A stretch of 64,000 nt of DNA from a virus. The position numbers were made by a program, and so were the translations under genes. How positions within the stretch are numbered: position 1 is the stretch's first letter; each line of letters opens with the position of its first letter. The notes beneath the pieces are model-generated. The model had not been told where the DNA came from, did no database searches, and saw only the letters and a program-made list of their open reading frames with translations. The stretch is from the IMG/VR virus record IMGVR_UViG_3300046170_000478, positions 1-64,000 of that record, one strand, 5' to 3'. Positions 1 through 64,000 of this stretch are shown here, in pieces.

Positions 1-1
1 A

Positions 2-1360
2 TATGGTATACATGTAGAAGGTGACAAGAACTATTTTGAAGGAAGCGTTGGTATAGGAACAACAAATCCATCCACTATATTCCACATCGACGATGATGCT
101 TCTACTGGGACAGGTCTTCTGCTAACTGGAGGTGGCCTTGGACAAGCACTAGCTACATTTACCCGTGATGTTGGTGGTAGTGGGACGATAGCTATAAATT
201 CTAGTGATTCACGCCCTCAAATTAAATTAGCGGCTTCATCTAATACTTTTGCGTTAGGCGTTAATGGCAGCACGTTTGAAATAGCAGATAATGATAAATT
301 AGGAACTAATCCACGATTAAGTATAACAAACACAGGAAATGTTGGTATAGGAACAACGGGTCCAAACGCTTTATTAAATGTCCAAGGAGATTCTGATCCA
401 ACAATTTTAATAAACGCTGTGACAGGAAACTCCGCAAATAGTGGTAAACTTGCTTTCGCGGAAACGGATGGTGGTGCTCATCAAGCGTGGATGAAGTATG
501 ATGGTTCTGCTAATAGATTAGAAATAGGAACAGCAGAAGTTTCTCAAGCTTTAGTAATAAAAAGAACTGACGGTAACGTTGGTATAGGAACAACTAATCC
601 ATCTCAAACTCTTCATGTTAAAGGTATCGGGATAATTGAAGATGCGAGTAGCACATCTTTCGGAACACTTCAATTTGGAACTGATACTTCGCGTTATGTA
701 AGAGGTAACTCTGCTGAAATACAATTTGGATCTACAATACAACAACTTCATTTCCAAAAAACAAACGGTCCTGCTCAAGTAGCTTCTAGCGCCGCAAATG
801 GAGTAACAGCTATACAATTACTAGCGAGAAATGTCCACACCTCTGCTAATCTTTTAGAGGTTGTAAATGGCAATGGTCAGACAGCAGATTTCGTTATTGA
901 TAGTGCAGGCAACGTTGGTATAGGAACAACAGCTAGTTTAGACAGCCTCTTGAATGTTGGCTCTCCTTCCGCAACTAATGTAAAAGTATCAAGGATAGCG
1001 GGTGACACTACAACCGTGTATCACTATGGAAGTTCAGCAGATGCAACATTAGAGTGGACTTGTGGTTCTTATTTCAACGCTGAAGTTGTGATAACGGCAA
1101 GCCAGACGAATGGTGGTACATACAACAACTTATACATAAGAGGTATATGGTCTAACAACCACACATCACATCATTGGGATGAACTAGAGCATGTTGGTAG
1201 TTTAACAGGCACAACTTTTACTATAACGAATGGACAGAATGGCTCTACAGCTGCTTCAGGTAGACTTACTCTTGGCGTGGATTATGTCAATGGTTCATTC
1301 GCCACTTTAAACATAAGAATTACAGATTTCTTCGGAACTCACGCATATACAATAACATAA
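2..1360 (+). CDS. Modular tail fibre/adhesin protein 1 (5'-partial)
   Basis: The frame of ORF 419..1360 is open back to position 2 (YGIHVEGDKNYFEGSVGIGTT...). It has four G(N/S)VGIGTT repeats separating variable beta-rich modules and a distinct C-terminal globular domain. Confidence 0.8.
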   Translation, partial: YGIHVEGDKNYFEGSVGIGTTNPSTIFHIDDDASTGTGLLLTGGGLGQALATFTRDVGGSGTIAINSSDSRPQIKLAASSNTFALGVNGSTFEIADNDKLGTNPRLSITNTGNVGIGTTGPNALLNVQGDSDPTILINAVTGNSANSGKLAFAETDGGAHQAWMKYDGSANRLEIGTAEVSQALVIKRTDGNVGIGTTNPSQTLHVKGIGIIEDASSTSFGTLQFGTDTSRYVRGNSAEIQFGSTIQQLHFQKTNGPAQVASSAANGVTAIQLLARNVHTSANLLEVVNGNGQTADFVIDSAGNVGIGTTASLDSLLNVGSPSATNVKVSRIAGDTTTVYHYGSSADATLEWTCGSYFNAEVVITASQTNGGTYNNLYIRGIWSNNHTSHHWDELEHVGSLTGTTFTITNGQNGSTAASGRLTLGVDYVNGSFATLNIRITDFFGTHAYTIT

Positions 1361-4300
1361 AAAAATGGCTATATTAACAACAACAGATCAGGGTCTCAAT
1401 TTTACGGGGGGGTCTTCTTTTATAAAGACAGGTACATCTACTGTCATGTCTTTCACTACCTCTGGTAATGTTGGTATAGGAACAACGAACCCATCGTCCA
1501 AATTATATATAGGAACTTATGGATCTTCTATTAATTCATCAACTCTACCGACAACTCCTGCAAACCATTTAATCACACTAACACCTCCATCAACTACAAA
1601 TTATTATGGTGGTGGTATTGGTTGGTCTGAAGGAACTAATGTCGCAGCAAGCATAAATGCGTATGACGCAGGTACTGGTGGAGCGTTAGGTCTTGTATTC
1701 TCTACAGGGAATAACACAACGCTTTCAGAAGCTTTACGTATCAATTCTTCTGGTAACGTTGGTATAGGAACAACTAATCCGAGTGCCAAGCTGGATATTG
1801 ATTCCGTTTTTACATTTAACACTTCAACTGATCTTTTAACTATAACCAATAATCAAAATACTGGTGGAATTAAATTATCTGGTGGAAATAGTAGAATATA
1901 TTTTGGTAATTATAGGGCTATTGAAGGCGATCAAGCTGGTGGCACATTATACATAGGTGAGGGCTATGGGGCGATATCTTTAATGGATGATGTCTATATA
2001 AATGGTCAGTTGACACTTAATGGCTACGTCCAAGCAGGAAATGTAAAATTTGAGAGGGGTGGAATCAATAATTCTTCATACACAATGCTTTGCACTGTTA
2101 ATGGTGATCGTCTTGCGTCTATTGTGAATATGACAATCACAGGAACGAGTGGCGGTGTTGTATTGTGTAGTTCTTTTGAGATAAACGTAAATCATTATCA
2201 AGACATACATGTTAGGTCTTTGAGCGGAGATTACACCGAAGCCACAATCAGAATCACAAGTAATAATAATGAAGATTATTCTATTGAATTAAAACACAAT
2301 GGTAGCACCACTACTACTGTGGAAGTTTGTGTTTTCCCACAGGCTGGTGAAACCATAACGCCCACAACAACAGACCCTAACTATACAGGCACTGAATACG
2401 TGCATCTAGCTACTGAAGGTATTAGATTTGGAGGAACTGATGGTGCAACTGAATCTTCTAATCTAGTAGTTGATGGTAAAGTTGGTATAGGAACAGCTAA
2501 TCCAGCGCAAAAACTCCATGTAAACGGAAATGTTGACATAGACAATGGAGGTATTCTATTGCAACAAGCTTACGGGATTAATTTTGGTGTTAGTGGGTAT
2601 GATATTGCGATGCCAACTACAACTAGGTTGGGTATTAAAACGGCAGGGTCCGAGAGTATATCTATATTAAACACTGGTAACGTTGGTATAGGAACAACTA
2701 GTCCAAGTGCGAAGTTACATATTAGCGAACAAGCTGAAAATAATTATTTCTTAAAATTACAAGGCACATATGGTTCAGGAAATACTTACGGATTTAAAAC
2801 AAATGGTGGGAACTCTGAAGTTTTAAGTTTATATGATTTAACGGCAAGTAATAGAATAGCGGTTTTCGGCAATACAGAAACATCATTTGCAACAGGTGGA
2901 AGCACTAGATTCTTAATTAATTCTGCTGGTAAAATACAAATTGGTAATAATATACCGATGTGGTCAGGATCTTATGGAGGTGCATTATTTTTAAAAGGTA
3001 ATAACGCGACCTCTGATAGATACGCTCAATTAACAGAGGTTGACTCTACTGGTGCTGCTATTAGCACTGGATTAGTTGTTCGTGCTGGCAACGTTGGTAT
3101 AGGAACAACTAGTCCTACAGCTAGTTTACATATAAATAAAAGCACTCCTTCAATAACTTTAGAAACCACAGCTAACTCAAACGATCCAATAATTAATTTA
3201 AAATCAAATGGAGCAATTACTGGTGAGGGCGCACAGATGTGGTATGACAATAGTATTGGTAGCCTTCACATCCAAACAACCTATCCAAATAATGCAGCAG
3301 ATATTGTTTTTCATACCGCAACTGGGGCTGATAAATCCACAGGGAATGTAAGAATGGTTATTGGCGGTGATGGCAACGTTGGTATAGGAACAACTAGTCC
3401 TGCTCAACCATTACATGTATTGAATGATAGTTCCGCAAACGTTCATGCTAAGATAAGAGTGCAAGGCGGGAGTACCTCTGGTTATGCTGATTTGGGAGTC
3501 CAATCAAATTATGTTAGGCTATTAGTAAACGATGTTCAGACAACAGCTTACTCTGGGGCTGTGCAATATAACTACATTAATGGAAACGTAGCTACAACTT
3601 TAACTTCAACAGGATTAGGCATTTCAACAACTAATCCACAAGCTGCTCTTCACGTAGCAGGATCTATAGGTAATTCACCAACAGGTGATGGTGTATTAAT
3701 GGGACTTAATAATAACTATGGACATATACAGCTAAACGGTTCCACTGGAAGTTACATAGATTTTTCTTCTTCAGGCGTAGATCGCAAAGGTAGAATACTT
3801 TACAATAATGCAGGTAATTATATGCAAATACAGACTAATGGGTCTGATAAAGTGCGTATTACCTCTTCAGGAAACGTTGGTATAGGAACAACTGGTCCAA
3901 GTCGCACATTACATATAGTTGATTCAGCAGGGCCAACTATAAAGTTTCAAAGAAGTAGCAGTGCAGATTTAGAATTTACATTTGGAACTGCTAACGCCTC
4001 AATAGCAAGTGCAGGAGAGATCCAGTTTAGAGCGAATGGAGGAACTACTAATAAGTTCATAATCAACAATTCGCAGATCCAATCAAATGCTAAGTTTCTC
4101 GTTAACACAAATTCAGGAATTGATGTCCATACAAGTGATAGTGGAAATATTTTATTAAGTGGCAACTCATCAGCCACAGGAAATCCTGATCAGTTTTTCC
4201 TTAAACACAATTTAGGCAATGTTGAGTTGGGGAATAGCAGAGGTAATATAAATATTACTAGTGGCAACGTTGGTATAGGAACAACTAGTCCAAGTAGACC

Positions 4301-6683
4301 TTTAGATGTCCAAAGTGCTGCTACATCTATTATTGCTAATTTTAAATACACGGGAGCAGCTTATTCATCTATTGATTTATCCAATACAGTAGGGTCTGCT
4401 AGGATATCCTCTTTAAATAATGATTTACTGCTTAGTCCTGCTGGCACAGAGCGTATGCGGATTAACTCCTCTGGCACAGTAGGGATAAACAACTCCTCAC
4501 TAAAAACAGTAAATACTTTTCAATCAAATTTATTTGTGGGCGAGACTTTATATATTGCGAATTATAATGTCGGAGGAAATCAGCAAGCTGTGTTCGGTTG
4601 TAATACTTATTACAATAGTGGGTATAAAGCAGTTACGGCTGCTACATCAGCCGCAATGATAAACATTGGTATTGGGGATTTCAACTTTAATACCGCTCCT
4701 ACAGTAGCAGCTGACGCTACACAAACGTTTACAACTCGAGTGGTTATTAAAAATAGCGGCAACGTTGGTATAGGAACAACTAGTCCGTCTAATAAACTTC
4801 ATGTTTATGAAGCTGTAAATAGAACTACTGCTATTGTTCAAAACAATAACCATACAGCAAGATTTGAAGCCTTTGGTAATGCTACAGCTATAGATACTAC
4901 AGCTAGTAATGGGGTTTTCATAAGGTATAATGGATCTAACAGGGTTCATTTTGAGGCAGGTGGAAACGTTGGTATAGGAACAGATAGTCCTGATCAAAAA
5001 TTAGAAGTTAATGGTAATGCCCATTTAAATTACTCTTTAATAGGCCGAGGGATTAGAAGCTCTAATCGTGGTGAGCTACACCTCAATGCTACAAGCACCA
5101 ATGATGTATCTGAAATATTCTTTGGTCATGGAGACGGTTACACGGAAGGTAACATAAGATGGGCTATCTCAGACAGAGGGTTTACTGATGGTAGATTAGA
5201 TCTATATAGAGGACCAGCATTTGGAGGTTTTTCAGCAATTCAAAGTTGGGATGAAAACGGCTACGTTGGTATAGGAACAACGAGTCCAGAAGCATTATTG
5301 GATATCGGTGGAGGAGATGGTACACCATTAGGTACACAGTTTAGAGCTGTTATTAAAGGAACAAGCGCAAGAACATTATATTTGGATTCTGATTCATCTG
5401 GAGCTTCTATGTGGTGGGGATCTGGCAATACCCCCCATTTTGCTATTGATTCTATAAGCGGTGGTGGAGCGGGTTTTTGGACATACAGTGGTGGGTGGAG
5501 TCAAAGATTAACTATTAACTCCTCTGGCAACGTTGGTATAGGAACAAATAATCCAGCTTCTAAATTAACAGTCGGGGGTAATGCTACAGGTTTTTCAACA
5601 GGAATGCAGGTGTGGCAATCTGGACAAACCGCTCTAAGTGGAGATGTAGGCGGCAAAGCTGCTACGTTTTTCGGGACATCAGGACTAAGCAATAGCTCTA
5701 TCGTAAATATATATTCTACTGATGCCTACACTACTCAACGTGGTGGTGAAATAGGTTTTGGAGGTAAGTATGCTTCAGCAGGTAATGTAGCGCAGTTTGC
5801 TAAAATAAGATCTTTTAAAACAAATGCAACCAACGGAGGGGTAAATTACGGTGGAGGTTTAGAGTTCTGGACAAGACCCAATGGGAGTGCAGCCGTACCT
5901 AGAATGCATATTAACGGCGACGGCAACGTTGGTATAGGAACAACGAGTCCTAATGCTATATTAGACATCAGCGATGCAACAAATGACAATTTAAGAATTG
6001 GTACTCGTGGTGGTAATATGAGTTTATTTTCTGTTACTGATGCTGGTGCTGCCTCTCCGTTAGCATTTGAAGGTTCTCAGTTTAATTTTATTACTGGCAA
6101 CGTTGGTATAGGAACAACGGGTCCTGCTACAAAACTACATGTTGTAGGAAGAGCAAGATTTGATGATACACAAATAAATGCAAAAGGTGTTTATGCTGAT
6201 TACTTTTCAAGTGGTCAGAGTTTAACTTTGAATAGTGGCGCATCTGCAAGTATATTATTTAAAATAGGTAATACTACTGCTTTAACTTTAGATTCATCAG
6301 AAAACGCAACCTTTGCAGGTTATACCTCTACCCCTAATTCTTATGCCCAGAATTTTTATGTAACATCTTCGGGGACAAATATTACCAATAGAATAGATAA
6401 TGATGGAACTCAGCTTTACATAACATATAGCGGAACAAGCAATCGTGCTTTAGAAATTAAAAATAGCAATGGCGATGCAACCTTTGCAGGTGATATTAGA
6501 TCAATCGGAACCATAGGAGTCACACAATCAGATGGTGATTATTTAGCTAAATTATATCAATCGTCTGCTGACGGGTTTTTAGAACTTTTCACTGGCCAAG
6601 CGACCCCTACATCTAGGACTAAAATAACATCGTATGGTGACTCTTATATTAATCCTAGTAACGGCAACGTTGGTATAGGAACA
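47..6683 (+). repeat. Dispersed in-frame 15-bp repeat GTTGGTATAGGAACA (19 exact copies)
   Basis: Copies start at 47, 341, 578, 914, 1470, 1758, 2481, 2682, 3093, 3378, 3876, 4269, 4764, 4968, 5265, 5532, 5928, 6102 and 6669. The extended 29-mer GGCAACGTTGGTATAGGAACAACTAGTCC is exact at 3087, 3372, 4263, 4758 and 6663. Confidence 0.95.
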
Positions 6684-7313
6684 ACTAGTCCAGCCTATAA
6701 ACTTGATGTCGCTGGCAGTGCTAGAATAGAAGGGGATTTAGATTTAGGGTCTGGTTTTAAAATAGCTAATTATGGCGGGAGTTATTGGCAAAGAATAAGA
6801 ACTGAAGATTCCTCTCTTTCTACAACTAACGCTTTTAACTTTGAAACACGAAACGGTTCAGGCTCTTTTATTGAACACATGGTTATCCGCAATGACGGTA
6901 ACGTTGGCATAGGAGTAACAAACCCTTCTTATAAACTCCAAGTTGGCGGTTCTATTGTAGGAACTTCTAAGAACTTTATAATCGACCACCCGACAAAAGA
7001 GGGTAAGAAATTACTGCACGGCTGTATTGAGGGTCCAGAAGCTGCTGTTTATTTCCGAGGGAAAAGCACTTCAAATATAATTGAAATGCCCGACTATTGG
7101 ATTGGTTTAGTTGATATCGACACAATGACGGTAGACATTACGCCTTGGGGACCAAATCAAGATATTTATGTAGAATCAATTGCAGATGATGGGGAAATAA
7201 CTATAGCTGCGAATACAGAAGAACCTCTTAATTATTTTTATGTCGTTTATGGAGAGCGTAAAGATATAGATAAGCTAGAGATAGAAATTGTAGACCCAGA
7301 ATATTCTGATTAA
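1365..7313 (+). CDS. Giant modular tail fibre/adhesin protein 2 (1982 aa)
   Basis: About 16 GNVGIGT-type repeats, Gly/Ser/Thr/Asn-rich. The C-terminal 'SKNFIIDHP...LLHGCIEGPE..VYFRG' domain is typical of phage fibre C-termini and may be chaperone-like (inference). Confidence 0.85.
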   Translation: MAILTTTDQGLNFTGGSSFIKTGTSTVMSFTTSGNVGIGTTNPSSKLYIGTYGSSINSSTLPTTPANHLITLTPPSTTNYYGGGIGWSEGTNVAASINAYDAGTGGALGLVFSTGNNTTLSEALRINSSGNVGIGTTNPSAKLDIDSVFTFNTSTDLLTITNNQNTGGIKLSGGNSRIYFGNYRAIEGDQAGGTLYIGEGYGAISLMDDVYINGQLTLNGYVQAGNVKFERGGINNSSYTMLCTVNGDRLASIVNMTITGTSGGVVLCSSFEINVNHYQDIHVRSLSGDYTEATIRITSNNNEDYSIELKHNGSTTTTVEVCVFPQAGETITPTTTDPNYTGTEYVHLATEGIRFGGTDGATESSNLVVDGKVGIGTANPAQKLHVNGNVDIDNGGILLQQAYGINFGVSGYDIAMPTTTRLGIKTAGSESISILNTGNVGIGTTSPSAKLHISEQAENNYFLKLQGTYGSGNTYGFKTNGGNSEVLSLYDLTASNRIAVFGNTETSFATGGSTRFLINSAGKIQIGNNIPMWSGSYGGALFLKGNNATSDRYAQLTEVDSTGAAISTGLVVRAGNVGIGTTSPTASLHINKSTPSITLETTANSNDPIINLKSNGAITGEGAQMWYDNSIGSLHIQTTYPNNAADIVFHTATGADKSTGNVRMVIGGDGNVGIGTTSPAQPLHVLNDSSANVHAKIRVQGGSTSGYADLGVQSNYVRLLVNDVQTTAYSGAVQYNYINGNVATTLTSTGLGISTTNPQAALHVAGSIGNSPTGDGVLMGLNNNYGHIQLNGSTGSYIDFSSSGVDRKGRILYNNAGNYMQIQTNGSDKVRITSSGNVGIGTTGPSRTLHIVDSAGPTIKFQRSSSADLEFTFGTANASIASAGEIQFRANGGTTNKFIINNSQIQSNAKFLVNTNSGIDVHTSDSGNILLSGNSSATGNPDQFFLKHNLGNVELGNSRGNINITSGNVGIGTTSPSRPLDVQSAATSIIANFKYTGAAYSSIDLSNTVGSARISSLNNDLLLSPAGTERMRINSSGTVGINNSSLKTVNTFQSNLFVGETLYIANYNVGGNQQAVFGCNTYYNSGYKAVTAATSAAMINIGIGDFNFNTAPTVAADATQTFTTRVVIKNSGNVGIGTTSPSNKLHVYEAVNRTTAIVQNNNHTARFEAFGNATAIDTTASNGVFIRYNGSNRVHFEAGGNVGIGTDSPDQKLEVNGNAHLNYSLIGRGIRSSNRGELHLNATSTNDVSEIFFGHGDGYTEGNIRWAISDRGFTDGRLDLYRGPAFGGFSAIQSWDENGYVGIGTTSPEALLDIGGGDGTPLGTQFRAVIKGTSARTLYLDSDSSGASMWWGSGNTPHFAIDSISGGGAGFWTYSGGWSQRLTINSSGNVGIGTNNPASKLTVGGNATGFSTGMQVWQSGQTALSGDVGGKAATFFGTSGLSNSSIVNIYSTDAYTTQRGGEIGFGGKYASAGNVAQFAKIRSFKTNATNGGVNYGGGLEFWTRPNGSAAVPRMHINGDGNVGIGTTSPNAILDISDATNDNLRIGTRGGNMSLFSVTDAGAASPLAFEGSQFNFITGNVGIGTTGPATKLHVVGRARFDDTQINAKGVYADYFSSGQSLTLNSGASASILFKIGNTTALTLDSSENATFAGYTSTPNSYAQNFYVTSSGTNITNRIDNDGTQLYITYSGTSNRALEIKNSNGDATFAGDIRSIGTIGVTQSDGDYLAKLYQSSADGFLELFTGQATPTSRTKITSYGDSYINPSNGNVGIGTTSPAYKLDVAGSARIEGDLDLGSGFKIANYGGSYWQRIRTEDSSLSTTNAFNFETRNGSGSFIEHMVIRNDGNVGIGVTNPSYKLQVGGSIVGTSKNFIIDHPTKEGKKLLHGCIEGPEAAVYFRGKSTSNIIEMPDYWIGLVDIDTMTVDITPWGPNQDIYVESIADDGEITIAANTEEPLNYFYVVYGERKDIDKLEIEIVDPEYSD

Positions 7314-7321
7314 CAAAATTC

Positions 7322-7350
7322 TTGATTTTAAAGCCCCTGCATTGTATAAT
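7322..7350 (+). promoter_or_regulatory. Sigma70-type promoter, leaderless configuration
   Basis: TTGATT-17-TATAAT, 6 nt upstream of ATG 7357. Confidence 0.7.
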
Positions 7351-7356
7351 GTCTTG

Positions 7357-8049
7357 ATGTTAAATTATGTATTTCTTATCCCTATAGATCATAGGGGAAT
7401 TCAAGGTAATTGTTTTGAACAGTATCTAAAACTCCAATCATGGTGTGACAAAAATAATTCAGCTATATTTACTTGTAGTGGATTATTCTTGAATTTTGCC
7501 AGAAATTTCTTAGCGACTGGGGGAGGTGGATTTCAAGACACTAGCCCTCCAGAAGCAGAGTGGCTTTTTTGGATTGACTCCGATGTTCAGTTTTCTATGG
7601 AGCATATAGAACAAATGATTAGAATCCCGAAAGACAAGAAATTTGTAACAGGTTGGTACAGATCTGATTATTCAGATAAGGCAATGGTAGGGAATTGGGA
7701 TGAAGATTTTTTTAGGAAAAACCTACATATGCCCTTTACCTCTGTTGAGTGGTTAGATAAATTGGGCAAAGAAAATCCAAATAAGCTGGTTGAGGTGGAC
7801 TGGTGTGGGTTTGGATTCACTAAGGTTCATAGATCCATTTACGAACAAATGGATTACCCATATTATCCATTGAGAACCGCAGACATTAAAGACTGTAATG
7901 ATCCCAACAAAGAGGGGGGAAAATTTGATGTGCATGATATGAGCTTTGAAGATGTTTCCTTCTGCAGGAATTTATACGATAAATTGAAAATCAAGCCTTT
8001 GGTTGTGCCGAGATTAAGAGTTGGGCATTTAAAATCCTTTTTTGTATAA
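7357..8049 (+). CDS. GT-A fold (GT2-like) glycosyltransferase
   Basis: WIDSD (DxD) motif, 'CGFGFTKVHRSIYE', 'SFEDVSFC'. Start moved from TTG 7342 to ATG 7357 on promoter spacing. Confidence 0.75.
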   Translation: MLNYVFLIPIDHRGIQGNCFEQYLKLQSWCDKNNSAIFTCSGLFLNFARNFLATGGGGFQDTSPPEAEWLFWIDSDVQFSMEHIEQMIRIPKDKKFVTGWYRSDYSDKAMVGNWDEDFFRKNLHMPFTSVEWLDKLGKENPNKLVEVDWCGFGFTKVHRSIYEQMDYPYYPLRTADIKDCNDPNKEGGKFDVHDMSFEDVSFCRNLYDKLKIKPLVVPRLRVGHLKSFFV

Positions 8050-8099
8050 TTTAGTGTAAGAATTAATAGATTAAACTAAATTTTAACATATAATTTATT

Positions 8100-8516
8100 A
8101 TGCCAGATTCCGATGATTCCGACTTGATTTTAGGTGATCCCGTTCCACGCGATGAGCCTTTTGTTGTTCCCGCTTCGCCAGAAGAGACTTATGACTCTGT
8201 ATGGCTCCGTAGTATCAATATCTATGCACCGAATAGTTCTGAAGCTGAGCCTCAGGGCGGCTCTCTTTCTATTGAGATGCTTCCTTATGATGGGTCAGAA
8301 GAAAAAGTCTTGATTACTGCAGATAACGAGGGAGTTGAATATATTAATGTTCCTAGTAGAGTTAATGGCCGCAAGCCTTTCTGGTCTTGTGTAGACGAGG
8401 TTCCAGAAGTAAAAGCTGCAATGGATGCTATTCTTGCTGCGATTCCCGCTTTACAAACTTGGGTTAATACACCTCCACCAGAGCCAGATCCACCAGAGCC
8501 GCCAGTAGGACCATAA
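8100..8516 (+). CDS. Hypothetical acidic protein with Pro-rich C-terminus
   Basis: 138-aa ORF preceded by GTGTAA (8054) and followed by a terminator. Confidence 0.7.
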   Translation: MPDSDDSDLILGDPVPRDEPFVVPASPEETYDSVWLRSINIYAPNSSEAEPQGGSLSIEMLPYDGSEEKVLITADNEGVEYINVPSRVNGRKPFWSCVDEVPEVKAAMDAILAAIPALQTWVNTPPPEPDPPEPPVGP

Positions 8517-8535
8517 TAAAATTAATTTTTAATAC

Positions 8536-8573
8536 AAAAAAAAGGGCGGATTTTAAAACTTCCGCCCTTTTTT
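8536..8573. terminator. Bidirectional rho-independent terminator
   Basis: A8-GGGCGGA...TCCGCCC-T6 between convergent genes. Confidence 0.85.
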
Positions 8574-8586
8574 ATTTAGATCAACT

Positions 8587-9072
8587 CTATTTAAGTAGCT
8601 CAACCCATTCTACTTTTTCTATAGGCCCATAGTAGAAGCTTTGGCTGTAATTACCACTATACCTTTTGTCACCACTTGTTTTAGTAACCCACTGGTCCTT
8701 AGTCTTACTCACTCCAAGAACAGCCATATGAGTCATTGCTTTGTTTAGATAGTAGTAAACTTCGGGTTTAATTTTAGCATTATCATAAGAATGCTTAGCG
8801 CATACCATAAAATTCTTGCCGAATGGCCAATCTTCTTTCTTTGTAAATTCAGCGCTTAACCCTTTTGTCTCGACTCTGATTTCCCTACCGTCCTTTGTCA
8901 CAATATACAAATCTCCATCGTCAGCGAAATCTCTAGGATTATCTCCTCTACCCATTTTTCGCATTGGTTTAATTATAACTTCATAGCCTTTTTTATGTAG
9001 GTGCATGGCAATAACAAAAGTGGCCGACGTACTAGCATCTAAATGCTTGATAAATTTATCGTAATTACTCAT
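8587..9072 (-). CDS. PD-(D/E)XK-like nuclease-fold protein
   Basis: 'DDGDLYIV...RVETKG' resembles the PD-(D/E)XK catalytic motif. First ATG is at 9072. Confidence 0.5.
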   Translation of the reverse strand: MSNYDKFIKHLDASTSATFVIAMHLHKKGYEVIIKPMRKMGRGDNPRDFADDGDLYIVTKDGREIRVETKGLSAEFTKKEDWPFGKNFMVCAKHSYDNAKIKPEVYYYLNKAMTHMAVLGVSKTKDQWVTKTSGDKRYSGNYSQSFYYGPIEKVEWVELLK

Positions 9073-9183
9073 TTTTATTTTTTCGTTTTGATTTTTCTGC
9101 TTCCTGAACAAACCATTGAGCAGGGTGAAACATTTTATCGTTGATAAATTGCAATATCTTTTTAATTATTTTTTTCATTTTGG

Positions 9184-9414
9184 TCAGGTTCTAGAAAGAA
9201 AACATGGAGTTGTATCTCCCATCCATGCCCCTATTTGATTAAAGTAAAAAAAATCAACGGCTTCATCTTCAGTCATGCCTTCAGCTTGTAAGCGATTAAT
9301 CACTTCTTGTTTATCATAACAATAGATAGTAGGTTGGCCAAATCTCTCAACTGTTCCAATTATACAATCGTCGTAGCCATCCATGACTAGCATTTCTGAT
9401 TCTTCTAGGTTCAT
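9184..9414 (-). CDS. Conserved phage hypothetical protein
   Basis: 'MDGYDDCIIG...FNQIGAWMGDTTP' pattern is typical of small aquatic-phage proteins. Confidence 0.7.
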   Translation of the reverse strand: MNLEESEMLVMDGYDDCIIGTVERFGQPTIYCYDKQEVINRLQAEGMTEDEAVDFFYFNQIGAWMGDTTPCFLSRT

Positions 9415-9417
9415 AAT

Positions 9418-10035
9418 TTAATAACCCCAACTATTTAAGGTATGCTGGAAAGGATTATGTTCAATGCCCCTAACTAAATCAAGCATATTCTCTGCTATTT
9501 CCCTGATTTCTTTTTGGGCTTGTTCGCTCTTTCGTAATTTAATAAAATTAGCGAAGCTTCTCATATTGAATTGAATATCAGCTTGAATACGGCTATTATA
9601 AGTTTTAAAGAAACGAGCAGATTCTTTTGCCCGTTTACGCCCTAACTCTGGTTCAAGATCAGCAAGGCATTTGTGGTAAAGTCTATTGCCGTCTTCAGTA
9701 TATTGCTTCAATTGTTTCTGCCAGAACTCTGGCCAATCATCAGGGATAAAAGTTTTGTCCTCTTTTAATTCTTTGTATCGCGCCGACTCAGCATTAAGCG
9801 AAGATAATCTATGCTTAAGTAAATGAATATGACTGGCAATATCACAATCAACAAGGAAATGGACGCTACCTTTTTCAAAAGGGGTCTCGTGTCCGTGGCT
9901 CCAAAGCATGTCGATGAGCTTCGGAATTCTCTCTCTTTTCTTTTCATCTAATTCTCTACTAGTTGATGTCCAAGCACTACAAGCGATAACTTCGTCACTA
10001 CCATAATAACCCAACAATTCTACTTTATTTTTCAT
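9418..10035 (-). CDS. thyX: Flavin-dependent thymidylate synthase
   Basis: 'GHETPFEK', ThyX motif variant 'KHRLSSLNAESARY', 'NMRSFANFIKLR...AQKEIR'. Confidence 0.9.
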   Translation of the reverse strand: MKNKVELLGYYGSDEVIACSAWTSTSRELDEKKRERIPKLIDMLWSHGHETPFEKGSVHFLVDCDIASHIHLLKHRLSSLNAESARYKELKEDKTFIPDDWPEFWQKQLKQYTEDGNRLYHKCLADLEPELGRKRAKESARFFKTYNSRIQADIQFNMRSFANFIKLRKSEQAQKEIREIAENMLDLVRGIEHNPFQHTLNSWGY

Positions 10036-10057
10036 AATATTACTTTATTATCACAAT

Positions 10058-10633
10058 TTATGTTTGATTCAAACGAATTTTAAGAAGATCTTCCGACACT
10101 TTTAGATTAATATCTAAAAAATCAAAAATACTTTGGACTCCAGACTTAGTATTTAAGCAGTTTATATCAAAAATTTTAAAGTTATCCATTTTTTCTTGGA
10201 GCTTTTTAGATCTACTGTGATACTCTTCGCAATATAATCTACAAGCTTTTGCTTTGTTATCTATATTATATTTAGGAAAACACTTATCCCAAGTATAATC
10301 TTTCTGCCACTTTAAACCCAAGTGATTCATCCAATGATTTCTGCCGATAGTTTTAATCATGTAGCTATGAACTGTCTCATCAATATTCCTCTGAAGGCAA
10401 ACAAAACGGACATTTTCACAAATCTTATTAAGATCTTCAACCAGATTTAGATACCAAAAAGCAACATCTCCATCTAACTGAGAGCTTTTTAGTAAATTTA
10501 ATCTATCTTTAGCTCGCGCATTCTTCCAGCTAACAACTGGTCCTAATTCGTGGGAGACATTTAATCCAGTTTTTTGTAAAAGTCTGGATAATGAAACGGT
10601 TCCACACCTCCCTGTTCCTAAACCAATAATCAT
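10058..10633 (-). CDS. Sulfotransferase-family (P-loop) protein
   Basis: N-terminal 'IIGLGTGRCGTVSL' PAPS-binding-like loop, plus 'RFVCLQRN...SY'. Confidence 0.7.
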   Translation of the reverse strand: MIIGLGTGRCGTVSLSRLLQKTGLNVSHELGPVVSWKNARAKDRLNLLKSSQLDGDVAFWYLNLVEDLNKICENVRFVCLQRNIDETVHSYMIKTIGRNHWMNHLGLKWQKDYTWDKCFPKYNIDNKAKACRLYCEEYHSRSKKLQEKMDNFKIFDINCLNTKSGVQSIFDFLDINLKVSEDLLKIRLNQT

Positions 10634-10639
10634 AAAAAA

Positions 10640-11410
10640 TTAACTCCAATCACATTCCCAATTAATCAATTGTTCCTTTGTTTTCCTAGGGTATTCTGGT
10701 CTAAAACTAAGGTCATTTGTTGTTATCAACATTCTCTCCTCATCATTAGTGAAGGTATCGTTATTTTTATGTATGCGATACCAATATATCTTCTCTTTTA
10801 GAAAATAACATTTATCTTTGCCAGCCATTTCAGCCATAGGAATATATAAAATTATATCCTGTGGAAACTTAAAGAGTTCACCATCCTTATGTCTTAAGTC
10901 TTTATCTCTGACATTTTTTAACAGAAAATACTTACAAGATCTTAGAGCGCTTATACAAAATGTTTGATTTCTCAATGACTTCTCCCAATCTATTGGAGTT
11001 AAATGGTCTGGGGCGGCTAATTTATAAAAACTTTTTTCTGACGCGACAAAACCTCCATAAGACAACCAATAACCTTGAGAGTATATTTTCTTCAAAAGAC
11101 ATAAGGTATATCTACTACTAAGATAATCGTCCCCATCTAAGCTAACAATCACATCTTCATCATTAAGTTCTGCGTGATTAAGAAAATTACTTGTCTTATT
11201 AAAGACTGCACCCATATTTCTATCATTTTTAATAATTTTTATTCTAGGGTCACCATTAGCTACTTTTGTAGCTACTTCTACAGACCTGTCCATACTTGCG
11301 TCATCAGTAATATACATCTCCCAATCAGTTTGTTTTTGAGATAAGACGCTTTCAATGCACTGACCAATAAAAGATTCGCAATTATAACAAGTAGTTATTA
11401 TTTTAAACAT
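10640..11410 (-). CDS. GT2 glycosyltransferase
   Basis: 'IITTCYNCESFIGQCIESVLSQ', 'DDASMDRS', 'LDGDD'. Confidence 0.9.
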   Translation of the reverse strand: MFKIITTCYNCESFIGQCIESVLSQKQTDWEMYITDDASMDRSVEVATKVANGDPRIKIIKNDRNMGAVFNKTSNFLNHAELNDEDVIVSLDGDDYLSSRYTLCLLKKIYSQGYWLSYGGFVASEKSFYKLAAPDHLTPIDWEKSLRNQTFCISALRSCKYFLLKNVRDKDLRHKDGELFKFPQDIILYIPMAEMAGKDKCYFLKEKIYWYRIHKNNDTFTNDEERMLITTNDLSFRPEYPRKTKEQLINWECDWS

Positions 11411-11425
11411 TTTTCCAATAATATT

Positions 11426-12139
11426 TTATATGTTGTGTCCTAATTTTCGTAGTAGGTCGAGGTATTTTTTAGATTCTATGTATCTCACTTTATGTTTGTC
11501 AGATTCAACAGTGTTACCTGCAAAATGGAAGACATATGGCAAACTATTTAATTTAAGCAAGATCTCCCTCTCATGACTTTTGGAATGTTGCAATCTTCGG
11601 TAAGGTAGAATTTTTGATATTTTTCTAATATCGTCCACATCATCTTTATAAAACCCTCTAACGAGAGCTTGGTCTTCTATCCAGTTTGTTCTCGGACATA
11701 AATAACCATCCCTTACCACAGATCCGCAGTATTTATCTTTTAATTCATTTGAATGAGTCCACTTTTCTATAATACTAATAACCCTCTCTGTATTCTTAAA
11801 GATTGCAACACCTGTATTTATTGCTGGGGGGTTGAATTTTATCTCATCTTCACCAAATATAATCTCTTTTTTATATTTATTGATTAAATCAGTTATTGGG
11901 GGAGAAACATTGTAAAAAAAGGCATCTGAATCTATCCATACTATATAATCATATTTTTTGATATATTTAAGTATAAAAGGATATCTTTCCCAATGACAGC
12001 TTCTCGTTTTGTAAAACCTATCTGAAGATTTTATCAAGTCATAACCATATTTATCACAATAAATTTTATTTATCTTATAGCAATTATCACCATAAGATTT
12101 AAATTTATCATCATACCACATTAAAACCGCAATTTTCAT
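11426..12139 (-). CDS. GT34-like (GMA12/MNN10) glycosyltransferase
   Basis: 'YCDKYGYDL', 'WER', 'WIDSDA', 'INTGV', 'EDQ', 'HFAG'. Confidence 0.75.
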   Translation of the reverse strand: MKIAVLMWYDDKFKSYGDNCYKINKIYCDKYGYDLIKSSDRFYKTRSCHWERYPFILKYIKKYDYIVWIDSDAFFYNVSPPITDLINKYKKEIIFGEDEIKFNPPAINTGVAIFKNTERVISIIEKWTHSNELKDKYCGSVVRDGYLCPRTNWIEDQALVRGFYKDDVDDIRKISKILPYRRLQHSKSHEREILLKLNSLPYVFHFAGNTVESDKHKVRYIESKKYLDLLRKLGHNI

Positions 12140-12205
12140 ATTTATTTTTGGCCTAGGATGAAGGCAAAAGAGCCAAATATAGGGGTAATATTTTTTTATA
12201 AAAAA

Positions 12206-12376
12206 TCATTTACCGAAAAACTTTTTGATTTTATTTTTTAACGAAATTTTAGTTTTTATTTTTTCATCTTCAGCTGATTTAAAATGATTTTTAAATCCGA
12301 ACATCTGACGCAATCTTTCTGATTGCTTGGGATCTAGATTTACGTCAAATTTAATTTCGTTATTTTCTTTTTTCAT
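12206..12376 (-). CDS. Small hypothetical protein
   Basis: Likely starts at MKKENNEIKF, overlapping the 3' end of the DUF1599 gene. Confidence 0.45.
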   Translation of the reverse strand: MKKENNEIKFDVNLDPKQSERLRQMFGFKNHFKSAEDEKIKTKISLKNKIKKFFGK

Positions 12377-12698
12377 CTGTTTCTTTACGGGTTTGCATGA
12401 GCATGGCCTTAGCAAGAATCGCGTAATTGACAATATCATCACAAGCATCTTCAACACTTTCGTTTGCTACTTTAAGTTCCTTGTCGTTTGTGAAAGATCT
12501 GATTCTTTGGATTTTATCTATTACCCTAAGGAGTAATCCTTGTACAGGGTCGATTCCAAGAACAGATGCAGCGTTGAAATTTGCGAAGGGATCTTGAGAA
12601 GTTTTGCCTCCTGTATAGTCATTATTTTTTTGTTTCATAATATCTCTACAAGTATCGCAGGTTTGTTTATGTAATTTGAGTAGTTCTTCAGTTGTCAT
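12360..12698 (-). CDS. DUF1599 / nucleotide-modification-associated (all-alpha NTP pyrophosphatase-like) protein
   Basis: 'KNNDY...DPFANF...RVIDKIQRI...ESVEDACDDIVNYAIL'. Confidence 0.75.
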   Translation of the reverse strand: MTTEELLKLHKQTCDTCRDIMKQKNNDYTGGKTSQDPFANFNAASVLGIDPVQGLLLRVIDKIQRIRSFTNDKELKVANESVEDACDDIVNYAILAKAMLMQTRKETDEKRK

Positions 12699-12936
12699 AA
12701 TCTGTTTTTTTGTTTTTCATTCTTTGTATATGTCTTTCCCATATGTCTTTCGGTTGAGCTTTCTCTTCAACGCTCTTTAGCCAGTTATATAGGGACTGAT
12801 GATACATTATGTGCGGGATAAGCACAATGGATTTTAACAAGTTGACTAGGCCATAAAACAATCCCATGGGGACTCCTATGATGATCGACCCGAAAAAAAG
12901 CACTGTTTTACCTGTAAGGTATTTATATCTCTGCAT
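12688..12936 (-). CDS. Small membrane protein
   Basis: Hydrophobic N-terminal half. Upstream TTGACT-16-TATAAT, 8 nt before the ATG. Confidence 0.6.
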   Translation of the reverse strand: MQRYKYLTGKTVLFFGSIIIGVPMGLFYGLVNLLKSIVLIPHIMYHQSLYNWLKSVEEKAQPKDIWERHIQRMKNKKTDYDN

Positions 12937-13031
12937 CTGCCAGTATTATACTCAAAAAGTATTGTAAGTCAATAGGTTTTTTTTTCATAAAAAAGGCTTG
13001 CAAAGCTGGAGATAGTTGTTAAAGTTCAATT

Positions 13032-13970
13032 ATGTCAACGATCAATAGTATCTTCAAAGACGCAATCGGGCAGGAGTCAGTTAAACGAACCTTGAGTATC
13101 TACATAGACGCTTACAAGAAGACTGATCGCCTTCCATTTCTCAATCTAACTACTCAGAAAGGAGGAGGGAAGACCTTTTTCGCGAGAAAGTTCAGAGAGG
13201 CTCTGCGTGGAAGCAGTGGCTCTAAGCCACCAATGCTAGAAGTCAATGGGAAAACAATCAGGAATGCGACCAGCTTCTTTGAGCAAATCTATCCAGTTTG
13301 GGTGGAGCACAGTGCCTTTCTATTTATTGACGAGGGCCATAACTTACCTAAAGATCTCCAACAGATCTTTCTTTCTGTTTTGAACATTGATAAAAATCCT
13401 GTCAGGAGGGTAGAGCATGAAGGAGGTTCTTATGAGTTTGATTTTAAAAAGTTGACTTTTTGCATGGCCACAACCGACCAACAAAAATTAGCTGAACCTT
13501 TGAGAGATCGACTCAGAGATATTGCTTTTGAAGAATACGGGGAAGATGAGTTATTTGATATATTCCAAGACAATCTGGACGAGACAGTAAAAATCGATGA
13601 TTCAGCGAAAGCAGATTTAATCTCTTGTTTTCGTGGTAACCCAAGAGATGCTGTTGTCAAAGCCGAGGATTTAAAAACTTATGTAGCCGCTAGCGGAGTC
13701 AAGAATATTACCAAGAAAGTTTGGAATGACTTCTGCAATTCAATGGGAGTTAAGAAATTTGGATTGACAGCCTCAGAGGTTAGTATCGTCAAGGCTCTAG
13801 GTAAACGTGGTGCGATGTCCCTTACTGGATTGGCTTCTGTTACAGGATTCCAGAAGGGAGCTATCCAGAGAGACTACGAAGGGATGTTAGTCAAGAAGAG
13901 TTTGATTAAAATAGATACCAAAAGAGAATTGACAAAAAAAGGTCTTGATCTAGCTAAGCAGATTTCATAA
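13032..13970 (+). CDS. ruvB: RuvB-like Holliday junction branch-migration AAA+ ATPase
   Basis: 'IGQESVK', Walker A 'GGGKT', Walker B 'LFIDEGH', 'ATT...L.EPLRDR', 'RGNPR', C-terminal winged-helix-like region. Upstream TTGCAA-16-TAAAGT-6-ATG. Confidence 0.85.
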   Translation: MSTINSIFKDAIGQESVKRTLSIYIDAYKKTDRLPFLNLTTQKGGGKTFFARKFREALRGSSGSKPPMLEVNGKTIRNATSFFEQIYPVWVEHSAFLFIDEGHNLPKDLQQIFLSVLNIDKNPVRRVEHEGGSYEFDFKKLTFCMATTDQQKLAEPLRDRLRDIAFEEYGEDELFDIFQDNLDETVKIDDSAKADLISCFRGNPRDAVVKAEDLKTYVAASGVKNITKKVWNDFCNSMGVKKFGLTASEVSIVKALGKRGAMSLTGLASVTGFQKGAIQRDYEGMLVKKSLIKIDTKRELTKKGLDLAKQIS

Positions 13971-13980
13971 TATATATTAT

Positions 13981-14286
13981 ATGAGTTATAAGCCAACAGA
14001 ATTGACCATAGCTGGTCAAAAATTCTCTGTAGTATATAAATCTATGGAGGAATATGGCGAATTGCATTTTGACAAGAAAAAAATCTATATTTCCAACCGC
14101 ATAAAAGGCCAATTTCTTTTTGATACGATTGTTCACGAAGCTTTCCACGCAATGCTTGCAATTAGTGGGCTTTCTTATATTCTGGAAGATTGCCACGAGC
14201 AATTAGAAGAAGCTTTGGTTAGAGCGTACGAAAATATATTGACTCCATTTATAAATGAGCAGAGAGAAGAGTTCTCAAAAAAGTGA
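13981..14286 (+). CDS. HEXXH zincin-like metallopeptidase domain protein
   Basis: 'YGELHFDKKKIYI...TIVHEAFHA...EEALV'. Confidence 0.65.
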   Translation: MSYKPTELTIAGQKFSVVYKSMEEYGELHFDKKKIYISNRIKGQFLFDTIVHEAFHAMLAISGLSYILEDCHEQLEEALVRAYENILTPFINEQREEFSKK

Positions 14287-14339
14287 ATTTTTATTCAAAA
14301 AAAGGTTGACTCAACTTAGATTTACCATACACTATGAAC

Positions 14340-14537
14340 ATGAACTTAAAAGTTACCATTGATATCGATGGCACACCCCACACAAAGGAGTTGTCAACTA
14401 CAGAATCACTAGCTCACATTTTTGTCATCGATGCTCTACAAGAGATCCTCCTTGAAGCAGGGATTATCGACGAAGGTAATATGCTAGAGGTAATTGATTC
14501 AGACCAATCTAAACTGCTAGAAGGAGCAGGATACTAA
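14340..14537 (+). CDS. Hypothetical protein
   Basis: ORF. TTGACT-16-TACACT lies 6 nt before the second ATG (14340). Confidence 0.6.
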   Translation: MNLKVTIDIDGTPHTKELSTTESLAHIFVIDALQEILLEAGIIDEGNMLEVIDSDQSKLLEGAGY

Positions 14538-14556
14538 CCTAAACAAAAAAAATAAA

Positions 14557-14775
14557 ATGGCTACAAGAGGAAGACCAAGAGGAGCAAAATCATTCGCGAA
14601 CATTGACATGGAAACGCTTAATGCATATTTTGGCTCAAAGCAACACATTCCAGTAAGTAGGGTGTGGTTAGAAAAGATGAATATCCAAATTTCGGAAAGC
14701 AAACCTAATGTGGTCGAGTCTTCAGCTCAACCTACAGTTGATTCAGCTCCAATAGAATTTAAAATTACAGAATAA
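14557..14775 (+). CDS. Small protein with AT-hook-like RGRPRG motif
   Basis: N-terminal MATRGRPRG. Confidence 0.6.
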   Translation: MATRGRPRGAKSFANIDMETLNAYFGSKQHIPVSRVWLEKMNIQISESKPNVVESSAQPTVDSAPIEFKITE

Positions 14776-14984
14776 TGATAGAAGATAAGTGGATTAACTT
14801 CGTCCTTTTAAATGGATGGAGAATAAAAGCAGAGGTTGATGAAGCTACGGGAGACTTAGTTCTTCTGATCAGCAATGAAAAAGGTAAAGTCGGCTATGAG
14901 AATAGCAATATTTTAGATATTCATGTGGAGCCTCCGAAAAGAAAAGAAATCAAAGAAGTTTACCAATTAGAAGAAAATGGATAA
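14775..14984 (+). CDS. Hypothetical protein
   Basis: Translationally coupled ORF. Confidence 0.6.
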   Translation: MIEDKWINFVLLNGWRIKAEVDEATGDLVLLISNEKGKVGYENSNILDIHVEPPKRKEIKEVYQLEENG

Positions 14985-15165
14985 AATAACAGACTACGTT
15001 GTGTTTGACAAAAAAGATCGTTGGATGGGTGGGTACTCTACTGATTTAGATGATTTACATGGGACTTCAGCAATGGATATGGCAATCATAAATGCTCAAC
15101 ATTGTAATGGAAAGGTCTTTGAAGTCTCTGAAAACGGGGATAAGAAAATAGTATACCCTAAGTGA
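14977..15165 (+). CDS. Hypothetical protein
   Basis: Overlapping ORF in the operon. Confidence 0.6.
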   Translation: MDKITDYVVFDKKDRWMGGYSTDLDDLHGTSAMDMAIINAQHCNGKVFEVSENGDKKIVYPK

Positions 15166-15395
15166 TTATTCAAATGAATCCGACTTTATATGATATGCTT
15201 TTGTGTCAAGCAAGGGCCGAAAAATCCAAGGCTCTTCTTACTTTAGAGATCCTTTCTGAGAAACCAGCAGGAATCGGAGATCACTCAACCTCTGATTTTT
15301 ATGATAATGCAAACGAAGCACTGGAAGCTTTGGCCTCTGCAGATGACAAAATTGATGCTTTGATTAACTATTATTCAAATCCAATTAAAGAATAG
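15162..15395 (+). CDS. Conserved phage hypothetical protein
   Basis: 'AGIGDHS...ASADDK' helical pattern seen in aquatic phages. Confidence 0.65.
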   Translation: MIIQMNPTLYDMLLCQARAEKSKALLTLEILSEKPAGIGDHSTSDFYDNANEALEALASADDKIDALINYYSNPIKE

Positions 15396-15431
15396 TGTTG
15401 ACTTTGAATTTAAATTAATTAAAATAAACCC

Positions 15432-15929
15432 ATGAACATATTCTTCCTTGATTCTGACCCAGAAGTTGCTGCCAAACAACAATGTGACAAACATTGTGTC
15501 AAGATGATTCTTGAATCTACTCAGCTTCTTTGTACCGCTTTCTGGATGCAAGATATAGAAGCTCCCTATAAGAAGACTCATTATAATCATCCATCTGCGA
15601 TTTGGGCGAGAGAATCAAAGGCTAATTTCCAATGGTTAGTCAAGCATACAGCGGCTTTATTTTGTGAGTATACGAAAAGATATGGCAAGGTCCACAAGAG
15701 TGCAGATACTTTTATTTGGATTCTAGAAAATAGACACAAGTTGAACTTTGATAAAGAAGATCTGACAGAGTTCGCGATTGCTATTGCTGAAAATCAGCGT
15801 TGTCGCCAACTGAAAAATTTTGACTCACTGAATGCGGTTGAGAAATATAGAGAATATTATTGCTATGATAAATCTTATATGGCAAAATGGAATTACAGTG
15901 CAACTCCAGACTGGTATAAAGTAAAATGA
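15432..15929 (+). CDS. Pyrimidine-dimer DNA glycosylase (endonuclease V-like)
   Basis: 'MNIFFLD...DKHCVKMILESTQLL...THYNHPSAIWARES..NF.WL'. Upstream TTGACT-16-TAAAAT-6-ATG. Confidence 0.8.
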   Translation: MNIFFLDSDPEVAAKQQCDKHCVKMILESTQLLCTAFWMQDIEAPYKKTHYNHPSAIWARESKANFQWLVKHTAALFCEYTKRYGKVHKSADTFIWILENRHKLNFDKEDLTEFAIAIAENQRCRQLKNFDSLNAVEKYREYYCYDKSYMAKWNYSATPDWYKVK

Positions 15930-16297
15930 AATACAAAGAACTTAGTGAATTAGTGATCGAGTGGGGTAGAGCCAAAGGGATTTTTGATGCATCTACTCCA
16001 TTACGTCAATTAGATAAGACGCAAGAAGAGCTTGAAGAGACGAAAGACGCTTTAAGTAAGTTAAATGCTTTTGATTACCAGCGAGACCTTATGGAAGACC
16101 TTGGAGTACCCGCTCCAAGTGAAGAGGATATACTCGCAGAAGTAAAAGATGGCATTGGAGATATGTTGGTGACAATTATATTGTTAGCTGAGATGGTTGA
16201 GCTTGATACTACCGATTGTCTCAATGAAGCTTACAATGTGATTAAATGTCGGACTGGCAAAATGATCGATGGACAATTTGTAAAAGATAAATCATGA
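15926..16297 (+). CDS. MazG-like NTP pyrophosphohydrolase
   Basis: 'KTQEELEE...VKDGIGDMLVT...CLNEAYNVIK.RTGKMIDGQFVK'. Confidence 0.8.
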   Translation: MKYKELSELVIEWGRAKGIFDASTPLRQLDKTQEELEETKDALSKLNAFDYQRDLMEDLGVPAPSEEDILAEVKDGIGDMLVTIILLAEMVELDTTDCLNEAYNVIKCRTGKMIDGQFVKDKS

Positions 16298-16422
16298 AAA
16301 AAGGAAACAATTACGAGAAGAAAAAGACAATTAAAAGGCGCGGAATCCATGCTAAAAGTGGAACATCTAAGCTTAAAACGTCAAAAAATTACAAAAAACC
16401 TTATAAGGGTCAAGGTAGATAA
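16294..16422 (+). CDS. Small basic protein (42 aa, C-terminal YKGQGR); not in the ORF track
   Basis: MKKGNNYEKKKTIKRRGIHAKSGTSKLKTSKNYKKPYKGQGR, with an ATGA overlap with the MazG gene. Confidence 0.7.
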   Translation: MKKGNNYEKKKTIKRRGIHAKSGTSKLKTSKNYKKPYKGQGR

Positions 16423-16460
16423 TAGTGGATCTTCATTAAATTTATACATAGAATAATATT

Positions 16461-17807
16461 ATGGACAACTCAAAATTATCTAAGGTTATTGATTCCTTGG
16501 AGTCAGCTACGACAGAATTAAAATCATTGCTAGATACTCCTTCTACTACGGAGGCCGACAATGTTGGAGTCGGATCTTCCAGCGTGGGCGTTGGATCTTC
16601 CAGCGTGGGCGTTGGATCTTCCAGCGTGGGCGTTGGATCTTCCAGCGTGGGCGTTGGATCTTCCAGCGTGGGCGTTGGATCTTCCAGCGTGGGCGTTGGA
16701 TCTTCCAGCGTGGGCGTTGGATCTTCCAGCGTGGGCGTTGGGTCTTCAACAACCGACTCAAAATCTAGCCCTAGTTTTTTTTTGGATGGCTCACCCCCAT
16801 CTTGGCCGCGCTTAAAGTATTTAAGCGGAAGGATTGACGGTAACTTAACTAAGACGCGAACCTTGGCTGCAGATGATTTTGGGATTCTTCATTCTTTAGG
16901 TTATAAATCTGATTTCCATATCAAGACTGATGCAGTATTAGACAATATTACTAGGGAAACTACGGGATATAAGGGTTTTATTGGCAATGTCGAGGCTTCT
17001 GATGGTTATACTTATTTTTTACCAGCATATTCAAATTCTGTAGGTAAGTTAAAAAGGTCTACGGGAGAGATTACTTTAGAAAATAAATTTAGTTCCTGTC
17101 CTCAAATTAGATCTGGAGCAGAAGGAGCAAATGGTATTATTTATATGCCCTCTTATACTAAAACCTTAAAGATTTATACTTTAAATACTAAGACTGGGCA
17201 GATTGGATCATTTACTCCTCCTAAAATAGGATTCTTTAGTCATGTGTGGGGGGCCGCTTCAGATGACGAAGGTAATATTTATATGCCTCCAGCTTTAGGT
17301 AATAAAATTCTCAAAATAGACAAGAATGGCACGACCCTCTTGTTAGATGGAAAGCCTATTACATCTGGAGTTTCTGGGTTCAGTGTCAAATATGTCGGAG
17401 CAACATATGTTGAGAGTGTCCACAAGGTATTTTGTCTTCCGAGAACGGGCAAGAAGATTTTGATTATTAATTGTGCAGATGATTCTTATGAGGAGATTGA
17501 TTTACCAGCAGAATATTTGAAGGTAGCTAATAAAAATAAAAACTTTCACGGTTTCCTTGCTCCTGACGGATGGCTTTATAGTGCATTCTGGGGAGATACC
17601 AAGTGCTTTAGAGTGAATCCACTTACTTATGAGATCCAATGGAAAGATTATGAATATGAATTTATGGACGGCCAATCATCAGTAAAAGAGGGATCTGGAA
17701 TCATGAGTTTGGGAACGGGTTATTCTACTTGTGCTTTAGTTCGGGATAAAGACGTTTATCTGGGCCTTGCGGGAACCAGTAGGGCTGTAAAGCTTGAATT
17801 TGAATGA
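16461..17807 (+). CDS. Beta-propeller-like protein with an N-terminal (VGVGSSS)n linker
   Basis: Repeated 'G....DG.IY..P' blades (ASDGYTYFLP, GANGIIYMPS, DEGNIYMPP, APDGWLYS). Confidence 0.7.
   Translation: MDNSKLSKVIDSLESATTELKSLLDTPSTTEADNVGVGSSSVGVGSSSVGVGSSSVGVGSSSVGVGSSSVGVGSSSVGVGSSSVGVGSSSVGVGSSTTDSKSSPSFFLDGSPPSWPRLKYLSGRIDGNLTKTRTLAADDFGILHSLGYKSDFHIKTDAVLDNITRETTGYKGFIGNVEASDGYTYFLPAYSNSVGKLKRSTGEITLENKFSSCPQIRSGAEGANGIIYMPSYTKTLKIYTLNTKTGQIGSFTPPKIGFFSHVWGAASDDEGNIYMPPALGNKILKIDKNGTTLLLDGKPITSGVSGFSVKYVGATYVESVHKVFCLPRTGKKILIINCADDSYEEIDLPAEYLKVANKNKNFHGFLAPDGWLYSAFWGDTKCFRVNPLTYEIQWKDYEYEFMDGQSSVKEGSGIMSLGTGYSTCALVRDKDVYLGLAGTSRAVKLEFE
16572..16739 (+). repeat. Perfect 21-bp tandem repeat x8 (GGATCTTCCAGCGTGGGCGTT)
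   Basis: Eight identical units counted directly; in frame in the propeller gene. Confidence 0.95.
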
Positions 17808-18016
17808 AAAACTACAGACAAGTATATTTAATTGTTAAAGACAGGAGCTTCAAGTATGAAGCGATAGCTAATATACCAGAGTTCAATAATCAAGAAGAAG
17901 CTTTGGTCTATTGGGAGTATAATAAAGAATCAATAAAAGATTGCAATTTCTATGATGACCCTATAGCTATTGTCAGGAAGGAAACAAACATTGTAAAAGT
18001 ACAAACCTTAAATTAA
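17804..18016 (+). CDS. Hypothetical protein
   Basis: ATGA-coupled ORF. Confidence 0.6.
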   Translation: MKNYRQVYLIVKDRSFKYEAIANIPEFNNQEEALVYWEYNKESIKDCNFYDDPIAIVRKETNIVKVQTLN

Positions 18017-18019
18017 AAA

Positions 18020-18439
18020 ATGAAAAATACATTATTATTCGCATTCGCGTCCCTACCCCTTTGGGCTTGGGCAAGTTGGAAGGTCTTCCAAGACCCGATC
18101 ATTACAGTAGAGGTTGAAGAAAAAGTTGTTCAGCCAGAAAAAGTAGAAGCTTGCGTCTCTTTGACTAAATGGCAGGTACAGAAGATGTTGAATTACTTCT
18201 CAGAAGATCACCCTTCAGAGATGCAAACATTTAAAACAGTAGTTAAACGAGAAGCCAATGGTTGGCGTATCTCCTCGACACACTTAGCAAAGGGAGCAGA
18301 GAAGTATCCCCTCCCAAATGGGAGTTTTTTCGTAATAGATGCCTCTTATATCGACCATTCTGGTGATTTTAAGTCTTGCATTAATTACGCACACAGTTAT
18401 AAAGATAATCACGAATACATTGTAGTAACAGCAAAATGA
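18020..18439 (+). CDS. Hypothetical secreted or membrane-anchored protein
   Basis: N-terminal hydrophobic signal-like segment. Confidence 0.6.
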   Translation: MKNTLLFAFASLPLWAWASWKVFQDPIITVEVEEKVVQPEKVEACVSLTKWQVQKMLNYFSEDHPSEMQTFKTVVKREANGWRISSTHLAKGAEKYPLPNGSFFVIDASYIDHSGDFKSCINYAHSYKDNHEYIVVTAK

Positions 18440-18642
18440 AATTGACATACGAACCAACGACAGATAACTGGTCTTCTAAGAAAGATCCAAAATTTATGCA
18501 AAGCACACTGAGTCTCGAGCATCCAATGGATGACATGACCCTGACAGACTTCATGGACACCATGGTTGTCCCTATGCTTTTATCTATGGGTTACTCTCAA
18601 GTAAGCATAAATAGTGTGATTGACACAGATGAAGATCATTAA
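18436..18642 (+). CDS. Hypothetical protein
   Basis: ATGA-coupled ORF. Confidence 0.6.
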   Translation: MKLTYEPTTDNWSSKKDPKFMQSTLSLEHPMDDMTLTDFMDTMVVPMLLSMGYSQVSINSVIDTDEDH

Positions 18643-18654
18643 AATTAATTTAAA

Positions 18655-19092
18655 ATGAATAAATTACTCAAAATATCATTTGTTTGCTTGCTTATCAGTC
18701 TTCTCTTTAAATTTGGAGTAGACATGTACCTTGAAAGGGGAGCAGATTATCCAGAAGGCCCGACAGTGGACGGAGAAGAATTGTATGTTGATTCTGCGAC
18801 AAATACATTTTATACAGCCCCAGAAATGGTAGAAAAGAATTTATTTTCTGGAACCTCCGTAAGGCTTCATATTAATGGAGAGACCTCGGTGAAGGCTGGG
18901 ATACACAATGGAAAACTTCATGGTCCCTTTGATAGTTGGTATGAGAATGGGCAAAAGCAAATGTCTCTTATCTGGTATAATGGAGTTAAATTCCGCAACT
19001 TTAGAGCTTACTTGTCAAATGGGGATGAAATTGAGGGGGATGGCAATGAGTTAGGGCGTAAGGTATTCTCTGGAGAAATAGTCCTTCAATAA
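18655..19092 (+). CDS. Membrane-anchored MORN-variant repeat protein
   Basis: N-terminal TM segment; 'GKLHGPFDSWYENGQKQ' MORN_2-like repeat. Confidence 0.6.
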   Translation: MNKLLKISFVCLLISLLFKFGVDMYLERGADYPEGPTVDGEELYVDSATNTFYTAPEMVEKNLFSGTSVRLHINGETSVKAGIHNGKLHGPFDSWYENGQKQMSLIWYNGVKFRNFRAYLSNGDEIEGDGNELGRKVFSGEIVLQ

Positions 19093-19325
19093 TGAATTGT
19101 AGATACGATAGTAGGATAATTGGCCCCAATGGTTATAAGGAATTGATGATAGCAGTCTTGAATGAACAAGATAATCCCATCGATTCCTGTTGCCATAAAT
19201 TAGATTCGCCAGAGATACATGATCTTATGAGTGCAGAAACAGGAGCACATAAGTTTGGAATAAAAGGTTGGGACTTAGATCCAGCAGATCAATATCAGGG
19301 ATATGCGACAAGAGTTGTAAAGTGA
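19092..19325 (+). CDS. Hypothetical protein
   Basis: Coupled ORF. Confidence 0.55.
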   Translation: MNCRYDSRIIGPNGYKELMIAVLNEQDNPIDSCCHKLDSPEIHDLMSAETGAHKFGIKGWDLDPADQYQGYATRVVK

Positions 19326-19480
19326 AAAGATTATGGAGAATATGGGCTAGGACTATGGGCTGTAAAATATCAGATTCTCATATAGAGTCAGATGTTGCGG
19401 CTATTATCAGGACATTTTGGTGGCTATTACATATTACTACCTGTGGTTTTATAATCGCAAATACAATTAGACATTGGTAA
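19322..19480 (+). CDS. Small membrane protein
   Basis: Likely GTG start at 19322 (GTGA overlap); 'WRIWARTMG...AAIIRTFW...FIIANTIRHW'. Confidence 0.55.
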   Translation: MKRLWRIWARTMGCKISDSHIESDVAAIIRTFWWLLHITTCGFIIANTIRHW

Positions 19481-19481
19481 A

Positions 19482-20117
19482 ATGAAGACTAGAAAAAAAT
19501 TTACCCCAATCCCCAAAGACATAGGAGATTATATTTCTTACAGTGAAGAATCAAGCACTGGGCTTGTTTGGAGAGTTAATAGGGGGAGTAACCTTGTAAA
19601 AGGAAAAGAAGCTGGTCGTATTACTGAGAAAGGATATTTTAGATTTAGTTTTAATGGTAAAGAGTATTTCAATACTAGAGTAGTTTACTTCCTATGCACA
19701 GGAATAGACCCAGAAGAAAAGCAGGTTGACCATGAAGATACTAATAGATTAAATAATAAAATTTCAAATCTTAGGCTAGCTACAAATAAGCAGAACCAAG
19801 ATAATAAAAAGAAACAAAAAAATAATACTAGCGGGGTAACTGGGGTTTCTTGGCATAAAAAACATAAGAAGTATCATGCGGTTATCAAACATAATGGCAA
19901 GCCGATTTTGCTTGGTCATTTCAATAAACCTGACAAAGATAAAGCTATAGCAGTCCGTATAGCAGCCGAAACAGATCCTAGATTCAAAGACCAAGAATTC
20001 AGACATTCCCACAACGATGAACACGCTCCTTCCCCAGAGATGTTAGTCTGGGCCAAACAATATCTTGAAGATAGAATAGAGAGACTAAACTGGAAAGAGA
20101 AGTATAATTTACAATAA
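19482..20117 (+). mobile_element. Free-standing HNH-AP2 homing endonuclease gene
   Basis: 'VDHEDTNRLNNKISNLRLAT..QN' (HNH_3-like) followed by 'NNTSGVTGVSWHK...YHAVI...LGHF' (AP2-like). Confidence 0.85.
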
Positions 20118-20132
20118 TTAAAAATTTAATAC

Positions 20133-20327
20133 ATGATGAATAAACTATTAAGCAAACTGTTTAAAAAACAAACCCCAACCATTTCTCATTGGGTCATAAA
20201 CCCTCCTAGCTGGTTGGAGAGACAGGTCCAGAATCAGAAAATAGAAGATGCCTACAGGGATTCACTCAAATCTAACGCCAAGGATCATCATTGGTCTGAT
20301 AAGTATAGTAAGCATTTCAAGACATAA
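20133..20327 (+). CDS. Hypothetical protein
   Basis: Last rightward ORF before the AT-rich gap. Confidence 0.55.
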   Translation: MMNKLLSKLFKKQTPTISHWVINPPSWLERQVQNQKIEDAYRDSLKSNAKDHHWSDKYSKHFKT

Positions 20328-21090
20328 TTTACAACAAAATGTATTTTAATTATTATAAACTATTATTTAATAATAAAATAGAATTTAAAAGATTCAACTA
20401 TAGAGAAATACATATAGCATATATACAAGTACCAATATAGAAAAAATAAGATAAAATAAAGACTTCTATACCTATTCATAACAAATTCAAAGAAATATGG
20501 GATAGTGGCCACCTCTCTAAATAAATAAATACGAATAGGAAGTGAGCCAGCCAACCAAATTCAACCCTAACTCAACCAAATAAAACGTGATTTTTCGTGA
20601 CTTGCGTGAAGAAACGCCAGTTTATCTTGATTTATGCAAATAAACAAGGGCGCGGAGTGTCGCTTTTTTTAGAAAAACCTGAAGGTTAACCAGAATTTTT
20701 TCAAATAAATAGGAATTGGGTAGGGGTAAATATAAAGAATTTATACAGAATTTTAAAAAAACTAAATATATCGCCAGTTTACAGGCAAAACGCTTAATAA
20801 GCAATGAGGCTTATACCAGCAAATAAACACAAATAAATGAGCCGACTAGAGTCATTTATATATTTCATTATTATCTTGGCCGCAATCTATCTTATTTCCT
20901 CAGGTTAATTTTTTAATCTTTTTTATTGACTACCACCTTCGGTGGTAGTAATGTGATGGAGTAATAGAACACATATGAGACACCAATGCACACACAAGAG
21001 ATCTGGATTTTATTTCTGATTATATTGACAGTTATACTAACCATCCTGAATTGAAGCTCAGGTTGTAGGTTAGAGCCTTAATAAACAAAT

Positions 21091-21122
21091 AAGCGAGGAA
21101 CGTTAATCCCTCGCTTTTTTTT
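21091..21122 (+). terminator. Rho-independent terminator (possibly bidirectional)
   Basis: AAGCGAGG...CCTCGCTT followed by a T run. Confidence 0.75.
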
Positions 21123-21151
21123 GGTTTTATCTTTTTATTCGGAAATCGCTG

Positions 21152-21226
21152 TAACTCACTGATACTCAAGGAGTTAGGAGGCTCCGCCCGCCCCCGCCCG
21201 CTAACACGCTGATATTCAACGAGTTA
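21152..21226. repeat. 75-bp double-palindrome element 1
   Basis: TAACTCACTGA-TAC-TCAAGGAGTTA / 25-bp GC spacer / TAACACGCTGA-TAT-TCAACGAGTTA. Confidence 0.9.
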
Positions 21227-21235
21227 CGGGGGTTT

Positions 21236-21412
21236 TTATTTAATGTATTCTTTTACAGACAGACAGTTAAACTCCATTGCCCTTTGATCGGTAGGATCTC
21301 CAGCCTCTCCAACCTCAACCAAGTCGATAGCCTCAGTCTCCGAATATGCTTCAACTTCAAACTGCAAGCGGTTCACCTCCTCTATTATAACCAAGTAGTT
21401 TTTAATCTTCAT
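21236..21412 (-). CDS. DpnD/PcfM-like small protein
   Basis: 'YLVIIEE...FEVEAYSETEAIDLV'; start at MKIKNY. Confidence 0.5.
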   Translation of the reverse strand: MKIKNYLVIIEEVNRLQFEVEAYSETEAIDLVEVGEAGDPTDQRAMEFNCLSVKEYIK

Positions 21413-21692
21413 CTGGCAATGGCTCCTTTCCATAGTCGAGGTAATGCATATGTTGCTTGGCATACTGGTAAACCTTAGTCATTGCTTTCTTAACCTCTTC
21501 TCTTTCTTGATAAGCTTTATCCCAAGCCTCATCCCCAAGAGGGTAGTAATCCCTTTGATGGAAGTTCGTATCATAAAGGAGTTTAATCTGCGCTTGGCTT
21601 ACAGCGTCAAACAATTCGTTGTATTGTCTGCGTAGGCTAGTCTCTCCTGATCCATTCATGTGGATCAAGGGCATTGTATGTTTTTCAATCAT
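21402..21692 (-). CDS. Hypothetical protein
   Basis: 'PLIHMNGSG...FHQRDYYP'. Confidence 0.65.
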   Translation of the reverse strand: MIEKHTMPLIHMNGSGETSLRRQYNELFDAVSQAQIKLLYDTNFHQRDYYPLGDEAWDKAYQEREEVKKAMTKVYQYAKQHMHYLDYGKEPLPDED

Positions 21693-21693
21693 A

Positions 21694-21876
21694 TTAAATT
21701 CTTTCTTTTACTTGTTCAATTACCAAGACAAAGCCTAGCTCTTTAAGAGCTTCAATGTCATAGTGAGTTAAAGTTTTTCTTCCTGTTAGTTTCTTTATAG
21801 AATTCCTTACAGATTCTTTTTTTACATAAGTTAGGGTATTGCCGTAAACTTCTTTTCTTTCTACTTCTATTGTCAT
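21694..21876 (-). CDS. Hypothetical protein
   Basis: 'VYGNTLTY...LTGRKTLT...LKELGF'. Confidence 0.65.
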   Translation of the reverse strand: MTIEVERKEVYGNTLTYVKKESVRNSIKKLTGRKTLTHYDIEALKELGFVLVIEQVKERI

Positions 21877-21878
21877 AT

Positions 21879-22121
21879 CTATTTTCTGTAGTTAGGATGC
21901 CAAGTTGGGAATTCTACTTTTGGGGTCAATTCTGTATACCCTAGCTCTGTGAAATGTTCATGCAGAGTAATCGCTCCATGCAGACATATCTGAAACCAAT
22001 GCTTTTTATTATCGTCTGTGAATTCAAAGTAGCAATCTGCTCTATCACTTTCGCACTTAGTTACTCTAAATGTTTTAGGGAATACTCCTGTCAATTTAAC
22101 TGTTGGTGTTTCGTTGTTCAT
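21879..22121 (-). CDS. Hypothetical protein
   Basis: Likely start at MNNETPTV. Confidence 0.5.
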   Translation of the reverse strand: MNNETPTVKLTGVFPKTFRVTKCESDRADCYFEFTDDNKKHWFQICLHGAITLHEHFTELGYTELTPKVEFPTWHPNYRK

Positions 22122-22362
22122 CTTTTGCTTGTTGTATTTTTTTCTTTCTGTCGTTTCTGTCATGGAACCATGCAGAGCCATATCTAATGTTTCTTGATTT
22201 AAAGAAATCGTCACAAGCTTCGCTCACTGTGCGAGCAATGTTTGCGGGGAGTACATCGTACATCCCAAAGTTTCCTTGCGAGGATTGTTTTATTATCTCC
22301 TTGTTTTCAACTGCTTTGTGGAGTAAGTCGTCTTTAAGAACGTGGTAATCTCTTGATTTCAT
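22096..22362 (-). CDS. Hypothetical protein
   Basis: ORF in the leftward operon. Confidence 0.55.
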   Translation of the reverse strand: MKSRDYHVLKDDLLHKAVENKEIIKQSSQGNFGMYDVLPANIARTVSEACDDFFKSRNIRYGSAWFHDRNDRKKKIQQAKDEQRNTNS

Positions 22363-22436
22363 TTTATTTTTATAAAGTGATTAAAGTAAAAAAGATGGTG
22401 ATTAAAATTAACGCGATTAGTACTATCTCTTGCATT

Positions 22437-23159
22437 TTACGGCTCCACAACAAAACCCGTTTCGTCTTTTTTAGCAAGACCTTTCTCAACCAATCCAACG
22501 ATCACACCTTTAGGATCTTTAAAGCGCAGATCACTTTCATCTCCATCTATCACTTTATAGCCTAAGTGAGTTTTAGGAAGTGAACCACGGAAGACGACGG
22601 CGACGTTCCCACCTAACTCAAGGATTGTTTTCATTTTATATTCACTTGTTGCTTCACTGCGAGAAAAGGTGAGGTGATAGTTGTCGGGCATTTTGCCATC
22701 AAGCCAAGCTCTCATCCTGTAAAACCCTTTGGTGTAATCGTAGAAACTCACATTTGGGAACTCTTCCATGACGTTTAAACTGCAGATTGGAGGCTTTGTT
22801 GTTCTACCCTTGCGGATGTTCTCCCAAGGGATATCACTTGTAAGATTAAGTCGGAAGCATGGAATCATTTGCTTTTTAGCTGCGCTAATGATCGCCTTGC
22901 CGATTTCAATCCTTAAGTCTGACATGAAACCGAAGTTATCCTTAAAGAATCTTTTAGTTTTATTGATTCTAGAAGTTTGCACGTTGCTCATGCAACCACG
23001 ACCCGCAGTATCTAAACAAGCGGCACGACAACCTGCGCTTGCCCATTGGCAGACATTGAATCCTGATTTATTAGCGGGGGAAAGATGGAGACCGAAAGTG
23101 CGATATCCTAGAACCTCTCCCTTTAGTGTTTTGGCATTGCCTTGATTTAGTAATTTCAT
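22437..23159 (-). CDS. GP88-like protein (Cys-rich, radical-SAM-like)
   Basis: 'NVCQWASAGCRAACLDTAGRG', 'FRLNLTSDIPWE', 'FYDYTK', 'NYHLTFSRSE', 'DGDESDLRF.DP'. Confidence 0.75.
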   Translation of the reverse strand: MKLLNQGNAKTLKGEVLGYRTFGLHLSPANKSGFNVCQWASAGCRAACLDTAGRGCMSNVQTSRINKTKRFFKDNFGFMSDLRIEIGKAIISAAKKQMIPCFRLNLTSDIPWENIRKGRTTKPPICSLNVMEEFPNVSFYDYTKGFYRMRAWLDGKMPDNYHLTFSRSEATSEYKMKTILELGGNVAVVFRGSLPKTHLGYKVIDGDESDLRFKDPKGVIVGLVEKGLAKKDETGFVVEP

Positions 23160-23254
23160 AGCGGAGATATTTTGACAGGTTTGGGTTTGGGTGCAAGTGT
23201 ATTTTAAATGTTTTTTTATTATTTTTTAATGCTTGACAGAGGACGTAATCCTTG

Positions 23255-23329
23255 TAACTTGTTGATTGATAACGAGTTAGGCGGCTCCGCCCGCCCCCGC
23301 CCGCTAACTCATTGATATTCAACGACTTA
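23255..23329. repeat. 75-bp double-palindrome element 2
   Basis: TAACTTGTTGA-TTG-ATAACGAGTTA / GGCGGCTCCGCCCGCCCCCGCCCGC / TAACTCATTGA-TAT-TCAACGACTTA. Confidence 0.9.
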
Positions 23330-23354
23330 GAACGTTTATTTTTTTATTATTGAC

Positions 23355-23391
23355 AAAAGAAAACCCCGCCCCCCATGCAGAGGGGACGGGG
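23355..23391 (-). terminator. Rho-independent terminator after the DUF932 gene
   Basis: CCCCGCCCC...GGGGACGGGG hairpin with an A-run on the + strand; near-duplicate at 25257-25290. Confidence 0.65.
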
Positions 23392-23413
23392 CTTGCTATG
23401 TCTACCCAGAAAT

Positions 23414-24208
23414 TTATGCAGGGAGCACTAGGGCTGACTCCTTATCCTCTTGCGATATAACCGCAGGAGTAAAATCGGCAGACCTGTCAAAGACAGATTG
23501 CATCCGCATTGTGCGGTTGGATATATCATGCGATCCGATACCCTTTAAAGATTCTGTAACGGCATTATAGAGGGTCCAAAGAGAACCTCCTTTGAACTCC
23601 TCATGACGAGGATTGTGGAATTCCTGAAGGGCGTCTACCGCTCTTTTATTGCCGAAAACTTTGTCATTGAAAAGGTCCAAAACAAGTTTGGAAGCATCTT
23701 TGACTTCCGTGTTTTTATACTTCTCTATCCGATCTTCCATGGCAGTCCAGTGAGAAGTCACTTGAGAAATGGCGGAGGTGATCCGATTGTAAAGATCATT
23801 CATAATGTAAGTCGTGTGCTTACGCGCTAGGGTGACATCGCTAGAAAAGCAGAGGTTATCACAAACCAACATTTGGTTGCCGACTGCGATTCCTGCAGCT
23901 AGGGATTTGTCGTGAGAATTCCGAAGACCAAGGACAAGCTGGCGATCTTTAGAGTTGCACTCTCGCTGGATCACGCCATGAGCCATAAATGGTTGACCTG
24001 TGAGAGCGAATCCCCCGAAGTAACGTTGTGAACCGTGGGAAAGGCCATGTTCTTCATTGATGATTTCAAGGCCAGCGTCACCGATGGCTTTTCTGGTCAT
24101 ATCAACCAACTCGTGGTGAGCGATTGGAGTGTGGCTTTTGGTTGGCTTTGGAGTCTCAACTTTAGAAAGGACTTCAGAGCTGACTTTGTTTTTTGCGTAG
24201 ATAAGCAT
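23414..24208 (-). CDS. DUF932-family protein
   Basis: 'LGLRNSHDKS...GNQMLVCDNLCF...ARKHT', 'SLWTLYNAVTE'. Confidence 0.75.
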   Translation of the reverse strand: MLIYAKNKVSSEVLSKVETPKPTKSHTPIAHHELVDMTRKAIGDAGLEIINEEHGLSHGSQRYFGGFALTGQPFMAHGVIQRECNSKDRQLVLGLRNSHDKSLAAGIAVGNQMLVCDNLCFSSDVTLARKHTTYIMNDLYNRITSAISQVTSHWTAMEDRIEKYKNTEVKDASKLVLDLFNDKVFGNKRAVDALQEFHNPRHEEFKGGSLWTLYNAVTESLKGIGSHDISNRTMRMQSVFDRSADFTPAVISQEDKESALVLPA

Positions 24209-24449
24209 AATGGTAGTTTGGTTAAAACGAGAGATTGTCTCTCGACAGGGGAATTATGACAGAAAATAATTTAGAAACAAGCCCTTTTTAATACTTTTTT
24301 AATCTTTTTTTTTGGGCTAAGAATGCCAAATATTCTTGCAAATAAACTTGACACAGGTTGCTTAGGTTAGAGACAAATATGCCAAATATATATATTGACT
24401 TATAAAGCGTAATCTGATGATTTTTGAGTTTAAAGCTAAAAAAACCGTC

Positions 24450-24524
24450 TAACTCACTGATACACAACGAGTTAGGCGGCGCGGCGGGGGCTTCAGCCCT
24501 AACTCCTTTATAACCAAGGAGTTA
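24450..24524. repeat. 75-bp double-palindrome element 3
   Basis: TAACTCACTGA-TAC-ACAACGAGTTA / GGCGGCGCGGCGGGGGCTTCAGCCC / TAACTCCTTTA-TAA-CCAAGGAGTTA. Confidence 0.9.
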
Positions 24525-24740
24525 GATGTCAATGTGTTCTGCAATTTTTTTGTGGCCTCGCCAAGCACTCCAGCCCTCCACGGATATGCCCGAGCAGTAA
24601 TCTGCCTTGGCATCCCCCTCGGAGAGATTTTCCCAAGCGATCTGTGAGGCTTTTTCGGAAGCGGATTTGGGAGAGCGCGACATGGCGACTCCTGTGTAAA
24701 CTCCTGTGCTTGCGACTATGTAGTAACTGAATTTGTACAT
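24522..24740 (-). CDS. Hypothetical protein (leaderless; stop codon inside element 3)
   Basis: TTGCCA-17-TACTCT-6-ATG (MYKFSYY...). The TAA stop is the terminal triplet of the palindrome. Confidence 0.65.
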   Translation of the reverse strand: MYKFSYYIVASTGVYTGVAMSRSPKSASEKASQIAWENLSEGDAKADYCSGISVEGWSAWRGHKKIAEHIDI

Positions 24741-24786
24741 GGGGGGAGAGTAACAGAAGAATTTATTTTTGGCAATATATTTATAC

Positions 24787-24810
24787 AAAAAAAAGCTCCC
24801 TTTCGGGAGC
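24787..24810 (-). terminator. Rho-independent terminator
   Basis: GCTCCC-GAAA-GGGAGC-T8 on the minus strand. Confidence 0.8.
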
Positions 24811-24828
24811 CTTGAAAAGCGATTTAGA

Positions 24829-25008
24829 TCACTTAGTGTTTTCAGGAGTGGGGTCAGGCGTGGAGGCTTCCGCGATACGGGCGAGCCGTTCATCCTCTGC
24901 TTGCCACTCGCGATAATCCTCCTCGGAGAGTTGCTCGCGTACCTTGCGGTATCCGTCATATTGTGCTTGGAGGGCTTCCCAGTCGGTGGTGGTATGTATA
25001 TTAAACAT
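24829..25008 (-). CDS. Hypothetical protein (leaderless)
   Basis: TTGCCA-16-TACCCT-6-ATG (MFNIHTTTDW...). Confidence 0.6.
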   Translation of the reverse strand: MFNIHTTTDWEALQAQYDGYRKVREQLSEEDYREWQAEDERLARIAEASTPDPTPENTK

Positions 25009-25070
25009 GGCCGAAGGGTACAAAAACTGTAGGGTATGGCAAGCTTTTTTTTATTTATTTTTTTAAGCTG

Positions 25071-25145
25071 TAAGTCTTTGATTGATAGTGAGTTAGGCGG
25101 CGCGGCGGGGGCTTCGGCCCTAAGTCCCTGCTAATCAATGAGTTA
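25071..25145. repeat. 75-bp double-palindrome element 4
   Basis: TAAGTCTTTGA-TTG-ATAGTGAGTTA / GGCGGCGCGGCGGGGGCTTCGGCCC / TAAGTCCCTGC-TAA-TCAATGAGTTA. Confidence 0.9.
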
Positions 25146-25253
25146 CAGGCCGTTATCAAAAATTCTGCCTAACTTTTTTATAAACCCACTTGTATAAGCA
25201 GCTATAAAAACTAATGCAAGCACAAAAATGTAAGTTATTCGTTTTTTATTCAT
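25143..25253 (-). CDS. Putative 36-aa membrane peptide (stop codon inside element 4)
   Basis: MNKKRITYIFVLALVFIAAYTSGFIKKLGRIFDNGL. It lies just downstream of a terminator, so expression is uncertain. Confidence 0.4.
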   Translation of the reverse strand: MNKKRITYIFVLALVFIAAYTSGFIKKLGRIFDNGL

Positions 25254-25256
25254 AGT

Positions 25257-25290
25257 AAAAGAGAACCCGCCCCCCACCACAGGGGACGGG
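25257..25290 (-). terminator. Rho-independent terminator
   Basis: CCCGCCCCC...GGGGACGGG hairpin, related to 23355-23391. Confidence 0.6.
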
Positions 25291-25308
25291 CTATACACAC
25301 AACACCGA

Positions 25309-25608
25309 TTAAAAAAGAGTTTTGAGCATTTGGACTGCGGTGGCGAAGCGGCCTCTCACCTTGGTGATACCTGCAACGTGGAGGGTTCGGAACTTTCGCT
25401 CCCCTGCGTCATCAAGGTCGCGGGTAGCAGCGACGACATAACGCTTGCCATTCAATTCGGCGAATCCATCGGTCTGGATTTCTTCCACAAGGAAGCTTCT
25501 GATACCGTCAGCCTTGATGGTGCTTTGCCCAGCATTGGCGTAGGTGATCACGCGCTTGTTGAGCTTAGATTCAAGGGCGGCGGGTGATAGTGTATATAGG
25601 TTTCTCAT
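25309..25608 (-). CDS. Hypothetical protein (leaderless; possible SH3/WYL-like beta-barrel)
   Basis: TTGACC-17-TAAAAT-7-ATG (MRNLYTL...). 'ITY...R...RD.D..KFRTLHVAGI' is reminiscent of WYL-like folds (weak). Confidence 0.6.
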   Translation of the reverse strand: MRNLYTLSPAALESKLNKRVITYANAGQSTIKADGIRSFLVEEIQTDGFAELNGKRYVVAATRDLDDAGERKFRTLHVAGITKVRGRFATAVQMLKTLF

Positions 25609-25618
25609 CAGAGGTATT

Positions 25619-25753
25619 TTAGTCAAAAAGGTAATCAAGGTCAATGCTATTTTGTAAATCTTTTTCAAGATCTTTTGAGTGGTCGAGCATCTCCAAGTTG
25701 CCAGCGATGACAAGCGTGAAGATAACTCCTGCGATAGTGAGTATAGAGTTCAT
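25619..25753 (-). CDS. Putative 44-aa membrane peptide
   Basis: MNSILTIAGVIFTLVIAGNLEMLDH...; begins 1 nt after the upstream stop. Confidence 0.45.
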   Translation of the reverse strand: MNSILTIAGVIFTLVIAGNLEMLDHSKDLEKDLQNSIDLDYLFD

Positions 25754-25754
25754 A

Positions 25755-25913
25755 TTACTTAGAGGCTTTTAGGATTTGTTTTTTCTTTTCAGCAATTAAC
25801 TTTTTTGCATGGAGGGTGCAAAGACCGTGGGACTTGATTTTTTTCAGACCTTCTTCCATGCCCTCTAGTTCTGCTTTATACATTCTTACTGTCCAGCTGT
25901 TGGTGTCGCTCAT
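25755..25913 (-). CDS. Small basic protein (52 aa, leaderless); not in the ORF track
   Basis: TTTTAA-17-TAAAAT-6-ATG; MSDTNSWTVRMYKAELEG...KQILKASK. Confidence 0.6.
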   Translation of the reverse strand: MSDTNSWTVRMYKAELEGMEEGLKKIKSHGLCTLHAKKLIAEKKKQILKASK

Positions 25914-26030
25914 GGGGATATTTTACTCTAATCGGCAGAGAATTAAAAGCTTTTTCTGCATATATTTAATCTTTTTTTTATTTAAAAAGGCTTGACATAG
26001 GCGAGCTATAGAGTAGGGCGAAAAGCCTCG

Positions 26031-26105
26031 TAAGTCGTTGATACTCAATGAGTTAGAGTTCGGGGCGGGGCGCTCCGCGCTAAGTCGTTGTCGCTCAGTG
26101 AGTTA
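26031..26105. repeat. 75-bp double-palindrome element 5
   Basis: TAAGTCGTTGA-TAC-TCAATGAGTTA / GAGTTCGGGGCGGGGCGCTCCGCGC / TAAGTCGTTGT-CGC-TCAGTGAGTTA. Confidence 0.9.
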
Positions 26106-26184
26106 GAGCGTTTTTTATTTAAATGTTTTTATTTACTTTTTTTACCCTAAAAGGCTTGACACTCTCACTGTTCTGATTTAAAAT

Positions 26185-26280
26185 GGTGGCATATTTCTGC
26201 GAGGGCTATGCCAGACCCACGATCACTCCTTATTTAACGTCTTACGGATCGCTTAACCGTGTTTATACTCACTTGACGAA
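26185..26280. ncRNA. Candidate structured non-coding RNA
   Basis: ORF-free. Stems TGGCATA/TATGCCA, CGTC/GACG and ACGG/CCGT, and a potential GCGATC/GATCGT pseudoknot. A + strand TTGACA-17-TAAAAT promoter is at 26156-26184. Confidence 0.3.
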
Positions 26281-26283
26281 AGT

Positions 26284-26541
26284 TTATTGATCTAGGTTTT
26301 GCGCTAAGAGCGCGGCGAGACCCTGAGGCTCCTCCTTCTTCTCTTGTCTTAGTCCTATGGAGATTTCAAACTCATGAAGAGCGTATTCTAGATCTTCAGC
26401 TATATTTTTGCGTTGTTCAAAGTTTTTAGCTTTAGAGCGGGTTTTAAGATGTGATATCTTCCAAGCTAGACATTCTCTTAACCAATTTAAAGATTTGATT
26501 TGTTTAAATGTCCCTGATAAGTCTATTTTATCTTCGTTCAT
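26284..26541 (-). CDS. Hypothetical protein
   Basis: ORF in the leftward island. Confidence 0.6.
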   Translation of the reverse strand: MNEDKIDLSGTFKQIKSLNWLRECLAWKISHLKTRSKAKNFEQRKNIAEDLEYALHEFEISIGLRQEKKEEPQGLAALLAQNLDQ

Positions 26542-26552
26542 ATTATTTTTAT

Positions 26553-26777
26553 TTACTTGCCGTAGATCCAGCGAAGCTCATCACTCCACTCCTTGACCAT
26601 CTCAGCCTCGGCCCCTTGTGGATTCTTGCAAGCTGCACCAATCCACTTTCTGATGAGGCGCTGAAGCTTTTTCATCCTGCGCCATTCCATCCAATGCACA
26701 CCAATGGCGAAAGGGTAAGTGAGAATGAGAATGGCTTTGCCCTTGGCGTCTTGGTCTTTGAAGTTGTGTAGGTTCAT
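26553..26777 (-). CDS. Hypothetical membrane protein
   Basis: Hydrophobic segment AILILTYPFAIGVHW. Confidence 0.55.
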   Translation of the reverse strand: MNLHNFKDQDAKGKAILILTYPFAIGVHWMEWRRMKKLQRLIRKWIGAACKNPQGAEAEMVKEWSDELRWIYGK

Positions 26778-26797
26778 AGTGTTAGGGTGTTTGGGTT

Positions 26798-26995
26798 TTA
26801 CTTGCGAGCATTACGCATATCGCGCAATGCTTTTGCTGCTTGCTCTCTGCTAATGGTGATTGTGCTGAATGTGGCAGGTGCGACACGGTAGATTAAAGCT
26901 ACTCTCTCAGTATCATAGACTCTGATGGCGAGGTTTTGGTTGTCGTACATGGTGCAGTCTTTTTCTCTTTGAATGTTGATGTGTGTCGCAGTCAT
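26798..26995 (-). CDS. Hypothetical protein (leaderless)
   Basis: TTTACA-18-TAGAAT-6-ATG. Confidence 0.65.
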   Translation of the reverse strand: MTATHINIQREKDCTMYDNQNLAIRVYDTERVALIYRVAPATFSTITISREQAAKALRDMRNARK

Positions 26996-27034
26996 GGGAG
27001 TATTCTAGTATAAAGTCGGGGCTAGTGTAAAGAT

Positions 27035-27199
27035 TTATTTTGATTTTTTAAAGACTACTTTGCCAGTCTCCATAGTAGCTTTCCAGTCGATAGGGTTGGC
27101 TTCGCGCTGCTTTTCGCGCTTCATTGCATCCTTGGCAAGTGAATCGCGAGCATCCAAAACTCTTTCGTGGTAAGTGCGGCCTGTGTTGTTTGCTGTCAT
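27035..27199 (-). CDS. Small protein (54 aa, leaderless); not in the ORF track
   Basis: TTGTTT-17-TATACT-6-ATG; MTANNTGRTYHERVLDARD...GKVVFKKSK. Confidence 0.65.
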   Translation of the reverse strand: MTANNTGRTYHERVLDARDSLAKDAMKREKQREANPIDWKATMETGKVVFKKSK

Positions 27200-27247
27200 G
27201 TGGGTAGTATACATTAAAAATTGATTTTAAACAAGCTTTTTCTGCTA

Positions 27248-27658
27248 TTATTTTGAATTTATTTCAGGGTATTCTATAACCTCGTCATCATAGATTTTAC
27301 CGTTCAGGTCTGGGTCTGACTGTATAGCGCCAGTGTATTCCTTGCCCTCATAGGTGAAAGCTACTAAGTGAGTAGCCCAGCAACCGTCTTGCTCGACTAC
27401 TTCCCCAAACTCTATGGAGTCCTTGACTTCGCCATAGGTGAACGCTCTCTCTTTGATGTCGGTGATCTCATCGGCGTGGTTTTCCTTTGGGTCAACTGCA
27501 CAAGCTGCGATGATACCCTCATAGCATTTACCTTTATATATAAACTCGCAATGCCAAGTGAACTCCTCAGACATATGGCCAGTTTCAATTTGTTCAGCGA
27601 TAACATCAAAAGTAAGATCTTGGACTGACTTTGTGGTGATTGAGGTAATCTCTTTCAT
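27248..27658 (-). CDS. Acidic hypothetical protein with an internal duplication (leaderless)
   Basis: TTTTAA-17-TATAAT-6-ATG; two similar halves (FIYKGKCYEGII / FTYEGKEYTGAI). Confidence 0.7.
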   Translation of the reverse strand: MKEITSITTKSVQDLTFDVIAEQIETGHMSEEFTWHCEFIYKGKCYEGIIAACAVDPKENHADEITDIKERAFTYGEVKDSIEFGEVVEQDGCWATHLVAFTYEGKEYTGAIQSDPDLNGKIYDDEVIEYPEINSK

Positions 27659-27832
27659 GGGGGAATTATATACTGAGATAAGATTTTTTAAAAGCTTTTT
27701 CTGTATAAAAATTCATTTTTTTTAGCTGCAGAGGGGGGAGGGTTTTTTGAGAATTTTGAACTTTTAACTTGACTGGATTTCGGCGGGGGGGTGGTGTATT
27801 CTATAAACAAGTGGCCAATTGAGAGTTAATGC

Positions 27833-27838
27833 GTGTAA
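27833..27838 (+). promoter_or_regulatory. GTGTAA late-promoter-like motif (representative copy)
   Basis: Also at 8054, 33462, 35426, 41720, 41730, 43096, 46051 and 63019, each at or near a gene boundary upstream of a late-type gene. Confidence 0.6.
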
Positions 27839-27850
27839 CAAATAACACAA

Positions 27851-28531
27851 ATGACGTTTGGAAATAAAAACTCATTATTGTTGGGTCATATAGAATTGAC
27901 AGAGAAACAAAGTAAATTCCATAAGATAATGCGTAACCCTGAAACAAGGGTTGTATTTATTAGTGGGCCAGCGGGGACTGCGAAGACATTTTTGTCTGTA
28001 TATACGGCGTTATATAAATACAATGAGGATAATCTGCTTAATATATTATATTTGAGGAGTTTGGCTGAGAGTGCGGATAAGGGGATGGGTTTTCTGAAAG
28101 GAAGCATGGATGAGAAGTTCAATCCGTATTTGGGTCCGTTAGAAGATAAATTGGATGAATTATTAAATGGGCCAGAAAAAAAACAAATACAAGACAGGAA
28201 AGTGTTGGAAGCGGCCCCGATTAACTTTTTGAGAGGTGCTACATGGAAAAACAAGATGGTTATAGTGGATGAGGCACAAAATATGACAACAAGAGAACTT
28301 ACAACTATCATCACCCGCATTTCAACTAACACTACGTTATTCTTATGCGGAGATACGATGCAAAGTGATATTAGGTCTTCTGGTTTTAATAAGTTTTGTA
28401 ATATATTTGATGATGACGAAAGCAAGTCGTTTGGGATACATCATTTAGAATTTAGTAAGGAAGACGTTATGAGAGACAAAATCATAAGTTATTTAGTAGA
28501 TAAAATTGAAAAAAGCGAAATAAAACAATAA
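27851..28531 (+). CDS. phoH: PhoH-like ATPase
   Basis: 'GPAGTAKT', 'GFLKGS', 'FLRGAT', 'VDEAQN', 'LCGDTMQSD'. Confidence 0.92.
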   Translation: MTFGNKNSLLLGHIELTEKQSKFHKIMRNPETRVVFISGPAGTAKTFLSVYTALYKYNEDNLLNILYLRSLAESADKGMGFLKGSMDEKFNPYLGPLEDKLDELLNGPEKKQIQDRKVLEAAPINFLRGATWKNKMVIVDEAQNMTTRELTTIITRISTNTTLFLCGDTMQSDIRSSGFNKFCNIFDDDESKSFGIHHLEFSKEDVMRDKIISYLVDKIEKSEIKQ

Positions 28532-28539
28532 AATTAGCC

Positions 28540-28905
28540 ATGAATAAGATTTTCTGTGTATCCTGTGGTTTCAAGATCTTATATGAGGTCGCTAAGCCCA
28601 AATTCTGCTCTAGCTGTGGGAATAGCTTAGGTTCTATTTCTTCTGCAGCCCAAAAAGAAGAAGAGGAAGAGGTTTCTGATCTTGATATTGATTTGAGTAA
28701 GCTAAAAAGAGATATTGTTGTCGAGAACGACAAGCGAAAAACAAAAATTGAGGATATTTGGGGTTCTGTCACTTCTTCGGAGGCAAATGGCCCTCAGGAA
28801 AATTTTTCCCGTCCTGAATCGAGAGATCCTGACGGGCAAGAGCTTTTGGATAAGACTATTAGAGATTGTTCGTCCTCACGTATGAGGGATATAGATGGAG
28901 AATGA
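28540..28905 (+). CDS. Zinc-ribbon protein
   Basis: 'FCVSCG...KPKFCSSCG'. Confidence 0.75.
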   Translation: MNKIFCVSCGFKILYEVAKPKFCSSCGNSLGSISSAAQKEEEEEVSDLDIDLSKLKRDIVVENDKRKTKIEDIWGSVTSSEANGPQENFSRPESRDPDGQELLDKTIRDCSSSRMRDIDGE

Positions 28906-29572
28906 TTTTGAAAGTCAACGCCCTGATTTAGAAGACCTTTTAAAAAAATATAGACCGAAGTGGCAACTAACCGCCATAGCGTGGATGGATTACGATGATG
29001 TATGTCAAATAATCCGATTACATATTTTTAATAAGTGGCACCTTTGGGATCAGAAGCGACCCTTTAAGCCTTGGGCTTCCATGATTATCTCTAATCAGAT
29101 TAAAAACTTGATTAGGAATAATTATTCAAGTTTCGCCAAGCCTTGTTTAAGATGTCCTCATAATATGGGGTCAGATAGTTGTGCATTAACTAAAAGCAAG
29201 GAGCAAGATATCAGTTGCGCTGATTTCGCTAAGTGGAAGAATAAAAAAGAAAAAGCCTACAATATTAAACTTCCACTAGCTTTAGAGGAAGGTTCATTCA
29301 CAGGGACTACTACATTAAAGGATCATGTTGATTATACAGATTCGTCTAAGCGCCTTCATGAATTAGTTATGAAGGAATTGAATGATAAGCATAAAAAGAT
29401 ATATTATCTCCTATATATTGAAAATGAGGATGAAAATGAAATAGCGAAGCAGTTTGGTTTTAAAGCTGATTCAGTGAAAAGAAAAAAACCCAGATATAAA
29501 CAAATGGCAAATTTAAAAAAGAAATTTTATCAAATTGCGGTTAGAATTATGAAGGACAACGATATTTTATGA
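28895..29572 (+). CDS. Phage RNA polymerase sigma factor-like protein
   Basis: Region-2-like 'DYDDVCQ..RLHIF.KW..WD..RPFKPWA..IISNQIKNLIR' and region-4-like 'L...HKKIYYLLYIE...NEIAKQFG'. Confidence 0.7.
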   Translation: MENDFESQRPDLEDLLKKYRPKWQLTAIAWMDYDDVCQIIRLHIFNKWHLWDQKRPFKPWASMIISNQIKNLIRNNYSSFAKPCLRCPHNMGSDSCALTKSKEQDISCADFAKWKNKKEKAYNIKLPLALEEGSFTGTTTLKDHVDYTDSSKRLHELVMKELNDKHKKIYYLLYIENEDENEIAKQFGFKADSVKRKKPRYKQMANLKKKFYQIAVRIMKDNDIL

Positions 29573-30630
29573 ATGATATTGAGTTAACAGAGGAACAAAA
29601 ACAAAAAATCGAGGTTGAGTTTGCAAAGAACCCCGATTTAAAACATATTACTCAAATTGTATTTAATAACGACTCTTTAGATGGTCGTTCTAAAGAGGGA
29701 AGATGTGTCAGAGCCTTTTTAATTACTAAAAGTTTAGACTTTACTACAACTCTTGCGCCGAAAGCGGAAGAAGTTGATCTGACAAGCGAACAAAAACAAT
29801 TTTTAATGGGTAATAATGTTGAGAGAGGCATGAACGCTCTTGAGGTAGCTCGTTTGACCTTTAAGGATAGGGAGATTCAACCCTTAAGCCAACAACATAG
29901 AACGGTGATGGAGTATTTGCGTCGATACCGACCAGAAATCGTTGATGATAACGAAATGTTAACTACAGACAAGTGGTTATCACCGAAATCACTCTCTAAA
30001 TCAATTAAAAAGGTGAACGAGTGGGCTGGTCAGAACTTTGATGAAGTCAATATCCAGACTAAACAGAAAAAAATGTGCGAAAAGCTGCTTTTTTATCTCA
30101 AGAGTCCAAGATTTGTTCATTTCATCAATCAATACTCAACAATCGCAGACAGAGACTTATTTGAAAGCGAATTCGTAAGAACTGTTTGGGATAAGCCAGA
30201 TTTAACCAACGATGAGTTGAATTTGTACATAACTGTATGCACGAACTACGTTAGGCAAAAACACATCCAACAAAGAATCGATAAGTTGAACACTATGCTC
30301 AATGATACTGATAATGAGCGAGATTTGACCTTACGCCTTACTGAGCTTATAAAGGCCACTAGTGAGGAGTTGAATCAATGCGAGAAGAGAATTGAATCTT
30401 TGACGAAAGACCTTAACGGGAGCCGTCAGGCGCGTTTAAAAGCCAGAGGGGAGCAAAATGGAAGTATCGCGGCTTTGGTGGAGGCGTTTCAAGAGAAAGA
30501 AGAGCGAGAACGCATGATTTTGATGGCTGAGATGCAAAATAAGCTGATTGAAGACGAAGCAGATCGATTAGAGTCTATGGACGAATATAAGGCTCGCATT
30601 TTAGGAATATCTAAGAAGGAAATTTTATGA
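29569..30630 (+). CDS. Coiled-coil protein upstream of the terminase (function unknown; possible packaging factor)
   Basis: Long heptad-rich C-terminus and gene position. Confidence 0.6.
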   Translation: MNDIELTEEQKQKIEVEFAKNPDLKHITQIVFNNDSLDGRSKEGRCVRAFLITKSLDFTTTLAPKAEEVDLTSEQKQFLMGNNVERGMNALEVARLTFKDREIQPLSQQHRTVMEYLRRYRPEIVDDNEMLTTDKWLSPKSLSKSIKKVNEWAGQNFDEVNIQTKQKKMCEKLLFYLKSPRFVHFINQYSTIADRDLFESEFVRTVWDKPDLTNDELNLYITVCTNYVRQKHIQQRIDKLNTMLNDTDNERDLTLRLTELIKATSEELNQCEKRIESLTKDLNGSRQARLKARGEQNGSIAALVEAFQEKEERERMILMAEMQNKLIEDEADRLESMDEYKARILGISKKEIL

Positions 30631-31580
30631 GTGAATTTGTTTGTTTAGAGTGTGGGAAAGAGTTTGATAAAAAAAGGAGCTTCCACGCTCACTTGAAGGC
30701 CCATGCGCTTACTATAGGAGATTACTATGTGAAGCATTATGACAAAAGAGATTTATATACTAACGAAAAGCTCGCTTTTAGAAATTATGACCAATATATG
30801 CGCGACAACTTCAATACTTACGATAATTTTGTTTCTTGGATGGAATCTGCTCCAGAAGAGACTGTGAAAAGCTATATTAGAGGAAGAACTATAGAAAAAT
30901 TCAAACTAAAAGAAATAAAGGTTTCCCCACCTAATCTTTTTTATGACCTATCGGAAATGGCCAATATATTTTATTATAAAAAATTTTGGGGATCATACTC
31001 AAATTTTTTAAAAGAATTAGATGTAGAACATTACTTTAACAAAAATCTACCAAAAAAGTTCTGGGATGACTCTCACGAAGATATCCCTATATTCACAGAT
31101 ACAAGAGAGAAGGCTCCACTAACATTTAATGACTCTATAACTAATAAATTAGATTTTGGAGACTATACCGCCAGAGGCGACCTATACACAAAGACATTTG
31201 TAGACAGAAAGGCTCAAGATGATTTCAGACAGACGTTTGGGAAAGACATTGATCGATTCAGGAGGGAGATGGATAGGTGCGTTGAGTTCAACTCTTTTAT
31301 GTTTGTTGTGGCAGAGACTTCAATAGATAAACTAGAAGACCACAATAAAACCTCTAAGTTCAAATCTAACTTGGGGTACCTGTGGCATAACGTAAGAAAT
31401 TTAATAATAGATTACCCCAAAAATCTTCAAATTATTTTCGCTCACAATAGGGCGGGAGTAAAAAAACTAATCCCACTCATATTATATCATGGAACTGATT
31501 TATGGAGCGTGGATTTACAATATTTTATAGATAAAAGAATAAATGGCTTGGACAAAAGGAAAACAAGGATTTCGGCTTGA
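30627..31580 (+). CDS. C2H2 zinc finger + ERCC4/XPF-like nuclease
   Basis: 'CLECGKEF...HAHLKAH'; 'DTREK', 'LDFGDY', 'VDRK..DDF', 'RFRRE..R', 'FVVAE'. Confidence 0.7.
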   Translation: MSEFVCLECGKEFDKKRSFHAHLKAHALTIGDYYVKHYDKRDLYTNEKLAFRNYDQYMRDNFNTYDNFVSWMESAPEETVKSYIRGRTIEKFKLKEIKVSPPNLFYDLSEMANIFYYKKFWGSYSNFLKELDVEHYFNKNLPKKFWDDSHEDIPIFTDTREKAPLTFNDSITNKLDFGDYTARGDLYTKTFVDRKAQDDFRQTFGKDIDRFRREMDRCVEFNSFMFVVAETSIDKLEDHNKTSKFKSNLGYLWHNVRNLIIDYPKNLQIIFAHNRAGVKKLIPLILYHGTDLWSVDLQYFIDKRINGLDKRKTRISA

Positions 31581-33432
31581 TCACTCCTCTCAGGAACTGA
31601 ATAACTCTTTAAAGGAGATAGAAGGCACAATAAAAGAAGAAGAAGCTAAATATTTATTATATAAGTTTCTGAGGAACAATATCGCTTTTACATCAGAGCT
31701 TTTTTTAGGAGTTAAATTATTTCCTTTCCAAGCTATGGCAATTAAAGGAATGATGGTTTCTGATTATTCTATGTTTGTTTTTTCCCGTGGTATGTCTAAG
31801 ACGTTCTCCACTGCGGTTTATGTATTGATGGAGTGCTTGCTCAACCCAAATGCTAACATTGGTGTTATCGCAGGTAGCTTCAGGCAATCTAAACAGATTT
31901 TCCAAAAAATGGAAGATATTGTGAGTAAACCAGAGGCTAGTCTAATCAAAGAGTGTGGGTTCAGGATTCAGAAGGGAACTGACCAATGGACGATGACTTT
32001 AGGCAAATCTAGGGCGATAGCTCTACCTCTAGCTAATGGAGAAAGGCTCCGTGGATTTCGTTTTAATCGGATTGTATTGGATGAGTTCTTAACTATCCCA
32101 GAAAAGATTTTTAACGAAGTTATCATACCATTCCTTGGCGTGGTGGAAAATCCTATCGAGAGGGAAGAGCTATACAATCTAGAATCCAGAGTAATCGACA
32201 AAGGCGAGATGAAAGATGAGGATAGATATATTTGGCCAAACAACAAGCTTATCATCCTATCATCTCCATCATTTAAGTTTGAGTATATGTATAAATTATA
32301 TAAAAAATATGAGGATCTTATATTCGGAGTAGACAAAGAAGAAGATGACGAGGAGGAATTAAAAGATGATGCTTATAGGCTTATTATGCAATTAAGTTAT
32401 GATTGCGCTCCGACAAGACTGTATGACCAAAACCTACTAAAACAAGCTAAGGCAACAATGTCAGAGATGCAGTTTAAAAGAGAGTTTGGCGCACAATTTA
32501 TTGATGAGAGCGACGGTTACTTTAGATTATCTAAAATGGCTGCTTGCACAATCCCTGATGGGGAATTTCCCGCTGTAGAAGTTGTAGGTAATCCTAGCGA
32601 TGAATATATACTTGCTTTTGACCCTAACTGGGCTGGGAATACAAGTGCTGACCATTTTGCAATGCATGTCTTCAAAATAGATAGGGACGCTCAAAAGGTC
32701 TGTTTAGTTCATAGCTATGCTATAGCTGGCGTTTCTCTAAAGCAACATATGGAGTATTTTCTCTACCTGATCCAACACTTTAATATAGTGGGTATATGCG
32801 GAGACTACAATGGAGGAGTACAGTTTATAAATTCTTGTAATGAGAGCGCTTTATTTAAAGATGCTAAAGTGAAAATTGGAGTAGTTGAAGTTGATCTAGA
32901 AAAACCAGAGAATTGGAACTCAGATATATTAAATTTTAAAAATCAATATAATCTAAGAGAGAGAAATTATTGTATTTTAAGAAAACCTACATCTAACTGG
33001 ATTAGAAATGCTAATGAGATGCTACAGGCGGCGATAGATCATAAAAGAATTTTATTTGCTTCTAGAGCGATAGATAGTCACTTTGATTCACAAAGGAAAA
33101 AGAATATACCTATAGATAAAATAAAATGGGATGTCAAAACACCAAAGGCATCCAAGGGTGCCATGATGATTGATCTGATTGATCATCAAAAGTATGTAGT
33201 AGAACTTACAAAGTCTGAATGCGCTAACATTGAGGTCATAGGGAACCCACAAGGATCACAGGCATTTAACTTGCCTCAAAACCTCAGGAGACAGAAGGGG
33301 CCGAATAGAGCAAGAAAAGATTCTTATTCTGCCTTGGTTCTGGGCAATTGGTTTGCAAAGGTGTTCTTTGATTCAGAAAATGCTAATGAAGAGAGAAAGC
33401 CAGAAGGAACATTTATTCCTTTTGCTATTTGA
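31543..33432 (+). CDS. terL: Terminase large subunit
   Basis: 'LFPFQ', Walker A 'SRGMSKT', 'LRGFR', Walker B 'IVLDEF', 'F.REFGAQF', nuclease 'LAFDP', 'KDSYSAL'. Confidence 0.88.
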   Translation: MAWTKGKQGFRLDHSSQELNNSLKEIEGTIKEEEAKYLLYKFLRNNIAFTSELFLGVKLFPFQAMAIKGMMVSDYSMFVFSRGMSKTFSTAVYVLMECLLNPNANIGVIAGSFRQSKQIFQKMEDIVSKPEASLIKECGFRIQKGTDQWTMTLGKSRAIALPLANGERLRGFRFNRIVLDEFLTIPEKIFNEVIIPFLGVVENPIEREELYNLESRVIDKGEMKDEDRYIWPNNKLIILSSPSFKFEYMYKLYKKYEDLIFGVDKEEDDEEELKDDAYRLIMQLSYDCAPTRLYDQNLLKQAKATMSEMQFKREFGAQFIDESDGYFRLSKMAACTIPDGEFPAVEVVGNPSDEYILAFDPNWAGNTSADHFAMHVFKIDRDAQKVCLVHSYAIAGVSLKQHMEYFLYLIQHFNIVGICGDYNGGVQFINSCNESALFKDAKVKIGVVEVDLEKPENWNSDILNFKNQYNLRERNYCILRKPTSNWIRNANEMLQAAIDHKRILFASRAIDSHFDSQRKKNIPIDKIKWDVKTPKASKGAMMIDLIDHQKYVVELTKSECANIEVIGNPQGSQAFNLPQNLRRQKGPNRARKDSYSALVLGNWFAKVFFDSENANEERKPEGTFIPFAI

Positions 33433-33475
33433 AAAGTTCTAAAGTCACTTTTATAACTTTAGTGTAAACTTTGAT

Positions 33476-35431
33476 ATGGCTCGTAGATATACTAAACGCT
33501 CTGAATATTGGGAAAAGTTCAATAAGAAAAAAATTCCACTTGAAAACCTAATTCAACCTCAAGACGAGGGTTTTCAGCCAGAACTAATTGGAGAACCTGT
33601 TTTCAGCTCTGAGTCGTCTCGTTTAGACTCTCCCACAGCTAGAACGAAAGCTCGTACCAATGCTGTTGCCACTTCAGGCTTAGGTAATAAATTTGAGAAT
33701 ATCAAAAACGGAATCTTACCGTTTAACTATGAGAAAGACTCTGCAGACGCTAAAGAAGCAGTAGAACTTTGTCAAAAAGCTTATTTTAATATTTCTTCTT
33801 TTAAAGGAACGATTGATCTTTTGTCTGAATTTGCTGACTCGGAAGTATATCTTGAGGGGGGTACAGAAAAATCTAGAAAATTTATCGACGCTTGGTTTAA
33901 AAGAATCAAGATGCATGATTTAAAACAACAATACTTCAGAGAGTATTACCGATCAGGCAACGTCTTCTTTTATAGAGTAGATGGGAAAATACCTCTTAAA
34001 AATTCGCAAAAAATGCTAGAAGCTTATGGGGCTAGTTCTAGGAAAGAAATCCCTATTAGATACCTTTTAATCAACCCTACAGATATCGCAACCAAAGGCT
34101 CTGTTTCGTTTAGTGGCTATGAATATTTTAAAGTATTATCTCCATTTGAAATTTCTCGACTGCAAAAGCCAGAGACAGAGCATGAGCTAGAAATGTTTAA
34201 ATCCTTGCCAGAAGACGTTCAAGAAGCGCTTAAATCAGGGAAGAATGCTTATGCAATGACTAGAGTTCAAATTAAACTTGACCCACAATTATTGCATGTT
34301 GTTTTTGCTAAAAAGCAAGACTACGAACCTTTAGCGATACCCTTGGGTTATTCTGTTCTTGATGATATCAATAGAAAAATAGAATTGAAGAATATCGATC
34401 AGGCAATTAGTCGTTCTATTGAGAATGTAGTTTTATTAGTAACAATGGGCAATGAGCCAGATAAGGGTGGAGTCAATCACCGAAACCTAGCTGCAATGCA
34501 GCAAATATTTAAGAATCAGAGCGTTGGTCGGGTTCTTGTTTCTGACTATACGACAAAAGCAGATTTTATCATTCCAGATATCCGTAAAGTCGTAGGCCCA
34601 GAAAAATACGAAGTCTTAAACAGAGATATTGAACAAGGTTTACAGAATATTCTTATAGGGGAATCTAAATATTCAGATACTCAGATCAAAATGAAGGTTT
34701 TCTTCCAGAGATTAGAAGAGTCTCGTAGAGCCTTCCTAAATGACTTTATTAATCCCGAGATCAGAAGAATATGCAAGGCTGCTGGCCTTCGTTCTTGGCC
34801 AGAAGCTAAATTTGTTAGGACAGATACAATGGACGACAATAACCTGTCAAAGTTGGCCACAAGATTGATGGAGTTGGGAGTCCTTACCCCAGAACAAGGC
34901 ATGAAGGTTGTCCACACTGGAGTTTTCCCTCAAGCTTCTGACATGCAAGTAGCTCAAGATAAATTCAAGGAAGAACGTGAAAAAGGGCATTACATGCCTC
35001 TTGTGAATACAATTAATTTGTATAATGAGGAGGGAGAGGGTTCTCCAGAGCCAAACAGACCTCAAGCTATTGCACCGTCTGGAGGAAGACCTATTGGAGT
35101 TTCTAATTCTTCTTACTCAAAGAAAAACATTGTAGAAGCCACCAAAAGAATCAACGAACTTGAGATTTTAGCTTTCAGAGAATTCGCTTCAAAGTTTGGA
35201 CTTAAAAGGATGTCAAAGCAAAAGAAAGAGATGGTAACTCAAGTCTGTGAATCTATTGTTATAGCGAAAGATAGTGGTGATTGGGAGTCTACTTTATCAG
35301 AAATAGTTGAAGACTTGGACAAGCTATCTTCTCTCGCAGTAAATCAAAAAGTACTAGAATTGGGCTGCCAACATCAGCTAGATGACTTAGCTTCTGCTAT
35401 TTTATATCATTCAACTCAAATTTGCGTGTAA
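33476..35431 (+). CDS. Portal protein
   Basis: Follows TerL; 651 aa; 'IDLLSEFA...FREYYRSGNVF' portal-like segment. Confidence 0.75.
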   Translation: MARRYTKRSEYWEKFNKKKIPLENLIQPQDEGFQPELIGEPVFSSESSRLDSPTARTKARTNAVATSGLGNKFENIKNGILPFNYEKDSADAKEAVELCQKAYFNISSFKGTIDLLSEFADSEVYLEGGTEKSRKFIDAWFKRIKMHDLKQQYFREYYRSGNVFFYRVDGKIPLKNSQKMLEAYGASSRKEIPIRYLLINPTDIATKGSVSFSGYEYFKVLSPFEISRLQKPETEHELEMFKSLPEDVQEALKSGKNAYAMTRVQIKLDPQLLHVVFAKKQDYEPLAIPLGYSVLDDINRKIELKNIDQAISRSIENVVLLVTMGNEPDKGGVNHRNLAAMQQIFKNQSVGRVLVSDYTTKADFIIPDIRKVVGPEKYEVLNRDIEQGLQNILIGESKYSDTQIKMKVFFQRLEESRRAFLNDFINPEIRRICKAAGLRSWPEAKFVRTDTMDDNNLSKLATRLMELGVLTPEQGMKVVHTGVFPQASDMQVAQDKFKEEREKGHYMPLVNTINLYNEEGEGSPEPNRPQAIAPSGGRPIGVSNSSYSKKNIVEATKRINELEILAFREFASKFGLKRMSKQKKEMVTQVCESIVIAKDSGDWESTLSEIVEDLDKLSSLAVNQKVLELGCQHQLDDLASAILYHSTQICV

Positions 35432-35439
35432 TAAAAACT

Positions 35440-36939
35440 ATGTCATTGGATGATTTTAATATTTGTTTATTTGAAGGTAAAGTAAGGGAGATTAAAAATG
35501 AGGAGTTTGAGTTATTCGGGCTTTCTCAAGGCTCCATCCAAGAAGCTGCAGAATCTTTATTGCCAGAGGACTTTAATCCAGAAGAGAATATCGATGTTTT
35601 GCCTGTCGTCTTTAACTTGGCGAAGGTGAACGAGTTTAATAAAAATGGAGATGGTATTGATGCAGAAACAGCTATAGCGGCAGTAAAACGTTTCATTAAT
35701 AAGCCAATCAACATTGAGCACAAAAAAGATAAAATTGTTGGTCACATGATTAACGCCTCTTTCTCTGATAAGGAGTTTGACTTTAAGGATAATGACATTG
35801 AATCTTATGCTGATAAAAAAGAACCTTTTTATATTAATGCCGCAGGATTGATTTATAAATCTGTTTATCCAGAATTAGCAGAGGCTATCACAGAAGCCTC
35901 TGAAGAAGAGGAGCCGTCTTATCAAAGTATCTCTACCAGCTGGGAGCTAGCATTCAAGCAGTTTGAAGTGGCTGTTGGATCTAAATATCTAAACGAATCT
36001 AGCATCGCAGAAGGTGCTGAGAAAGAAGATCTAAAACAATATATTAGAGGATTAGGAGGGAAGGGAGTCGATAAAAATGGTAATCCTGTGAATAGATTAA
36101 TCGTCGGCCAAACTTATCCCTTGGGGGCAGCATTAACTAAAAATCCTGCCGCAGCAGTGAAGGGAGTTTATACAACAAAAAATGCTTTAGATAATAAAAA
36201 AGTAGAAAAAATTTCCCGAAATAGTAATATTAATGTAAACTCAAACAAATTAAAAAGTATTTTTAATATGGATAACGAACAATTTGATCAATTAATCTGT
36301 CAGTTGACCAAGAGTGTTGCTTCTGCTGTGAAGGAAGGCTCTGAGGCTAAAACTGTTAGCGAAAGTATTCGTGATACTCTCGTAGAACACAACGAGTCTT
36401 GGACTTCCAAGATGAAAGTTGAGCAGGAAGCTAAGGCTAAAGCCGAAGCTGAGCTTAGTGAGTTGCAAGACTCTTTTAAGCAAACAAAAGAAGAACTAGA
36501 CGCTCTTAGGGGTGAGGTTGAAGCAAAAGCTGCTGTTGACCTTTTCAATGACCGTATGAACTTTATTGATAGCGATTATGACCTTAACGAGAAAGAACTC
36601 GCTTTGGTCACTGCTGAAGTAAAAGATCTAGGTTCTTCCGAAGAAAATTTTAATTCCTATAAGGAAAAGCTTGAAGTGATTTTTGCTCACAAACTCAAAA
36701 AGAATATTGAGGCAAAAGAAGCAGAAATTAAAGCTCGTATCGACGAAGCAGTGGCTAGCCGTGAAGAAGGTGACGAACCTGAAGAAGAAGCTGCTGACGA
36801 AGAAGAGTCGGAAGAAGAGCTTGAGGTTGAAGGGGAAGAGGCTGAAGCTTCCATCCCTAATAACAACGCTGAAGCAAGCGAACAAATTTCTTTTGTCGAG
36901 AGGCTTAAGAAGAACTTCTCTGTAGAAGTTGCAAACTAA
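35440..36939 (+). CDS. Prohead protease/scaffold fusion
   Basis: 'NKNGD...FINKPINIEH...IVGH', 'STSWE', acidic coiled-coil C-terminus. ATG 35440 preferred as start. Confidence 0.7.
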   Translation: MSLDDFNICLFEGKVREIKNEEFELFGLSQGSIQEAAESLLPEDFNPEENIDVLPVVFNLAKVNEFNKNGDGIDAETAIAAVKRFINKPINIEHKKDKIVGHMINASFSDKEFDFKDNDIESYADKKEPFYINAAGLIYKSVYPELAEAITEASEEEEPSYQSISTSWELAFKQFEVAVGSKYLNESSIAEGAEKEDLKQYIRGLGGKGVDKNGNPVNRLIVGQTYPLGAALTKNPAAAVKGVYTTKNALDNKKVEKISRNSNINVNSNKLKSIFNMDNEQFDQLICQLTKSVASAVKEGSEAKTVSESIRDTLVEHNESWTSKMKVEQEAKAKAEAELSELQDSFKQTKEELDALRGEVEAKAAVDLFNDRMNFIDSDYDLNEKELALVTAEVKDLGSSEENFNSYKEKLEVIFAHKLKKNIEAKEAEIKARIDEAVASREEGDEPEEEAADEEESEEELEVEGEEAEASIPNNNAEASEQISFVERLKKNFSVEVAN

Positions 36940-36959
36940 AAAATTAACAATTATATATT

Positions 36960-37589
36960 ATGGCTAACGAAATTACACGTTTATTGCCGTTTCGTCAATA
37001 TGACGAGAATGATGTTATCAACTTCTATTCTCTTGATGCCGAAACGGGTGAGGCGGGTTCTGTTGTTAAGGTAAGCGCTGCTAACCTTTCCGACGATCCT
37101 GTCAGTTATGTTGAGCGAGGCGATGCCGACTCGTATCAATCCACTATGGGTAAGGGTCTTTCCCTTTACCCCGAAGTACCTTACAAGGTGACCAAAATGG
37201 TCACTACTGGAGGTAATGCTAAAGCTCTCGGAATTCTTTTGCGCGATGTTCGCTCTAAAGATGAAAACGGAGAGAACCTTCTATACTACCCACAGAAGAA
37301 AGAAGAACTTCAGTGTGTTGTATCTGGCGAAGCGGTTCCTATCGCTACAAAGGGTATTTTCACAATCAACGCAAATGGTCTCACAAATGGAGTCGCACCT
37401 ACTGTTAATCAGTTCGCTATACCTTCTTTGAATGGAACTATTTCTGGGATCACTAGTACTGCAGGTAACCACGGTCAACATCACACTCATTCAATCGGAA
37501 CCTTCATTGGAACTGGACTTCGTGAGTCACAAGGTGGAACGACTGATGCTTTCGCAGGTGCTTACGCAATTCTTAAACTTAACTGCTAA
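36960..37589 (+). CDS. Capsid decoration/cement protein
   Basis: Lies between scaffold and MCP; 'ALGILL...GEAVPIATKGIFTI'. Confidence 0.6.
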   Translation: MANEITRLLPFRQYDENDVINFYSLDAETGEAGSVVKVSAANLSDDPVSYVERGDADSYQSTMGKGLSLYPEVPYKVTKMVTTGGNAKALGILLRDVRSKDENGENLLYYPQKKEELQCVVSGEAVPIATKGIFTINANGLTNGVAPTVNQFAIPSLNGTISGITSTAGNHGQHHTHSIGTFIGTGLRESQGGTTDAFAGAYAILKLNC

Positions 37590-37600
37590 TATTTACGAAA

Positions 37601-38740
37601 ATGAAAATCACAATTAAAAGAACTGAAGATCAGTTAGCTCTTATTAGAGCAATGGGATCTAATAATCGTGAAGAGGCTTATGAGGCTCAGGCGGCAGTTG
37701 CAGAACTGCTCGGACCTGTTGTATCTGAAGTTATTAACAACGCTCCTACTATTGGAAATCTCTATACGACGATTTCTTATGGAGAAGATGATAATCCTTC
37801 TCTTCCTTTGGACCTTTTCCACGACATCACTGACGAGGACTACATTGAAGTGTATTCTCAGCAGGTCGCTGGTGGGCTTCCATACAGTCAAGTCTTCCCC
37901 GCTCACAATGAGTTGAAGTTTAGCACTTACACCTTGGACAGTGCTCTTGCGTTTGATCGCAAGTACGTCCGTAAGGCTCGCCTCGATGTTGTAAGCAAGA
38001 CTTTCACTCGGATGGCTCAAGAAGTTCTGCTCAAGCAAACGACTACCGCTTTCAACGTTCTCGCTACCGCTTTGGTAAAAGGAACTGGAACTGGAACAAC
38101 CGCTGGAGGAAGCATCATTGGTTCTTCTGCGGCTGACCGTTTTGTCCTTGCAGACTTTAATAACCTGATTACCAAGAGCAAGCGTATCAATAGCTCCTTC
38201 AGTGGAGGAACTCCTGTTGGTGGCGTTAAATCTGGTATTTCTGATCTCCTTGTTTCTCCAGAAATGGTCGAGGAGCTTCGGGCAATGGCTTATAACCCAA
38301 TCAACACCGCTGAAGCCCCTTACGGATCTGCAGTTAAGGACAGTCTTCCTGCTCCTGATGCTCTTCGTCAAGAACTCTTCAGTGCTGCTGGTCTTCCTTC
38401 TTTCTACGGAATTAATGTTATGGAGATCAACGAGATGGGCATCGGACAACGCTTCAATAAGCTCTTTGGTGCTGTTGTTGCTTCCGAAGGTGCTACTGTT
38501 ATCGGTGGTGGAGGATCTGGAACTTGGGTAACTGGTGATGATGAAATTCTCATCGGTATCGACCGTTCTAAGGATGCTCTTATCCGTCCTACCGTTGTTG
38601 GTGAGGGATCACCATCTGAATTCCAAGTCCTTGTTGACGATCAGTTCTCTGTTCGTCAGAACAAGATTGGATACTACGGTAAAGTTGAAGAGGGTCGTAT
38701 TTGCATCGACAATACAGCTCTTATCGGCTTGGTGGTATAA
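37601..38740 (+). CDS. Major capsid protein
   Basis: Position, size (379 aa), high-expression-like codon usage, followed by a strong terminator. Confidence 0.75.
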   Translation: MKITIKRTEDQLALIRAMGSNNREEAYEAQAAVAELLGPVVSEVINNAPTIGNLYTTISYGEDDNPSLPLDLFHDITDEDYIEVYSQQVAGGLPYSQVFPAHNELKFSTYTLDSALAFDRKYVRKARLDVVSKTFTRMAQEVLLKQTTTAFNVLATALVKGTGTGTTAGGSIIGSSAADRFVLADFNNLITKSKRINSSFSGGTPVGGVKSGISDLLVSPEMVEELRAMAYNPINTAEAPYGSAVKDSLPAPDALRQELFSAAGLPSFYGINVMEINEMGIGQRFNKLFGAVVASEGATVIGGGGSGTWVTGDDEILIGIDRSKDALIRPTVVGEGSPSEFQVLVDDQFSVRQNKIGYYGKVEEGRICIDNTALIGLVV

Positions 38741-38763
38741 TCAACCTGATGTTACTTATAAAG

Positions 38764-38797
38764 AGAGTCGCTCCATAAGGGGCGGCTCTTTTTTTTT
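38764..38797 (+). terminator. Rho-independent terminator
   Basis: AGAGTCGCTCC-ATAA-GGGGCGGCTCT followed by a long T run. Confidence 0.85.
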
Positions 38798-38829
38798 GAT
38801 TTTTATCTAAATTTTAACTATTATGTATT

Positions 38830-39252
38830 ATGAGTGAGAAAAAACCAGCAAAGAAAATGAAAGCTTCAAAGGGAATTGAAAAGAAACACTTAGAGGAGTT
38901 TGATGTCACTGATGGTAAGCACAGGAGTTCCAAGGAGGAACAGATTGAACATGTAAAAGAACTAGAGGATCTATTGGGTATGCCTCAAATGAATCCTTAT
39001 GGGACACTACATCGAGACGTTTTCAGGCAACGTCTAGATTCTTGCAATGCTTCTGAATTAACTGATTTAGCAGCTAGAGTTGGCATCCCGAGAGAGAGAA
39101 ACATGAACCTGCTGAGAAAATCTTTGATGAAATCTTTTGATTTTTATGTACAGAAACACAATGTAACAGTTCAGGGTTCATCTAAACCAATTTTAGATCC
39201 AAGTTCCCCAGACTACGAATCTACTGTAAGGTTATTTAAAGAAGGTTTTTAA
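38830..39252 (+). CDS. Hypothetical protein
   Basis: ORF after the MCP; TTGATT-17-TATTAT just upstream of the ATG. Confidence 0.7.
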   Translation: MSEKKPAKKMKASKGIEKKHLEEFDVTDGKHRSSKEEQIEHVKELEDLLGMPQMNPYGTLHRDVFRQRLDSCNASELTDLAARVGIPRERNMNLLRKSLMKSFDFYVQKHNVTVQGSSKPILDPSSPDYESTVRLFKEGF

Positions 39253-39255
39253 TTA

Positions 39256-39744
39256 ATGAATGATCTTGGAGTTTTAGCTACTGACATTGTCACATATGAT
39301 TTCCCTAATGATACGGGGTCATATAATGTTGGATTTGTTTCTGGGTGGCTGGAAACTAATATTGGAGAGTTTAATGGGCTTATACATGAAGAATTTTCAG
39401 TAGACTCTACTGGAGCGATCTTGATGGATAATACAGGTCTAGCTGAAGTAGAAAAGAATATTTTTTCTAAATTGTATGAGATCTGGTATTACCAAAAATC
39501 AGCAAGAGAATCTCTAAGATCATTTACTTATTCTGATTCTGTAGATTGGGTGACCATTAAAGAAGGTGACACGACAATCCAGAGACAGAATAAAAACTCT
39601 GTAGCCAAAACGTATAAGGATTTAGGAGAACAAGCTCAAGAAGCTCTTGATGGACTCCTTTTCCAGTATAACTATCAAAAATCTTCCCCTGTTCAAGTTG
39701 CAGGGACAGATGGAACTTTTAACTTGTCTGGTCAATTAGTTTAA
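39256..39744 (+). CDS. Putative head-tail adaptor
   Basis: Position; 'WVTIKEGDTTI' motif typical of adaptor proteins. Confidence 0.5.
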   Translation: MNDLGVLATDIVTYDFPNDTGSYNVGFVSGWLETNIGEFNGLIHEEFSVDSTGAILMDNTGLAEVEKNIFSKLYEIWYYQKSARESLRSFTYSDSVDWVTIKEGDTTIQRQNKNSVAKTYKDLGEQAQEALDGLLFQYNYQKSSPVQVAGTDGTFNLSGQLV

Positions 39745-39745
39745 T

Positions 39746-40192
39746 ATGCCCTCCTTACTCACAGACGCTGAAAAATCCGCTATTAATTCTGCTTTAAGTA
39801 GCATTCATGATACATTTGCTAGAAACATCTTTATCTACGTCAAGGAGGCTTCTGTGGTCCCAGCTGAGCTTAATTTTAACCCTTTGTATGGCAGAAATAA
39901 AAACGCAGCCAAAATCTCTTCTGAGATAACTCTGACCAAGTACACGTTCCCTGCTCGCATTTATTATAAAAACGAACAAAAAGAAGATATACTAGATGGG
40001 AACGGACAAATGAATCTTGTAGGATCAGAAGGCCAAATTAGAGTCAAAATAAAAGCTGACGCATACGAAAAACTTAAGATTTGTTCAAAGATAGAAGTTG
40101 ATGATCAACTCTTTGTAATTGATGGAGATGCAAAAATCATCGGACCATTTGATACCCAATTTTACTCGATCTTTTTGAAACGTGAAAACTAA
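39746..40192 (+). CDS. Putative head-closure protein
   Basis: Position, size and beta-rich sequence. Confidence 0.45.
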   Translation: MPSLLTDAEKSAINSALSSIHDTFARNIFIYVKEASVVPAELNFNPLYGRNKNAAKISSEITLTKYTFPARIYYKNEQKEDILDGNGQMNLVGSEGQIRVKIKADAYEKLKICSKIEVDDQLFVIDGDAKIIGPFDTQFYSIFLKREN

Positions 40193-40834
40193 TGGCAAAA
40201 AAGAATTTCATGAGGGTTTCAAAGCCCGTGGTGACTATAGACGCCAAAGAACTACTAAGAGAGCTTACCGCAGATAGCCCGAATAGTAAATCTATGGCGA
40301 TGGCTATTCGGCAGGTTATCGCTCCAAAAATAGAGGATAGGCAGAAAGACCTACAAAAAGAATTTAAAGTACACCCAATCACAGTTGAATTAGATGCTGG
40401 TCCGACTGCGTCTAATACTAGTGGAAGCTTGGGAGGATACGGTAACCTTTTTTCTTTTATAGGTTTCTCAGGAGGAGATAACCCAACGGAAATTATATCT
40501 GAGATTTTCAGACAAAAGATTAGGTTTACGGTACGGAGAAGAAATAACAAAGGGCAATACAATGTTACTTTTTTATATACCCTCTACAGATGACATATAT
40601 AATTTGACTCCGATCCCTTGGATGACAGGAAAGAGTTGGGCGAAAAGCGTTGAAGAGGGAGGTATAACAAACTTAGGGCAGTTTCTATACAGCTCTACTG
40701 GTTTTGGGCAATCTTCTTCTGGTACGGGTATACAGGTCAAAAATAGATCTTCTGGTGTAAAGTTTACTAGGACTCCGTATATCGGGCAGTTAATAGAGAA
40801 TTTTAAAAAGAATTTGTTAAGGTTAGATAGATGA
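40192..40834 (+). CDS. Putative neck/tail-completion protein, split by a frameshift at T6 (40569-40574)
   Basis: ORFs 40192..40593 and 40562..40834 join into one protein (...YNVTF-YIPSTDD...) if one T is removed. Confidence 0.55.
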
Positions 40835-41715
40835 AAGCACAATTTGATCAGAATATTTTATCCAGTTTTTACCTATGGTTTGAAAATCGCTTGTTGAGCG
40901 ATTCTGCTAAGGCTTATAAAATAGATTTAGATAATGCTTTTGTATCAGGATCTTTTTCTGATATACCGTCAACTCATATAGGATTTCAAGGCAAGTACCG
41001 ATCTCTTGTAGGCGAATATGGCGTTGATAATCCAAACTCAGGTTTTTTCTTAGGGAATGATTTCATTACAGGCGATTATGACGAAAATGGAGGTATTTTT
41101 ACAGATTACGAAAATGGTAGACTTATTTTCCCGCAAGCGTCTGGTGCAGAGATAGCAAGCAATGCTTTGACGGCAAATTCTACAGTAAAAGAAGTAAATA
41201 CCTATATCACAAATGATACTGATGCTCAAATCATCATTCATTCTGATTTTAAAGATAGCGCTACAGAGTTGCCTTATCAGTATGGTAAAACGGGAGAGTT
41301 TGATGAGACCACTTACTTTTTGCCAGCATGTTTCATATCTGTAGCTTCTTCAGATAACAAGGAGTTTTCTTTCGGCGGAGAGGAAGACACTACTACTAGA
41401 ATCAGAGTTATGGTATTATCCTTTGATAATTATACTCTAGATTCTGTTCTGTCTTTATTCAGAGACTCTGTCAGAAAAGACATGACTCATGTCCCATATG
41501 AAGATTTCCCATACGGTTTCTCTTTTTCAATTAAAGATTTCCCTTATAATTATAATAATTTAATCTCAGGACAATCAGACCCTGTGAAGTCTCATATCAA
41601 GGATGTTTCAGTCTCAAAAATTGTGTCAGAAAGAATTAGGGAGAATTTAAATAAGAACATTTCAATTGGATATATCGATTTTGAATTATGTACTTATCGT
41701 TTCCCCAGAGCTTAA
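40831..41715 (+). CDS. Putative tail terminator/completion protein
   Basis: Position before the tail tube; 'LPACFIS...FSFGG'. Confidence 0.5.
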   Translation: MKAQFDQNILSSFYLWFENRLLSDSAKAYKIDLDNAFVSGSFSDIPSTHIGFQGKYRSLVGEYGVDNPNSGFFLGNDFITGDYDENGGIFTDYENGRLIFPQASGAEIASNALTANSTVKEVNTYITNDTDAQIIIHSDFKDSATELPYQYGKTGEFDETTYFLPACFISVASSDNKEFSFGGEEDTTTRIRVMVLSFDNYTLDSVLSLFRDSVRKDMTHVPYEDFPYGFSFSIKDFPYNYNNLISGQSDPVKSHIKDVSVSKIVSERIRENLNKNISIGYIDFELCTYRFPRA

Positions 41716-41762
41716 ATTGGTGTAAGAAGGTGTAAACCTTTACATTTTTAACTTAAAATCTT

Positions 41763-43046
41763 ATGGCTTCTAGAACTAGAATAATTTCACAAAGCAAGGC
41801 TGTTTATGTATCCCCTACTGGTACACTCGGTGGGCTTACCACCCCTGAAAAGGCAGTTACTGGGGTTATGCCTCAACAATTACACCGTGTAGATACTTTA
41901 TCTTTTGATGTTGATATCGCTGGAGGGCGACAGGACATTAGAGAGTTTGGTCAATTGGCACGAATCGGAACAATCACTTTGGGTGATCTAAACCCATCTT
42001 TTTCTCTGGGTTATTACCTTGGAAATGGAGAAAACGAGGGTAATTTGGGATTCAATGGTCTTGGTAGAAGCGCTGTAGATGGTTCTTTGCAAGATCAATT
42101 TATTTCTGGGATTCTTGCTGAAGATCCCGCTAAAAGAGAAAAGAATCTTTTCATATTGACTGTTAAAGAGGGTGAGGATGCTTTTGCATCTACGAGTTCA
42201 TTTAACGATAACCCAACTGGGAGATTTACCACTGCTGAAAGAGCGGGCCATGATGTTGTTTCTCTCGGAAACTGCAACTTTGAAAGTTATACTGTTAACT
42301 TTGCTGTTGGAGAGATCCCTAGGGTAGATATTGATGGAACCGCAGAAAACATTACTTTTGATACTACCAGTTCTGGCCTTTATAACCCATCTTTGAACAA
42401 GGCGGGAGGACGAGCTGACACAGGACAATTCATGTTAGGAACTCCTAGTACAGGTAATATGGACGTTCTTGTTCTTCGTCCAGAAGACGTAAGTTTAGCC
42501 TTCTCAAAAGAAGAATTCTCATTTGGTGGAACAGATCTTGGAGATATGCATGTGCAAAGCGCCTCAATTGAAGTCCCTCTTTCTAGGACTCCCATTGAAG
42601 CTCTAGGATCAGCTAAAGCTGTTGCTAAACCTTTGGATTTCCCAATCAATGTAACTATGTCAGTTAGTGCGTTGCTAAAGAATATCCACTCAGGTCAAAT
42701 CGACAAAATCTTGACTGGAAATGCTGGAAACGAAACCACGAACATCACCCTTACTGTTAAGGGCGATGATGGAAAAACCAAGCATCAATACACTATGCAG
42801 AAGGCAGTGATGGATTCACAAGGATTCTCCCAAGGCTTAGATGATAACGAATCAATTGAATTGACATTCTCCACTCAGATTGGAGGAATAAATCAAACTG
42901 ATCAGGGATTGTTCTACTCTGGTGTTAATGCAAGTCAACCTGATGTATATAGTAGTACTGCTACTCAGAAATTTGGAGATGGATTCATGTATAAAAAGAA
43001 CAATGCGATATCACCATACTCCTTGGAAGACGGAGCTGGGTCTTAA
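41763..43046 (+). CDS. Major tail tube protein (putative)
   Basis: Position; 'RQDIREFGQ', 'SRTPIEALGS...DFPINVT'; followed by a terminator. Confidence 0.6.
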   Translation: MASRTRIISQSKAVYVSPTGTLGGLTTPEKAVTGVMPQQLHRVDTLSFDVDIAGGRQDIREFGQLARIGTITLGDLNPSFSLGYYLGNGENEGNLGFNGLGRSAVDGSLQDQFISGILAEDPAKREKNLFILTVKEGEDAFASTSSFNDNPTGRFTTAERAGHDVVSLGNCNFESYTVNFAVGEIPRVDIDGTAENITFDTTSSGLYNPSLNKAGGRADTGQFMLGTPSTGNMDVLVLRPEDVSLAFSKEEFSFGGTDLGDMHVQSASIEVPLSRTPIEALGSAKAVAKPLDFPINVTMSVSALLKNIHSGQIDKILTGNAGNETTNITLTVKGDDGKTKHQYTMQKAVMDSQGFSQGLDDNESIELTFSTQIGGINQTDQGLFYSGVNASQPDVYSSTATQKFGDGFMYKKNNAISPYSLEDGAGS

Positions 43047-43064
43047 TATAACTATTATATCTAG

Positions 43065-43095
43065 AAAAAGCCTCGCAGGAATGCGGGGCTTTTTT
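43065..43095 (+). terminator. Rho-independent terminator
   Basis: AAAAAGCCTCGCA-GGAA-TGCGGGGCTTTTT. Confidence 0.85.
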
Positions 43096-43109
43096 GTGTA
43101 AACTACTAT

Positions 43110-43955
43110 ATGCCAGATAGGATTCATGCTAGTGATGTTCAGCTTTTTGTAGATGATCAGCGGATTCCTTCTGTAACCTCTCTATCTATTTCATCTCCTA
43201 AGAGTGTTGTTGATATCCAAAGATTAGGAGCTTCCCACTCTGTAGACAGAATATTAACCTCTAACCAATCTACCACATTAACCTATGACGTTAATTTAAC
43301 AACTGGAGCTACTGGAATTGACCCTATTTACAGCTACCAAAATATGAAGTCAGGTTTTTTGTCTACTGGCTTTTTTGAATTTAAAGCAAAGGACTCTGTT
43401 GGTGTGACCACTATTTCTGGAGCATCTTTAACATCTTATTCTATTAATGGATCTGTGGGGGATATTGTTAAGGGATCTTCTTCTTACGAGGGAGATGGAG
43501 CTATTTTTACTGACGCTGGAGCTTTAACAAGTGAATCTAACGATATATTTGACGGTTTCTTTAGACCTGAAGATATCGAGATCTCCACATCTTCTAACGG
43601 CGACGAAGGAATAGATTCTACTAGTTTGAATATACAAGATTTTTCTATATCAGTTTCTCTTCAAAAGACTCCTGTAACTAGGTTGGGTACTAGAGTCCCT
43701 CAATACAGATATCCTCAGATGCCAGCTCAGGGAAATCTTAATTTCAATGTTTTAAAGACAGATGTTACTGGAATTAATATTTCCAGTCTAGTTTGCGAAA
43801 GCGGGGTGATTACTATCGACTTAAAAGGTAGAGACAATGAATCTATTTTAGATTTTACTACAAGTGGCTGTTGTTTAGAATCTGTTGAGGAATCGACTTC
43901 TCTAGACGATAATACTTCTGTAAGCTTCTCTTACTATTTCCCAATAATAAAATGA
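43110..43955 (+). CDS. Tail-tube-like paralogue
   Basis: Shares motifs with 41763..43046 (RPEDI, IQDFSISV..KTPVTRLG, SLDDN.SV). Confidence 0.55.
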   Translation: MPDRIHASDVQLFVDDQRIPSVTSLSISSPKSVVDIQRLGASHSVDRILTSNQSTTLTYDVNLTTGATGIDPIYSYQNMKSGFLSTGFFEFKAKDSVGVTTISGASLTSYSINGSVGDIVKGSSSYEGDGAIFTDAGALTSESNDIFDGFFRPEDIEISTSSNGDEGIDSTSLNIQDFSISVSLQKTPVTRLGTRVPQYRYPQMPAQGNLNFNVLKTDVTGINISSLVCESGVITIDLKGRDNESILDFTTSGCCLESVEESTSLDDNTSVSFSYYFPIIK

Positions 43956-44353
43956 TTACTAGCGGAAACCTACCAAATTATAAAAATTGTATCTACAATG
44001 TAGATGTAACGATTGATTCTCCCATCAGTGGTTTTGAGTTTTCCATTATGGAGACAGGGATAGACGGAGGTTTTAAAACAGCTAACTTAATGACGTTTTC
44101 TGGAGCGGAAGGTTATATATTTGACCAAAGTGGCAACTTTTTTGGAGGGTATAGAAGTGGCGTCCCCTTTGACCTTGAAATACATCATGATTTTTTAAAC
44201 TCCACATTTTCTTATTACAAAGATAATATTTTAATAGCTAATGGATTAGATGTGACGGGAGATAGTATTTTGAATGGAAGGCCAAATCTAGTTATGTTCA
44301 CTAAACATGGGGAATCGGTACTTTCTTTAGAGGCCACAGGTTGTATAAGTTGA
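43952..44353 (+). CDS. Hypothetical virion protein
   Basis: ATGA-coupled, beta-rich. Confidence 0.6.
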   Translation: MITSGNLPNYKNCIYNVDVTIDSPISGFEFSIMETGIDGGFKTANLMTFSGAEGYIFDQSGNFFGGYRSGVPFDLEIHHDFLNSTFSYYKDNILIANGLDVTGDSILNGRPNLVMFTKHGESVLSLEATGCIS

Positions 44354-44384
44354 TTTTTTTCTGTATATTTATATAATAATATAC

Positions 44385-45197
44385 ATGAAAGAGCTATACT
44401 CGTTTGATGTAAAGAGAACCATTGAGAAAGAGGTTCCTCATGTCAAAAAAACTAAAAATGGTCCAGTTGAAACTACTAAAAAAGTAAAAAACACCATTAA
44501 GAATAGAATTGTTTTTCGGAAGCCATCTATTCTAGACCTTGAAGACGCCGAGTTCTTCTACGGGCAGAAATACAACGAATATATTAACGCTGGATTTTTA
44601 ACTAAAGCTATGCTGTCTAAGAAACTTGGAGACATGGGTGGGCTTACTTCTAAAACGTCCCAAGAAGCCATGAACCAGATTATCATTGATAATATGGAAT
44701 CCTCAAGAACGATTGAATTTTTTGCTGGTGCAAAAGATTTGTCTGAAGAGCAAGAAGAGCAGTTAGAAGAAGCTAAAAAACTGTTTACGCACACTAAAGT
44801 TCAACTACATGAATACGAAACTTCTCTAAGGTCTCAATTCAGTCAAACTGCAGACTCAAAAGCTGAGATTAAGGTTATTGAGTGGCTGGTGTTGAATTTC
44901 TCTTATTTTGAAGATAGTGTAAGTGACAAGAAAGATTTGTTTGAGATTTTTGAAGGAGATGAATTTGAGCAAAAGCGCATGTTCTTGATTAGACTACAAG
45001 AAGCTGAAGACGAAGACATTGAAGACGCTACATTCTTAAGAGCCAAAAAGATTTACGACGAGTGTTTTGAGAAGCTTATTAGGGTTGCTAGCATTTGGTA
45101 TAATAAAATGGGCAATGATCAGAAATCAATTGATGAAGCTCTAAAAGACCTGTTTGAACCTGAAGCAGAAGCTTTAGATGAACAACAAGGAGAATAA
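44385..45197 (+). CDS. Putative tail assembly chaperone
   Basis: Acidic helical protein upstream of the TMP. Confidence 0.5.
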   Translation: MKELYSFDVKRTIEKEVPHVKKTKNGPVETTKKVKNTIKNRIVFRKPSILDLEDAEFFYGQKYNEYINAGFLTKAMLSKKLGDMGGLTSKTSQEAMNQIIIDNMESSRTIEFFAGAKDLSEEQEEQLEEAKKLFTHTKVQLHEYETSLRSQFSQTADSKAEIKVIEWLVLNFSYFEDSVSDKKDLFEIFEGDEFEQKRMFLIRLQEAEDEDIEDATFLRAKKIYDECFEKLIRVASIWYNKMGNDQKSIDEALKDLFEPEAEALDEQQGE

Positions 45198-46047
45198 ATA
45201 TTCTATTGACTTATTAGACATAGTTCGTGGATACAGTGTTTTAACAAGTTCTGATAGTCAATGCTATTTTAAGCACTTTACGGTGCTTGAACTTCTTGAA
45301 TTAGATAACCTTCAAGAAATTGATATTAGTCGATCTATAAAATCAGGCATTAAGACCGAGAAAGACCTAGTTGAGACTGCTATTAAAAGAAAGTCTTGGT
45401 CAGTGCAGAAAGAGGACAAAATAAAGTCCTTAGAGTGGACTATAAAAAAATCACTTACAGCTTTCGGCAAGATTGAAGATCCCAAACAAAAGGAAATATT
45501 CAAGAGGCAGATAGATAGCCAAGAAGACGAACTCAAAGAAATCAGGGTTAAAAGAGCCAATATAACTTCTTATAGTGCGGAGCACTTATCTGAAGTGAAA
45601 AGAGTTAAGAGGATGTTTAAACAGTCTATTTTTATGGATTTAGATTTTACAGAATCTCCAACCCAAGATCAAGAGCTTGTTTTTACTACAGCGATGTTCT
45701 CTAGGTATGGGGAACTCAATAATCGAGAATCAATATTAAAAGCATCTTATTTTGGTGGGTTTTTTGATTTATTCTCTGCTCAAGATGGAAATCCTTTAAC
45801 TCTCTTGGGCAAGACATTTGAGGATATAACAAATTTCCAAAAGTATCTAATTGTAGTCTCTAATGGGTTATTAAATAAGATTAAAAATACAAGAATACCC
45901 GAAGAAATTTATGGAGACCCAGTAAGAATGATGAATTACGAGGAGAAAGAAGAGAAGGATACAAAGGTTTCTCATGGTCTAGATGATCTAAGACGTAAAT
46001 CTCAAGTAAGAGGGGGAGAACTTAAAGCAGAGGACTTTTTAAGCTGA
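45178..46047 (+). CDS. Putative tail assembly chaperone 2
   Basis: Immediately upstream of the TMP. Confidence 0.45.
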   Translation: MNNKENKYSIDLLDIVRGYSVLTSSDSQCYFKHFTVLELLELDNLQEIDISRSIKSGIKTEKDLVETAIKRKSWSVQKEDKIKSLEWTIKKSLTAFGKIEDPKQKEIFKRQIDSQEDELKEIRVKRANITSYSAEHLSEVKRVKRMFKQSIFMDLDFTESPTQDQELVFTTAMFSRYGELNNRESILKASYFGGFFDLFSAQDGNPLTLLGKTFEDITNFQKYLIVVSNGLLNKIKNTRIPEEIYGDPVRMMNYEEKEEKDTKVSHGLDDLRRKSQVRGGELKAEDFLS

Positions 46048-46066
46048 TAGGTGTAAATTACACTAT

Positions 46067-49000
46067 ATGGCTACCAGTCTAAATGCATCCCTAAATGTCT
46101 CTCTAAACCCGCAGAGCCTGAATGCTTCTACGAAGCAGGTTCAACAAGCTTTAGGGAGAATCACGGGACAAGCTTCGGAGTTCCAGAAATCTCTGGATGC
46201 TTCCACTGCTCGTGTCTTTGCATTTGGAGCTACTACCGCCGTTCTAAACGGAGTAACTCAATCTTTTAAAAAATTAGTTTCTTCAACTATTGAAGTAGAA
46301 AAACGATTAATTGAAATAAACTCTATTTTTCAAGCTACTGACGCGACATTTAATAAATTTAGGAATTCAATATTTAAGGTTGCAAAAGAAACTGGCCAAT
46401 CATTTGCGACCGTTGCAGATGGTGCTGCTGAATTAGCTAGACAAGGTCTAAGCGCAGAAGAGACCGCTAAAAGACTAAAAGCGTCTTTAGTCCTAACGAG
46501 AATCTCTGGATTAGATGCAGAGAAATCTGTCAAAGCCCTCACTGCTGCGATTAACGGTTTCGCATCCGCTGGATTAAACGCAAATCAAATCGTCAATAAA
46601 CTGGTTGCTGTTGACACGGCTTTCGCTGTATCTGCTCAGGATTTGGCAGAGGCATTTAGTCGTGCTGGATCTACAGCGGAGGATGCTGGGGTTAGTTTTG
46701 ATCAGCTTTTGGGGCTTGTCACAGCTGTAGAACAAAAGACCGCTAGGGGAGGAGCAGTTATTGGTAACGCATTTAAATCTATTTTTACTAGAATATCTAG
46801 GGGCAGTACAATTGATAAACTTAAAGAGTTGGGGGTTGAAATTGATGCGACTCAAACAGGAATTCAAAAACTCAATGCTTTATCTGTAGCTTTGCAGAAT
46901 GTCTCCGATCCAACTGTAGCTTCTCAAATCAAAGAACTCGCAGGTGGCGTCTTTCAAATTAACGTTGTTAGTGCTGCTTTAAAAGACTTGGGTTCTGATA
47001 CTTCTATATTTGCCAGTGCAGCGAGAACAGCCTCTCAAGCCACAAATGAAGCTTTTGAAAAAAATGCAGAGTTAAGTAAATCAATATCATCTCAAATAAA
47101 TGTACTTGTTCAGGGTTTAACTAGTCTTTCTGAAAAGATAGGGACAATTACTTTTGGGCCTCTTCTAAAAAACCTAATTGGTTTAGCTAATAAGTTTACG
47201 GAGTTTTTGGATAATGCTCTTGATCCAGAGAAGGGTAATACGTTTATTAAAGGATTATTTAAAGCCATAGGTAGTTTCTTGAGTGGCCCCGCTGTAGTCA
47301 TCTTTACAGCAGCTTTTGTTAAGATTTTCAAATTAGTCGCTAGGTTCGCTGGAGACGGATTAAAATCCTTGTTCGCGATTGGAACCCAGACAGAGAGGAT
47401 TAAAAATATTGAAGGAGGGATCGTCGGTTTGCTGCAAAAGGATGAAAGCCTTAGGAATGCAATTACAAGCTCGACAATAACTCAAGCTCAAAAGGAACAA
47501 TTAGTTTTAAATGCTATAAGGAGCGAAAATAAACTTTTGGAGCGACAAGCCCAGTTAGTGAGGCAAATTGCGACCTCTGCTGCCGCAAAAGGTGTGACTG
47601 GGTTTAGTGCTACTTCTGGGACTTTTAAGGGTCGGCGGGGCAAGCGTTATGCTTCTGGATTCATGGAGGAAGAGGCTACCGCTAGAATGCTTGGCGCTCC
47701 TGATAATGTGCAAGCTCATTTCGGTAAGGGAACTATTGGTGGACGTAGATTTGTCATGAATGACAATGAGGTAGAGATACCTAATTTTGCAGGAGGAAAT
47801 TCTGCTGTTATCCCCATGTATGCTGGAGGAAATCTACCCAAATATAACAGGGGGTTTTTATCTCCACTCAAAAATAGGACAGATATAACAACTAGGCAAC
47901 AAGCTATAGATGCTGGATATAGTGGAGCTGCTGCCAGTAGTAGATTCGGAGCAGCCCCGAAGGTTGCGCCTACTCAAAAAATGGAGGATGTAATTCAAGT
48001 TAATCCTACTGGATCAGCTATGCTTGTTCCGAATATAGGTAAAACTTCTAGAATAAATAAGGGGACTAGAGGTAGATTTAAATTCAAGGGCAAGAACATG
48101 GGGTTTGAATACGGGGCGGGATTGGGTGTTTATGGACCCAAGGTTCCAGAAACTGTTGATGGAGCAGCCAACCCTCAAGACGAAAGACTGAGGAAGAATA
48201 TAACAAGAGGGGTTACTACAAGTGCAGCAAACTATGCTGGATCGTTAAATCCTATTCTAGGTAAGCCTAAACCATCTCAAATTAGCAAAATGCTACAAAG
48301 ACAGGGTGGTGGTAAAGGAGCACTCAGAGGAGTTGTTGGCGCGGCATTTGAAGCTGCTGTTAATGTTGGATTAGGAATAAGTCCAGCCCGAAAGGTAGAT
48401 GGTGGAGATTTTGATATTAAGGGGGTTAGTGGAGAGAAACGCAAAGATGTTAACACCATGTTTGGAGTTAAAAACCAAGCAACAAACCTGTATGATTATA
48501 AGGAGAATGCTGGAAAGAATAGTTATTCTAGTTTTGCTAAAAAATTAGCTAACCAAGGGAGATACACTACTGTTAAGAGGCCCAAGTTTTCTAAGAAAGG
48601 TTTTGCTGGAGGATATATGCCTAAGTTTGCTAAAGGGGCTACTGGTGGAGGCGGTGGAGGCGGCGGATTGATGATCGGTCTTTTCGCACTACAAGGAGTT
48701 TTAGGAGGTGTTACATCAAGTTACGAACAGAATAAAAGTGCTGTAGAGGCAGATACTGAAGAAAAAATACAAGCTCTGAAACAGTCTAAAAAGAGCTATA
48801 AAGAAATAAGCTCTGGGATAAAAGCGCTTAAAGAAGAGGGTAAAGCTAGGGGAGAAGCCAAGACTGCTATGGAGGTTCTAGCAGAAAAAGCTATGTTGGC
48901 GGCGAACGCATTAATAACTTTAAGCACCTTGAATATGGTTACTGGAGGAGGGTTAGGTAAGGCTGGAAGTTTTTTGATGGGTAAAGGTGGAAAAGCCGCA

Positions 49001-50929
49001 AAGTTGACTCAAGCTCAGAATAAGGCTAGACACGCTAAAGAACTGAAACAATTTAGAAAAAACAAGGCATCAGGTATGAATCCTGCAGATGCTCAAAAAG
49101 CAGCTAGATCTACCGTAGCCAAGAGGGGAATGATGGGAACTGCTGCCAAACGACTGGGCGTGGTTGGATCGATAGGTTTCGGGGGTTATGAAGCTGGGTC
49201 AGCTTTCTTTGATGATAGCCTAGAGCAAGAGCAGAAAGATGAAAGATATAAAAGTGCTGCTGGCTCTACAACAGGAGCTTTGGTAGGTGGATTGGTTGGT
49301 TCTATACTTGGCCCAATAGGTACAATTGTCGGATCGGCTGCTGGAGGATATTTAGGTGGTAAACTGGGAGACTCTGAAGGAGCAGATAGTGCTGTAGCGA
49401 CTAGGCGAGAAGAGTCTTTCAAAGAAGCTCAGACTTTTGGGATGTTAGATTTTAATGCATCTGATTTTCAAGAAGCTATTGAGGAAAATCTAGACGCGAT
49501 TACCGCTCAAGATGGCTTTGAAGCGGCAGCAAATCTTCAAAAAGCTTATGATGATGCTTTGGCAGCAAAAGCCCAATTACTAGATGAAGCTAAAAAAGGA
49601 GAAGTTTCAGAAAAAGATAGGGTCGCTATTCAAGAACGACTAGATCAAGCTTCCATGAGGCTTGCTGGGGTTAGATTCAAATCTGCTGCAGATGAAAGTG
49701 CAAATATAAAAGCTATAGCTCAAACAGAAAGAAAAATAGTTGCGTCAAGTGATGCTCTAGCTAAGGCTAGAAAAGAATTAGCTGATAAAACCCTAGATAT
49801 GGCTGCTAGGGTTAAGAGAGAACAATCTCAGGGTAAACTAAGGACTCAATTATCTCAATCTGTTTCTGGACCGTTTGCTGGAGCTGTAGGATTAGCTTCT
49901 GAACAAAACCTAATGTTTAGAGATATTAATGTAGCTAAGAATGAAAAAGTAAATGCTGAAGCTGCTCTAAGGGCAGGTCAGAAGATTGGAGTTTCAGGAG
50001 AGGAGTTACAAGATCTTAAAGATGCTGTAAGCTCCGCTGGAGAAAACTTTGAATCAACTGTCAATAACGCTGCAGTTTCATTCAAGAATAAAATGGTAGC
50101 CCTTGAAAAGGGTATTGCAGATATAGATAAGCAAAAGGCGAAACTAAGAGAAAAGGAAGTTCAAGCCTCAGAAAACTTTATTCAAAAAGTTGTGGCAGGA
50201 AATAAAGGAGGAGGGTCATTGAATTTCCTGATGGACTCTATGACTAATCTTAAAGCTTTTACAAAAGATATCCAAGCTAGAAAATCCGCCGTAGAAAAAC
50301 AAGGGGGGACTTTTGAAATGACAAGAGAAGAAGTCCGTAAATTAGCTCAAATGCAAGCCGCTGTTGAGCAAGGTGGAGAGAACGCAGGTCTCTCTCAAAA
50401 CTTCTCTGAACTAATTAAAAAACTAGCGCCTGAACTTTCTAAAATATTTTCTGGAGAGGGGGCAATGGGGGCGAAAGCTAGAGCTAGAGCCATGTTCGGG
50501 GACGAAGAGTCTAGAGCTGAATTTGAGAGAAGATATGGGAAAGGAGCTATTGACAAAATTCTTGCTGGAGAAGGGATGTCAGAGAAAAAAGCGATAGATG
50601 AATTGACTAAAACTCAAGAAGATTTAAGAGCGCAACTAGAGATAACTAGGAAAAATTATGAAAAGCTTAATACAGATGCTGATACTGCAGCCCTAGCTGC
50701 GAATATAACAAACCTAGCTACAGAAATGGAAATGGCTGCTCGTGGCTTATTTGAACTTAATGATTTCTCCGCTAGAATTACAAAAACAGTAACAGATACA
50801 AGTGGATTGATAACCACAAATGCAGCTTTCGTTGAAACTCAGAAAGGTTTAATATCTGCTCTAACTTTAGAGTTAGCCAATCTGAAAATTAAAGTTGATG
50901 ACCTTTCTGCAGATTCAGATCTTAAATAA
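46067..50929 (+). CDS. Tail tape measure protein (TP901-like core)
   Basis: 1620 aa, Ala-rich helical; 'ELARQG...AVDTAFAVSAQDLAEA..RAG..A...GVSFDQL...GNAFKSIFTRI'. Confidence 0.9.
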   Translation: MATSLNASLNVSLNPQSLNASTKQVQQALGRITGQASEFQKSLDASTARVFAFGATTAVLNGVTQSFKKLVSSTIEVEKRLIEINSIFQATDATFNKFRNSIFKVAKETGQSFATVADGAAELARQGLSAEETAKRLKASLVLTRISGLDAEKSVKALTAAINGFASAGLNANQIVNKLVAVDTAFAVSAQDLAEAFSRAGSTAEDAGVSFDQLLGLVTAVEQKTARGGAVIGNAFKSIFTRISRGSTIDKLKELGVEIDATQTGIQKLNALSVALQNVSDPTVASQIKELAGGVFQINVVSAALKDLGSDTSIFASAARTASQATNEAFEKNAELSKSISSQINVLVQGLTSLSEKIGTITFGPLLKNLIGLANKFTEFLDNALDPEKGNTFIKGLFKAIGSFLSGPAVVIFTAAFVKIFKLVARFAGDGLKSLFAIGTQTERIKNIEGGIVGLLQKDESLRNAITSSTITQAQKEQLVLNAIRSENKLLERQAQLVRQIATSAAAKGVTGFSATSGTFKGRRGKRYASGFMEEEATARMLGAPDNVQAHFGKGTIGGRRFVMNDNEVEIPNFAGGNSAVIPMYAGGNLPKYNRGFLSPLKNRTDITTRQQAIDAGYSGAAASSRFGAAPKVAPTQKMEDVIQVNPTGSAMLVPNIGKTSRINKGTRGRFKFKGKNMGFEYGAGLGVYGPKVPETVDGAANPQDERLRKNITRGVTTSAANYAGSLNPILGKPKPSQISKMLQRQGGGKGALRGVVGAAFEAAVNVGLGISPARKVDGGDFDIKGVSGEKRKDVNTMFGVKNQATNLYDYKENAGKNSYSSFAKKLANQGRYTTVKRPKFSKKGFAGGYMPKFAKGATGGGGGGGGLMIGLFALQGVLGGVTSSYEQNKSAVEADTEEKIQALKQSKKSYKEISSGIKALKEEGKARGEAKTAMEVLAEKAMLAANALITLSTLNMVTGGGLGKAGSFLMGKGGKAAKLTQAQNKARHAKELKQFRKNKASGMNPADAQKAARSTVAKRGMMGTAAKRLGVVGSIGFGGYEAGSAFFDDSLEQEQKDERYKSAAGSTTGALVGGLVGSILGPIGTIVGSAAGGYLGGKLGDSEGADSAVATRREESFKEAQTFGMLDFNASDFQEAIEENLDAITAQDGFEAAANLQKAYDDALAAKAQLLDEAKKGEVSEKDRVAIQERLDQASMRLAGVRFKSAADESANIKAIAQTERKIVASSDALAKARKELADKTLDMAARVKREQSQGKLRTQLSQSVSGPFAGAVGLASEQNLMFRDINVAKNEKVNAEAALRAGQKIGVSGEELQDLKDAVSSAGENFESTVNNAAVSFKNKMVALEKGIADIDKQKAKLREKEVQASENFIQKVVAGNKGGGSLNFLMDSMTNLKAFTKDIQARKSAVEKQGGTFEMTREEVRKLAQMQAAVEQGGENAGLSQNFSELIKKLAPELSKIFSGEGAMGAKARARAMFGDEESRAEFERRYGKGAIDKILAGEGMSEKKAIDELTKTQEDLRAQLEITRKNYEKLNTDADTAALAANITNLATEMEMAARGLFELNDFSARITKTVTDTSGLITTNAAFVETQKGLISALTLELANLKIKVDDLSADSDLK

Positions 50930-50946
50930 AGTGACTAAAATTTAAA

Positions 50947-52494
50947 ATGGCTAGCTTAATAGTAACAAATGTTTTAACTTCTTCGGTTCAGATAGAATAT
51001 TCTTATCTGAACACTGAGGAGCTATTTGGCTATAAGGTTGTTGGATCTTATCAGATTGACGTTTCTGATATTAATATTGAACAAGAAGACACTACTTTAG
51101 TTAAAGGCAGGGACGCTATTGAAAGCGCCTACAATAGACCAAACATTACAGCAAGAATCGGAGCTGATGATTATATAAATGGTCAAATAACTTCATATAG
51201 TTTTGATGCGGGGACTCTAGTAGGATCTGAAGTTGTATCTATTACAATAGAAGAGTATAGAAGATTAGATGATTATTCTTCTTCTGAGTTTGCAAAATAC
51301 ATTCCAAACCCTCATGCAATATCTAGTTTTTCTGAGTCTTATGATTTCTCTAGAAATGGCTCTGATTACAGCTCAAGTAGAAAGATATCCTTAACATATA
51401 TTCAAGATGCGGGAGATCAATTTCTCAATAATGCCAAGACCTTTTTAACTAATTATTATTTCGGTAATAGACCTGACTTTGGTTATCAAGAAGATGGAAT
51501 ATCTGAAAACGCTAAAATTAGCGATAATTTTCGGGGATTGATCAGTGAGACTTATGATCTTATTGGGCTAAGCGTTTCTTTAGAGGAGAATGTGAATTCT
51601 TCAATAGTTGATGATGCTAATAAGGTCAGTAAGAAAGAGACTCAAAACTTGAGTATTGATGAAAGAGGTTACTTAAACAAAACTATAAATATAGATCTTA
51701 CTTCTCTTAGATTAGATTCTGAAAATGTTATCAATGCAGCTATAGCAAATATTATTGACGCGAAGAAGGCTGAAGAACAAGTTGAATTTGGCAACCCACA
51801 TTCTATATCTAAAGCAGTCTCTACAGACGGAAATAAAGCAACTATCTCCCTTTCTTTTTCAACAGATCCCAAAAAATCTCAAGAGAATGTGATATCATAT
51901 TCTGGAACCGAGAGTAAAGATGGAAGATTTATAAGTTATTCATTATCTATAGAATACGTATCGGATGGAAAGAACAATATAGATAAATTTAAAAATACTA
52001 GGGCTTCTTGGGGAAACGAGCAGCCTCTATATCCATTAAAAATTCGTAGATTATTTCATCCTACATTTCAATTTTTTGAAAAGAGTAGGTCAACAAACTT
52101 CTTAAAAACCGAGGGAAAGATTACTGAGAGTGTAGTATTCACTAGTGATGATGCATATCAATCATCTGACGATGGATTACTTAAATTTAAAAAAACTTTA
52201 AATAAAGCAAATCAAATTAATAGATTGGAGAAATTTTTAAATTTAGAAGATTTAACAGATCAGATTGTACAGAGTAATCTAAAAACTGTCGGACAAGCGA
52301 GCGTGTCAGCTGAAGCTACAGTTAGTCAAAGTGCAGGAATACTCAAAGCCAAAGAAATTTTACAATCAAAAACTGCGGAATTAAATGAATTGGTTGATGA
52401 GGATGTTATTCATATTACCTCGGATACAACAAGTCTAAACCTAGGGGACGGGAAAGCTACTAGAAACTTAACTTATTTATTTATTGAAGAGTAA
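50947..52494 (+). CDS. Tail tip/baseplate protein (putative)
   Basis: Follows the TMP; beta-rich. Confidence 0.55.
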   Translation: MASLIVTNVLTSSVQIEYSYLNTEELFGYKVVGSYQIDVSDINIEQEDTTLVKGRDAIESAYNRPNITARIGADDYINGQITSYSFDAGTLVGSEVVSITIEEYRRLDDYSSSEFAKYIPNPHAISSFSESYDFSRNGSDYSSSRKISLTYIQDAGDQFLNNAKTFLTNYYFGNRPDFGYQEDGISENAKISDNFRGLISETYDLIGLSVSLEENVNSSIVDDANKVSKKETQNLSIDERGYLNKTINIDLTSLRLDSENVINAAIANIIDAKKAEEQVEFGNPHSISKAVSTDGNKATISLSFSTDPKKSQENVISYSGTESKDGRFISYSLSIEYVSDGKNNIDKFKNTRASWGNEQPLYPLKIRRLFHPTFQFFEKSRSTNFLKTEGKITESVVFTSDDAYQSSDDGLLKFKKTLNKANQINRLEKFLNLEDLTDQIVQSNLKTVGQASVSAEATVSQSAGILKAKEILQSKTAELNELVDEDVIHITSDTTSLNLGDGKATRNLTYLFIEE

Positions 52495-54098
52495 TGTCTG
52501 AACAAATTACATATGGAACTTATACTTTCCCAACTCCTGTCCCTTTCGTTGGACAAGGGGTTGAGCCTGTTTACCTTGGAGGCAAGGCTGACCACTTTAG
52601 AAATACGGTTGAACTCGTAGGCAACTTAACTGGAGAAAATTTAAGTGGTTTACACTTGCAGAAGATGCAAATGGTTAGTGGTTTAATGTCAACATTTGAA
52701 ACTCTTACCGTTTCTCATGACGCAGGTAATAAGACTTTTACACAAGCAAAGCCTGAGACGATTTCTTTTTCTGATTCTGACTTGAGTACTGTCTTGCCAT
52801 ATTCTGTATCTTTTAGCTGTTATAAATCGGAAGACTTTTCTGAATTTTTTGGAATAACTAATCCTACCGATACTTGGTCTTTTAATGAACAAGATGGTCG
52901 TATTGTAGAAGCAAGCCACAATGTTTCAGCACAAGGTTTAAAAGTTGATGCGACCTCTCCACTGGTAAATGCTAGACACTTTGTGACTGGTAGGACAACA
53001 GGTTATCGTGATTTAAGTCTATTTTTGACTGGAGCGACAGGCTATTTGATGTCTAGAACAGAGAATATAGACAGGAGCCAGAATACCTACGGGTTGCAAG
53101 AAACTTATCGTTATAACTCAAGCGAGTATATGAAGACTGGTTTATCTGGAGTTTTTTCATCAGACTGTTCTATATCTTACGAGAAAGAAGCTGGCTTAAG
53201 CGTGAATGTTAATGCTAGTATTCAAGGGGACTTTGATTCCATTAGAAACTCCGAGGGTCTTGTGACTACAGGACTATTTACAGCGTCTCAAGCTCAAGAA
53301 ATTGCAGTTAACGCCATCGCGTCTTCCCTCTCTGATTATGAAAGCGGAATCTATACCTTTATGGATAGAGGTCCGAAAACAGTATCTTATGATATAGATA
53401 CTGGAACTAATGTTATTAACTTTTCCTATGTATTCTCTGACCCTGAAAATACAGACCAAGTCGGCAATGTTTCGCACAAGAGAAGTTCTTCTGTAAACGC
53501 CAGCAAAGATGATTCAAAAGTTAAAGTTTCAATTCAGGGAGAATTTAAATATAATTCTCCTTTTGAAGTTATCCCTACTGGAGACCCAGCTACTGGGCAA
53601 AGGTTTATTGAAATAGATGAGCAATATAGTGGGATAGCTACTGGGTCTGGGTTTTTAAATTTAGCTATTGAGGCTTTGCAAGACTTTACGGGTTATGCAA
53701 CTGGATACTATATAAGTGGAGACTATATTAATCCTGAGCCTCTTAGTAGGTCCATTTCTAAAAATCCATCTGATAGTATCATTAATTACTCATTAGAATT
53801 TGATAATAGGCCAGATCTTTCTAATGGAACCCTGACAGGTTTGAAAGTTACTTTAACTGATAAGCAACCATTGGAGCGAAGTGGAATAGTTCCAAGTTTA
53901 GGGGGGTTTGCAAAACAAAAAATAAATAACCGTAGTGCAGGAGAGTTTTCTGCGTCTGCTGTTTGTGAAGCCTCAACAGGACAGTTGCAAGAACTAAAAG
54001 ATGTTGTGAGTGGATATATGACAGGAGTATATATATTTTCTGAGTCAAGTAGTTTAAATGACAATTCTATTTCTTATAATGTAAGTAGGTACTATTAA
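52494..54098 (+). CDS. Tail tip/baseplate protein (putative)
   Basis: Coupled ORF in the tail operon. Confidence 0.55.
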   Translation: MSEQITYGTYTFPTPVPFVGQGVEPVYLGGKADHFRNTVELVGNLTGENLSGLHLQKMQMVSGLMSTFETLTVSHDAGNKTFTQAKPETISFSDSDLSTVLPYSVSFSCYKSEDFSEFFGITNPTDTWSFNEQDGRIVEASHNVSAQGLKVDATSPLVNARHFVTGRTTGYRDLSLFLTGATGYLMSRTENIDRSQNTYGLQETYRYNSSEYMKTGLSGVFSSDCSISYEKEAGLSVNVNASIQGDFDSIRNSEGLVTTGLFTASQAQEIAVNAIASSLSDYESGIYTFMDRGPKTVSYDIDTGTNVINFSYVFSDPENTDQVGNVSHKRSSSVNASKDDSKVKVSIQGEFKYNSPFEVIPTGDPATGQRFIEIDEQYSGIATGSGFLNLAIEALQDFTGYATGYYISGDYINPEPLSRSISKNPSDSIINYSLEFDNRPDLSNGTLTGLKVTLTDKQPLERSGIVPSLGGFAKQKINNRSAGEFSASAVCEASTGQLQELKDVVSGYMTGVYIFSESSSLNDNSISYNVSRYY

Positions 54099-54099
54099 T

Positions 54100-55488
54100 A
54101 TGAGCGAAAAAGGTTTAAATTACTCTTTAACAGAATCATTGGGAAATAATAATGACTTACTTGTCTTTTATAATTTTTCTGGGCTTAGTGGTAGGCATAT
54201 CGGAATTGATAATAGAGCAGGAACCAAATATTCTGTTATAGAAAATTGCGAGCCAGTAAATGATACAGGAATATATAGCGGGGTTGTAGTTGGGTTGGGT
54301 TCTACCACAGATGCAGGAACTAAAGAGCTAACTACAGGAACATTTTTAATCAATGATAAAGCAGACTTGTCTGAATCAAACTTGCAAATTACAGGTACCG
54401 AGACATTGCCTTATTCCAATTGCTCTGTGATCATGGACTTTGAATTTAATGGGGAAGTGAATGATTGCGTATTATTTGGTTCTCTTGAGAAGAGTTCAAC
54501 AACCATCAATGATCAAGTTATAACGGGAGCAAAAGGATTCAATTTTGGCATAACAGATAGAGGAAAGCTTTTTTACCAAGGTTTTGGCAAAGACGGGGAT
54601 TTCATATATACTTCTAGTGATTTAGAATTATCTAAAAGAAACATAATTAGTTTTTCCCTTGGATTTAATCAAGTCACCATGTGCAAATATGACTTCTTCA
54701 ATCAACAAATTGATAAGGATGATTTCAATGTTGACACATCTTATATTGCTAATAATGAAGATTTTTACATCGGGGGTTCTAATCAATATTTTAGAGGGAC
54801 GAACGGAGAATTTAAGACTTCTAATGTAAGCCTAAATTCCTTCGCTTTACTATCGGGTTATATTTCTCCTAATACTATATTTGGTCTGGGTAGTGGAATG
54901 ATAGGAAATTACTTCACCTCTTCTGAATCAGCTACAACGGAGACTAGAATTACAGGATATCATCAAACCACAGTTTATGAAACGGGTATAACTGGGTACG
55001 ACTATGAGGATACTGGAAGTATTAACCTGTCTACGGGAAGAGGAATGCTTACAGGAAACTTCTCTTTTGATTCAAATACTAATACGGGAGAGGGCGATAG
55101 ATATTTTGTTTATAGATTTTTTGATGTAAACCAAGTAACTGGGTTTGTAAAAGAAGAGGTCGGGTTTCTACATCCAGATTCTGGTTATCAATACTTGCCG
55201 ACTGGAGACACTTCTGCATTTGATACCTTGGGATTACAAGATGTCGAGGGAGCAGTAGCAGAGTATATAGAACAAAGGGGTATATCTGGAGCGGCTGCTA
55301 TTTCTGTTCAGCTATTTGGATCTAGAATACAAACAGGAGTCTTAGATAAAATAAGTGGAGTTATTCAAGAGCCTATGTACGAGACTGTGATAGATAATCC
55401 CAAGTCTGATAATTCAGGTATTAGGATGGACGTAAGTGGAGAGTATTTGAAGAAAGATTACATTTATTATTTAGGAGATAGGATATGA
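54100..55488 (+). CDS. Virion protein with a LamG/concanavalin-like domain (putative)
   Basis: 'LLVFYNF', 'GFNFGITDRGKLF', 'FYIGG' pattern. Confidence 0.5.
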   Translation: MSEKGLNYSLTESLGNNNDLLVFYNFSGLSGRHIGIDNRAGTKYSVIENCEPVNDTGIYSGVVVGLGSTTDAGTKELTTGTFLINDKADLSESNLQITGTETLPYSNCSVIMDFEFNGEVNDCVLFGSLEKSSTTINDQVITGAKGFNFGITDRGKLFYQGFGKDGDFIYTSSDLELSKRNIISFSLGFNQVTMCKYDFFNQQIDKDDFNVDTSYIANNEDFYIGGSNQYFRGTNGEFKTSNVSLNSFALLSGYISPNTIFGLGSGMIGNYFTSSESATTETRITGYHQTTVYETGITGYDYEDTGSINLSTGRGMLTGNFSFDSNTNTGEGDRYFVYRFFDVNQVTGFVKEEVGFLHPDSGYQYLPTGDTSAFDTLGLQDVEGAVAEYIEQRGISGAAAISVQLFGSRIQTGVLDKISGVIQEPMYETVIDNPKSDNSGIRMDVSGEYLKKDYIYYLGDRI

Positions 55489-56351
55489 TTTACGACTCTG
55501 TTATATTTACTGGTGACACTACAATTTCTGGATGCTCTTCTTCGGACTTGCATACAGATAATTTTCTTTTATTAAACAAAGATGTAGCGGGGTCTCAAGA
55601 TGTCGTTTATTATGACCGAAGAGTATCTCTTGAGGATAGGAGATTTCAATTATCTTTAAATGGCCAAACTTTAACTCAGGAGGTTCCGATAACTGGGCTA
55701 GCAATTAATGAGATATCTTACCAAATAAATACTGGAGATTTCTTTATTAAAGATGAGGAGAGTAATCCGATTGATAAAAGCAGAATATTTTTTGACCAGA
55801 CCACCCCAGCAAATGCTTTAGATGATATTTCTTATAATCTAGTTTCTGGTTCTGGGATAATCGCTGCAACAGGAGATTTCGGACAATCCTTAAAAACAAG
55901 TATCACTGATGGTATCGGGACAACATCAATTGCTTTCAATGAATGCGATTATTTTTTAAATGGTCAAAAGGTTTATTCTGGTGTTGGCGTTGGAGTTTCT
56001 GTTGGGACAGAGTCTAATTTCATACCTCTTTTTGGAGGAGCTGGATCAGAAGCCCAAAATGTCGGAGGTGTAGTCACAACAAATAATAAAAATGAATTTA
56101 AATACTCTGCTTACAAGAAGAGATTTAGGTCAGACTCTGTAACAGGGGTAAATCCTGATGTTTTTGGTTCTGGATTTATAGAGAAAAGAACAAATTATTA
56201 TATTAATGGAGTTTCAGAGCTTCAATCTAACTATCTAGAGCTTTATACAGGTGTAAGTATAATAAAATCAGGAGTTAATGCTTTGATTAGTGGATCTATC
56301 GAGGGGAATAAGTTCACTGTAGAAACATTAGTAGAAGATATTATTTTATGA
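55485..56351 (+). CDS. Virion structural protein (putative)
   Basis: Repeated 'LNGQ/INGV' beta motifs. Confidence 0.5.
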   Translation: MIYDSVIFTGDTTISGCSSSDLHTDNFLLLNKDVAGSQDVVYYDRRVSLEDRRFQLSLNGQTLTQEVPITGLAINEISYQINTGDFFIKDEESNPIDKSRIFFDQTTPANALDDISYNLVSGSGIIAATGDFGQSLKTSITDGIGTTSIAFNECDYFLNGQKVYSGVGVGVSVGTESNFIPLFGGAGSEAQNVGGVVTTNNKNEFKYSAYKKRFRSDSVTGVNPDVFGSGFIEKRTNYYINGVSELQSNYLELYTGVSIIKSGVNALISGSIEGNKFTVETLVEDIIL

Positions 56352-58855
56352 GAGAAGGCATAACAAAAGTAGATTTGAATTTTACAAACGCTGGAGGAGG
56401 TCACACAGCGTCTGTAACTTCTTTCTTGAACCCCAAATCTGTAGAGACTGGGGAAGATTTGGGCATTGTCATCGGTGGGTTAGGTGAGATCAATAACTTT
56501 TCTAATCCTAAGATTACTGAGATGCTTGGGAATTTTATCTGCACTCAGAAAACTACTTCGGCTGGCCCTACAAAAAAAGCGATCACCAGAAGGTATGTGG
56601 ATAGAACGTCCTTACTTTTAGAATCTTATGTGGTTTTAGTTCGGGGTATCAATTCTGGTCCAAATGGAGGTAGTGATTTTGAAGGTGCAGTTCCATATTT
56701 TACAGAGGTCTCAAATACTCCCTTAACATCTTTTAGATCTCAGGGACCAAGAGTTGAAGGTTCTGTGATCTACATAGGAAAAGTTTATAATGTAGAGTCT
56801 GCAGCTAACTTCCAAGGAGTTAAGATTAGCCTTGTCTATCACAATAAGAAATTAAAAGAAGATCTCAGTTTAAACACTGAGTTTGTAAATGGCACTTATA
56901 AGGCTGCTCCAGATTTATCTCAATACGACTTGAAATTTGGTTATACCCTTTCTGATTTTAGATCAGCTTTAAATAGTGTTGGCATATCTATAAATGGATT
57001 ACCCTCAAGCAATAATACTTTATTTGAGACCAGTGGCACTCTCAGTAGTGTTGTTAGTAGTATAGCAAGTTATTTGGGTTATTATTGGTATGTAGACCCT
57101 AGAAATGGGAGTATTAACTTAATTAACAGTGAAATAGCTAGTCAAATACCAATTGATAATTATACAGATACAACCAATTCCGATATTGTAAGTGCATCTT
57201 TCACTGAGAGTATCGTTTCTAATAAAATAGTTAACGTTTATAATGGATCTACAGAAAAAGATTCAAACAATCCTAAAGATGACGATAGACCTAGACCGAT
57301 TTTCTTTAAAAGATGTCGATTTGAGACTCTAGGGATACATAAAAAAGCATCTAGAACTGTTTTGGCTGCTTTTTTCAGTTTGTTTGATCAGGAGGAAAGT
57401 GTTGATGTTTTTGATAAATTTACCTATTTCGCAACTGCAATAGCTAAAAACAAATCTTTGAAAAATGAAGTTTTTGGTAAAGAGAAATTAAATGATCATC
57501 CGTTTGATTTAAGTAAATTGTATCCTTATGAACCAGTTTTAAATCCAGAGGGAAATGCTCTACCACTAATTCCTTTCCTAGAAGAGCATGGGGGAAATGC
57601 TGATGAAAAATTAAGAGCAGTATTCAATACTAACGATGCAGAAGCAAAAAAAGAAGCGAAAAAAACATCTCTTCTTAATATGGATAGGATTACTAATAAA
57701 TTTAAATATATTAGGATGACTCAATATACCGTTCAAAACGGGAAAAATGTAGTTAAAAAAATGGAGAGACCCCATAAAAGTGAATTATATAGCTTTCTGA
57801 AATTATTTTATCAAATAGCTGGAGGTATTTACATTTCAAATGGCTATTCAGAATATAAGGTAGAGAGAATGGAGTTCTCAAATAGTAACAATGTCAATGT
57901 TGTTGGTCCTTTAAAAGCCTCTGATAAAATAAACGAAATTTCGGAATTATCGCCCATAACAGACTTTTTTGACTCTTTGGGCATAGACCAAGATGTGACA
58001 GTCAAAGGTCTAGCTAATTTGACTCAAGCAGAAAATCGTATTGGAGGAGTCCCAGCAAAAAGCACTCATGAGCATCATTTCATAGCTATTAGGTCTATAC
58101 CTAAGTTAGAGAGAGTTAAATCCACAAACAATCAGAAAATAGTTCAAAAAGATGCAAAGGTAGATTTTTCTCCTTTGCAGGAGTATTATGAAATTTATGA
58201 AAACCCAGCCAATAAAGAAGACCTCCTAGTAGGCGGACCAACTTTCCCCAACAACCTTATCGATAAAACTCTTGTTGAGGGAATGAAACATTTGATGAAT
58301 CAATCAATTGACAATTATTATAGAGCCATAAAGAAAAAAACAACTTTACGATTAACCTATAAACGGAGTAAGACACGGGTCAATAAAACAAGCGAAGATG
58401 GAGAAGAAGCTGAAGACGATGAATTGGCAGAAGCTTCAGAAGACGATCAGAAGATCGCTGAACTTTTTGATCGTTATGATTTGAAATATAATTCAATTGA
58501 AAGCCCACCTCATAATATGTTAAACAAGCTCAGTCTATCATCTGCTTCTGGTTCAACTGCAGAAATGAAGGTTCTCCAAAAAATTAGAGGTAAATACCGT
58601 AATCGCTTTGATAAGCCTGAATCTTCTAGTAGGACTTTCTATGGCCTTCAGATCCCAGAGTTTTCTCCAACAATGAATTCTGTTTCTATCTCTATCGGTC
58701 CAGATGGTATTACAACTACAGTGAGTGAGTCTACGATAAAGCTAATTCCACCAGATCAAGGTTTCCAGATTACAGAAGGAATGGAGGCGCTGACTCCGAA
58801 ATCAATGCTTCCAAGCTCCTTTAATGCGAGACAGAGGAACACTCTAGGTCTATGA
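56348..58855 (+). CDS. Large tail tip/hub protein (putative)
   Basis: 835 aa, last gene of the tail operon; 'SIASYLGYYWYVD' hub-like segment. Confidence 0.5.
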   Translation: MREGITKVDLNFTNAGGGHTASVTSFLNPKSVETGEDLGIVIGGLGEINNFSNPKITEMLGNFICTQKTTSAGPTKKAITRRYVDRTSLLLESYVVLVRGINSGPNGGSDFEGAVPYFTEVSNTPLTSFRSQGPRVEGSVIYIGKVYNVESAANFQGVKISLVYHNKKLKEDLSLNTEFVNGTYKAAPDLSQYDLKFGYTLSDFRSALNSVGISINGLPSSNNTLFETSGTLSSVVSSIASYLGYYWYVDPRNGSINLINSEIASQIPIDNYTDTTNSDIVSASFTESIVSNKIVNVYNGSTEKDSNNPKDDDRPRPIFFKRCRFETLGIHKKASRTVLAAFFSLFDQEESVDVFDKFTYFATAIAKNKSLKNEVFGKEKLNDHPFDLSKLYPYEPVLNPEGNALPLIPFLEEHGGNADEKLRAVFNTNDAEAKKEAKKTSLLNMDRITNKFKYIRMTQYTVQNGKNVVKKMERPHKSELYSFLKLFYQIAGGIYISNGYSEYKVERMEFSNSNNVNVVGPLKASDKINEISELSPITDFFDSLGIDQDVTVKGLANLTQAENRIGGVPAKSTHEHHFIAIRSIPKLERVKSTNNQKIVQKDAKVDFSPLQEYYEIYENPANKEDLLVGGPTFPNNLIDKTLVEGMKHLMNQSIDNYYRAIKKKTTLRLTYKRSKTRVNKTSEDGEEAEDDELAEASEDDQKIAELFDRYDLKYNSIESPPHNMLNKLSLSSASGSTAEMKVLQKIRGKYRNRFDKPESSSRTFYGLQIPEFSPTMNSVSISIGPDGITTTVSESTIKLIPPDQGFQITEGMEALTPKSMLPSSFNARQRNTLGL

Positions 58856-59632
58856 TTTTTTGCAGATTGCCATCAATTTCCTGCATTCTTTGGCTGGGAT
58901 GTCCTCATAAGACATCCAATTTGCGGCCTCTTCATTTCGGTAAGACTCCTTCTTCCACAATGACCTTAGAAACGTTTTAAACTCCTCAAAGGACTTTACT
59001 CCATGATTCTCGTTCAAAGCCTTCTGGAGCGATCCTGAGGGGGTTAATGGGAGCATTACTGAGTCACTAGAGGCATCATATTCCACACTATTAGAATTAT
59101 TCGCTCCTTTTGACTTATCAATCTCGTCTGCCCCTACGATATGGATATTTAAGAAATTACGGACACAACGAACAAAAGCCCTATTACAAGCAATAGTCTC
59201 TAGGAATTTAGCGCAAAAATCATCCGTATTATCTAATGAGGCATTGGCGACATCTTCGTAAATTGTGTTGATTCCAGCGCTTTCGTAATTCTTACCCCAA
59301 ATAATTCTACAAGTTGCTTTGACATATCCATCGGAAATATTCTCCGTTTCAAATGACACTGATTCAAAACCTCTTAGCTTGGCTAGTTCTTTAATGCCTC
59401 CGAGCATAATTAGGAGTTGATTGTCTTTCAATCCATCAGTAGAGCTTGGGACAGGCTTCTTCCTTGCTTCAAACCAACCTTTATTAGGATAAAGGAAGTC
59501 GTCTTTGATCATGGATCTCCAATCAACAGATCCGTCTTCATTAAAACAATACGAAGCATTCTCTAAAAGGCCGTGCTCGTTTCTCTTGTAAATATCTGGA
59601 CCGTAAACACTATTCTTGCTCATGTGGCTCAC
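58850..59632 (-). CDS. Rad52/Sak-like single-strand annealing protein
   Basis: 'GGIKELAKLRG...DVANA...FLETIACNRAFVRCVRNFLNI..VGADEI'. Confidence 0.55.
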   Translation of the reverse strand: MSHMSKNSVYGPDIYKRNEHGLLENASYCFNEDGSVDWRSMIKDDFLYPNKGWFEARKKPVPSSTDGLKDNQLLIMLGGIKELAKLRGFESVSFETENISDGYVKATCRIIWGKNYESAGINTIYEDVANASLDNTDDFCAKFLETIACNRAFVRCVRNFLNIHIVGADEIDKSKGANNSNSVEYDASSDSVMLPLTPSGSLQKALNENHGVKSFEEFKTFLRSLWKKESYRNEEAANWMSYEDIPAKECRKLMAICKKS

Positions 59633-60740
59633 GGTAAACTCTAAAAAATTCTAAGTCAAGATAAAAATGATCTAAATTTTTTCGTTCATTTAAATCAAAA
59701 TAGCTAGGATAAATCTCGTCTCCACAAACAATTTTTTTATTACTTTTAATTTTAATTGTATTAAAATCGTCGATATCAATCCTTTTTTTATTATTCTCAA
59801 TAATAGCCTCAGTATCTAGATAATTAATTAGCTGATCAAAGTTTTTTGATCTTTCTTCAGTGAGGTTATCTGAAGAGGTGCATATTGTGATAGTGGGTAT
59901 ACCCTGATCTTTTACAAGTTTACAGAAATCAAGATCAAACAAATCCGCTTTATATATTAACTTTTTTATTCTCTTGGATTTAATCAGGCTCTCGCTAATG
60001 GGTTTTGAAGTAGTAACTTCAACTTTATTTCTTTGTAGAATATGATACAGGACTTCTTCGTTATGAGCGTAGTCCATCCTTACATCGATATGATCAGACA
60101 CAATATTTGTGCGCTTTATCGGTACAACCTCGTAAAAATCTGACTTATAATTACCCCCAATGAAAATAGTTTCATGAACAACTTTCTCATCGATCTCTAA
60201 AACATCAAGAACAGCTTGAGCGATCTCCTCTGGTTTTATGAAATTAATTGTTTTTGGATTTTCCTCTAAAGAAAATGAGGGTTTTTTTCCACCTCTATCT
60301 GATTCAATTGTTATCGCTTTTGTTTTATCATTCCAAAGCGGAGAACATGTGTCTGCATATGTGTGAGCATAGATACCTACAACGGGCTTATCTAATGCAG
60401 AAGCTATGTGAACAGGGACGCTATCAATCCCGACATGTCCCAGAGAGTTTTTTATAATATATGCAGATTGCTTCAGAGTTTCTGTGGGCATATGAGCATC
60501 TACGCCGTCAATTGTTTTTTCTCCTTTAGCTCCGACTTGGATGATTTTAATATCTCCCAAATGCGTTTTAAGAAGTTCAACAACATCAACCCACATGTCA
60601 TATTCTTTCGCCTGAACTTTCTTGTCATTATGAATTGTAATATACTTATCGTATAAAACTGGGAAATAATGAGGATTCAATACTGGTTTACCAATCTTTA
60701 CTCCGCATGATTTGGCGTATTCCTCTGCTAGATGGCTCAT
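59610..60740 (-). CDS. GT9 (heptosyltransferase-like) C-terminal domain + unknown domain
   Basis: 'KEY..W..VV.LL...IIQVG...LKQSAYII....VGIDSVPVHIASALDKPVVGIY...I.PEEI'. Confidence 0.75.
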   Translation of the reverse strand: MSHLAEEYAKSCGVKIGKPVLNPHYFPVLYDKYITIHNDKKVQAKEYDMWVDVVELLKTHLGDIKIIQVGAKGEKTIDGVDAHMPTETLKQSAYIIKNSLGHVGIDSVPVHIASALDKPVVGIYAHTYADTCSPLWNDKTKAITIESDRGGKKPSFSLEENPKTINFIKPEEIAQAVLDVLEIDEKVVHETIFIGGNYKSDFYEVVPIKRTNIVSDHIDVRMDYAHNEEVLYHILQRNKVEVTTSKPISESLIKSKRIKKLIYKADLFDLDFCKLVKDQGIPTITICTSSDNLTEERSKNFDQLINYLDTEAIIENNKKRIDIDDFNTIKIKSNKKIVCGDEIYPSYFDLNERKNLDHFYLDLEFFRVYREPHEQE

Positions 60741-62452
60741 CGTAACTCAAATTGTGTTTTATCTTTACCGTTATGGAGATAGTTTAAATGTTTTTGCGTC
60801 CCAATATTAGGTAAAAAAGCCATGTCAAAATACCCCTGATGATCTCCCTTCCCTTCTAGCATTAATAGGTTTTGAAGACTATCTTGATATGGAAGGATTT
60901 TATGAACGCTTGGATTATCCTCAATCATTTGATAAAATTGAGGTTTAGTAAATACATATATATTTTTTTCTGGATATAAATCTTTAAGATTTTTCATTAA
61001 AGAATTCAGGATGAGAATATCTCCAGCTGATTCAGGAAGAACAACGGCGATTCTATTAGAAATGCCTTCATCGCCTAATACATCTTCAATCCCTAAGGTC
61101 TTGCGAGAGTCTTCAGCCTCTTCTTCTTTAACTTCAGGTTTTTTTAGGTTTAAGAGGACTTTCTTCAGTTTTTCTACTGTAGACTGTACTGAAAACTCCT
61201 TCTTTACGTATTCCATACCCTTCTCCGCTAGAACCATAGTGTCAACTTCTGTCATCCCACGCACCATTTTCAACTTTGCAGCTATATCCTTCGGGCAAGT
61301 CGATGCTTTAATAAACTGAGTGCTAGGTTCTCTATATGAATTCCATTTTAGAGGGATTCCCCCTTGATGTTCATAGCACGAATCTGTTCCACAGGAATAT
61401 TCCGTGACTAAAGTCACTAGACCCGCTGCTTTAGCCTCTTGAATCGGCAACTCTTGTCCTCCGCTTGTAAATGGATGACAATAAACATCCATACAATTAT
61501 AGAGTTCGTTCAACTGTTTTTCATTAATTCCCTTCGCGCTATTTTTAGTTTTAAACGATTTTTCTTTTTTACAACGTGGGCAGTCCTTGTCTTCTCCTTG
61601 GTAAGGTGCAATGTGGTAATAATCACAAGCATGGCAAAGGTAAGTGGACAATACATCATCCTGATCGATATCCATTTCTTTAAGATACCTTGGTATATCC
61701 CAGCCATGAGATGTTTCCCCCCAATCTGTATGTAATAGTAATTTTGCGTTAACATTCGGGTTTTCTTCTTTGAAGATCTTAAATCCCTCTAAAAGATTGG
61801 GTACTGATTTCCTCAATTGGTTCTTAAAAACAAATCCTATTACATAACTTGAGTCTAAACCAAATCTCTCTCTTACCGCAGACCTATAATCCATTGGTTT
61901 GAAATGAGAGTAATCAACAGCCCCATGAATTGTCTCTACATTTTTATGTCCGAGCTTCTTCATTTCTTCCTCTGCAAATGATGCCCACACTAACATCTTA
62001 TCACAGTGAGGCTCCATTTGTTTTGCTTGATCCAGTATCGGGAGGCTATCTAAAGTCGTCCAAAGAACTTTGTTAATTTTATTCCACCAAGGTTTTTTAT
62101 GATATTCAGAAAAGGCCCAAATATCTTCAATCCCAAGATATACGTCTGGTTTAGATTTTTCTACAATTTCGTCTATCGTATAATAACCATATTGAGCCAT
62201 TCTTTCTTTTTGACCATTCCCTTGAATTGATCTTAAGACTGATGGATCACTGGGGTGAGTCCCATACGACTCCCAAGGGGTCAGTAAGTCTGCTCCAAAT
62301 TTTGCGCCGTTTCCAGCTTCAATAACTTCAATGTGTGGGTCATTATGTAATGCTAACAAAATATTTTTAGCATTTTTCCCAAACCCCGTAACAAGTCTGC
62401 TATGATTAGAGTGTATTAAGACCCTTAGTTTTTTAGAATGGGACTCCATCAT
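60737..62452 (-). CDS. GT4-like glycosyltransferase with zinc ribbon and a C-terminal GT9 N-domain
   Basis: 'TGFG', 'KNQLRKSVP', 'CHAC...CPRC', 'LYNCMDVYCHP...GQELPIQEAKAAG'; C-terminal 'AGDILILNSL..LK..YP...IEDNP.V'. Confidence 0.8.
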   Translation of the reverse strand: MMESHSKKLRVLIHSNHSRLVTGFGKNAKNILLALHNDPHIEVIEAGNGAKFGADLLTPWESYGTHPSDPSVLRSIQGNGQKERMAQYGYYTIDEIVEKSKPDVYLGIEDIWAFSEYHKKPWWNKINKVLWTTLDSLPILDQAKQMEPHCDKMLVWASFAEEEMKKLGHKNVETIHGAVDYSHFKPMDYRSAVRERFGLDSSYVIGFVFKNQLRKSVPNLLEGFKIFKEENPNVNAKLLLHTDWGETSHGWDIPRYLKEMDIDQDDVLSTYLCHACDYYHIAPYQGEDKDCPRCKKEKSFKTKNSAKGINEKQLNELYNCMDVYCHPFTSGGQELPIQEAKAAGLVTLVTEYSCGTDSCYEHQGGIPLKWNSYREPSTQFIKASTCPKDIAAKLKMVRGMTEVDTMVLAEKGMEYVKKEFSVQSTVEKLKKVLLNLKKPEVKEEEAEDSRKTLGIEDVLGDEGISNRIAVVLPESAGDILILNSLMKNLKDLYPEKNIYVFTKPQFYQMIEDNPSVHKILPYQDSLQNLLMLEGKGDHQGYFDMAFLPNIGTQKHLNYLHNGKDKTQFELR

Positions 62453-63011
62453 CTTCGTCTTCAGTTACCTCTTGTTTAGGCTCTTCGTATTGTTTTTTTT
62501 CGTATTTGGGTTTTTGATTCTGATAAGAGTCAGCTACAACGAAAGAGTCTAAAATATACTTTTTCATTAGTTCTCCGAGAACCTCTGTTTCTCCAGCTTC
62601 TAAGGGAAGCTTGAATGTCTGAGAAGAATTTCTCGTTACAGTGAACCCAAATGCAGGGGTTTCAAGCCATTCTTCCCCATCTTTATTCATAATTTTTCTT
62701 TTTTTATCCCAAGGCGTGAATTTAATGATCGTAGTGTCTTTATCCCGTCTATGGAAGGCTACGAAAGGAATTCTGGTTTTTAGTGAAGATAAAATTTCTC
62801 CAGCTTCATTAGCTGTTAACTTAATGGTTCCAGACTTTTCTGGATTTTTAGCATTTTCTTTAAAAGAACCGCTTTTGGTTTGATCATTCCAGCTGTGTTG
62901 TTGAATCATAGAGACGTACATCACTGCATTTCCCTTCTTGTCTTTTGCGATATCAAAACTGAATGCAGATCCTGCATTTTTAGAGTTTGGCTTATAAAGA
63001 GTAAATTTCAT
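62433..63011 (-). CDS. Putative single-stranded DNA-binding protein (PC4/Whirly-like)
   Basis: Acidic C-terminal tail 'EDEDDGVPF'; duplicated beta-sheet-plus-helix pattern (KLTANEAG / PLEAGETE). Confidence 0.6.
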   Translation of the reverse strand: MKFTLYKPNSKNAGSAFSFDIAKDKKGNAVMYVSMIQQHSWNDQTKSGSFKENAKNPEKSGTIKLTANEAGEILSSLKTRIPFVAFHRRDKDTTIIKFTPWDKKRKIMNKDGEEWLETPAFGFTVTRNSSQTFKLPLEAGETEVLGELMKKYILDSFVVADSYQNQKPKYEKKQYEEPKQEVTEDEDDGVPF

Positions 63012-63049
63012 TGAATTTGTGTAATTTATAGAAGATAATCTATTGTATC

Positions 63050-63886
63050 ATGGCTTTTAATAAAATTCAACCTGAACAGATCCAATTGCACACTTTCTTT
63101 AGTGACTCTGGAGATCTAAATATAACTCAAACAAATACAGGAGTTAAAATCAATGTTTCTAGGAACTTGACGGGTGATTTTTCTTTTACGGGAAATTTGA
63201 CTAATAACGGTAAATCAATTGCGAGTTTTGCTCAGAAAACTAATAACATCTATAATACAAATAGTGGAAACTTTTTGTTTCTAGGTAGCAATACTGAAAT
63301 CGGAGATGGACTAAATGCATATAATAATTTCGCAATTTCATGCAATGACAGTAGCATTAGTGGAATTAACAATGCTGTTTTCCGCGCAGATTCTGTAGAA
63401 TTCAGGACAGGTAGTCAAGAAAATGTTTGCTTGGCTGGGCATGGTATAACGTTTACTGACACTGCAACGGGCAGTGTCGTCTTAAAAGATAACCTAACCA
63501 CAAACTCAATTACCGTAAGTCAGCAAGACGCCTTATATGCGAAATTTAGTTCTGGTCATTTCTTCCAAGGTGGAGACACTTATTTCCAACAGAGTTTAAG
63601 TGTAGACGGAACTGGCATATTTAGTGGTCAATTAGATGTTCTGAGCGATGCGGTGTTAAGCGGTAGCACCATTGTCAATGAACAAATGTTGAACGGCCCT
63701 CACACTGTAACGGGAATCGTAAGATATCAGACGGGATTCGCCCTCCCTAAATGGTTGGGTAATAGCATGGGAGCTTCTGAAGGATCTCCTGTAACGGAAG
63801 CAACAGGAGCACTCGCCATCTCAGGATCTACTTTATGCGTATTTATTGGAGGGAGTTGGGCTGGAATCGGTTTAACCTCCATTTAA
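63050..63886 (+). CDS. Virion/fibre-like protein
   Basis: G/S/T/N-rich, C-terminal 'GALAISGSTLCVFIGGSW'; GTGTAA upstream. Confidence 0.55.
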   Translation: MAFNKIQPEQIQLHTFFSDSGDLNITQTNTGVKINVSRNLTGDFSFTGNLTNNGKSIASFAQKTNNIYNTNSGNFLFLGSNTEIGDGLNAYNNFAISCNDSSISGINNAVFRADSVEFRTGSQENVCLAGHGITFTDTATGSVVLKDNLTTNSITVSQQDALYAKFSSGHFFQGGDTYFQQSLSVDGTGIFSGQLDVLSDAVLSGSTIVNEQMLNGPHTVTGIVRYQTGFALPKWLGNSMGASEGSPVTEATGALAISGSTLCVFIGGSWAGIGLTSI

Positions 63887-63999
63887 TCCATATCAATCTT
63901 TATTGATTTATTCTCAAAACTAGTTTGATTATCTGCAATGTGCTTTTTGCCGATGTCCCTTTCGTAGTCTTTGAAGTGTTTAGTCTTAACGGGGTCTTG
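63883..63999 (-). CDS. 3' end of a gene extending beyond the window
   Basis: Open frame ...QDPVKTKHFKDYERDIGKKH...IKIDMD-stop. Confidence 0.5.
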   Translation of the reverse strand, partial: QDPVKTKHFKDYERDIGKKHIADNQTSFENKSIKIDMD

Positions 64000-64000
64000 T

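Follow-up and report, generated by a model that had tools for sequence, protein, structure and literature searches.

Codon-locked junctions between modules in the tail-fibre genes of an uncultured marine phage

Two adjacent tail-fibre genes of an uncultured marine phage appear, from their sequences, to be a clear new example of a known process, the motif-guided swapping of host-recognition fibre parts. Their modules are joined at a DNA word of 15 nucleotides that is identical down to its silent positions, that is present in relatives found independently of it, and at which the boundaries of exchange with other genomes lie. The window that was analysed is a stretch of 64,000 nucleotides (positions 1 to 64,000 of IMG/VR virus record IMGVR_UViG_3300046170_000478, a 94-kb record estimated to be about 70% complete); coordinates refer to it unless stated otherwise, and all features of the fibre genes described below are on its + strand.

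The first tail-fibre gene (2-1360), the 5′ end of which is cut by the start of the contig, contains four junctions and a C-terminal tip domain, and was identified by its orf and its matches to tail-fibre PHROGs 9942 and 18345. The second (1365-7313) encodes 1982 amino acids with 15 exact copies of the word, one VGIGV variant and degenerate junctions, and matches the same PHROGs (18345 at 4.6e-70, 9942 at 3.9e-69). No Pfam family was found for either fibre protein or for two downstream orfs (E 0.01), and the C-terminal 140 amino acids match only PHROGs of unknown function. The second gene product also matches the solved structure of Bd2133 (PDB 8OND_A, E 2.5e-8) over two aligned stretches, whose motifs map, by alignment only, to G683 and N814 of 8OND, which PMC10769870 gives as the starts of its two β-helix subdomains. 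Judging from this homologue, the junction peptide would start each β-helix subdomain. The same passages give a capping-loop consensus of V-G-G/N-pi-x-x-P-x-x-x-L and mention chimeric fibres whose tips vary (Caulton et al. 2024, PMC10769870). The mosaic adhesive trimer (MAT) fibres of Bdellovibrio and the S74-type phage fibres (Bd2133, Bd3182, T5 pb1, the K1F endosialidase stalk; PMC10769870, passages on these proteins) are thus a close known group, the repeated SGN(V/L)G(I/L)GT...P...L motif aligning with the starts of the two β-helix subdomains of Bd2133; those passages, however, concern the protein architecture of a bacterial predator, and DNA-level identity and crossover points do not figure in them. 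The S74 intramolecular chaperone (SDxxxK) was not detected in the fibre of the window (no Pfam family, E 0.01), which is comparable in this respect to the non-S74 subgroup.

Every VGIGT peptide in the two orfs is spelled GTTGGTATAGGAACA, one of 768 possible synonymous spellings (4x4x3x4x4). The 19 exact copies lie at 47-61, 341-355, 578-592, 914-928, 1470-1484, 1758-1772, 2481-2495, 2682-2696, 3093-3107, 3378-3392, 3876-3890, 4269-4283, 4764-4778, 4968-4982, 5265-5279, 5532-5546, 5928-5942, 6102-6116 and 6669-6683; the rest of the 94-kb record has no copy, and none would be expected by chance. A twentieth junction (6903-6917), 5′ of the conserved C-terminal domain, encodes VGIGV as GTTGGCATAGGAGTA. 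The spacing between 15-mers is always a multiple of three nucleotides, with the sole exception of the 556 that separate the last copy of the first gene (914) from the first copy of the second gene (1470) and span the gene boundary. A 29-mer, GGCAACGTTGGTATAGGAACAACTAGTCC, is common to five copies, and uninterrupted identity between junctions extends over 16-31 nucleotides, comprising AAC-GTTGGTATAGGAACA and partly conserved flanks. A recount thus agrees with the initial annotation on the 19 identical 15-mers, the 768 spellings and the five copies of the 29-mer.

When codon usage was taken from the fibre genes with the motifs removed, the predicted probability of this spelling was 0.0105 per motif, or about 2.5e-38 for 19 out of 19. 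Invariant residues that flank the motif have mixed codons: Gly-2 is GGA4/GGT5/GGC10 (the free codon use of this neighbouring glycine had been remarked before), Thr+5 is ACA2/ACG5/ACT9, Pro+7 is CCA11/CCG2/CCT5, and Leu+11 has six different codons. Codon bias as the cause of the identity is excluded by the probability per motif together with the mixed flanking codons, a check that the initial annotation had proposed, and plain codon bias also because the two glycines inside the motif prefer different codons (GGT for the first, GGA for the second). Recent tandem duplication is excluded as well, since the module interiors are unrelated to one another, as had been claimed (the only pair found by BLASTP is weak, E 0.007), no tandem arrays were found in the fibre region, and duplication inside a locus affects just one module family. 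The identity of the 15-mers is therefore a property of the DNA, beyond anything that codon bias or recent duplication would produce. There are no inverted repeats, and the junction is the only repeat family. The imperfect dyad that had been noticed in the 15-mer is real (five of seven symmetric pairs), but given the amino acids and the codon usage it would arise by chance in about 10% of cases, and it is not significant as a sign of a binding site (P ~0.10).

Comparison with relatives (viral, metagenome and MAG contigs, all of them metagenome assemblies) revealed that single modules of the window recur elsewhere at 87-100% nucleotide identity, which ends within a few bases of the 15-mer. Positions 26-594 are 100% identical to locus L020, and the two sequences are unrelated directly after the 15-mer at 578 (the first mismatch is at 595, and there is no relationship from about 602); the 15-mer at 47 is the left end of the module common to L020 and, at 87% identity, L122. 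The module that starts at 341 is shared in the same bounded way with L009 (92%). Positions 3093-3392, from the 15-mer at 3093 to the one at 3378, match L009 at 98.9% identity, and the sequences to the left and right of this stretch are unrelated. The 15-mer at 2481 is the left end of a module shared with L156 (2481-2681, 87.6%), and the 15-mer at 2682 is the right end of a module common to L156 and L163; the 15-mers at 4968 and 5265 are the left and right ends of a module shared with L179 (93.9% over 4961-5287). The 15-mer at 3876 is the right end of a segment common to L170, L172 and L174.

When the ends of all matches of at least 85% identity were pooled over all fetched fibre loci (n=186), 51% lay within 10 nucleotides of a junction motif versus 8.9% of random positions, and 63% versus 13.9% lay within 20 nucleotides; about one third were away from any motif. 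The consensus word was present in both partners at 29 of 54 match boundaries, versus 18 ± 3 expected for random motif pairs. These boundaries support the proposal that the 15-mer, together with a few conserved flanking bases, is where module exchange between genomes starts and ends. Some recent exchanges end elsewhere. The segment 3626-3899, shared with L170 (98.2%), has its left end at a degenerate LGIST junction (TTAGGCATTTCAACA, 3615-3629), where L170 has the exact 15-mer; the left end (2916) of a segment shared with L148 (93.8%) lies just 5′ of a degenerate junction, KIQIG within INSAGKIQIGN (2931-2945); and a sub-module shared with L148 (96.9%) is bounded on the left and right by two copies, 171 nucleotides apart, of a second kind of joint, GCAACCTTTGCAGGT (ATFAG, at 6306-6320 and 6477-6491). 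With ends of exchange at degenerate junctions and at the ATFAG repeat too, exact identity of the 15-mer is not obligatory.

A map of the modules shows single modules shared among loci that have different neighbours. In L163 a module like M07 is joined directly to one like M19, the module that starts in the window at 6669, so that L163 has 11 modules fewer than the window. No pair of modules in reversed order was found among 37 shared module families, and the data therefore agree with modules being replaced, gained and lost, and not with free shuffling. In the contigs of public sequencing runs over the fibre region, no variants rearranged within a genome were seen. Insertion, deletion and exchange had been proposed both within and between genomes, and it is the part between genomes, with the module number of L163, that is upheld. 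One contig, from run X17, consists of 754 nucleotides of window sequence, which carry the module upstream of the junction at 2481, and, beyond that junction, 69 nucleotides of different sequence; alone among the public-run contigs it looks like a true alternative neighbour. Other joints in such contigs, considered as deletion or duplication variants, were rejected: they have short sides (21-41 nucleotides), are located at motifs, and probably belong to other fibres that match the junction only. Contig breaks at motifs are in part trivial because six junctions share 30-31 nucleotides at k = 31.

The word is not confined to this phage. L170 and L172, which were found by module-interior peptides independently of the 15-mer, contain it exactly at 19 of 31 and 19 of 25 junctions, respectively, against about 0.01 expected, and their flanks are mixed. 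In L009, 13 of 14 VGIGT junctions are exact, and there is one LGIGT junction. Contigs with GC fractions of 0.30-0.45 carry the same word. Other phages (L036, L085, L048, L098 and L173) encode the same peptide with varied codons, so that the spelling is not a requirement of the protein; L027 and L121 have dominant variants of their own. Across many phages there is a weaker preference for the codons GTT, GGT, ATA, GGA and ACA (.73,.65,.65,.66 and.57, against backgrounds of.47,.45,.38,.38 and.41). A keyword search of the literature found no earlier account of codon-locked fibre junctions, and searches for the peptide strings returned unrelated papers only.

The best overall explanation, and probably the correct one, is that a standard word, kept by the traffic of exchange, marks where fibre modules recombine between phages. 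The two genes are predicted to encode long trimeric tail fibres of the β-helix type, made of structurally autonomous modules, each of which would start with the loop peptide (G)NVGIGT(TSP...L) encoded by one standard DNA word in this phage and in a wide set of marine phages. Because the word is the only homology between otherwise unrelated modules, recombination between co-infecting phages would resolve at it, and because every crossover at the word is in frame and at a subdomain boundary, the resulting chimeras would be likely to fold; the outcome would be the replacement, gain or loss of whole modules. The uniform spelling would most likely be maintained by the traffic itself, in that the common spelling would be found at recently exchanged joints, the modules able to move would be those whose ends are standard, and joints no longer exchanging would drift; conversion among copies may contribute.

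The route is most likely to be general or short-homology recombination by the phage's own UvsX-like recombinase (74731-75870 of the 94-kb record) and host functions. Identity blocks of 16-31 nucleotides are short for RecA-type strand exchange, so that the actual mechanism may be annealing or template switching. The Rad52-like protein of the initial annotation could not be confirmed: there is no Pfam match to the Rad52 family (PF04098), the orf at 62433-63011 has no PHROG match, and the recombinase that is present is UvsX-like. The 94-kb record contains no recognizable tyrosine recombinase (PF00589), serine recombinase (PF00239), reverse transcriptase (PF00078), HNH nuclease or GIY-YIG nuclease; many of its orfs are without a family. 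Since the record is about 70% complete, the absence of a dedicated enzyme is only provisional.

A stronger reading, in which the 15-18-mer is a standard and directly selected recombination signal of a large marine phage pool, a universal linker possibly recognised by a putative protein, is conceivable but doubtful. If it were true, unrelated phages would trade fibre domains in frame, and the evolvability of the fibre would itself be a selected trait. Purifying selection on the 15-mer gave no direct sign, as the codons of motifs that bound shared modules vary at least as often as interior ones (37 differences observed versus 26.5 ± 4.7 expected from interior synonymous codons), but crossovers take place at these very motifs, which confounds the test; the corresponding test on motifs inside long collinear matches is biased by the choice of loci and does not hold for those retrieved with the 15-mer.

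It is improbable that concerted evolution would suffice, with short-patch gene conversion among the copies within each genome making the motif uniform as a neutral side effect. The junction would then be special only as the sole homology, and joins would be seen there since chimeras at domain boundaries survive. Such an origin accords with the lineage-specific homogeneity of L027 and L121, with the lack of detectable purifying selection on orthologous junction codons, and with the position of the motif at the opening of a structural subdomain, where folding selection would also place surviving joins. However, the word that dominates many unrelated contigs is the same rather than genome-specific, the boundaries fall within a few bases of it instead of being spread over the 40-50 nucleotides of the conserved peptide region, and the two partners at a boundary both have the consensus word in more cases than randomly paired motifs would give.

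Rather less probable still is an active signal, recognised as GTTGGTATAGGAAC by a phage or host protein, be it a nickase, a homing-type nuclease, a recombination mediator or a site-specific recombinase that starts the exchange, which would imply a programmed cassette exchanger and direct selection of the 15-mer as a binding site. The sharp block of 15-18 perfectly conserved nucleotides with free third positions directly outside it, the occurrence of the same word in contigs with GC fractions from 0.30 to 0.45, and the partial twofold symmetry GTT..TATA..AAC would suit such a signal. Against it are the enzyme classes missing from the 94 kb (tyrosine and serine recombinases, HNH, GIY-YIG, reverse transcriptase), the likelihood of the symmetry by chance, the exchanges whose ends lie at degenerate junctions or an unrelated repeat, the decay of the spelling in many phages that keep the peptide, and the direct orientation of all copies, from which a simple recombinase would mostly produce deletions.

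A constraint on translation or RNA, by which GTT-GGT-ATA-GGA-ACA would be selected for decoding speed, a folding pause or an mRNA feature with recombination incidental, is very unlikely; the weaker position-specific codon preference across many phages would fit, as would the TAGGAA stretch, which resembles a Shine-Dalgarno-like pause site, but the same kind of fibre has scattered codons in L036, L085, L048, L098 and L173, the neighbouring invariant residues have no codon preference, and the excess of the exact word at exchange boundaries would be left unexplained. An assembly artefact, with the array or the mosaics arising as chimeras at a repeated word, is scarcely credible even though all the sequences are metagenome assemblies, six junctions share 30-31 nucleotides with another junction and the contig begins inside the first gene, because the word is shorter than usual assembly k-mers, dozens of independent assemblies show the same architecture, contigs from four independent runs cover 30 of 30 bins of the region with 0-5 mismatches among the pieces listed (a third to a half of the compared records being at least 99% alike), some run contigs bridge the junctions at 1470, 2481, 4968, 5265, 5532 and 5928, the frame of 1982 codons stays open, and where a relative has other sequence in place of a window module, that sequence does not occur in the window.

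The T-even phages offer the closest known parallel: in them recombination occurs at conserved motifs, the His boxes of gp37 and the glycine-rich motifs of gp38, and the exchange points of chimeras, whether natural or made in the laboratory, fall inside these motifs or close to them (Tetart et al. 1996/1998 as cited in Trojet et al. 2011, PMC3157838, passages on these motifs). As in those descriptions, variable segments of fibre genes lie between short conserved motifs; the window has 19 + 1 motifs between unrelated interiors in genes that match tail-fibre PHROGs, and natural chimeras have their exchange points in the motifs or beside them. A UvsX-type recombinase is a further common point. The motif and the fold differ (a VGIGT loop that opens β-helix subdomains), the joints number 19 in two genes, where the T-even genes have a handful, and whole domains of 58-241 residues are exchanged instead of short hypervariable loops; a further difference, as far as the T-even descriptions extend, is that the joint is identical at silent sites and is a standard word common to many marine phages. 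By this analogy, the phenomenon appears to be a codon-locked form of T-even motif-guided exchange and no new kind of system.

In the modular theory (Susskind and Botstein; lambdoid boundary sequences), short linker homologies between unrelated modules are said to be sites of homologous exchange; those linkers lie between genes, whereas the junctions described here are internal to an open reading frame, which they preserve, and code for a structural element. Shufflons (Rci, sfx) and invertase systems (Gin/Cin/Min) resemble the fibre genes in that short repeats bound alternative C-terminal adhesin segments (fibre or pilin tips), but their repeats are inverted, a dedicated recombinase acts on them and switching takes place in one genome; here the copies are direct, neither recombinase class was found in the 94-kb record, and exchange is between genomes. 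Diversity-generating retroelements (DGRs) also diversify phage receptor-binding proteins, by adenine-directed point changes; here variation is by whole modules, with neither a reverse transcriptase nor a template/variable repeat pair. The claim that the array is neither a DGR nor a shufflon was therefore sustained.

In tailed phages, host range depends largely on the tips and side domains of the fibres, and module exchange of this kind may alter it. In a very long fibre, the DNA of the joints follows one standard that many ocean phages share, and actual exchanges end at those joints, which offers a concrete and testable rule by which natural phage populations would rebuild host-recognition proteins by whole domains. 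The starts of β-helix subdomains would be safe in-frame cut points at which chimeric fibres could be made or studied with phage-host pairs in the laboratory. An evolutionary question is also raised, namely whether silent-site identity is selected for exchangeability or is a by-product of exchange. Sequence of the fibre region was detected in 19 marine runs belonging to 16 studies; no close match was found among GenBank phages, the only one being of 110 nucleotides between the C-terminal domain and Synechococcus phage DSL-LC02, and a hint of the host, from binning only, points to Flavobacteriaceae. Words of this kind break short-read assemblies inside fibre genes, as at the start of this contig.

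The two tail-fibre genes are both transcribed from the + strand, gene 1 at 2-1360 (the window opens inside it) and gene 2 at 1365-7313 (1982 codons). Both proteins match PHROGs 18345 and 9942 (tail fibre), while a Pfam search found no family for either. The window covers the opening 64 kb of a linear IMG/VR record (94 kb, estimated completeness 70%), and its remainder contains a tape-measure gene and other virion genes. At least half of the words sampled from the fibre region were found in each of 19 marine or viral-metagenome runs (16 studies); therefore the phage is widespread in the ocean. On the 3′ side of the fibre genes, two small orfs at 7342-8516, encoding 235 aa (PHROG 1574, unknown function) and 138 aa (no family), have 72-83% nucleotide identity in every relative with a shared fibre C-terminus (contigs L163-L172), and may serve in fibre assembly or as accessory genes.

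The two fibre genes together contain all 19 copies of the junction word GTTGGTATAGGAACA (core GTTGGTAT), each on the + strand; the chance expectation in the 94-kb record is 0. It spells every VGIGT of both proteins; the 20th junction is VGIGV at 6903, spelled GTTGGCATAGGAGTA. By the codon usage of the same fibre genes with the motifs removed, the probability of this spelling is 0.0105 per VGIGT, or about 2.5e-38 for 19 of 19. The five motif codons are invariant, but neighbouring invariant residues of the window junctions have mixed codons: GGA/GGT/GGC 4/5/10 for Gly at -2, ACA/ACG/ACT 2/5/9 for Thr at +5, CCA/CCG/CCT 11/2/5 for Pro at +7, and six codons in use for Leu at +11. The Asn codon at -1 is AAC in 14 of 16 window junctions, 18 of 22 in contig L170 and 15 of 18 in contig L172, the common Asn codon of the pooled background being AAT (76%); the conserved word is really AAC plus the 15-mer. 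The initial annotation reported 19 identical 15-mers, five of them within an identical 29-mer, between unrelated module interiors, and this held throughout: exact identity between junction pairs spans 16-31 nt, and the interiors are unrelated by BLASTP. Neither tandem arrays nor inverted repeats were found in the fibre locus. The partial dyad attributed to the word is real, but would arise by chance about one time in ten and does not justify the weight given to it.

Among other phages, L009, a relative recognized by protein similarity, has 13 exact words among 14 VGIGT junctions and one LGIGT junction, and L010 has none in seven. Viral contigs scanned for the 15-mer gave at least 120 stretches, and all 157 matches listed encode VGIGT in frame; a separate scan for two copies 267-297 nt apart gave 23 stretches, including L148, L145, L144, L156 and L158. 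The word is exact in 10 of 11 VGIGT of L148 in orf context (11 of 12 counting all six frames) and in 10 of 13 of L145, at a GC content of 0.44. Contigs L170 and L172, which were found via module-interior peptides and hence without selection for the word, have 19 of 31 and 19 of 25 exact junctions, versus about 0.01 expected, with mixed flanking codons. Other contigs encode the same peptide with scattered codons (L036, L085, L048, L098, L014, L113, L173) or dominant variants of their own (L027, L121); therefore this spelling is not required by the protein. Uniformity at the DNA level characterizes a large set of phages but not all of them. In an uncultured Flavobacteriaceae MAG, three contigs (L177, L179, L184; exact 15-mers 4/5, 8/12 and 1/1) have modules in common with the window and a 71% match to 15926-16415; the binning of a related phage with this genome hints weakly at the host. 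Other genome matches to a 20-mer are also mostly from Bacteroidota, with two from Bdellovibrionales.

Alignment of fibre loci clearly shows exchange of modules at the junction word. Contig L020 is 100% identical to 26-594 of the window, with the first mismatch at 595, three bases past the 15-mer at 578-592, and is unrelated from about 602. L009 (8067-8366) is 98.9% identical to 3093-3392, from AAC plus 15-mer to one base past the next 15-mer, with unrelated sequence on either side. The modules at 341 (92% to L009 at 6555) and 47 (87% to contig L122) have the same sharp edges; further single modules in common are 2481-2681 (87.6% to L156) and 4961-5287 (93.9% to the MAG contig L179). Homologues of the modules at 341 and 3093, which belong to separate genes in the window, share one orf in L009. 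Pooling every fibre locus retrieved gave 186 ends of matches with identity ≥85% and length ≥120 nt; 51% of these ends lay no more than 10 nt from a junction motif and 63% no more than 20 nt, versus 8.9% and 13.9% for random positions. At 54 unique boundaries, the consensus word was present in both partners 29 times, versus 18 ± 3 for random motif pairs drawn from the same loci. A module map contained 37 families common to several loci, mostly single modules with differing neighbours, and within-locus duplication in only one family. In L163, a relative whose downstream genes are 76% identical, a module like that at 2481 is joined straight to one like that at 6669, with eleven modules fewer than in the window. 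Just past this junction (at about 330), the fibre orf of L163 has an in-frame stop (…HVEGNI*LTSGFEIG…), which may reflect a genuine interruption, a sequencing error or a gene boundary.

The data show replacement, gain and loss rather than free permutation, since no reversed order of shared module pairs was found and the partial orders of all loci are mutually consistent. The observation of the initial annotation was confirmed and its interpretation partly supported: exchange between genomes at the 15-mer is borne out by the sharp identity edges and the enrichment of match ends at motifs, but free shuffling of modules into different orders is not supported by the shared modules. About one third of match ends are away from any VGIGT-type motif. 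A second direct repeat of 15 nt, also exact, GCAACCTTTGCAGGT (encoding ATFAG; 6306-6320 and 6477-6491, 171 nt apart), brackets a sub-module (6303-6494) that is 96.9% identical to L148, and looks like the same principle at a different joint. The segment at 2916-3107 opens at a degenerate junction, INSAGKIQIGN, and the start junction of 3626-3899 (98.2% to L170) is degenerate in the window (LGIST) and canonical in L170. With match ends at such sites, exchange favours the exact word but does not depend on it, and as a general rule takes place at short homologies at module starts. Another degenerate junction, INSSGTVGI at 4461-4487 (GTAGGGATA), inside the module starting at 4269, suggests a decayed joint and fusion of two former modules.

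The fibre matches 8OND (E 2.5e-8), the structure of the Bdellovibrio homologue Bd2133, with two aligned motifs, SGNLGLGT at G683 and NGNMVITGT at N814. PMC10769870 places the starts of the two beta-helix subdomains at exactly these residues, and describes capping loops of related consensus in MAT-type Bdellovibrio and S74-type phage fibres. With the motif at subdomain starts, a crossover within it joins whole subdomains in frame, which would explain the viability of such chimeras; it also offers an alternative reason for the position of surviving joins at the motif.

The mechanism is best read as recombination, homologous or at short homology, between co-infecting relatives, and would be resolved within the 16-31-nt identity block. 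A UvsX-like RecA-family recombinase (PHROG 97, 2.7e-32) is encoded outside the window at 74731-75870 of the full record (1426-2565 of L162), adjoining a nucleotide-sugar epimerase gene. In the 94 kb searched, no tyrosine or serine recombinase, HNH or GIY-YIG nuclease, reverse transcriptase or Rad52-family protein was found. The favoured explanation of uniformity is that exchange traffic itself maintains the word: recently formed joints would carry the common word, mobile modules would be those with standard ends, and conversion may contribute. Direct selection on the word, or a protein that recognizes it, is less likely. The codons of motifs bounding shared modules differ 37 times, versus 26.5 ± 4.7 expected from interior silent codons, which argues against strong purifying selection, although this test is confounded in that these motifs are the crossover points; the corresponding test of internal motifs is biased by ascertainment. 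tRNA abundance does not account for GGT as the first motif glycine and GGA as the second.

The nearest known parallel lies in the T-even phages, whose fibre and adhesin genes recombine within or close to conserved motifs (Tetart 1996/1998, cited in PMC3157838). The logic is common to both, but the window has another motif and another fold, and differs in scale (19 joints; domain lengths of 58-241 residues), in the identity of the joints at silent sites, and in a single standard word that many marine phages use. A literature search found nothing describing a VGIGT-type peptide or codon-locked fibre junctions. The proposed distinction from invertase shufflons and DGRs was upheld: the word occurs in direct copies only, without inverted repeats or a tyrosine or serine recombinase in the 94 kb to make a shufflon, and without a reverse transcriptase to make a DGR. 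Elsewhere in the window, an orf of unknown function (16461-17807, 448 aa) contains, at 16563-16745, about nine tandem, nucleotide-identical copies of a 21-nt unit, TCCAGCGTGGGCGTTGGATCT, that encodes SSSVGVG.

Follow-up and report, generated by a model that had tools for sequence, protein, structure and literature searches.

The five 75-bp elements that punctuate the early-gene island of this phage are best explained as paired operator or architectural sites, which would be occupied by a dimeric protein or by host IHF and would lie within terminator/promoter cassettes resembling the PeSL (promoter-early stem-loop) cassettes of T4-type phages (Arbiol et al. 2010, PMC2839356; Comeau et al. 2014, PMC4122927). 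We put the probability of this reading at about one half. The elements lie in the window, i.e. the whole 64,000-nucleotide stretch of DNA analysed, which is part of a 94,027-base record, and a repeat search assigned the five copies, starting at 21152, 23255, 24450, 25071 and 26031, to a single repeat family. Each copy is laid out as 25+25+25 nt, two palindromes around a GC-rich core. The sequence-only reading had described five such elements made of ten paired palindromes, and both counts held: a degenerate half-site pattern matched ten 25-nt palindromes, against about one match expected by chance (none of 100 shuffles reached 11), and the paired pattern, run over the whole record, matched at these five places only, its reversed control giving no match. 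The elements and the features around them are as follows.

19482..20117, + strand: gene for an HNH_3 endonuclease that shows a weak AP2-like stretch, about 1 kb to the left of element 1
21152..21226: element 1, with palindrome 21152-21176, C-rich core 21177-21201 and palindrome 21202-21226; the element lies 9 nt past the stop of the minus-strand ORF 21236-21463
22437..23159, - strand: GP88-family gene (PF17338), which belongs to the block that elements 1 and 2 delimit
23233..23238, + strand: -35-like hexamer with an A/T-rich run upstream, only 16 nt before element 2
23255..23329: element 2, with the GP88-family gene on one side and the DUF932 gene and its terminator on the other
23361..23394, - strand: canonical G/C hairpin terminator of the DUF932 gene, in the gene sense just upstream of element 2
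23414..24208, - strand: DUF932 gene, a single-gene block with an element on each side
24450..24524: element 3, whose last triplet is the stop codon of a minus-strand ORF ending at 24522
25071..25145: element 4; a small minus-strand ORF, 25143-25253, has its stop in the last triplet of the element
25264..25292, - strand: canonical G/C hairpin terminator after the gene of an Sm-like protein, in the block before element 4
25992..26030, + strand: inward promoter-like flank of element 5, with a -35-like hexamer at 25992-25997, a 16-nt spacer and a TA-led hexamer at 26014-26019, followed by an A run and the 5-mer 26026-30
26031..26105: element 5, the 'last' element, whose right palindrome and flanks are 93-99% identical in relatives
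26106..26116, + strand: right flank of element 5, a 5-mer and a T6 run

The likeness of the spacers noticed earlier (1 with 2, 3 with 4) amounts to 24/25 identical positions in either pair, and the cores on the + strand are indeed C-rich in elements 1-2 and G-rich in 3-5. Conservation continues beyond the palindromes, each outer flank consisting, when read inward, of an A5 tract and a GC 5-mer, so that the unit is larger than 75 nt. Palindrome starts are 50 nt apart in all five window elements. A scan of related viral contigs, which had been proposed along with that of the full genome, added to the five copies of the phage's own record 93 copies in 26 contigs, always confined to one island; of these, 90 have a spacing of 50 nt and the remaining 3 one of 49 nt. 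Element length is fixed at 75 (74) nt across the family. Three other large records have every copy inside a single island of 4.5-7.6 kb. Each genome carries 4-7 modules, in both orientations, where gene blocks adjoin. The genes beside several orthologous elements are the same throughout the clade: the single-gene DUF932 block between two elements is found in the window, in the distant contig L023 and in L025, L029, L031, L034 and L041, and in L037 it has one extra small ORF. Between phages whose flanking genes are 85-89% identical, orthologous elements differ strongly in core sequence; the core length of 25 nt and its content of ~20-24 G+C are kept despite this hypervariability.

The conserved letters of the palindrome form a degenerate dyad, which varies as S at position 4 and R-Y at 7-8, each half-site being read independently. 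No compensatory pairing was detected at the variable positions (4:22, 7:19 and 8:18 pair at chance level), and for both the two-hairpin and the one-long-hairpin fold the paired cells and the covariation score were both lower than in all 500 column shuffles. It is therefore a double-stranded sequence that is conserved, not a hairpin. RNAalifold found no consensus structure for the elements, an Rfam search over positions 19000-29000 gave no match at E up to 1, and the flank 5-mers show no consistent pairing with each other. Differences between the outer arms on the left and on the right go together, giving two end types, and the arms form fewer complementary pairs with each other than chance would give; this is not predicted by a simple homodimer-site model.

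Several half-sites had been said to resemble the IHF consensus, and the resemblance proved to be a full one. WATCAR-N4-TTR is present in 8 of the ten window palindromes, which account for 8 of only 23 matches in 64 kb, and in 105 of 136 palindromes of the family (77%), on one strand or the other and always from palindrome position 13; the bias of the centre triplet is towards bases that provide the W-A of the consensus. With IHF sites these sequences share the full core in a fixed register. Unlike them, they are palindromic, they are conserved also at positions for which the consensus has no requirement, and the orientation of the core is not fixed. In an IHF site the A-rich tract is placed about one turn 5' of the core, ~8 nt away, whereas the conserved A5 tract here, on the outer side of the palindrome, is separated from a top-strand core by ~18 nt and does not lie on the required side of a bottom-strand one. 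The proposed search for HU/IHF homologues came out negative, as the record contains no match to the HU/IHF, HTH_3 or ParB families. Host IHF is to be regarded as a candidate binder only.

Recombination sites and paired binding sites had been offered as alternatives for these elements; near-invariant geometry, a degenerate dyad, the lack of pairing covariation and the IHF core in one register favour the latter. We suggest that the element is a protein-docking module on double-stranded DNA, with two 25-bp dyad sites whose centres are 50 bp apart, a 25-bp core that would have to be G+C-rich and could be almost any sequence, and an A5 tract outside each site. Such modules would mark where early transcription units meet, within PeSL-like cassettes of terminator, A+T-rich run and -35. 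Both sites could be filled by one dimeric protein or by a pair of dimers, of host IHF or of a phage early protein that has escaped recognition; the binder would bend or bridge the DNA, and the neighbouring early promoters would then be insulated or shut off. The role of the module may be that of an operator, a roadblock or an architectural element. Being repeats of 75-165 bp at dispersed places, the modules might also serve as homology patches, at which a RecA-type phage system would occasionally add, delete or move gene blocks.

The expectation that blocks have promoters, and often terminators, of their own agrees with the canonical hairpins and with separate credible predicted leaderless promoters near the elements. 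One of these follows element 4, where an UP-like A/T run and the -35 of the next predicted leaderless promoter are met 28 nt on in the minus direction. The hairpin at 23361..23394 would be the stem-loop part of a PeSL-like cassette, and similar G/C hairpins adjoin elements in L029 and L031. Another type of flank faces inward: in 34 distinct flanks a TTGACA-like hexamer with an A+T run upstream ends exactly 33 nt from the element, often pointing into it from both sides. The variant with 16 nt, seen before element 2, recurs in the orthologous elements of L018, L045, L029, L034 and L041.

These inward flanks are part of another explanation, which we consider rather unlikely, namely that the element works at the RNA level. 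The promoter-like sequences would produce a structured RNA of ~95 nt, from the A run to the opposite T run, which might work as a small RNA, attenuate or antiterminate as a leader, be processed by an enzyme of the RNase III type or terminate transcription in both directions. The fixed 33-nt distance, the T run after the element and the stability of folds predicted for single copies (down to ~-51 kcal/mol) are consistent with such an RNA, but 40 of 68 elements have no promoter-like flank, and the TA-led hexamer in the -10-like position does not end in the T found in every credible promoter of this phage. The scoring of pairing and covariation below all shuffles in both folds, and the absence of an RNAalifold consensus or an Rfam match, also argue against it. 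Two features of the 'last' element speak for it: on the promoter-side strand G:U oppositions outnumber A:C by 24 to 1, though these counts come from 8 orthologues, and 26092-26096 can pair with 26106-26110 across a 9-nt loop, giving a short G/C, terminator-like hairpin on the + strand before T6, noted by inspection and unflagged by the terminator scan. Outside 'last' elements, however, the strand that a flanking promoter would transcribe shows no bias of G:U over A:C. Element 3 has, on the minus strand, which is the gene strand, a T run after its left palindrome and was flagged as terminator-like; it was the only one, and the palindrome stems are A+U-rich, contain 2-3 mismatches and are separated from the T run by 5 nt, for which reasons an intrinsic bidirectional terminator was rejected. 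Strong canonical terminators, moreover, are already present beside several elements. A protein that might act on the ~95-nt RNA could be the widely conserved island product of 25312-25608, whose model is an Sm/WYL-like barrel, with scores in the middle range (VIA Z 5-6, Foldseek E ~0.05). The other island protein modelled had no match, and searches of the small island proteins against Pfam and PHROGs found nothing.

Doubtful, in our opinion, is the idea that the elements are dedicated recombination sites for gene cassettes, where IHF-type bending sites would flank a crossover core in a manner similar to the attP intasome, the variable core would be a homology address, and an as-yet-unrecognised recombinase or nuclease, for instance the HNH endonuclease encoded next to element 1, would act. 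Two IHF-consensus sites around a core do resemble attP, and whole blocks have been exchanged at elements: joints of block insertion and transposition fall there in L029, in which element-block-element takes the place of the window's lone element 2, and in L034, in which the c13-c10 block meets the DUF932 block at an element, and joints at elements are also clear in L041. Near-identical cores (at least 22/25) around a block, with differing palindromes, occur in 7 of 45 neighbouring pairs, as in 1 with 2 and 3 with 4 of the window, compared with 1 of 67 non-neighbours, but 38 of the 45 neighbours share no core. The proposed check of breakpoints gave a divided answer, because differences of whole blocks are joined at elements and yet homology ends within 20 nt of an element are only mildly enriched (6.6% vs 5.0% of positions). 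The close relatives L018 and L045, which are devoid of element 5, have breakpoints at 25621 and 26176, outside any element, and the clade-wide retention of gene neighbours by orthologous elements also speaks against dedicated sites.

The sequence-only reading had seen no recombinase in the window. For the tyrosine (PF00589) and serine types this extends to the whole 94-kb record, which is 70% complete and gave no Y1 transposase (PF01797) either; a RecA-family recombinase is encoded outside the window, as is a PD-(D/E)XK nuclease. An HNH_3 gene stands beside the first element in four contigs (the window, L018, L029 and L037), and this is to be treated as a lead only. Sites of the integron type were rejected, since sequence and not fold is conserved, length is fixed, blocks have promoters and terminators instead of being promoterless cassettes, and no recombinase of the above types or Y1 transposase was found in the 70%-complete record. 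A weaker form of the cassette idea survives in the blocks joined at elements and in the cores shared by neighbours. A bolder version, which we likewise hold at low probability, would make the elements boundary modules, two bending-protein sites 50 bp apart whose core is an address for exchange, so that they both insulate blocks and steer their evolution. With the same reserve one may speculate that such modules are a widespread class not yet described, possibly helped by the neighbouring HNH endonuclease as a G/C-tract-binding enzyme.

A selfish miniature element (MITE, REP or REPIN-like), spread in intergenic DNA and functionless for the phage, would account for inverted-repeat ends, both orientations, multiple intergenic copies and the close likeness of some copies within a genome, but it is very improbable given the confinement to one island in every large record, orthologous positions kept in divergent phages, no clean presence or absence of a bare element among the close relatives compared, a core that is not conserved, contrary to what recent spread would leave, and, as evidence also against membership in REP/BIME/REPIN families, no PF01797 (RAYT, Y1) match in the record and no real copy in 185,579 prokaryote genomes.

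The early regions of large uncultured phages hold many small genes for host takeover and anti-defence, whose regulation and exchange are poorly understood. A rigid, clade-wide cis-module at block joints would offer a handle on them, through pull-down of the binder, mapping of early units and delimitation of exchangeable blocks in metagenomic phages. If the binder were host IHF, the module would also indicate the host group.

Among known systems, integron attC sites resemble the elements in being imperfect inverted repeats between small genes on the same strand, with the upstream stop codon inside, as in elements 3 and 4. In attC, however, the fold and not the sequence is conserved, the length ranges from 57 to 141 bp, and IntI is needed to move separate promoterless cassettes, whereas here sequence is conserved, length is fixed, pairing is unselected, blocks have promoters and terminators, and no integrase was found in the 70%-complete record. 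In λ attP the IHF bending sites H2 and H' flank the core; attP, BIME-1 and RIP arrangements share with the elements two bending-type sites around a central segment, here with no integrase found. A functional parallel may be multi-site phage operators, such as the p4/p6 sites of phi29 between A2c, A2b and A3, OR/OL of λ and the dispersed C1 operators of P1, which are bound co-operatively, bend DNA and switch off early transcription. Paired dyad sites with fixed helical spacing beside early promoters are common to these and to our elements, which differ in sites longer than usual (25 bp), a mandatory G+C-rich core of 25 bp and 4-7 modules per genome.

The PeSL cassette has a terminator of the G/C stem-loop type together with an A+T-rich run and a -35 of the sigma70 type, and flanks small genes of unassigned function (PMC2839356, PMC4122927). 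It has no counterpart of the 75-bp unit with two conserved palindromes, fixed 50-bp spacing and a hypervariable G+C core; in our case the promoter-like hexamer points into that unit, pairing within the element is not conserved, and breakpoints are weakly concentrated at elements. An adjacent G/C stem-loop terminator is found beside elements 2 and 4, the 75-bp element itself having no such stem-loop. Mini-circles formed by exchange between motifs are a further mark of PeSL cassettes. Common to both systems is a repeated composite intergenic motif in a plastic early-gene region, with stem-loop terminator and small genes lacking functional annotation. An A+T run and a -35-like hexamer accompany many of our elements too, but with a -10-like hexamer that has no final T. 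Block differences with joints at the motif, known from PeSL phages, are seen here in L029, L034 and L041, with L018 and L045 as counter-examples. In both systems the phage's own homologous recombination is invoked in place of a site-specific recombinase.

The reading that we favor, at a probability of roughly one half, is that the 75-nt element is a paired protein-docking boundary module. The five copies that had been described from the sequence alone (at 21152, 23255, 24450, 25071 and 26031, in the region 21000-26400) do form one repeat family, each consisting of two 25-nt palindromes and a G+C-rich core between them. A degenerate 25-nt half-site pattern recovered all ten palindromes previously listed, plus one chance match; about one such match was expected, and none of 100 shuffles equaled the observed number. 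In the whole 94,027-base IMG/VR record, of which the window comprises bases 1-64000 and whose completeness is estimated at 70%, the paired pattern matched only at the five elements, with zero matches for the reversed control. The likeness of spacers 1 and 2, and of spacers 3 and 4, was also correctly noted (24/25 identical in each case), as was their strand bias, C-rich on the plus strand in spacers 1-2 and G-rich in 3-5. The description of the five elements stands unaltered. A pattern scan of viral contigs yielded 37 loci, in which the scoring script then counted 93 elements in 26 of the loci plus the window, the remaining loci being chance matches. Across the 93 elements, palindrome starts lie 50 nt apart in 90 copies and 49 nt apart in 3. 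In three further large records there are 7, 4 and 3 copies, all of them in a single island of 4.5-7.6 kb per record. Among prokaryotes, represented by one genome per species (185,579), there were 71 pattern matches, all of them chance occurrences or unrelated hairpins, and zero real elements, so this search provided no clue to the host. In some relatives the palindrome site can occur in triplets, a third palindrome being found 44-53 nt from the pair (contigs L009 at 6569, L022 at 11410, L034 at 3691, L041 at 5073, L012 at 775 and L037 at 5376).

Alignment of 68 distinct element copies in register revealed that the invariant or nearly invariant letters of the palindrome make up a dyad: TAA, one S, TC, an R-Y step, TGA, three center letters, and the mirror image. 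Each palindrome has on its outer side a G/C-rich 5-mer and, reading toward the element, an A5 tract; the plus strand thus shows an A run before the element and a T run after it. In the 25-nt core about 20-24 letters are G or C; its two terminal letters complement each other in 52 of the 68 copies, beyond which there is only loose symmetry. Orthologous elements from phages with 85-89% identity in the flanking genes have strongly different cores and unchanged palindromes: core length and composition are selected and core sequence is not. At six positions, flank 5-mer included, the outer arm of the left palindrome differs from that of the right one in a correlated way; most elements hence have two unlike ends, and from one palindrome of an element to the other complementary pairs occur less often than by chance. 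Either each end is inherited as one unit with its flank, or there is avoidance of long inverted repeats that match perfectly. A mini-CRISPR (repeat-spacer-repeat) was rejected, as left and right repeats differ and the spacers have a common composition and G runs.

An element acting at the RNA level, the alternative that survives best, is nevertheless unlikely. Such a dyad might be maintained as a fold; however, pairing of palindrome positions 4:22, 7:19 and 8:18 is no more frequent than after shuffling, and for both a two-hairpin and a single-long-hairpin fold the paired-cell percentages and covariation scores were below those of all 500 column shuffles (68 rows). RNAalifold returned no consensus structure, and an Rfam search of the element gave zero matches. 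The strongest dependencies were those between adjacent letters (GT or AC at 7-8, GTA or TAC at the center), which are identical base-pair steps read from opposite strands and fit a duplex in which each half-site is read independently. The element therefore appears, as judged from these patterns, to be a double-stranded site and not a fold. N4-type hairpin promoters and cruciforms were rejected because palindrome pairing is not maintained, and a plasmid Frpo-type single-strand promoter because the 16-nt spacers in the two promoter-like flanks do not complement each other; the flank 5-mers, considered as a hairpin extension or a long-stem closure, gave only weak signals, at two pairs. A separate observation concerns the conserved 'last' element (element 5 and its orthologues), in which the center of the right palindrome is unusual: at 26092-26116, on the plus strand, it can pair with the right flank 5-mer in a terminator-like hairpin of 5 G/C-rich pairs with a 9-nt loop, directly followed by a T6 run. 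Only this conserved copy has such a hairpin.

The record is that of a large uncultured tailed phage. It encodes a tape-measure protein, a sigma factor next to phoH, ribonucleotide reductase, ThyX, DnaB and primase; its terminase is only about 24% identical to those of Bacillus phages, and no cultured relatives were found at the DNA level. The features considered below are as follows.

19482-20117, plus strand: HNH_3 endonuclease gene with a weak AP2-like stretch, adjoining the first element
23361-23394, 24792-24813 and 25264-25292: canonical G/C hairpin terminators
Starts at 24743, 25009, 25913, 26995 and 27658, minus strand: leaderless-type promoters (-35, 16-18 nt, TA...T hexamer, C-rich six-mer, ATG)
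25312-25608, minus strand: the most widely conserved island protein (13 homologues), without a sequence family
28895-29572, plus strand: phage sigma factor (regions 2 and 4), after phoH and a zinc-ribbon protein, an order kept in relatives
74806-75474 and 79093-79791 of G000 (the record outside the window): RecA-family recombinase and PD-(D/E)XK nuclease

Island genes from 21236 to 27658, including a GP88-family gene and a DUF932 gene (for DUF932 no function is reported in the literature), lie on the minus strand. Several of these genes have credible promoters in which ATG comes right after the six-letter C-rich stretch behind the TA...T hexamer, so that the mRNAs would be leaderless. In the sense of the genes, a stop codon precedes elements 1, 3 and 4 (in elements 3 and 4 it lies within the last triplet of the element) and a terminator precedes element 2, while 3' of the element there is an A+T-rich run and the -35 of the next promoter. 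What we did not expect was a TTGACA-like hexamer with an upstream A+T run, found on 34 distinct flanks with its end at exactly 33 nt from the element and followed by 16 nt, a TA-led hexamer and then an A tract. It faces into the element, from both sides in some relatives, and a step of about 50 bp separates its center from that of the first palindrome, as well as that of the first from that of the second; within the window, element 5 has it, and element 2 has a variant at 16 nt. These inward flanks are no more than candidate promoters, because the TA-led hexamer is devoid of the T with which the hexamer ends in all credible promoters here.

Two further stretches deserve mention. To the right of element 5, positions 26106-26300 are 93-99% identical in relatives, above the neighboring genes, and carry a near-consensus sigma70 promoter (26156-26184, plus strand, facing against the early genes), downstream of which about 100 bases are conserved and no ORF is evident; Rfam returned nothing for this stretch, which might encode a non-coding RNA or have a control function. 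The DUF932 gene is preceded by two copies of a 10-nt motif on the minus strand (24324-24333 and 24380-24389; 0.23 expected by chance), and both L025 and L031 have a related repeated motif ahead of this gene and others. The motif seems to represent a distinct class of promoter or regulator for the DUF932 gene.

As to the protein that would dock, the remark that half-sites resemble the IHF consensus can be upheld and extended, because the full IHF consensus WATCAR-N4-TTR starts in one register (palindrome position 13, either strand) in 105 of 136 palindromes, and 8 of its 23 matches in the 64-kb window fall within the five elements' 375 bases. The center triplet is biased toward supplying the W-A of WATCAR. 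Caution is needed in naming IHF as the docking protein: the palindromes are also conserved where IHF makes no demand, and the orientation of the IHF core is not fixed. No protein of the HU/IHF, HTH_3 or ParB families was found in the 94,027-base record (estimated 70% complete); Pfam and PHROGs gave no DNA-binding family among about 25 island and neighboring proteins, and zero matches for the small island proteins. The model of the 25312-25608 protein (mean pLDDT 83.6) has a Sm/WYL-like barrel with flanking helices, its scores being middling (Foldseek E about 0.05, VIA Z 5-6). Such a barrel would belong to a nucleic-acid-binding fold class, which is not evidence of element binding. For the 60-aa protein at 21697-21876 the predicted fold was without match. 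AP2 domains of homing endonucleases have been reported to favor G/C tracts, and the HNH_3 gene lies beside the array in four contigs (the window, L018, L029 and L037); as a candidate for acting on the element it is a lead only.

A possibility that the elements are dedicated recombination sites, raised in the sequence-only reading, was approached by clustering and mapping the ORFs of 27 loci and comparing the window with all loci by blastn; ORF calls were crude, and strands in relatives were assigned mainly from terminator orientation. One ORF cluster ('c6') is an artefact of frames running through elements, which group together only because palindromes get translated, and another ('c7') is antisense; such element-crossing open frames occur in L011, L015, L025, L029, L031 and L033 and would mislead automatic annotation. 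The block order is conserved overall (GP88, DUF932, variable blocks, the block of the Sm-like gene, 'last' element), and the DUF932 gene lies between two elements even in the distant L023. Blocks joined at elements, as the recombination proposal has it, were indeed found: in L029 an element, a three-gene block and an element replace the lone element 2 of the window, homology returning within 4-18 nt of element ends; in L034 a c13-c10 block meets the DUF932 block at an element; and one L041 alignment stops exactly at the right end of element 4. Cores at least 22/25 alike in direct orientation were found in 7 of 45 neighboring versus 1 of 67 non-neighboring pairs, the palindromes differing more. 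On the other hand, element 5 is missing from L018 and L045, where the breakpoints (25621 and 26176) do not fall in an element, and of 1016 ends of alignments of at least 250 nt, 6.6% were within 20 nt of an element versus 5.0% of all positions. Immediately beyond the elements, zones of 20 nt hold 6.4% of the ends versus 1.7% of positions, no more than expected of intergenic DNA generally. The absence of a visible recombinase was borne out, no tyrosine or serine recombinase or Y1 transposase being found in the 94,027-base record (70% complete). A dedicated system is thus improbable, even more so than action at the RNA level. Occasional homologous exchange between dispersed repeats would explain the block data, and an integron-like system would not; the RecA-family recombinase and the PD-(D/E)XK nuclease amount to a phage-encoded homologous recombination kit. 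That the repeats are of a selfish kind is the least credible proposal, with very little chance of being right.

For the paired protein-docking boundary module, the nearest described system is that of the PeSLs, promoter-early stem-loop cassettes of T4-type phages, which combine a G/C stem-loop terminator, an A+T run and a sigma70 early promoter, are repeated in plastic regions, and serve as crossover points without a dedicated recombinase (PMC2839356, PMC4122927). We found no description in the literature of a 75-bp paired-palindrome module with a hypervariable G+C core. The island has the stem-loop terminator of PeSLs, and A+T runs with promoter-like sequences as well, but adds this module to them.
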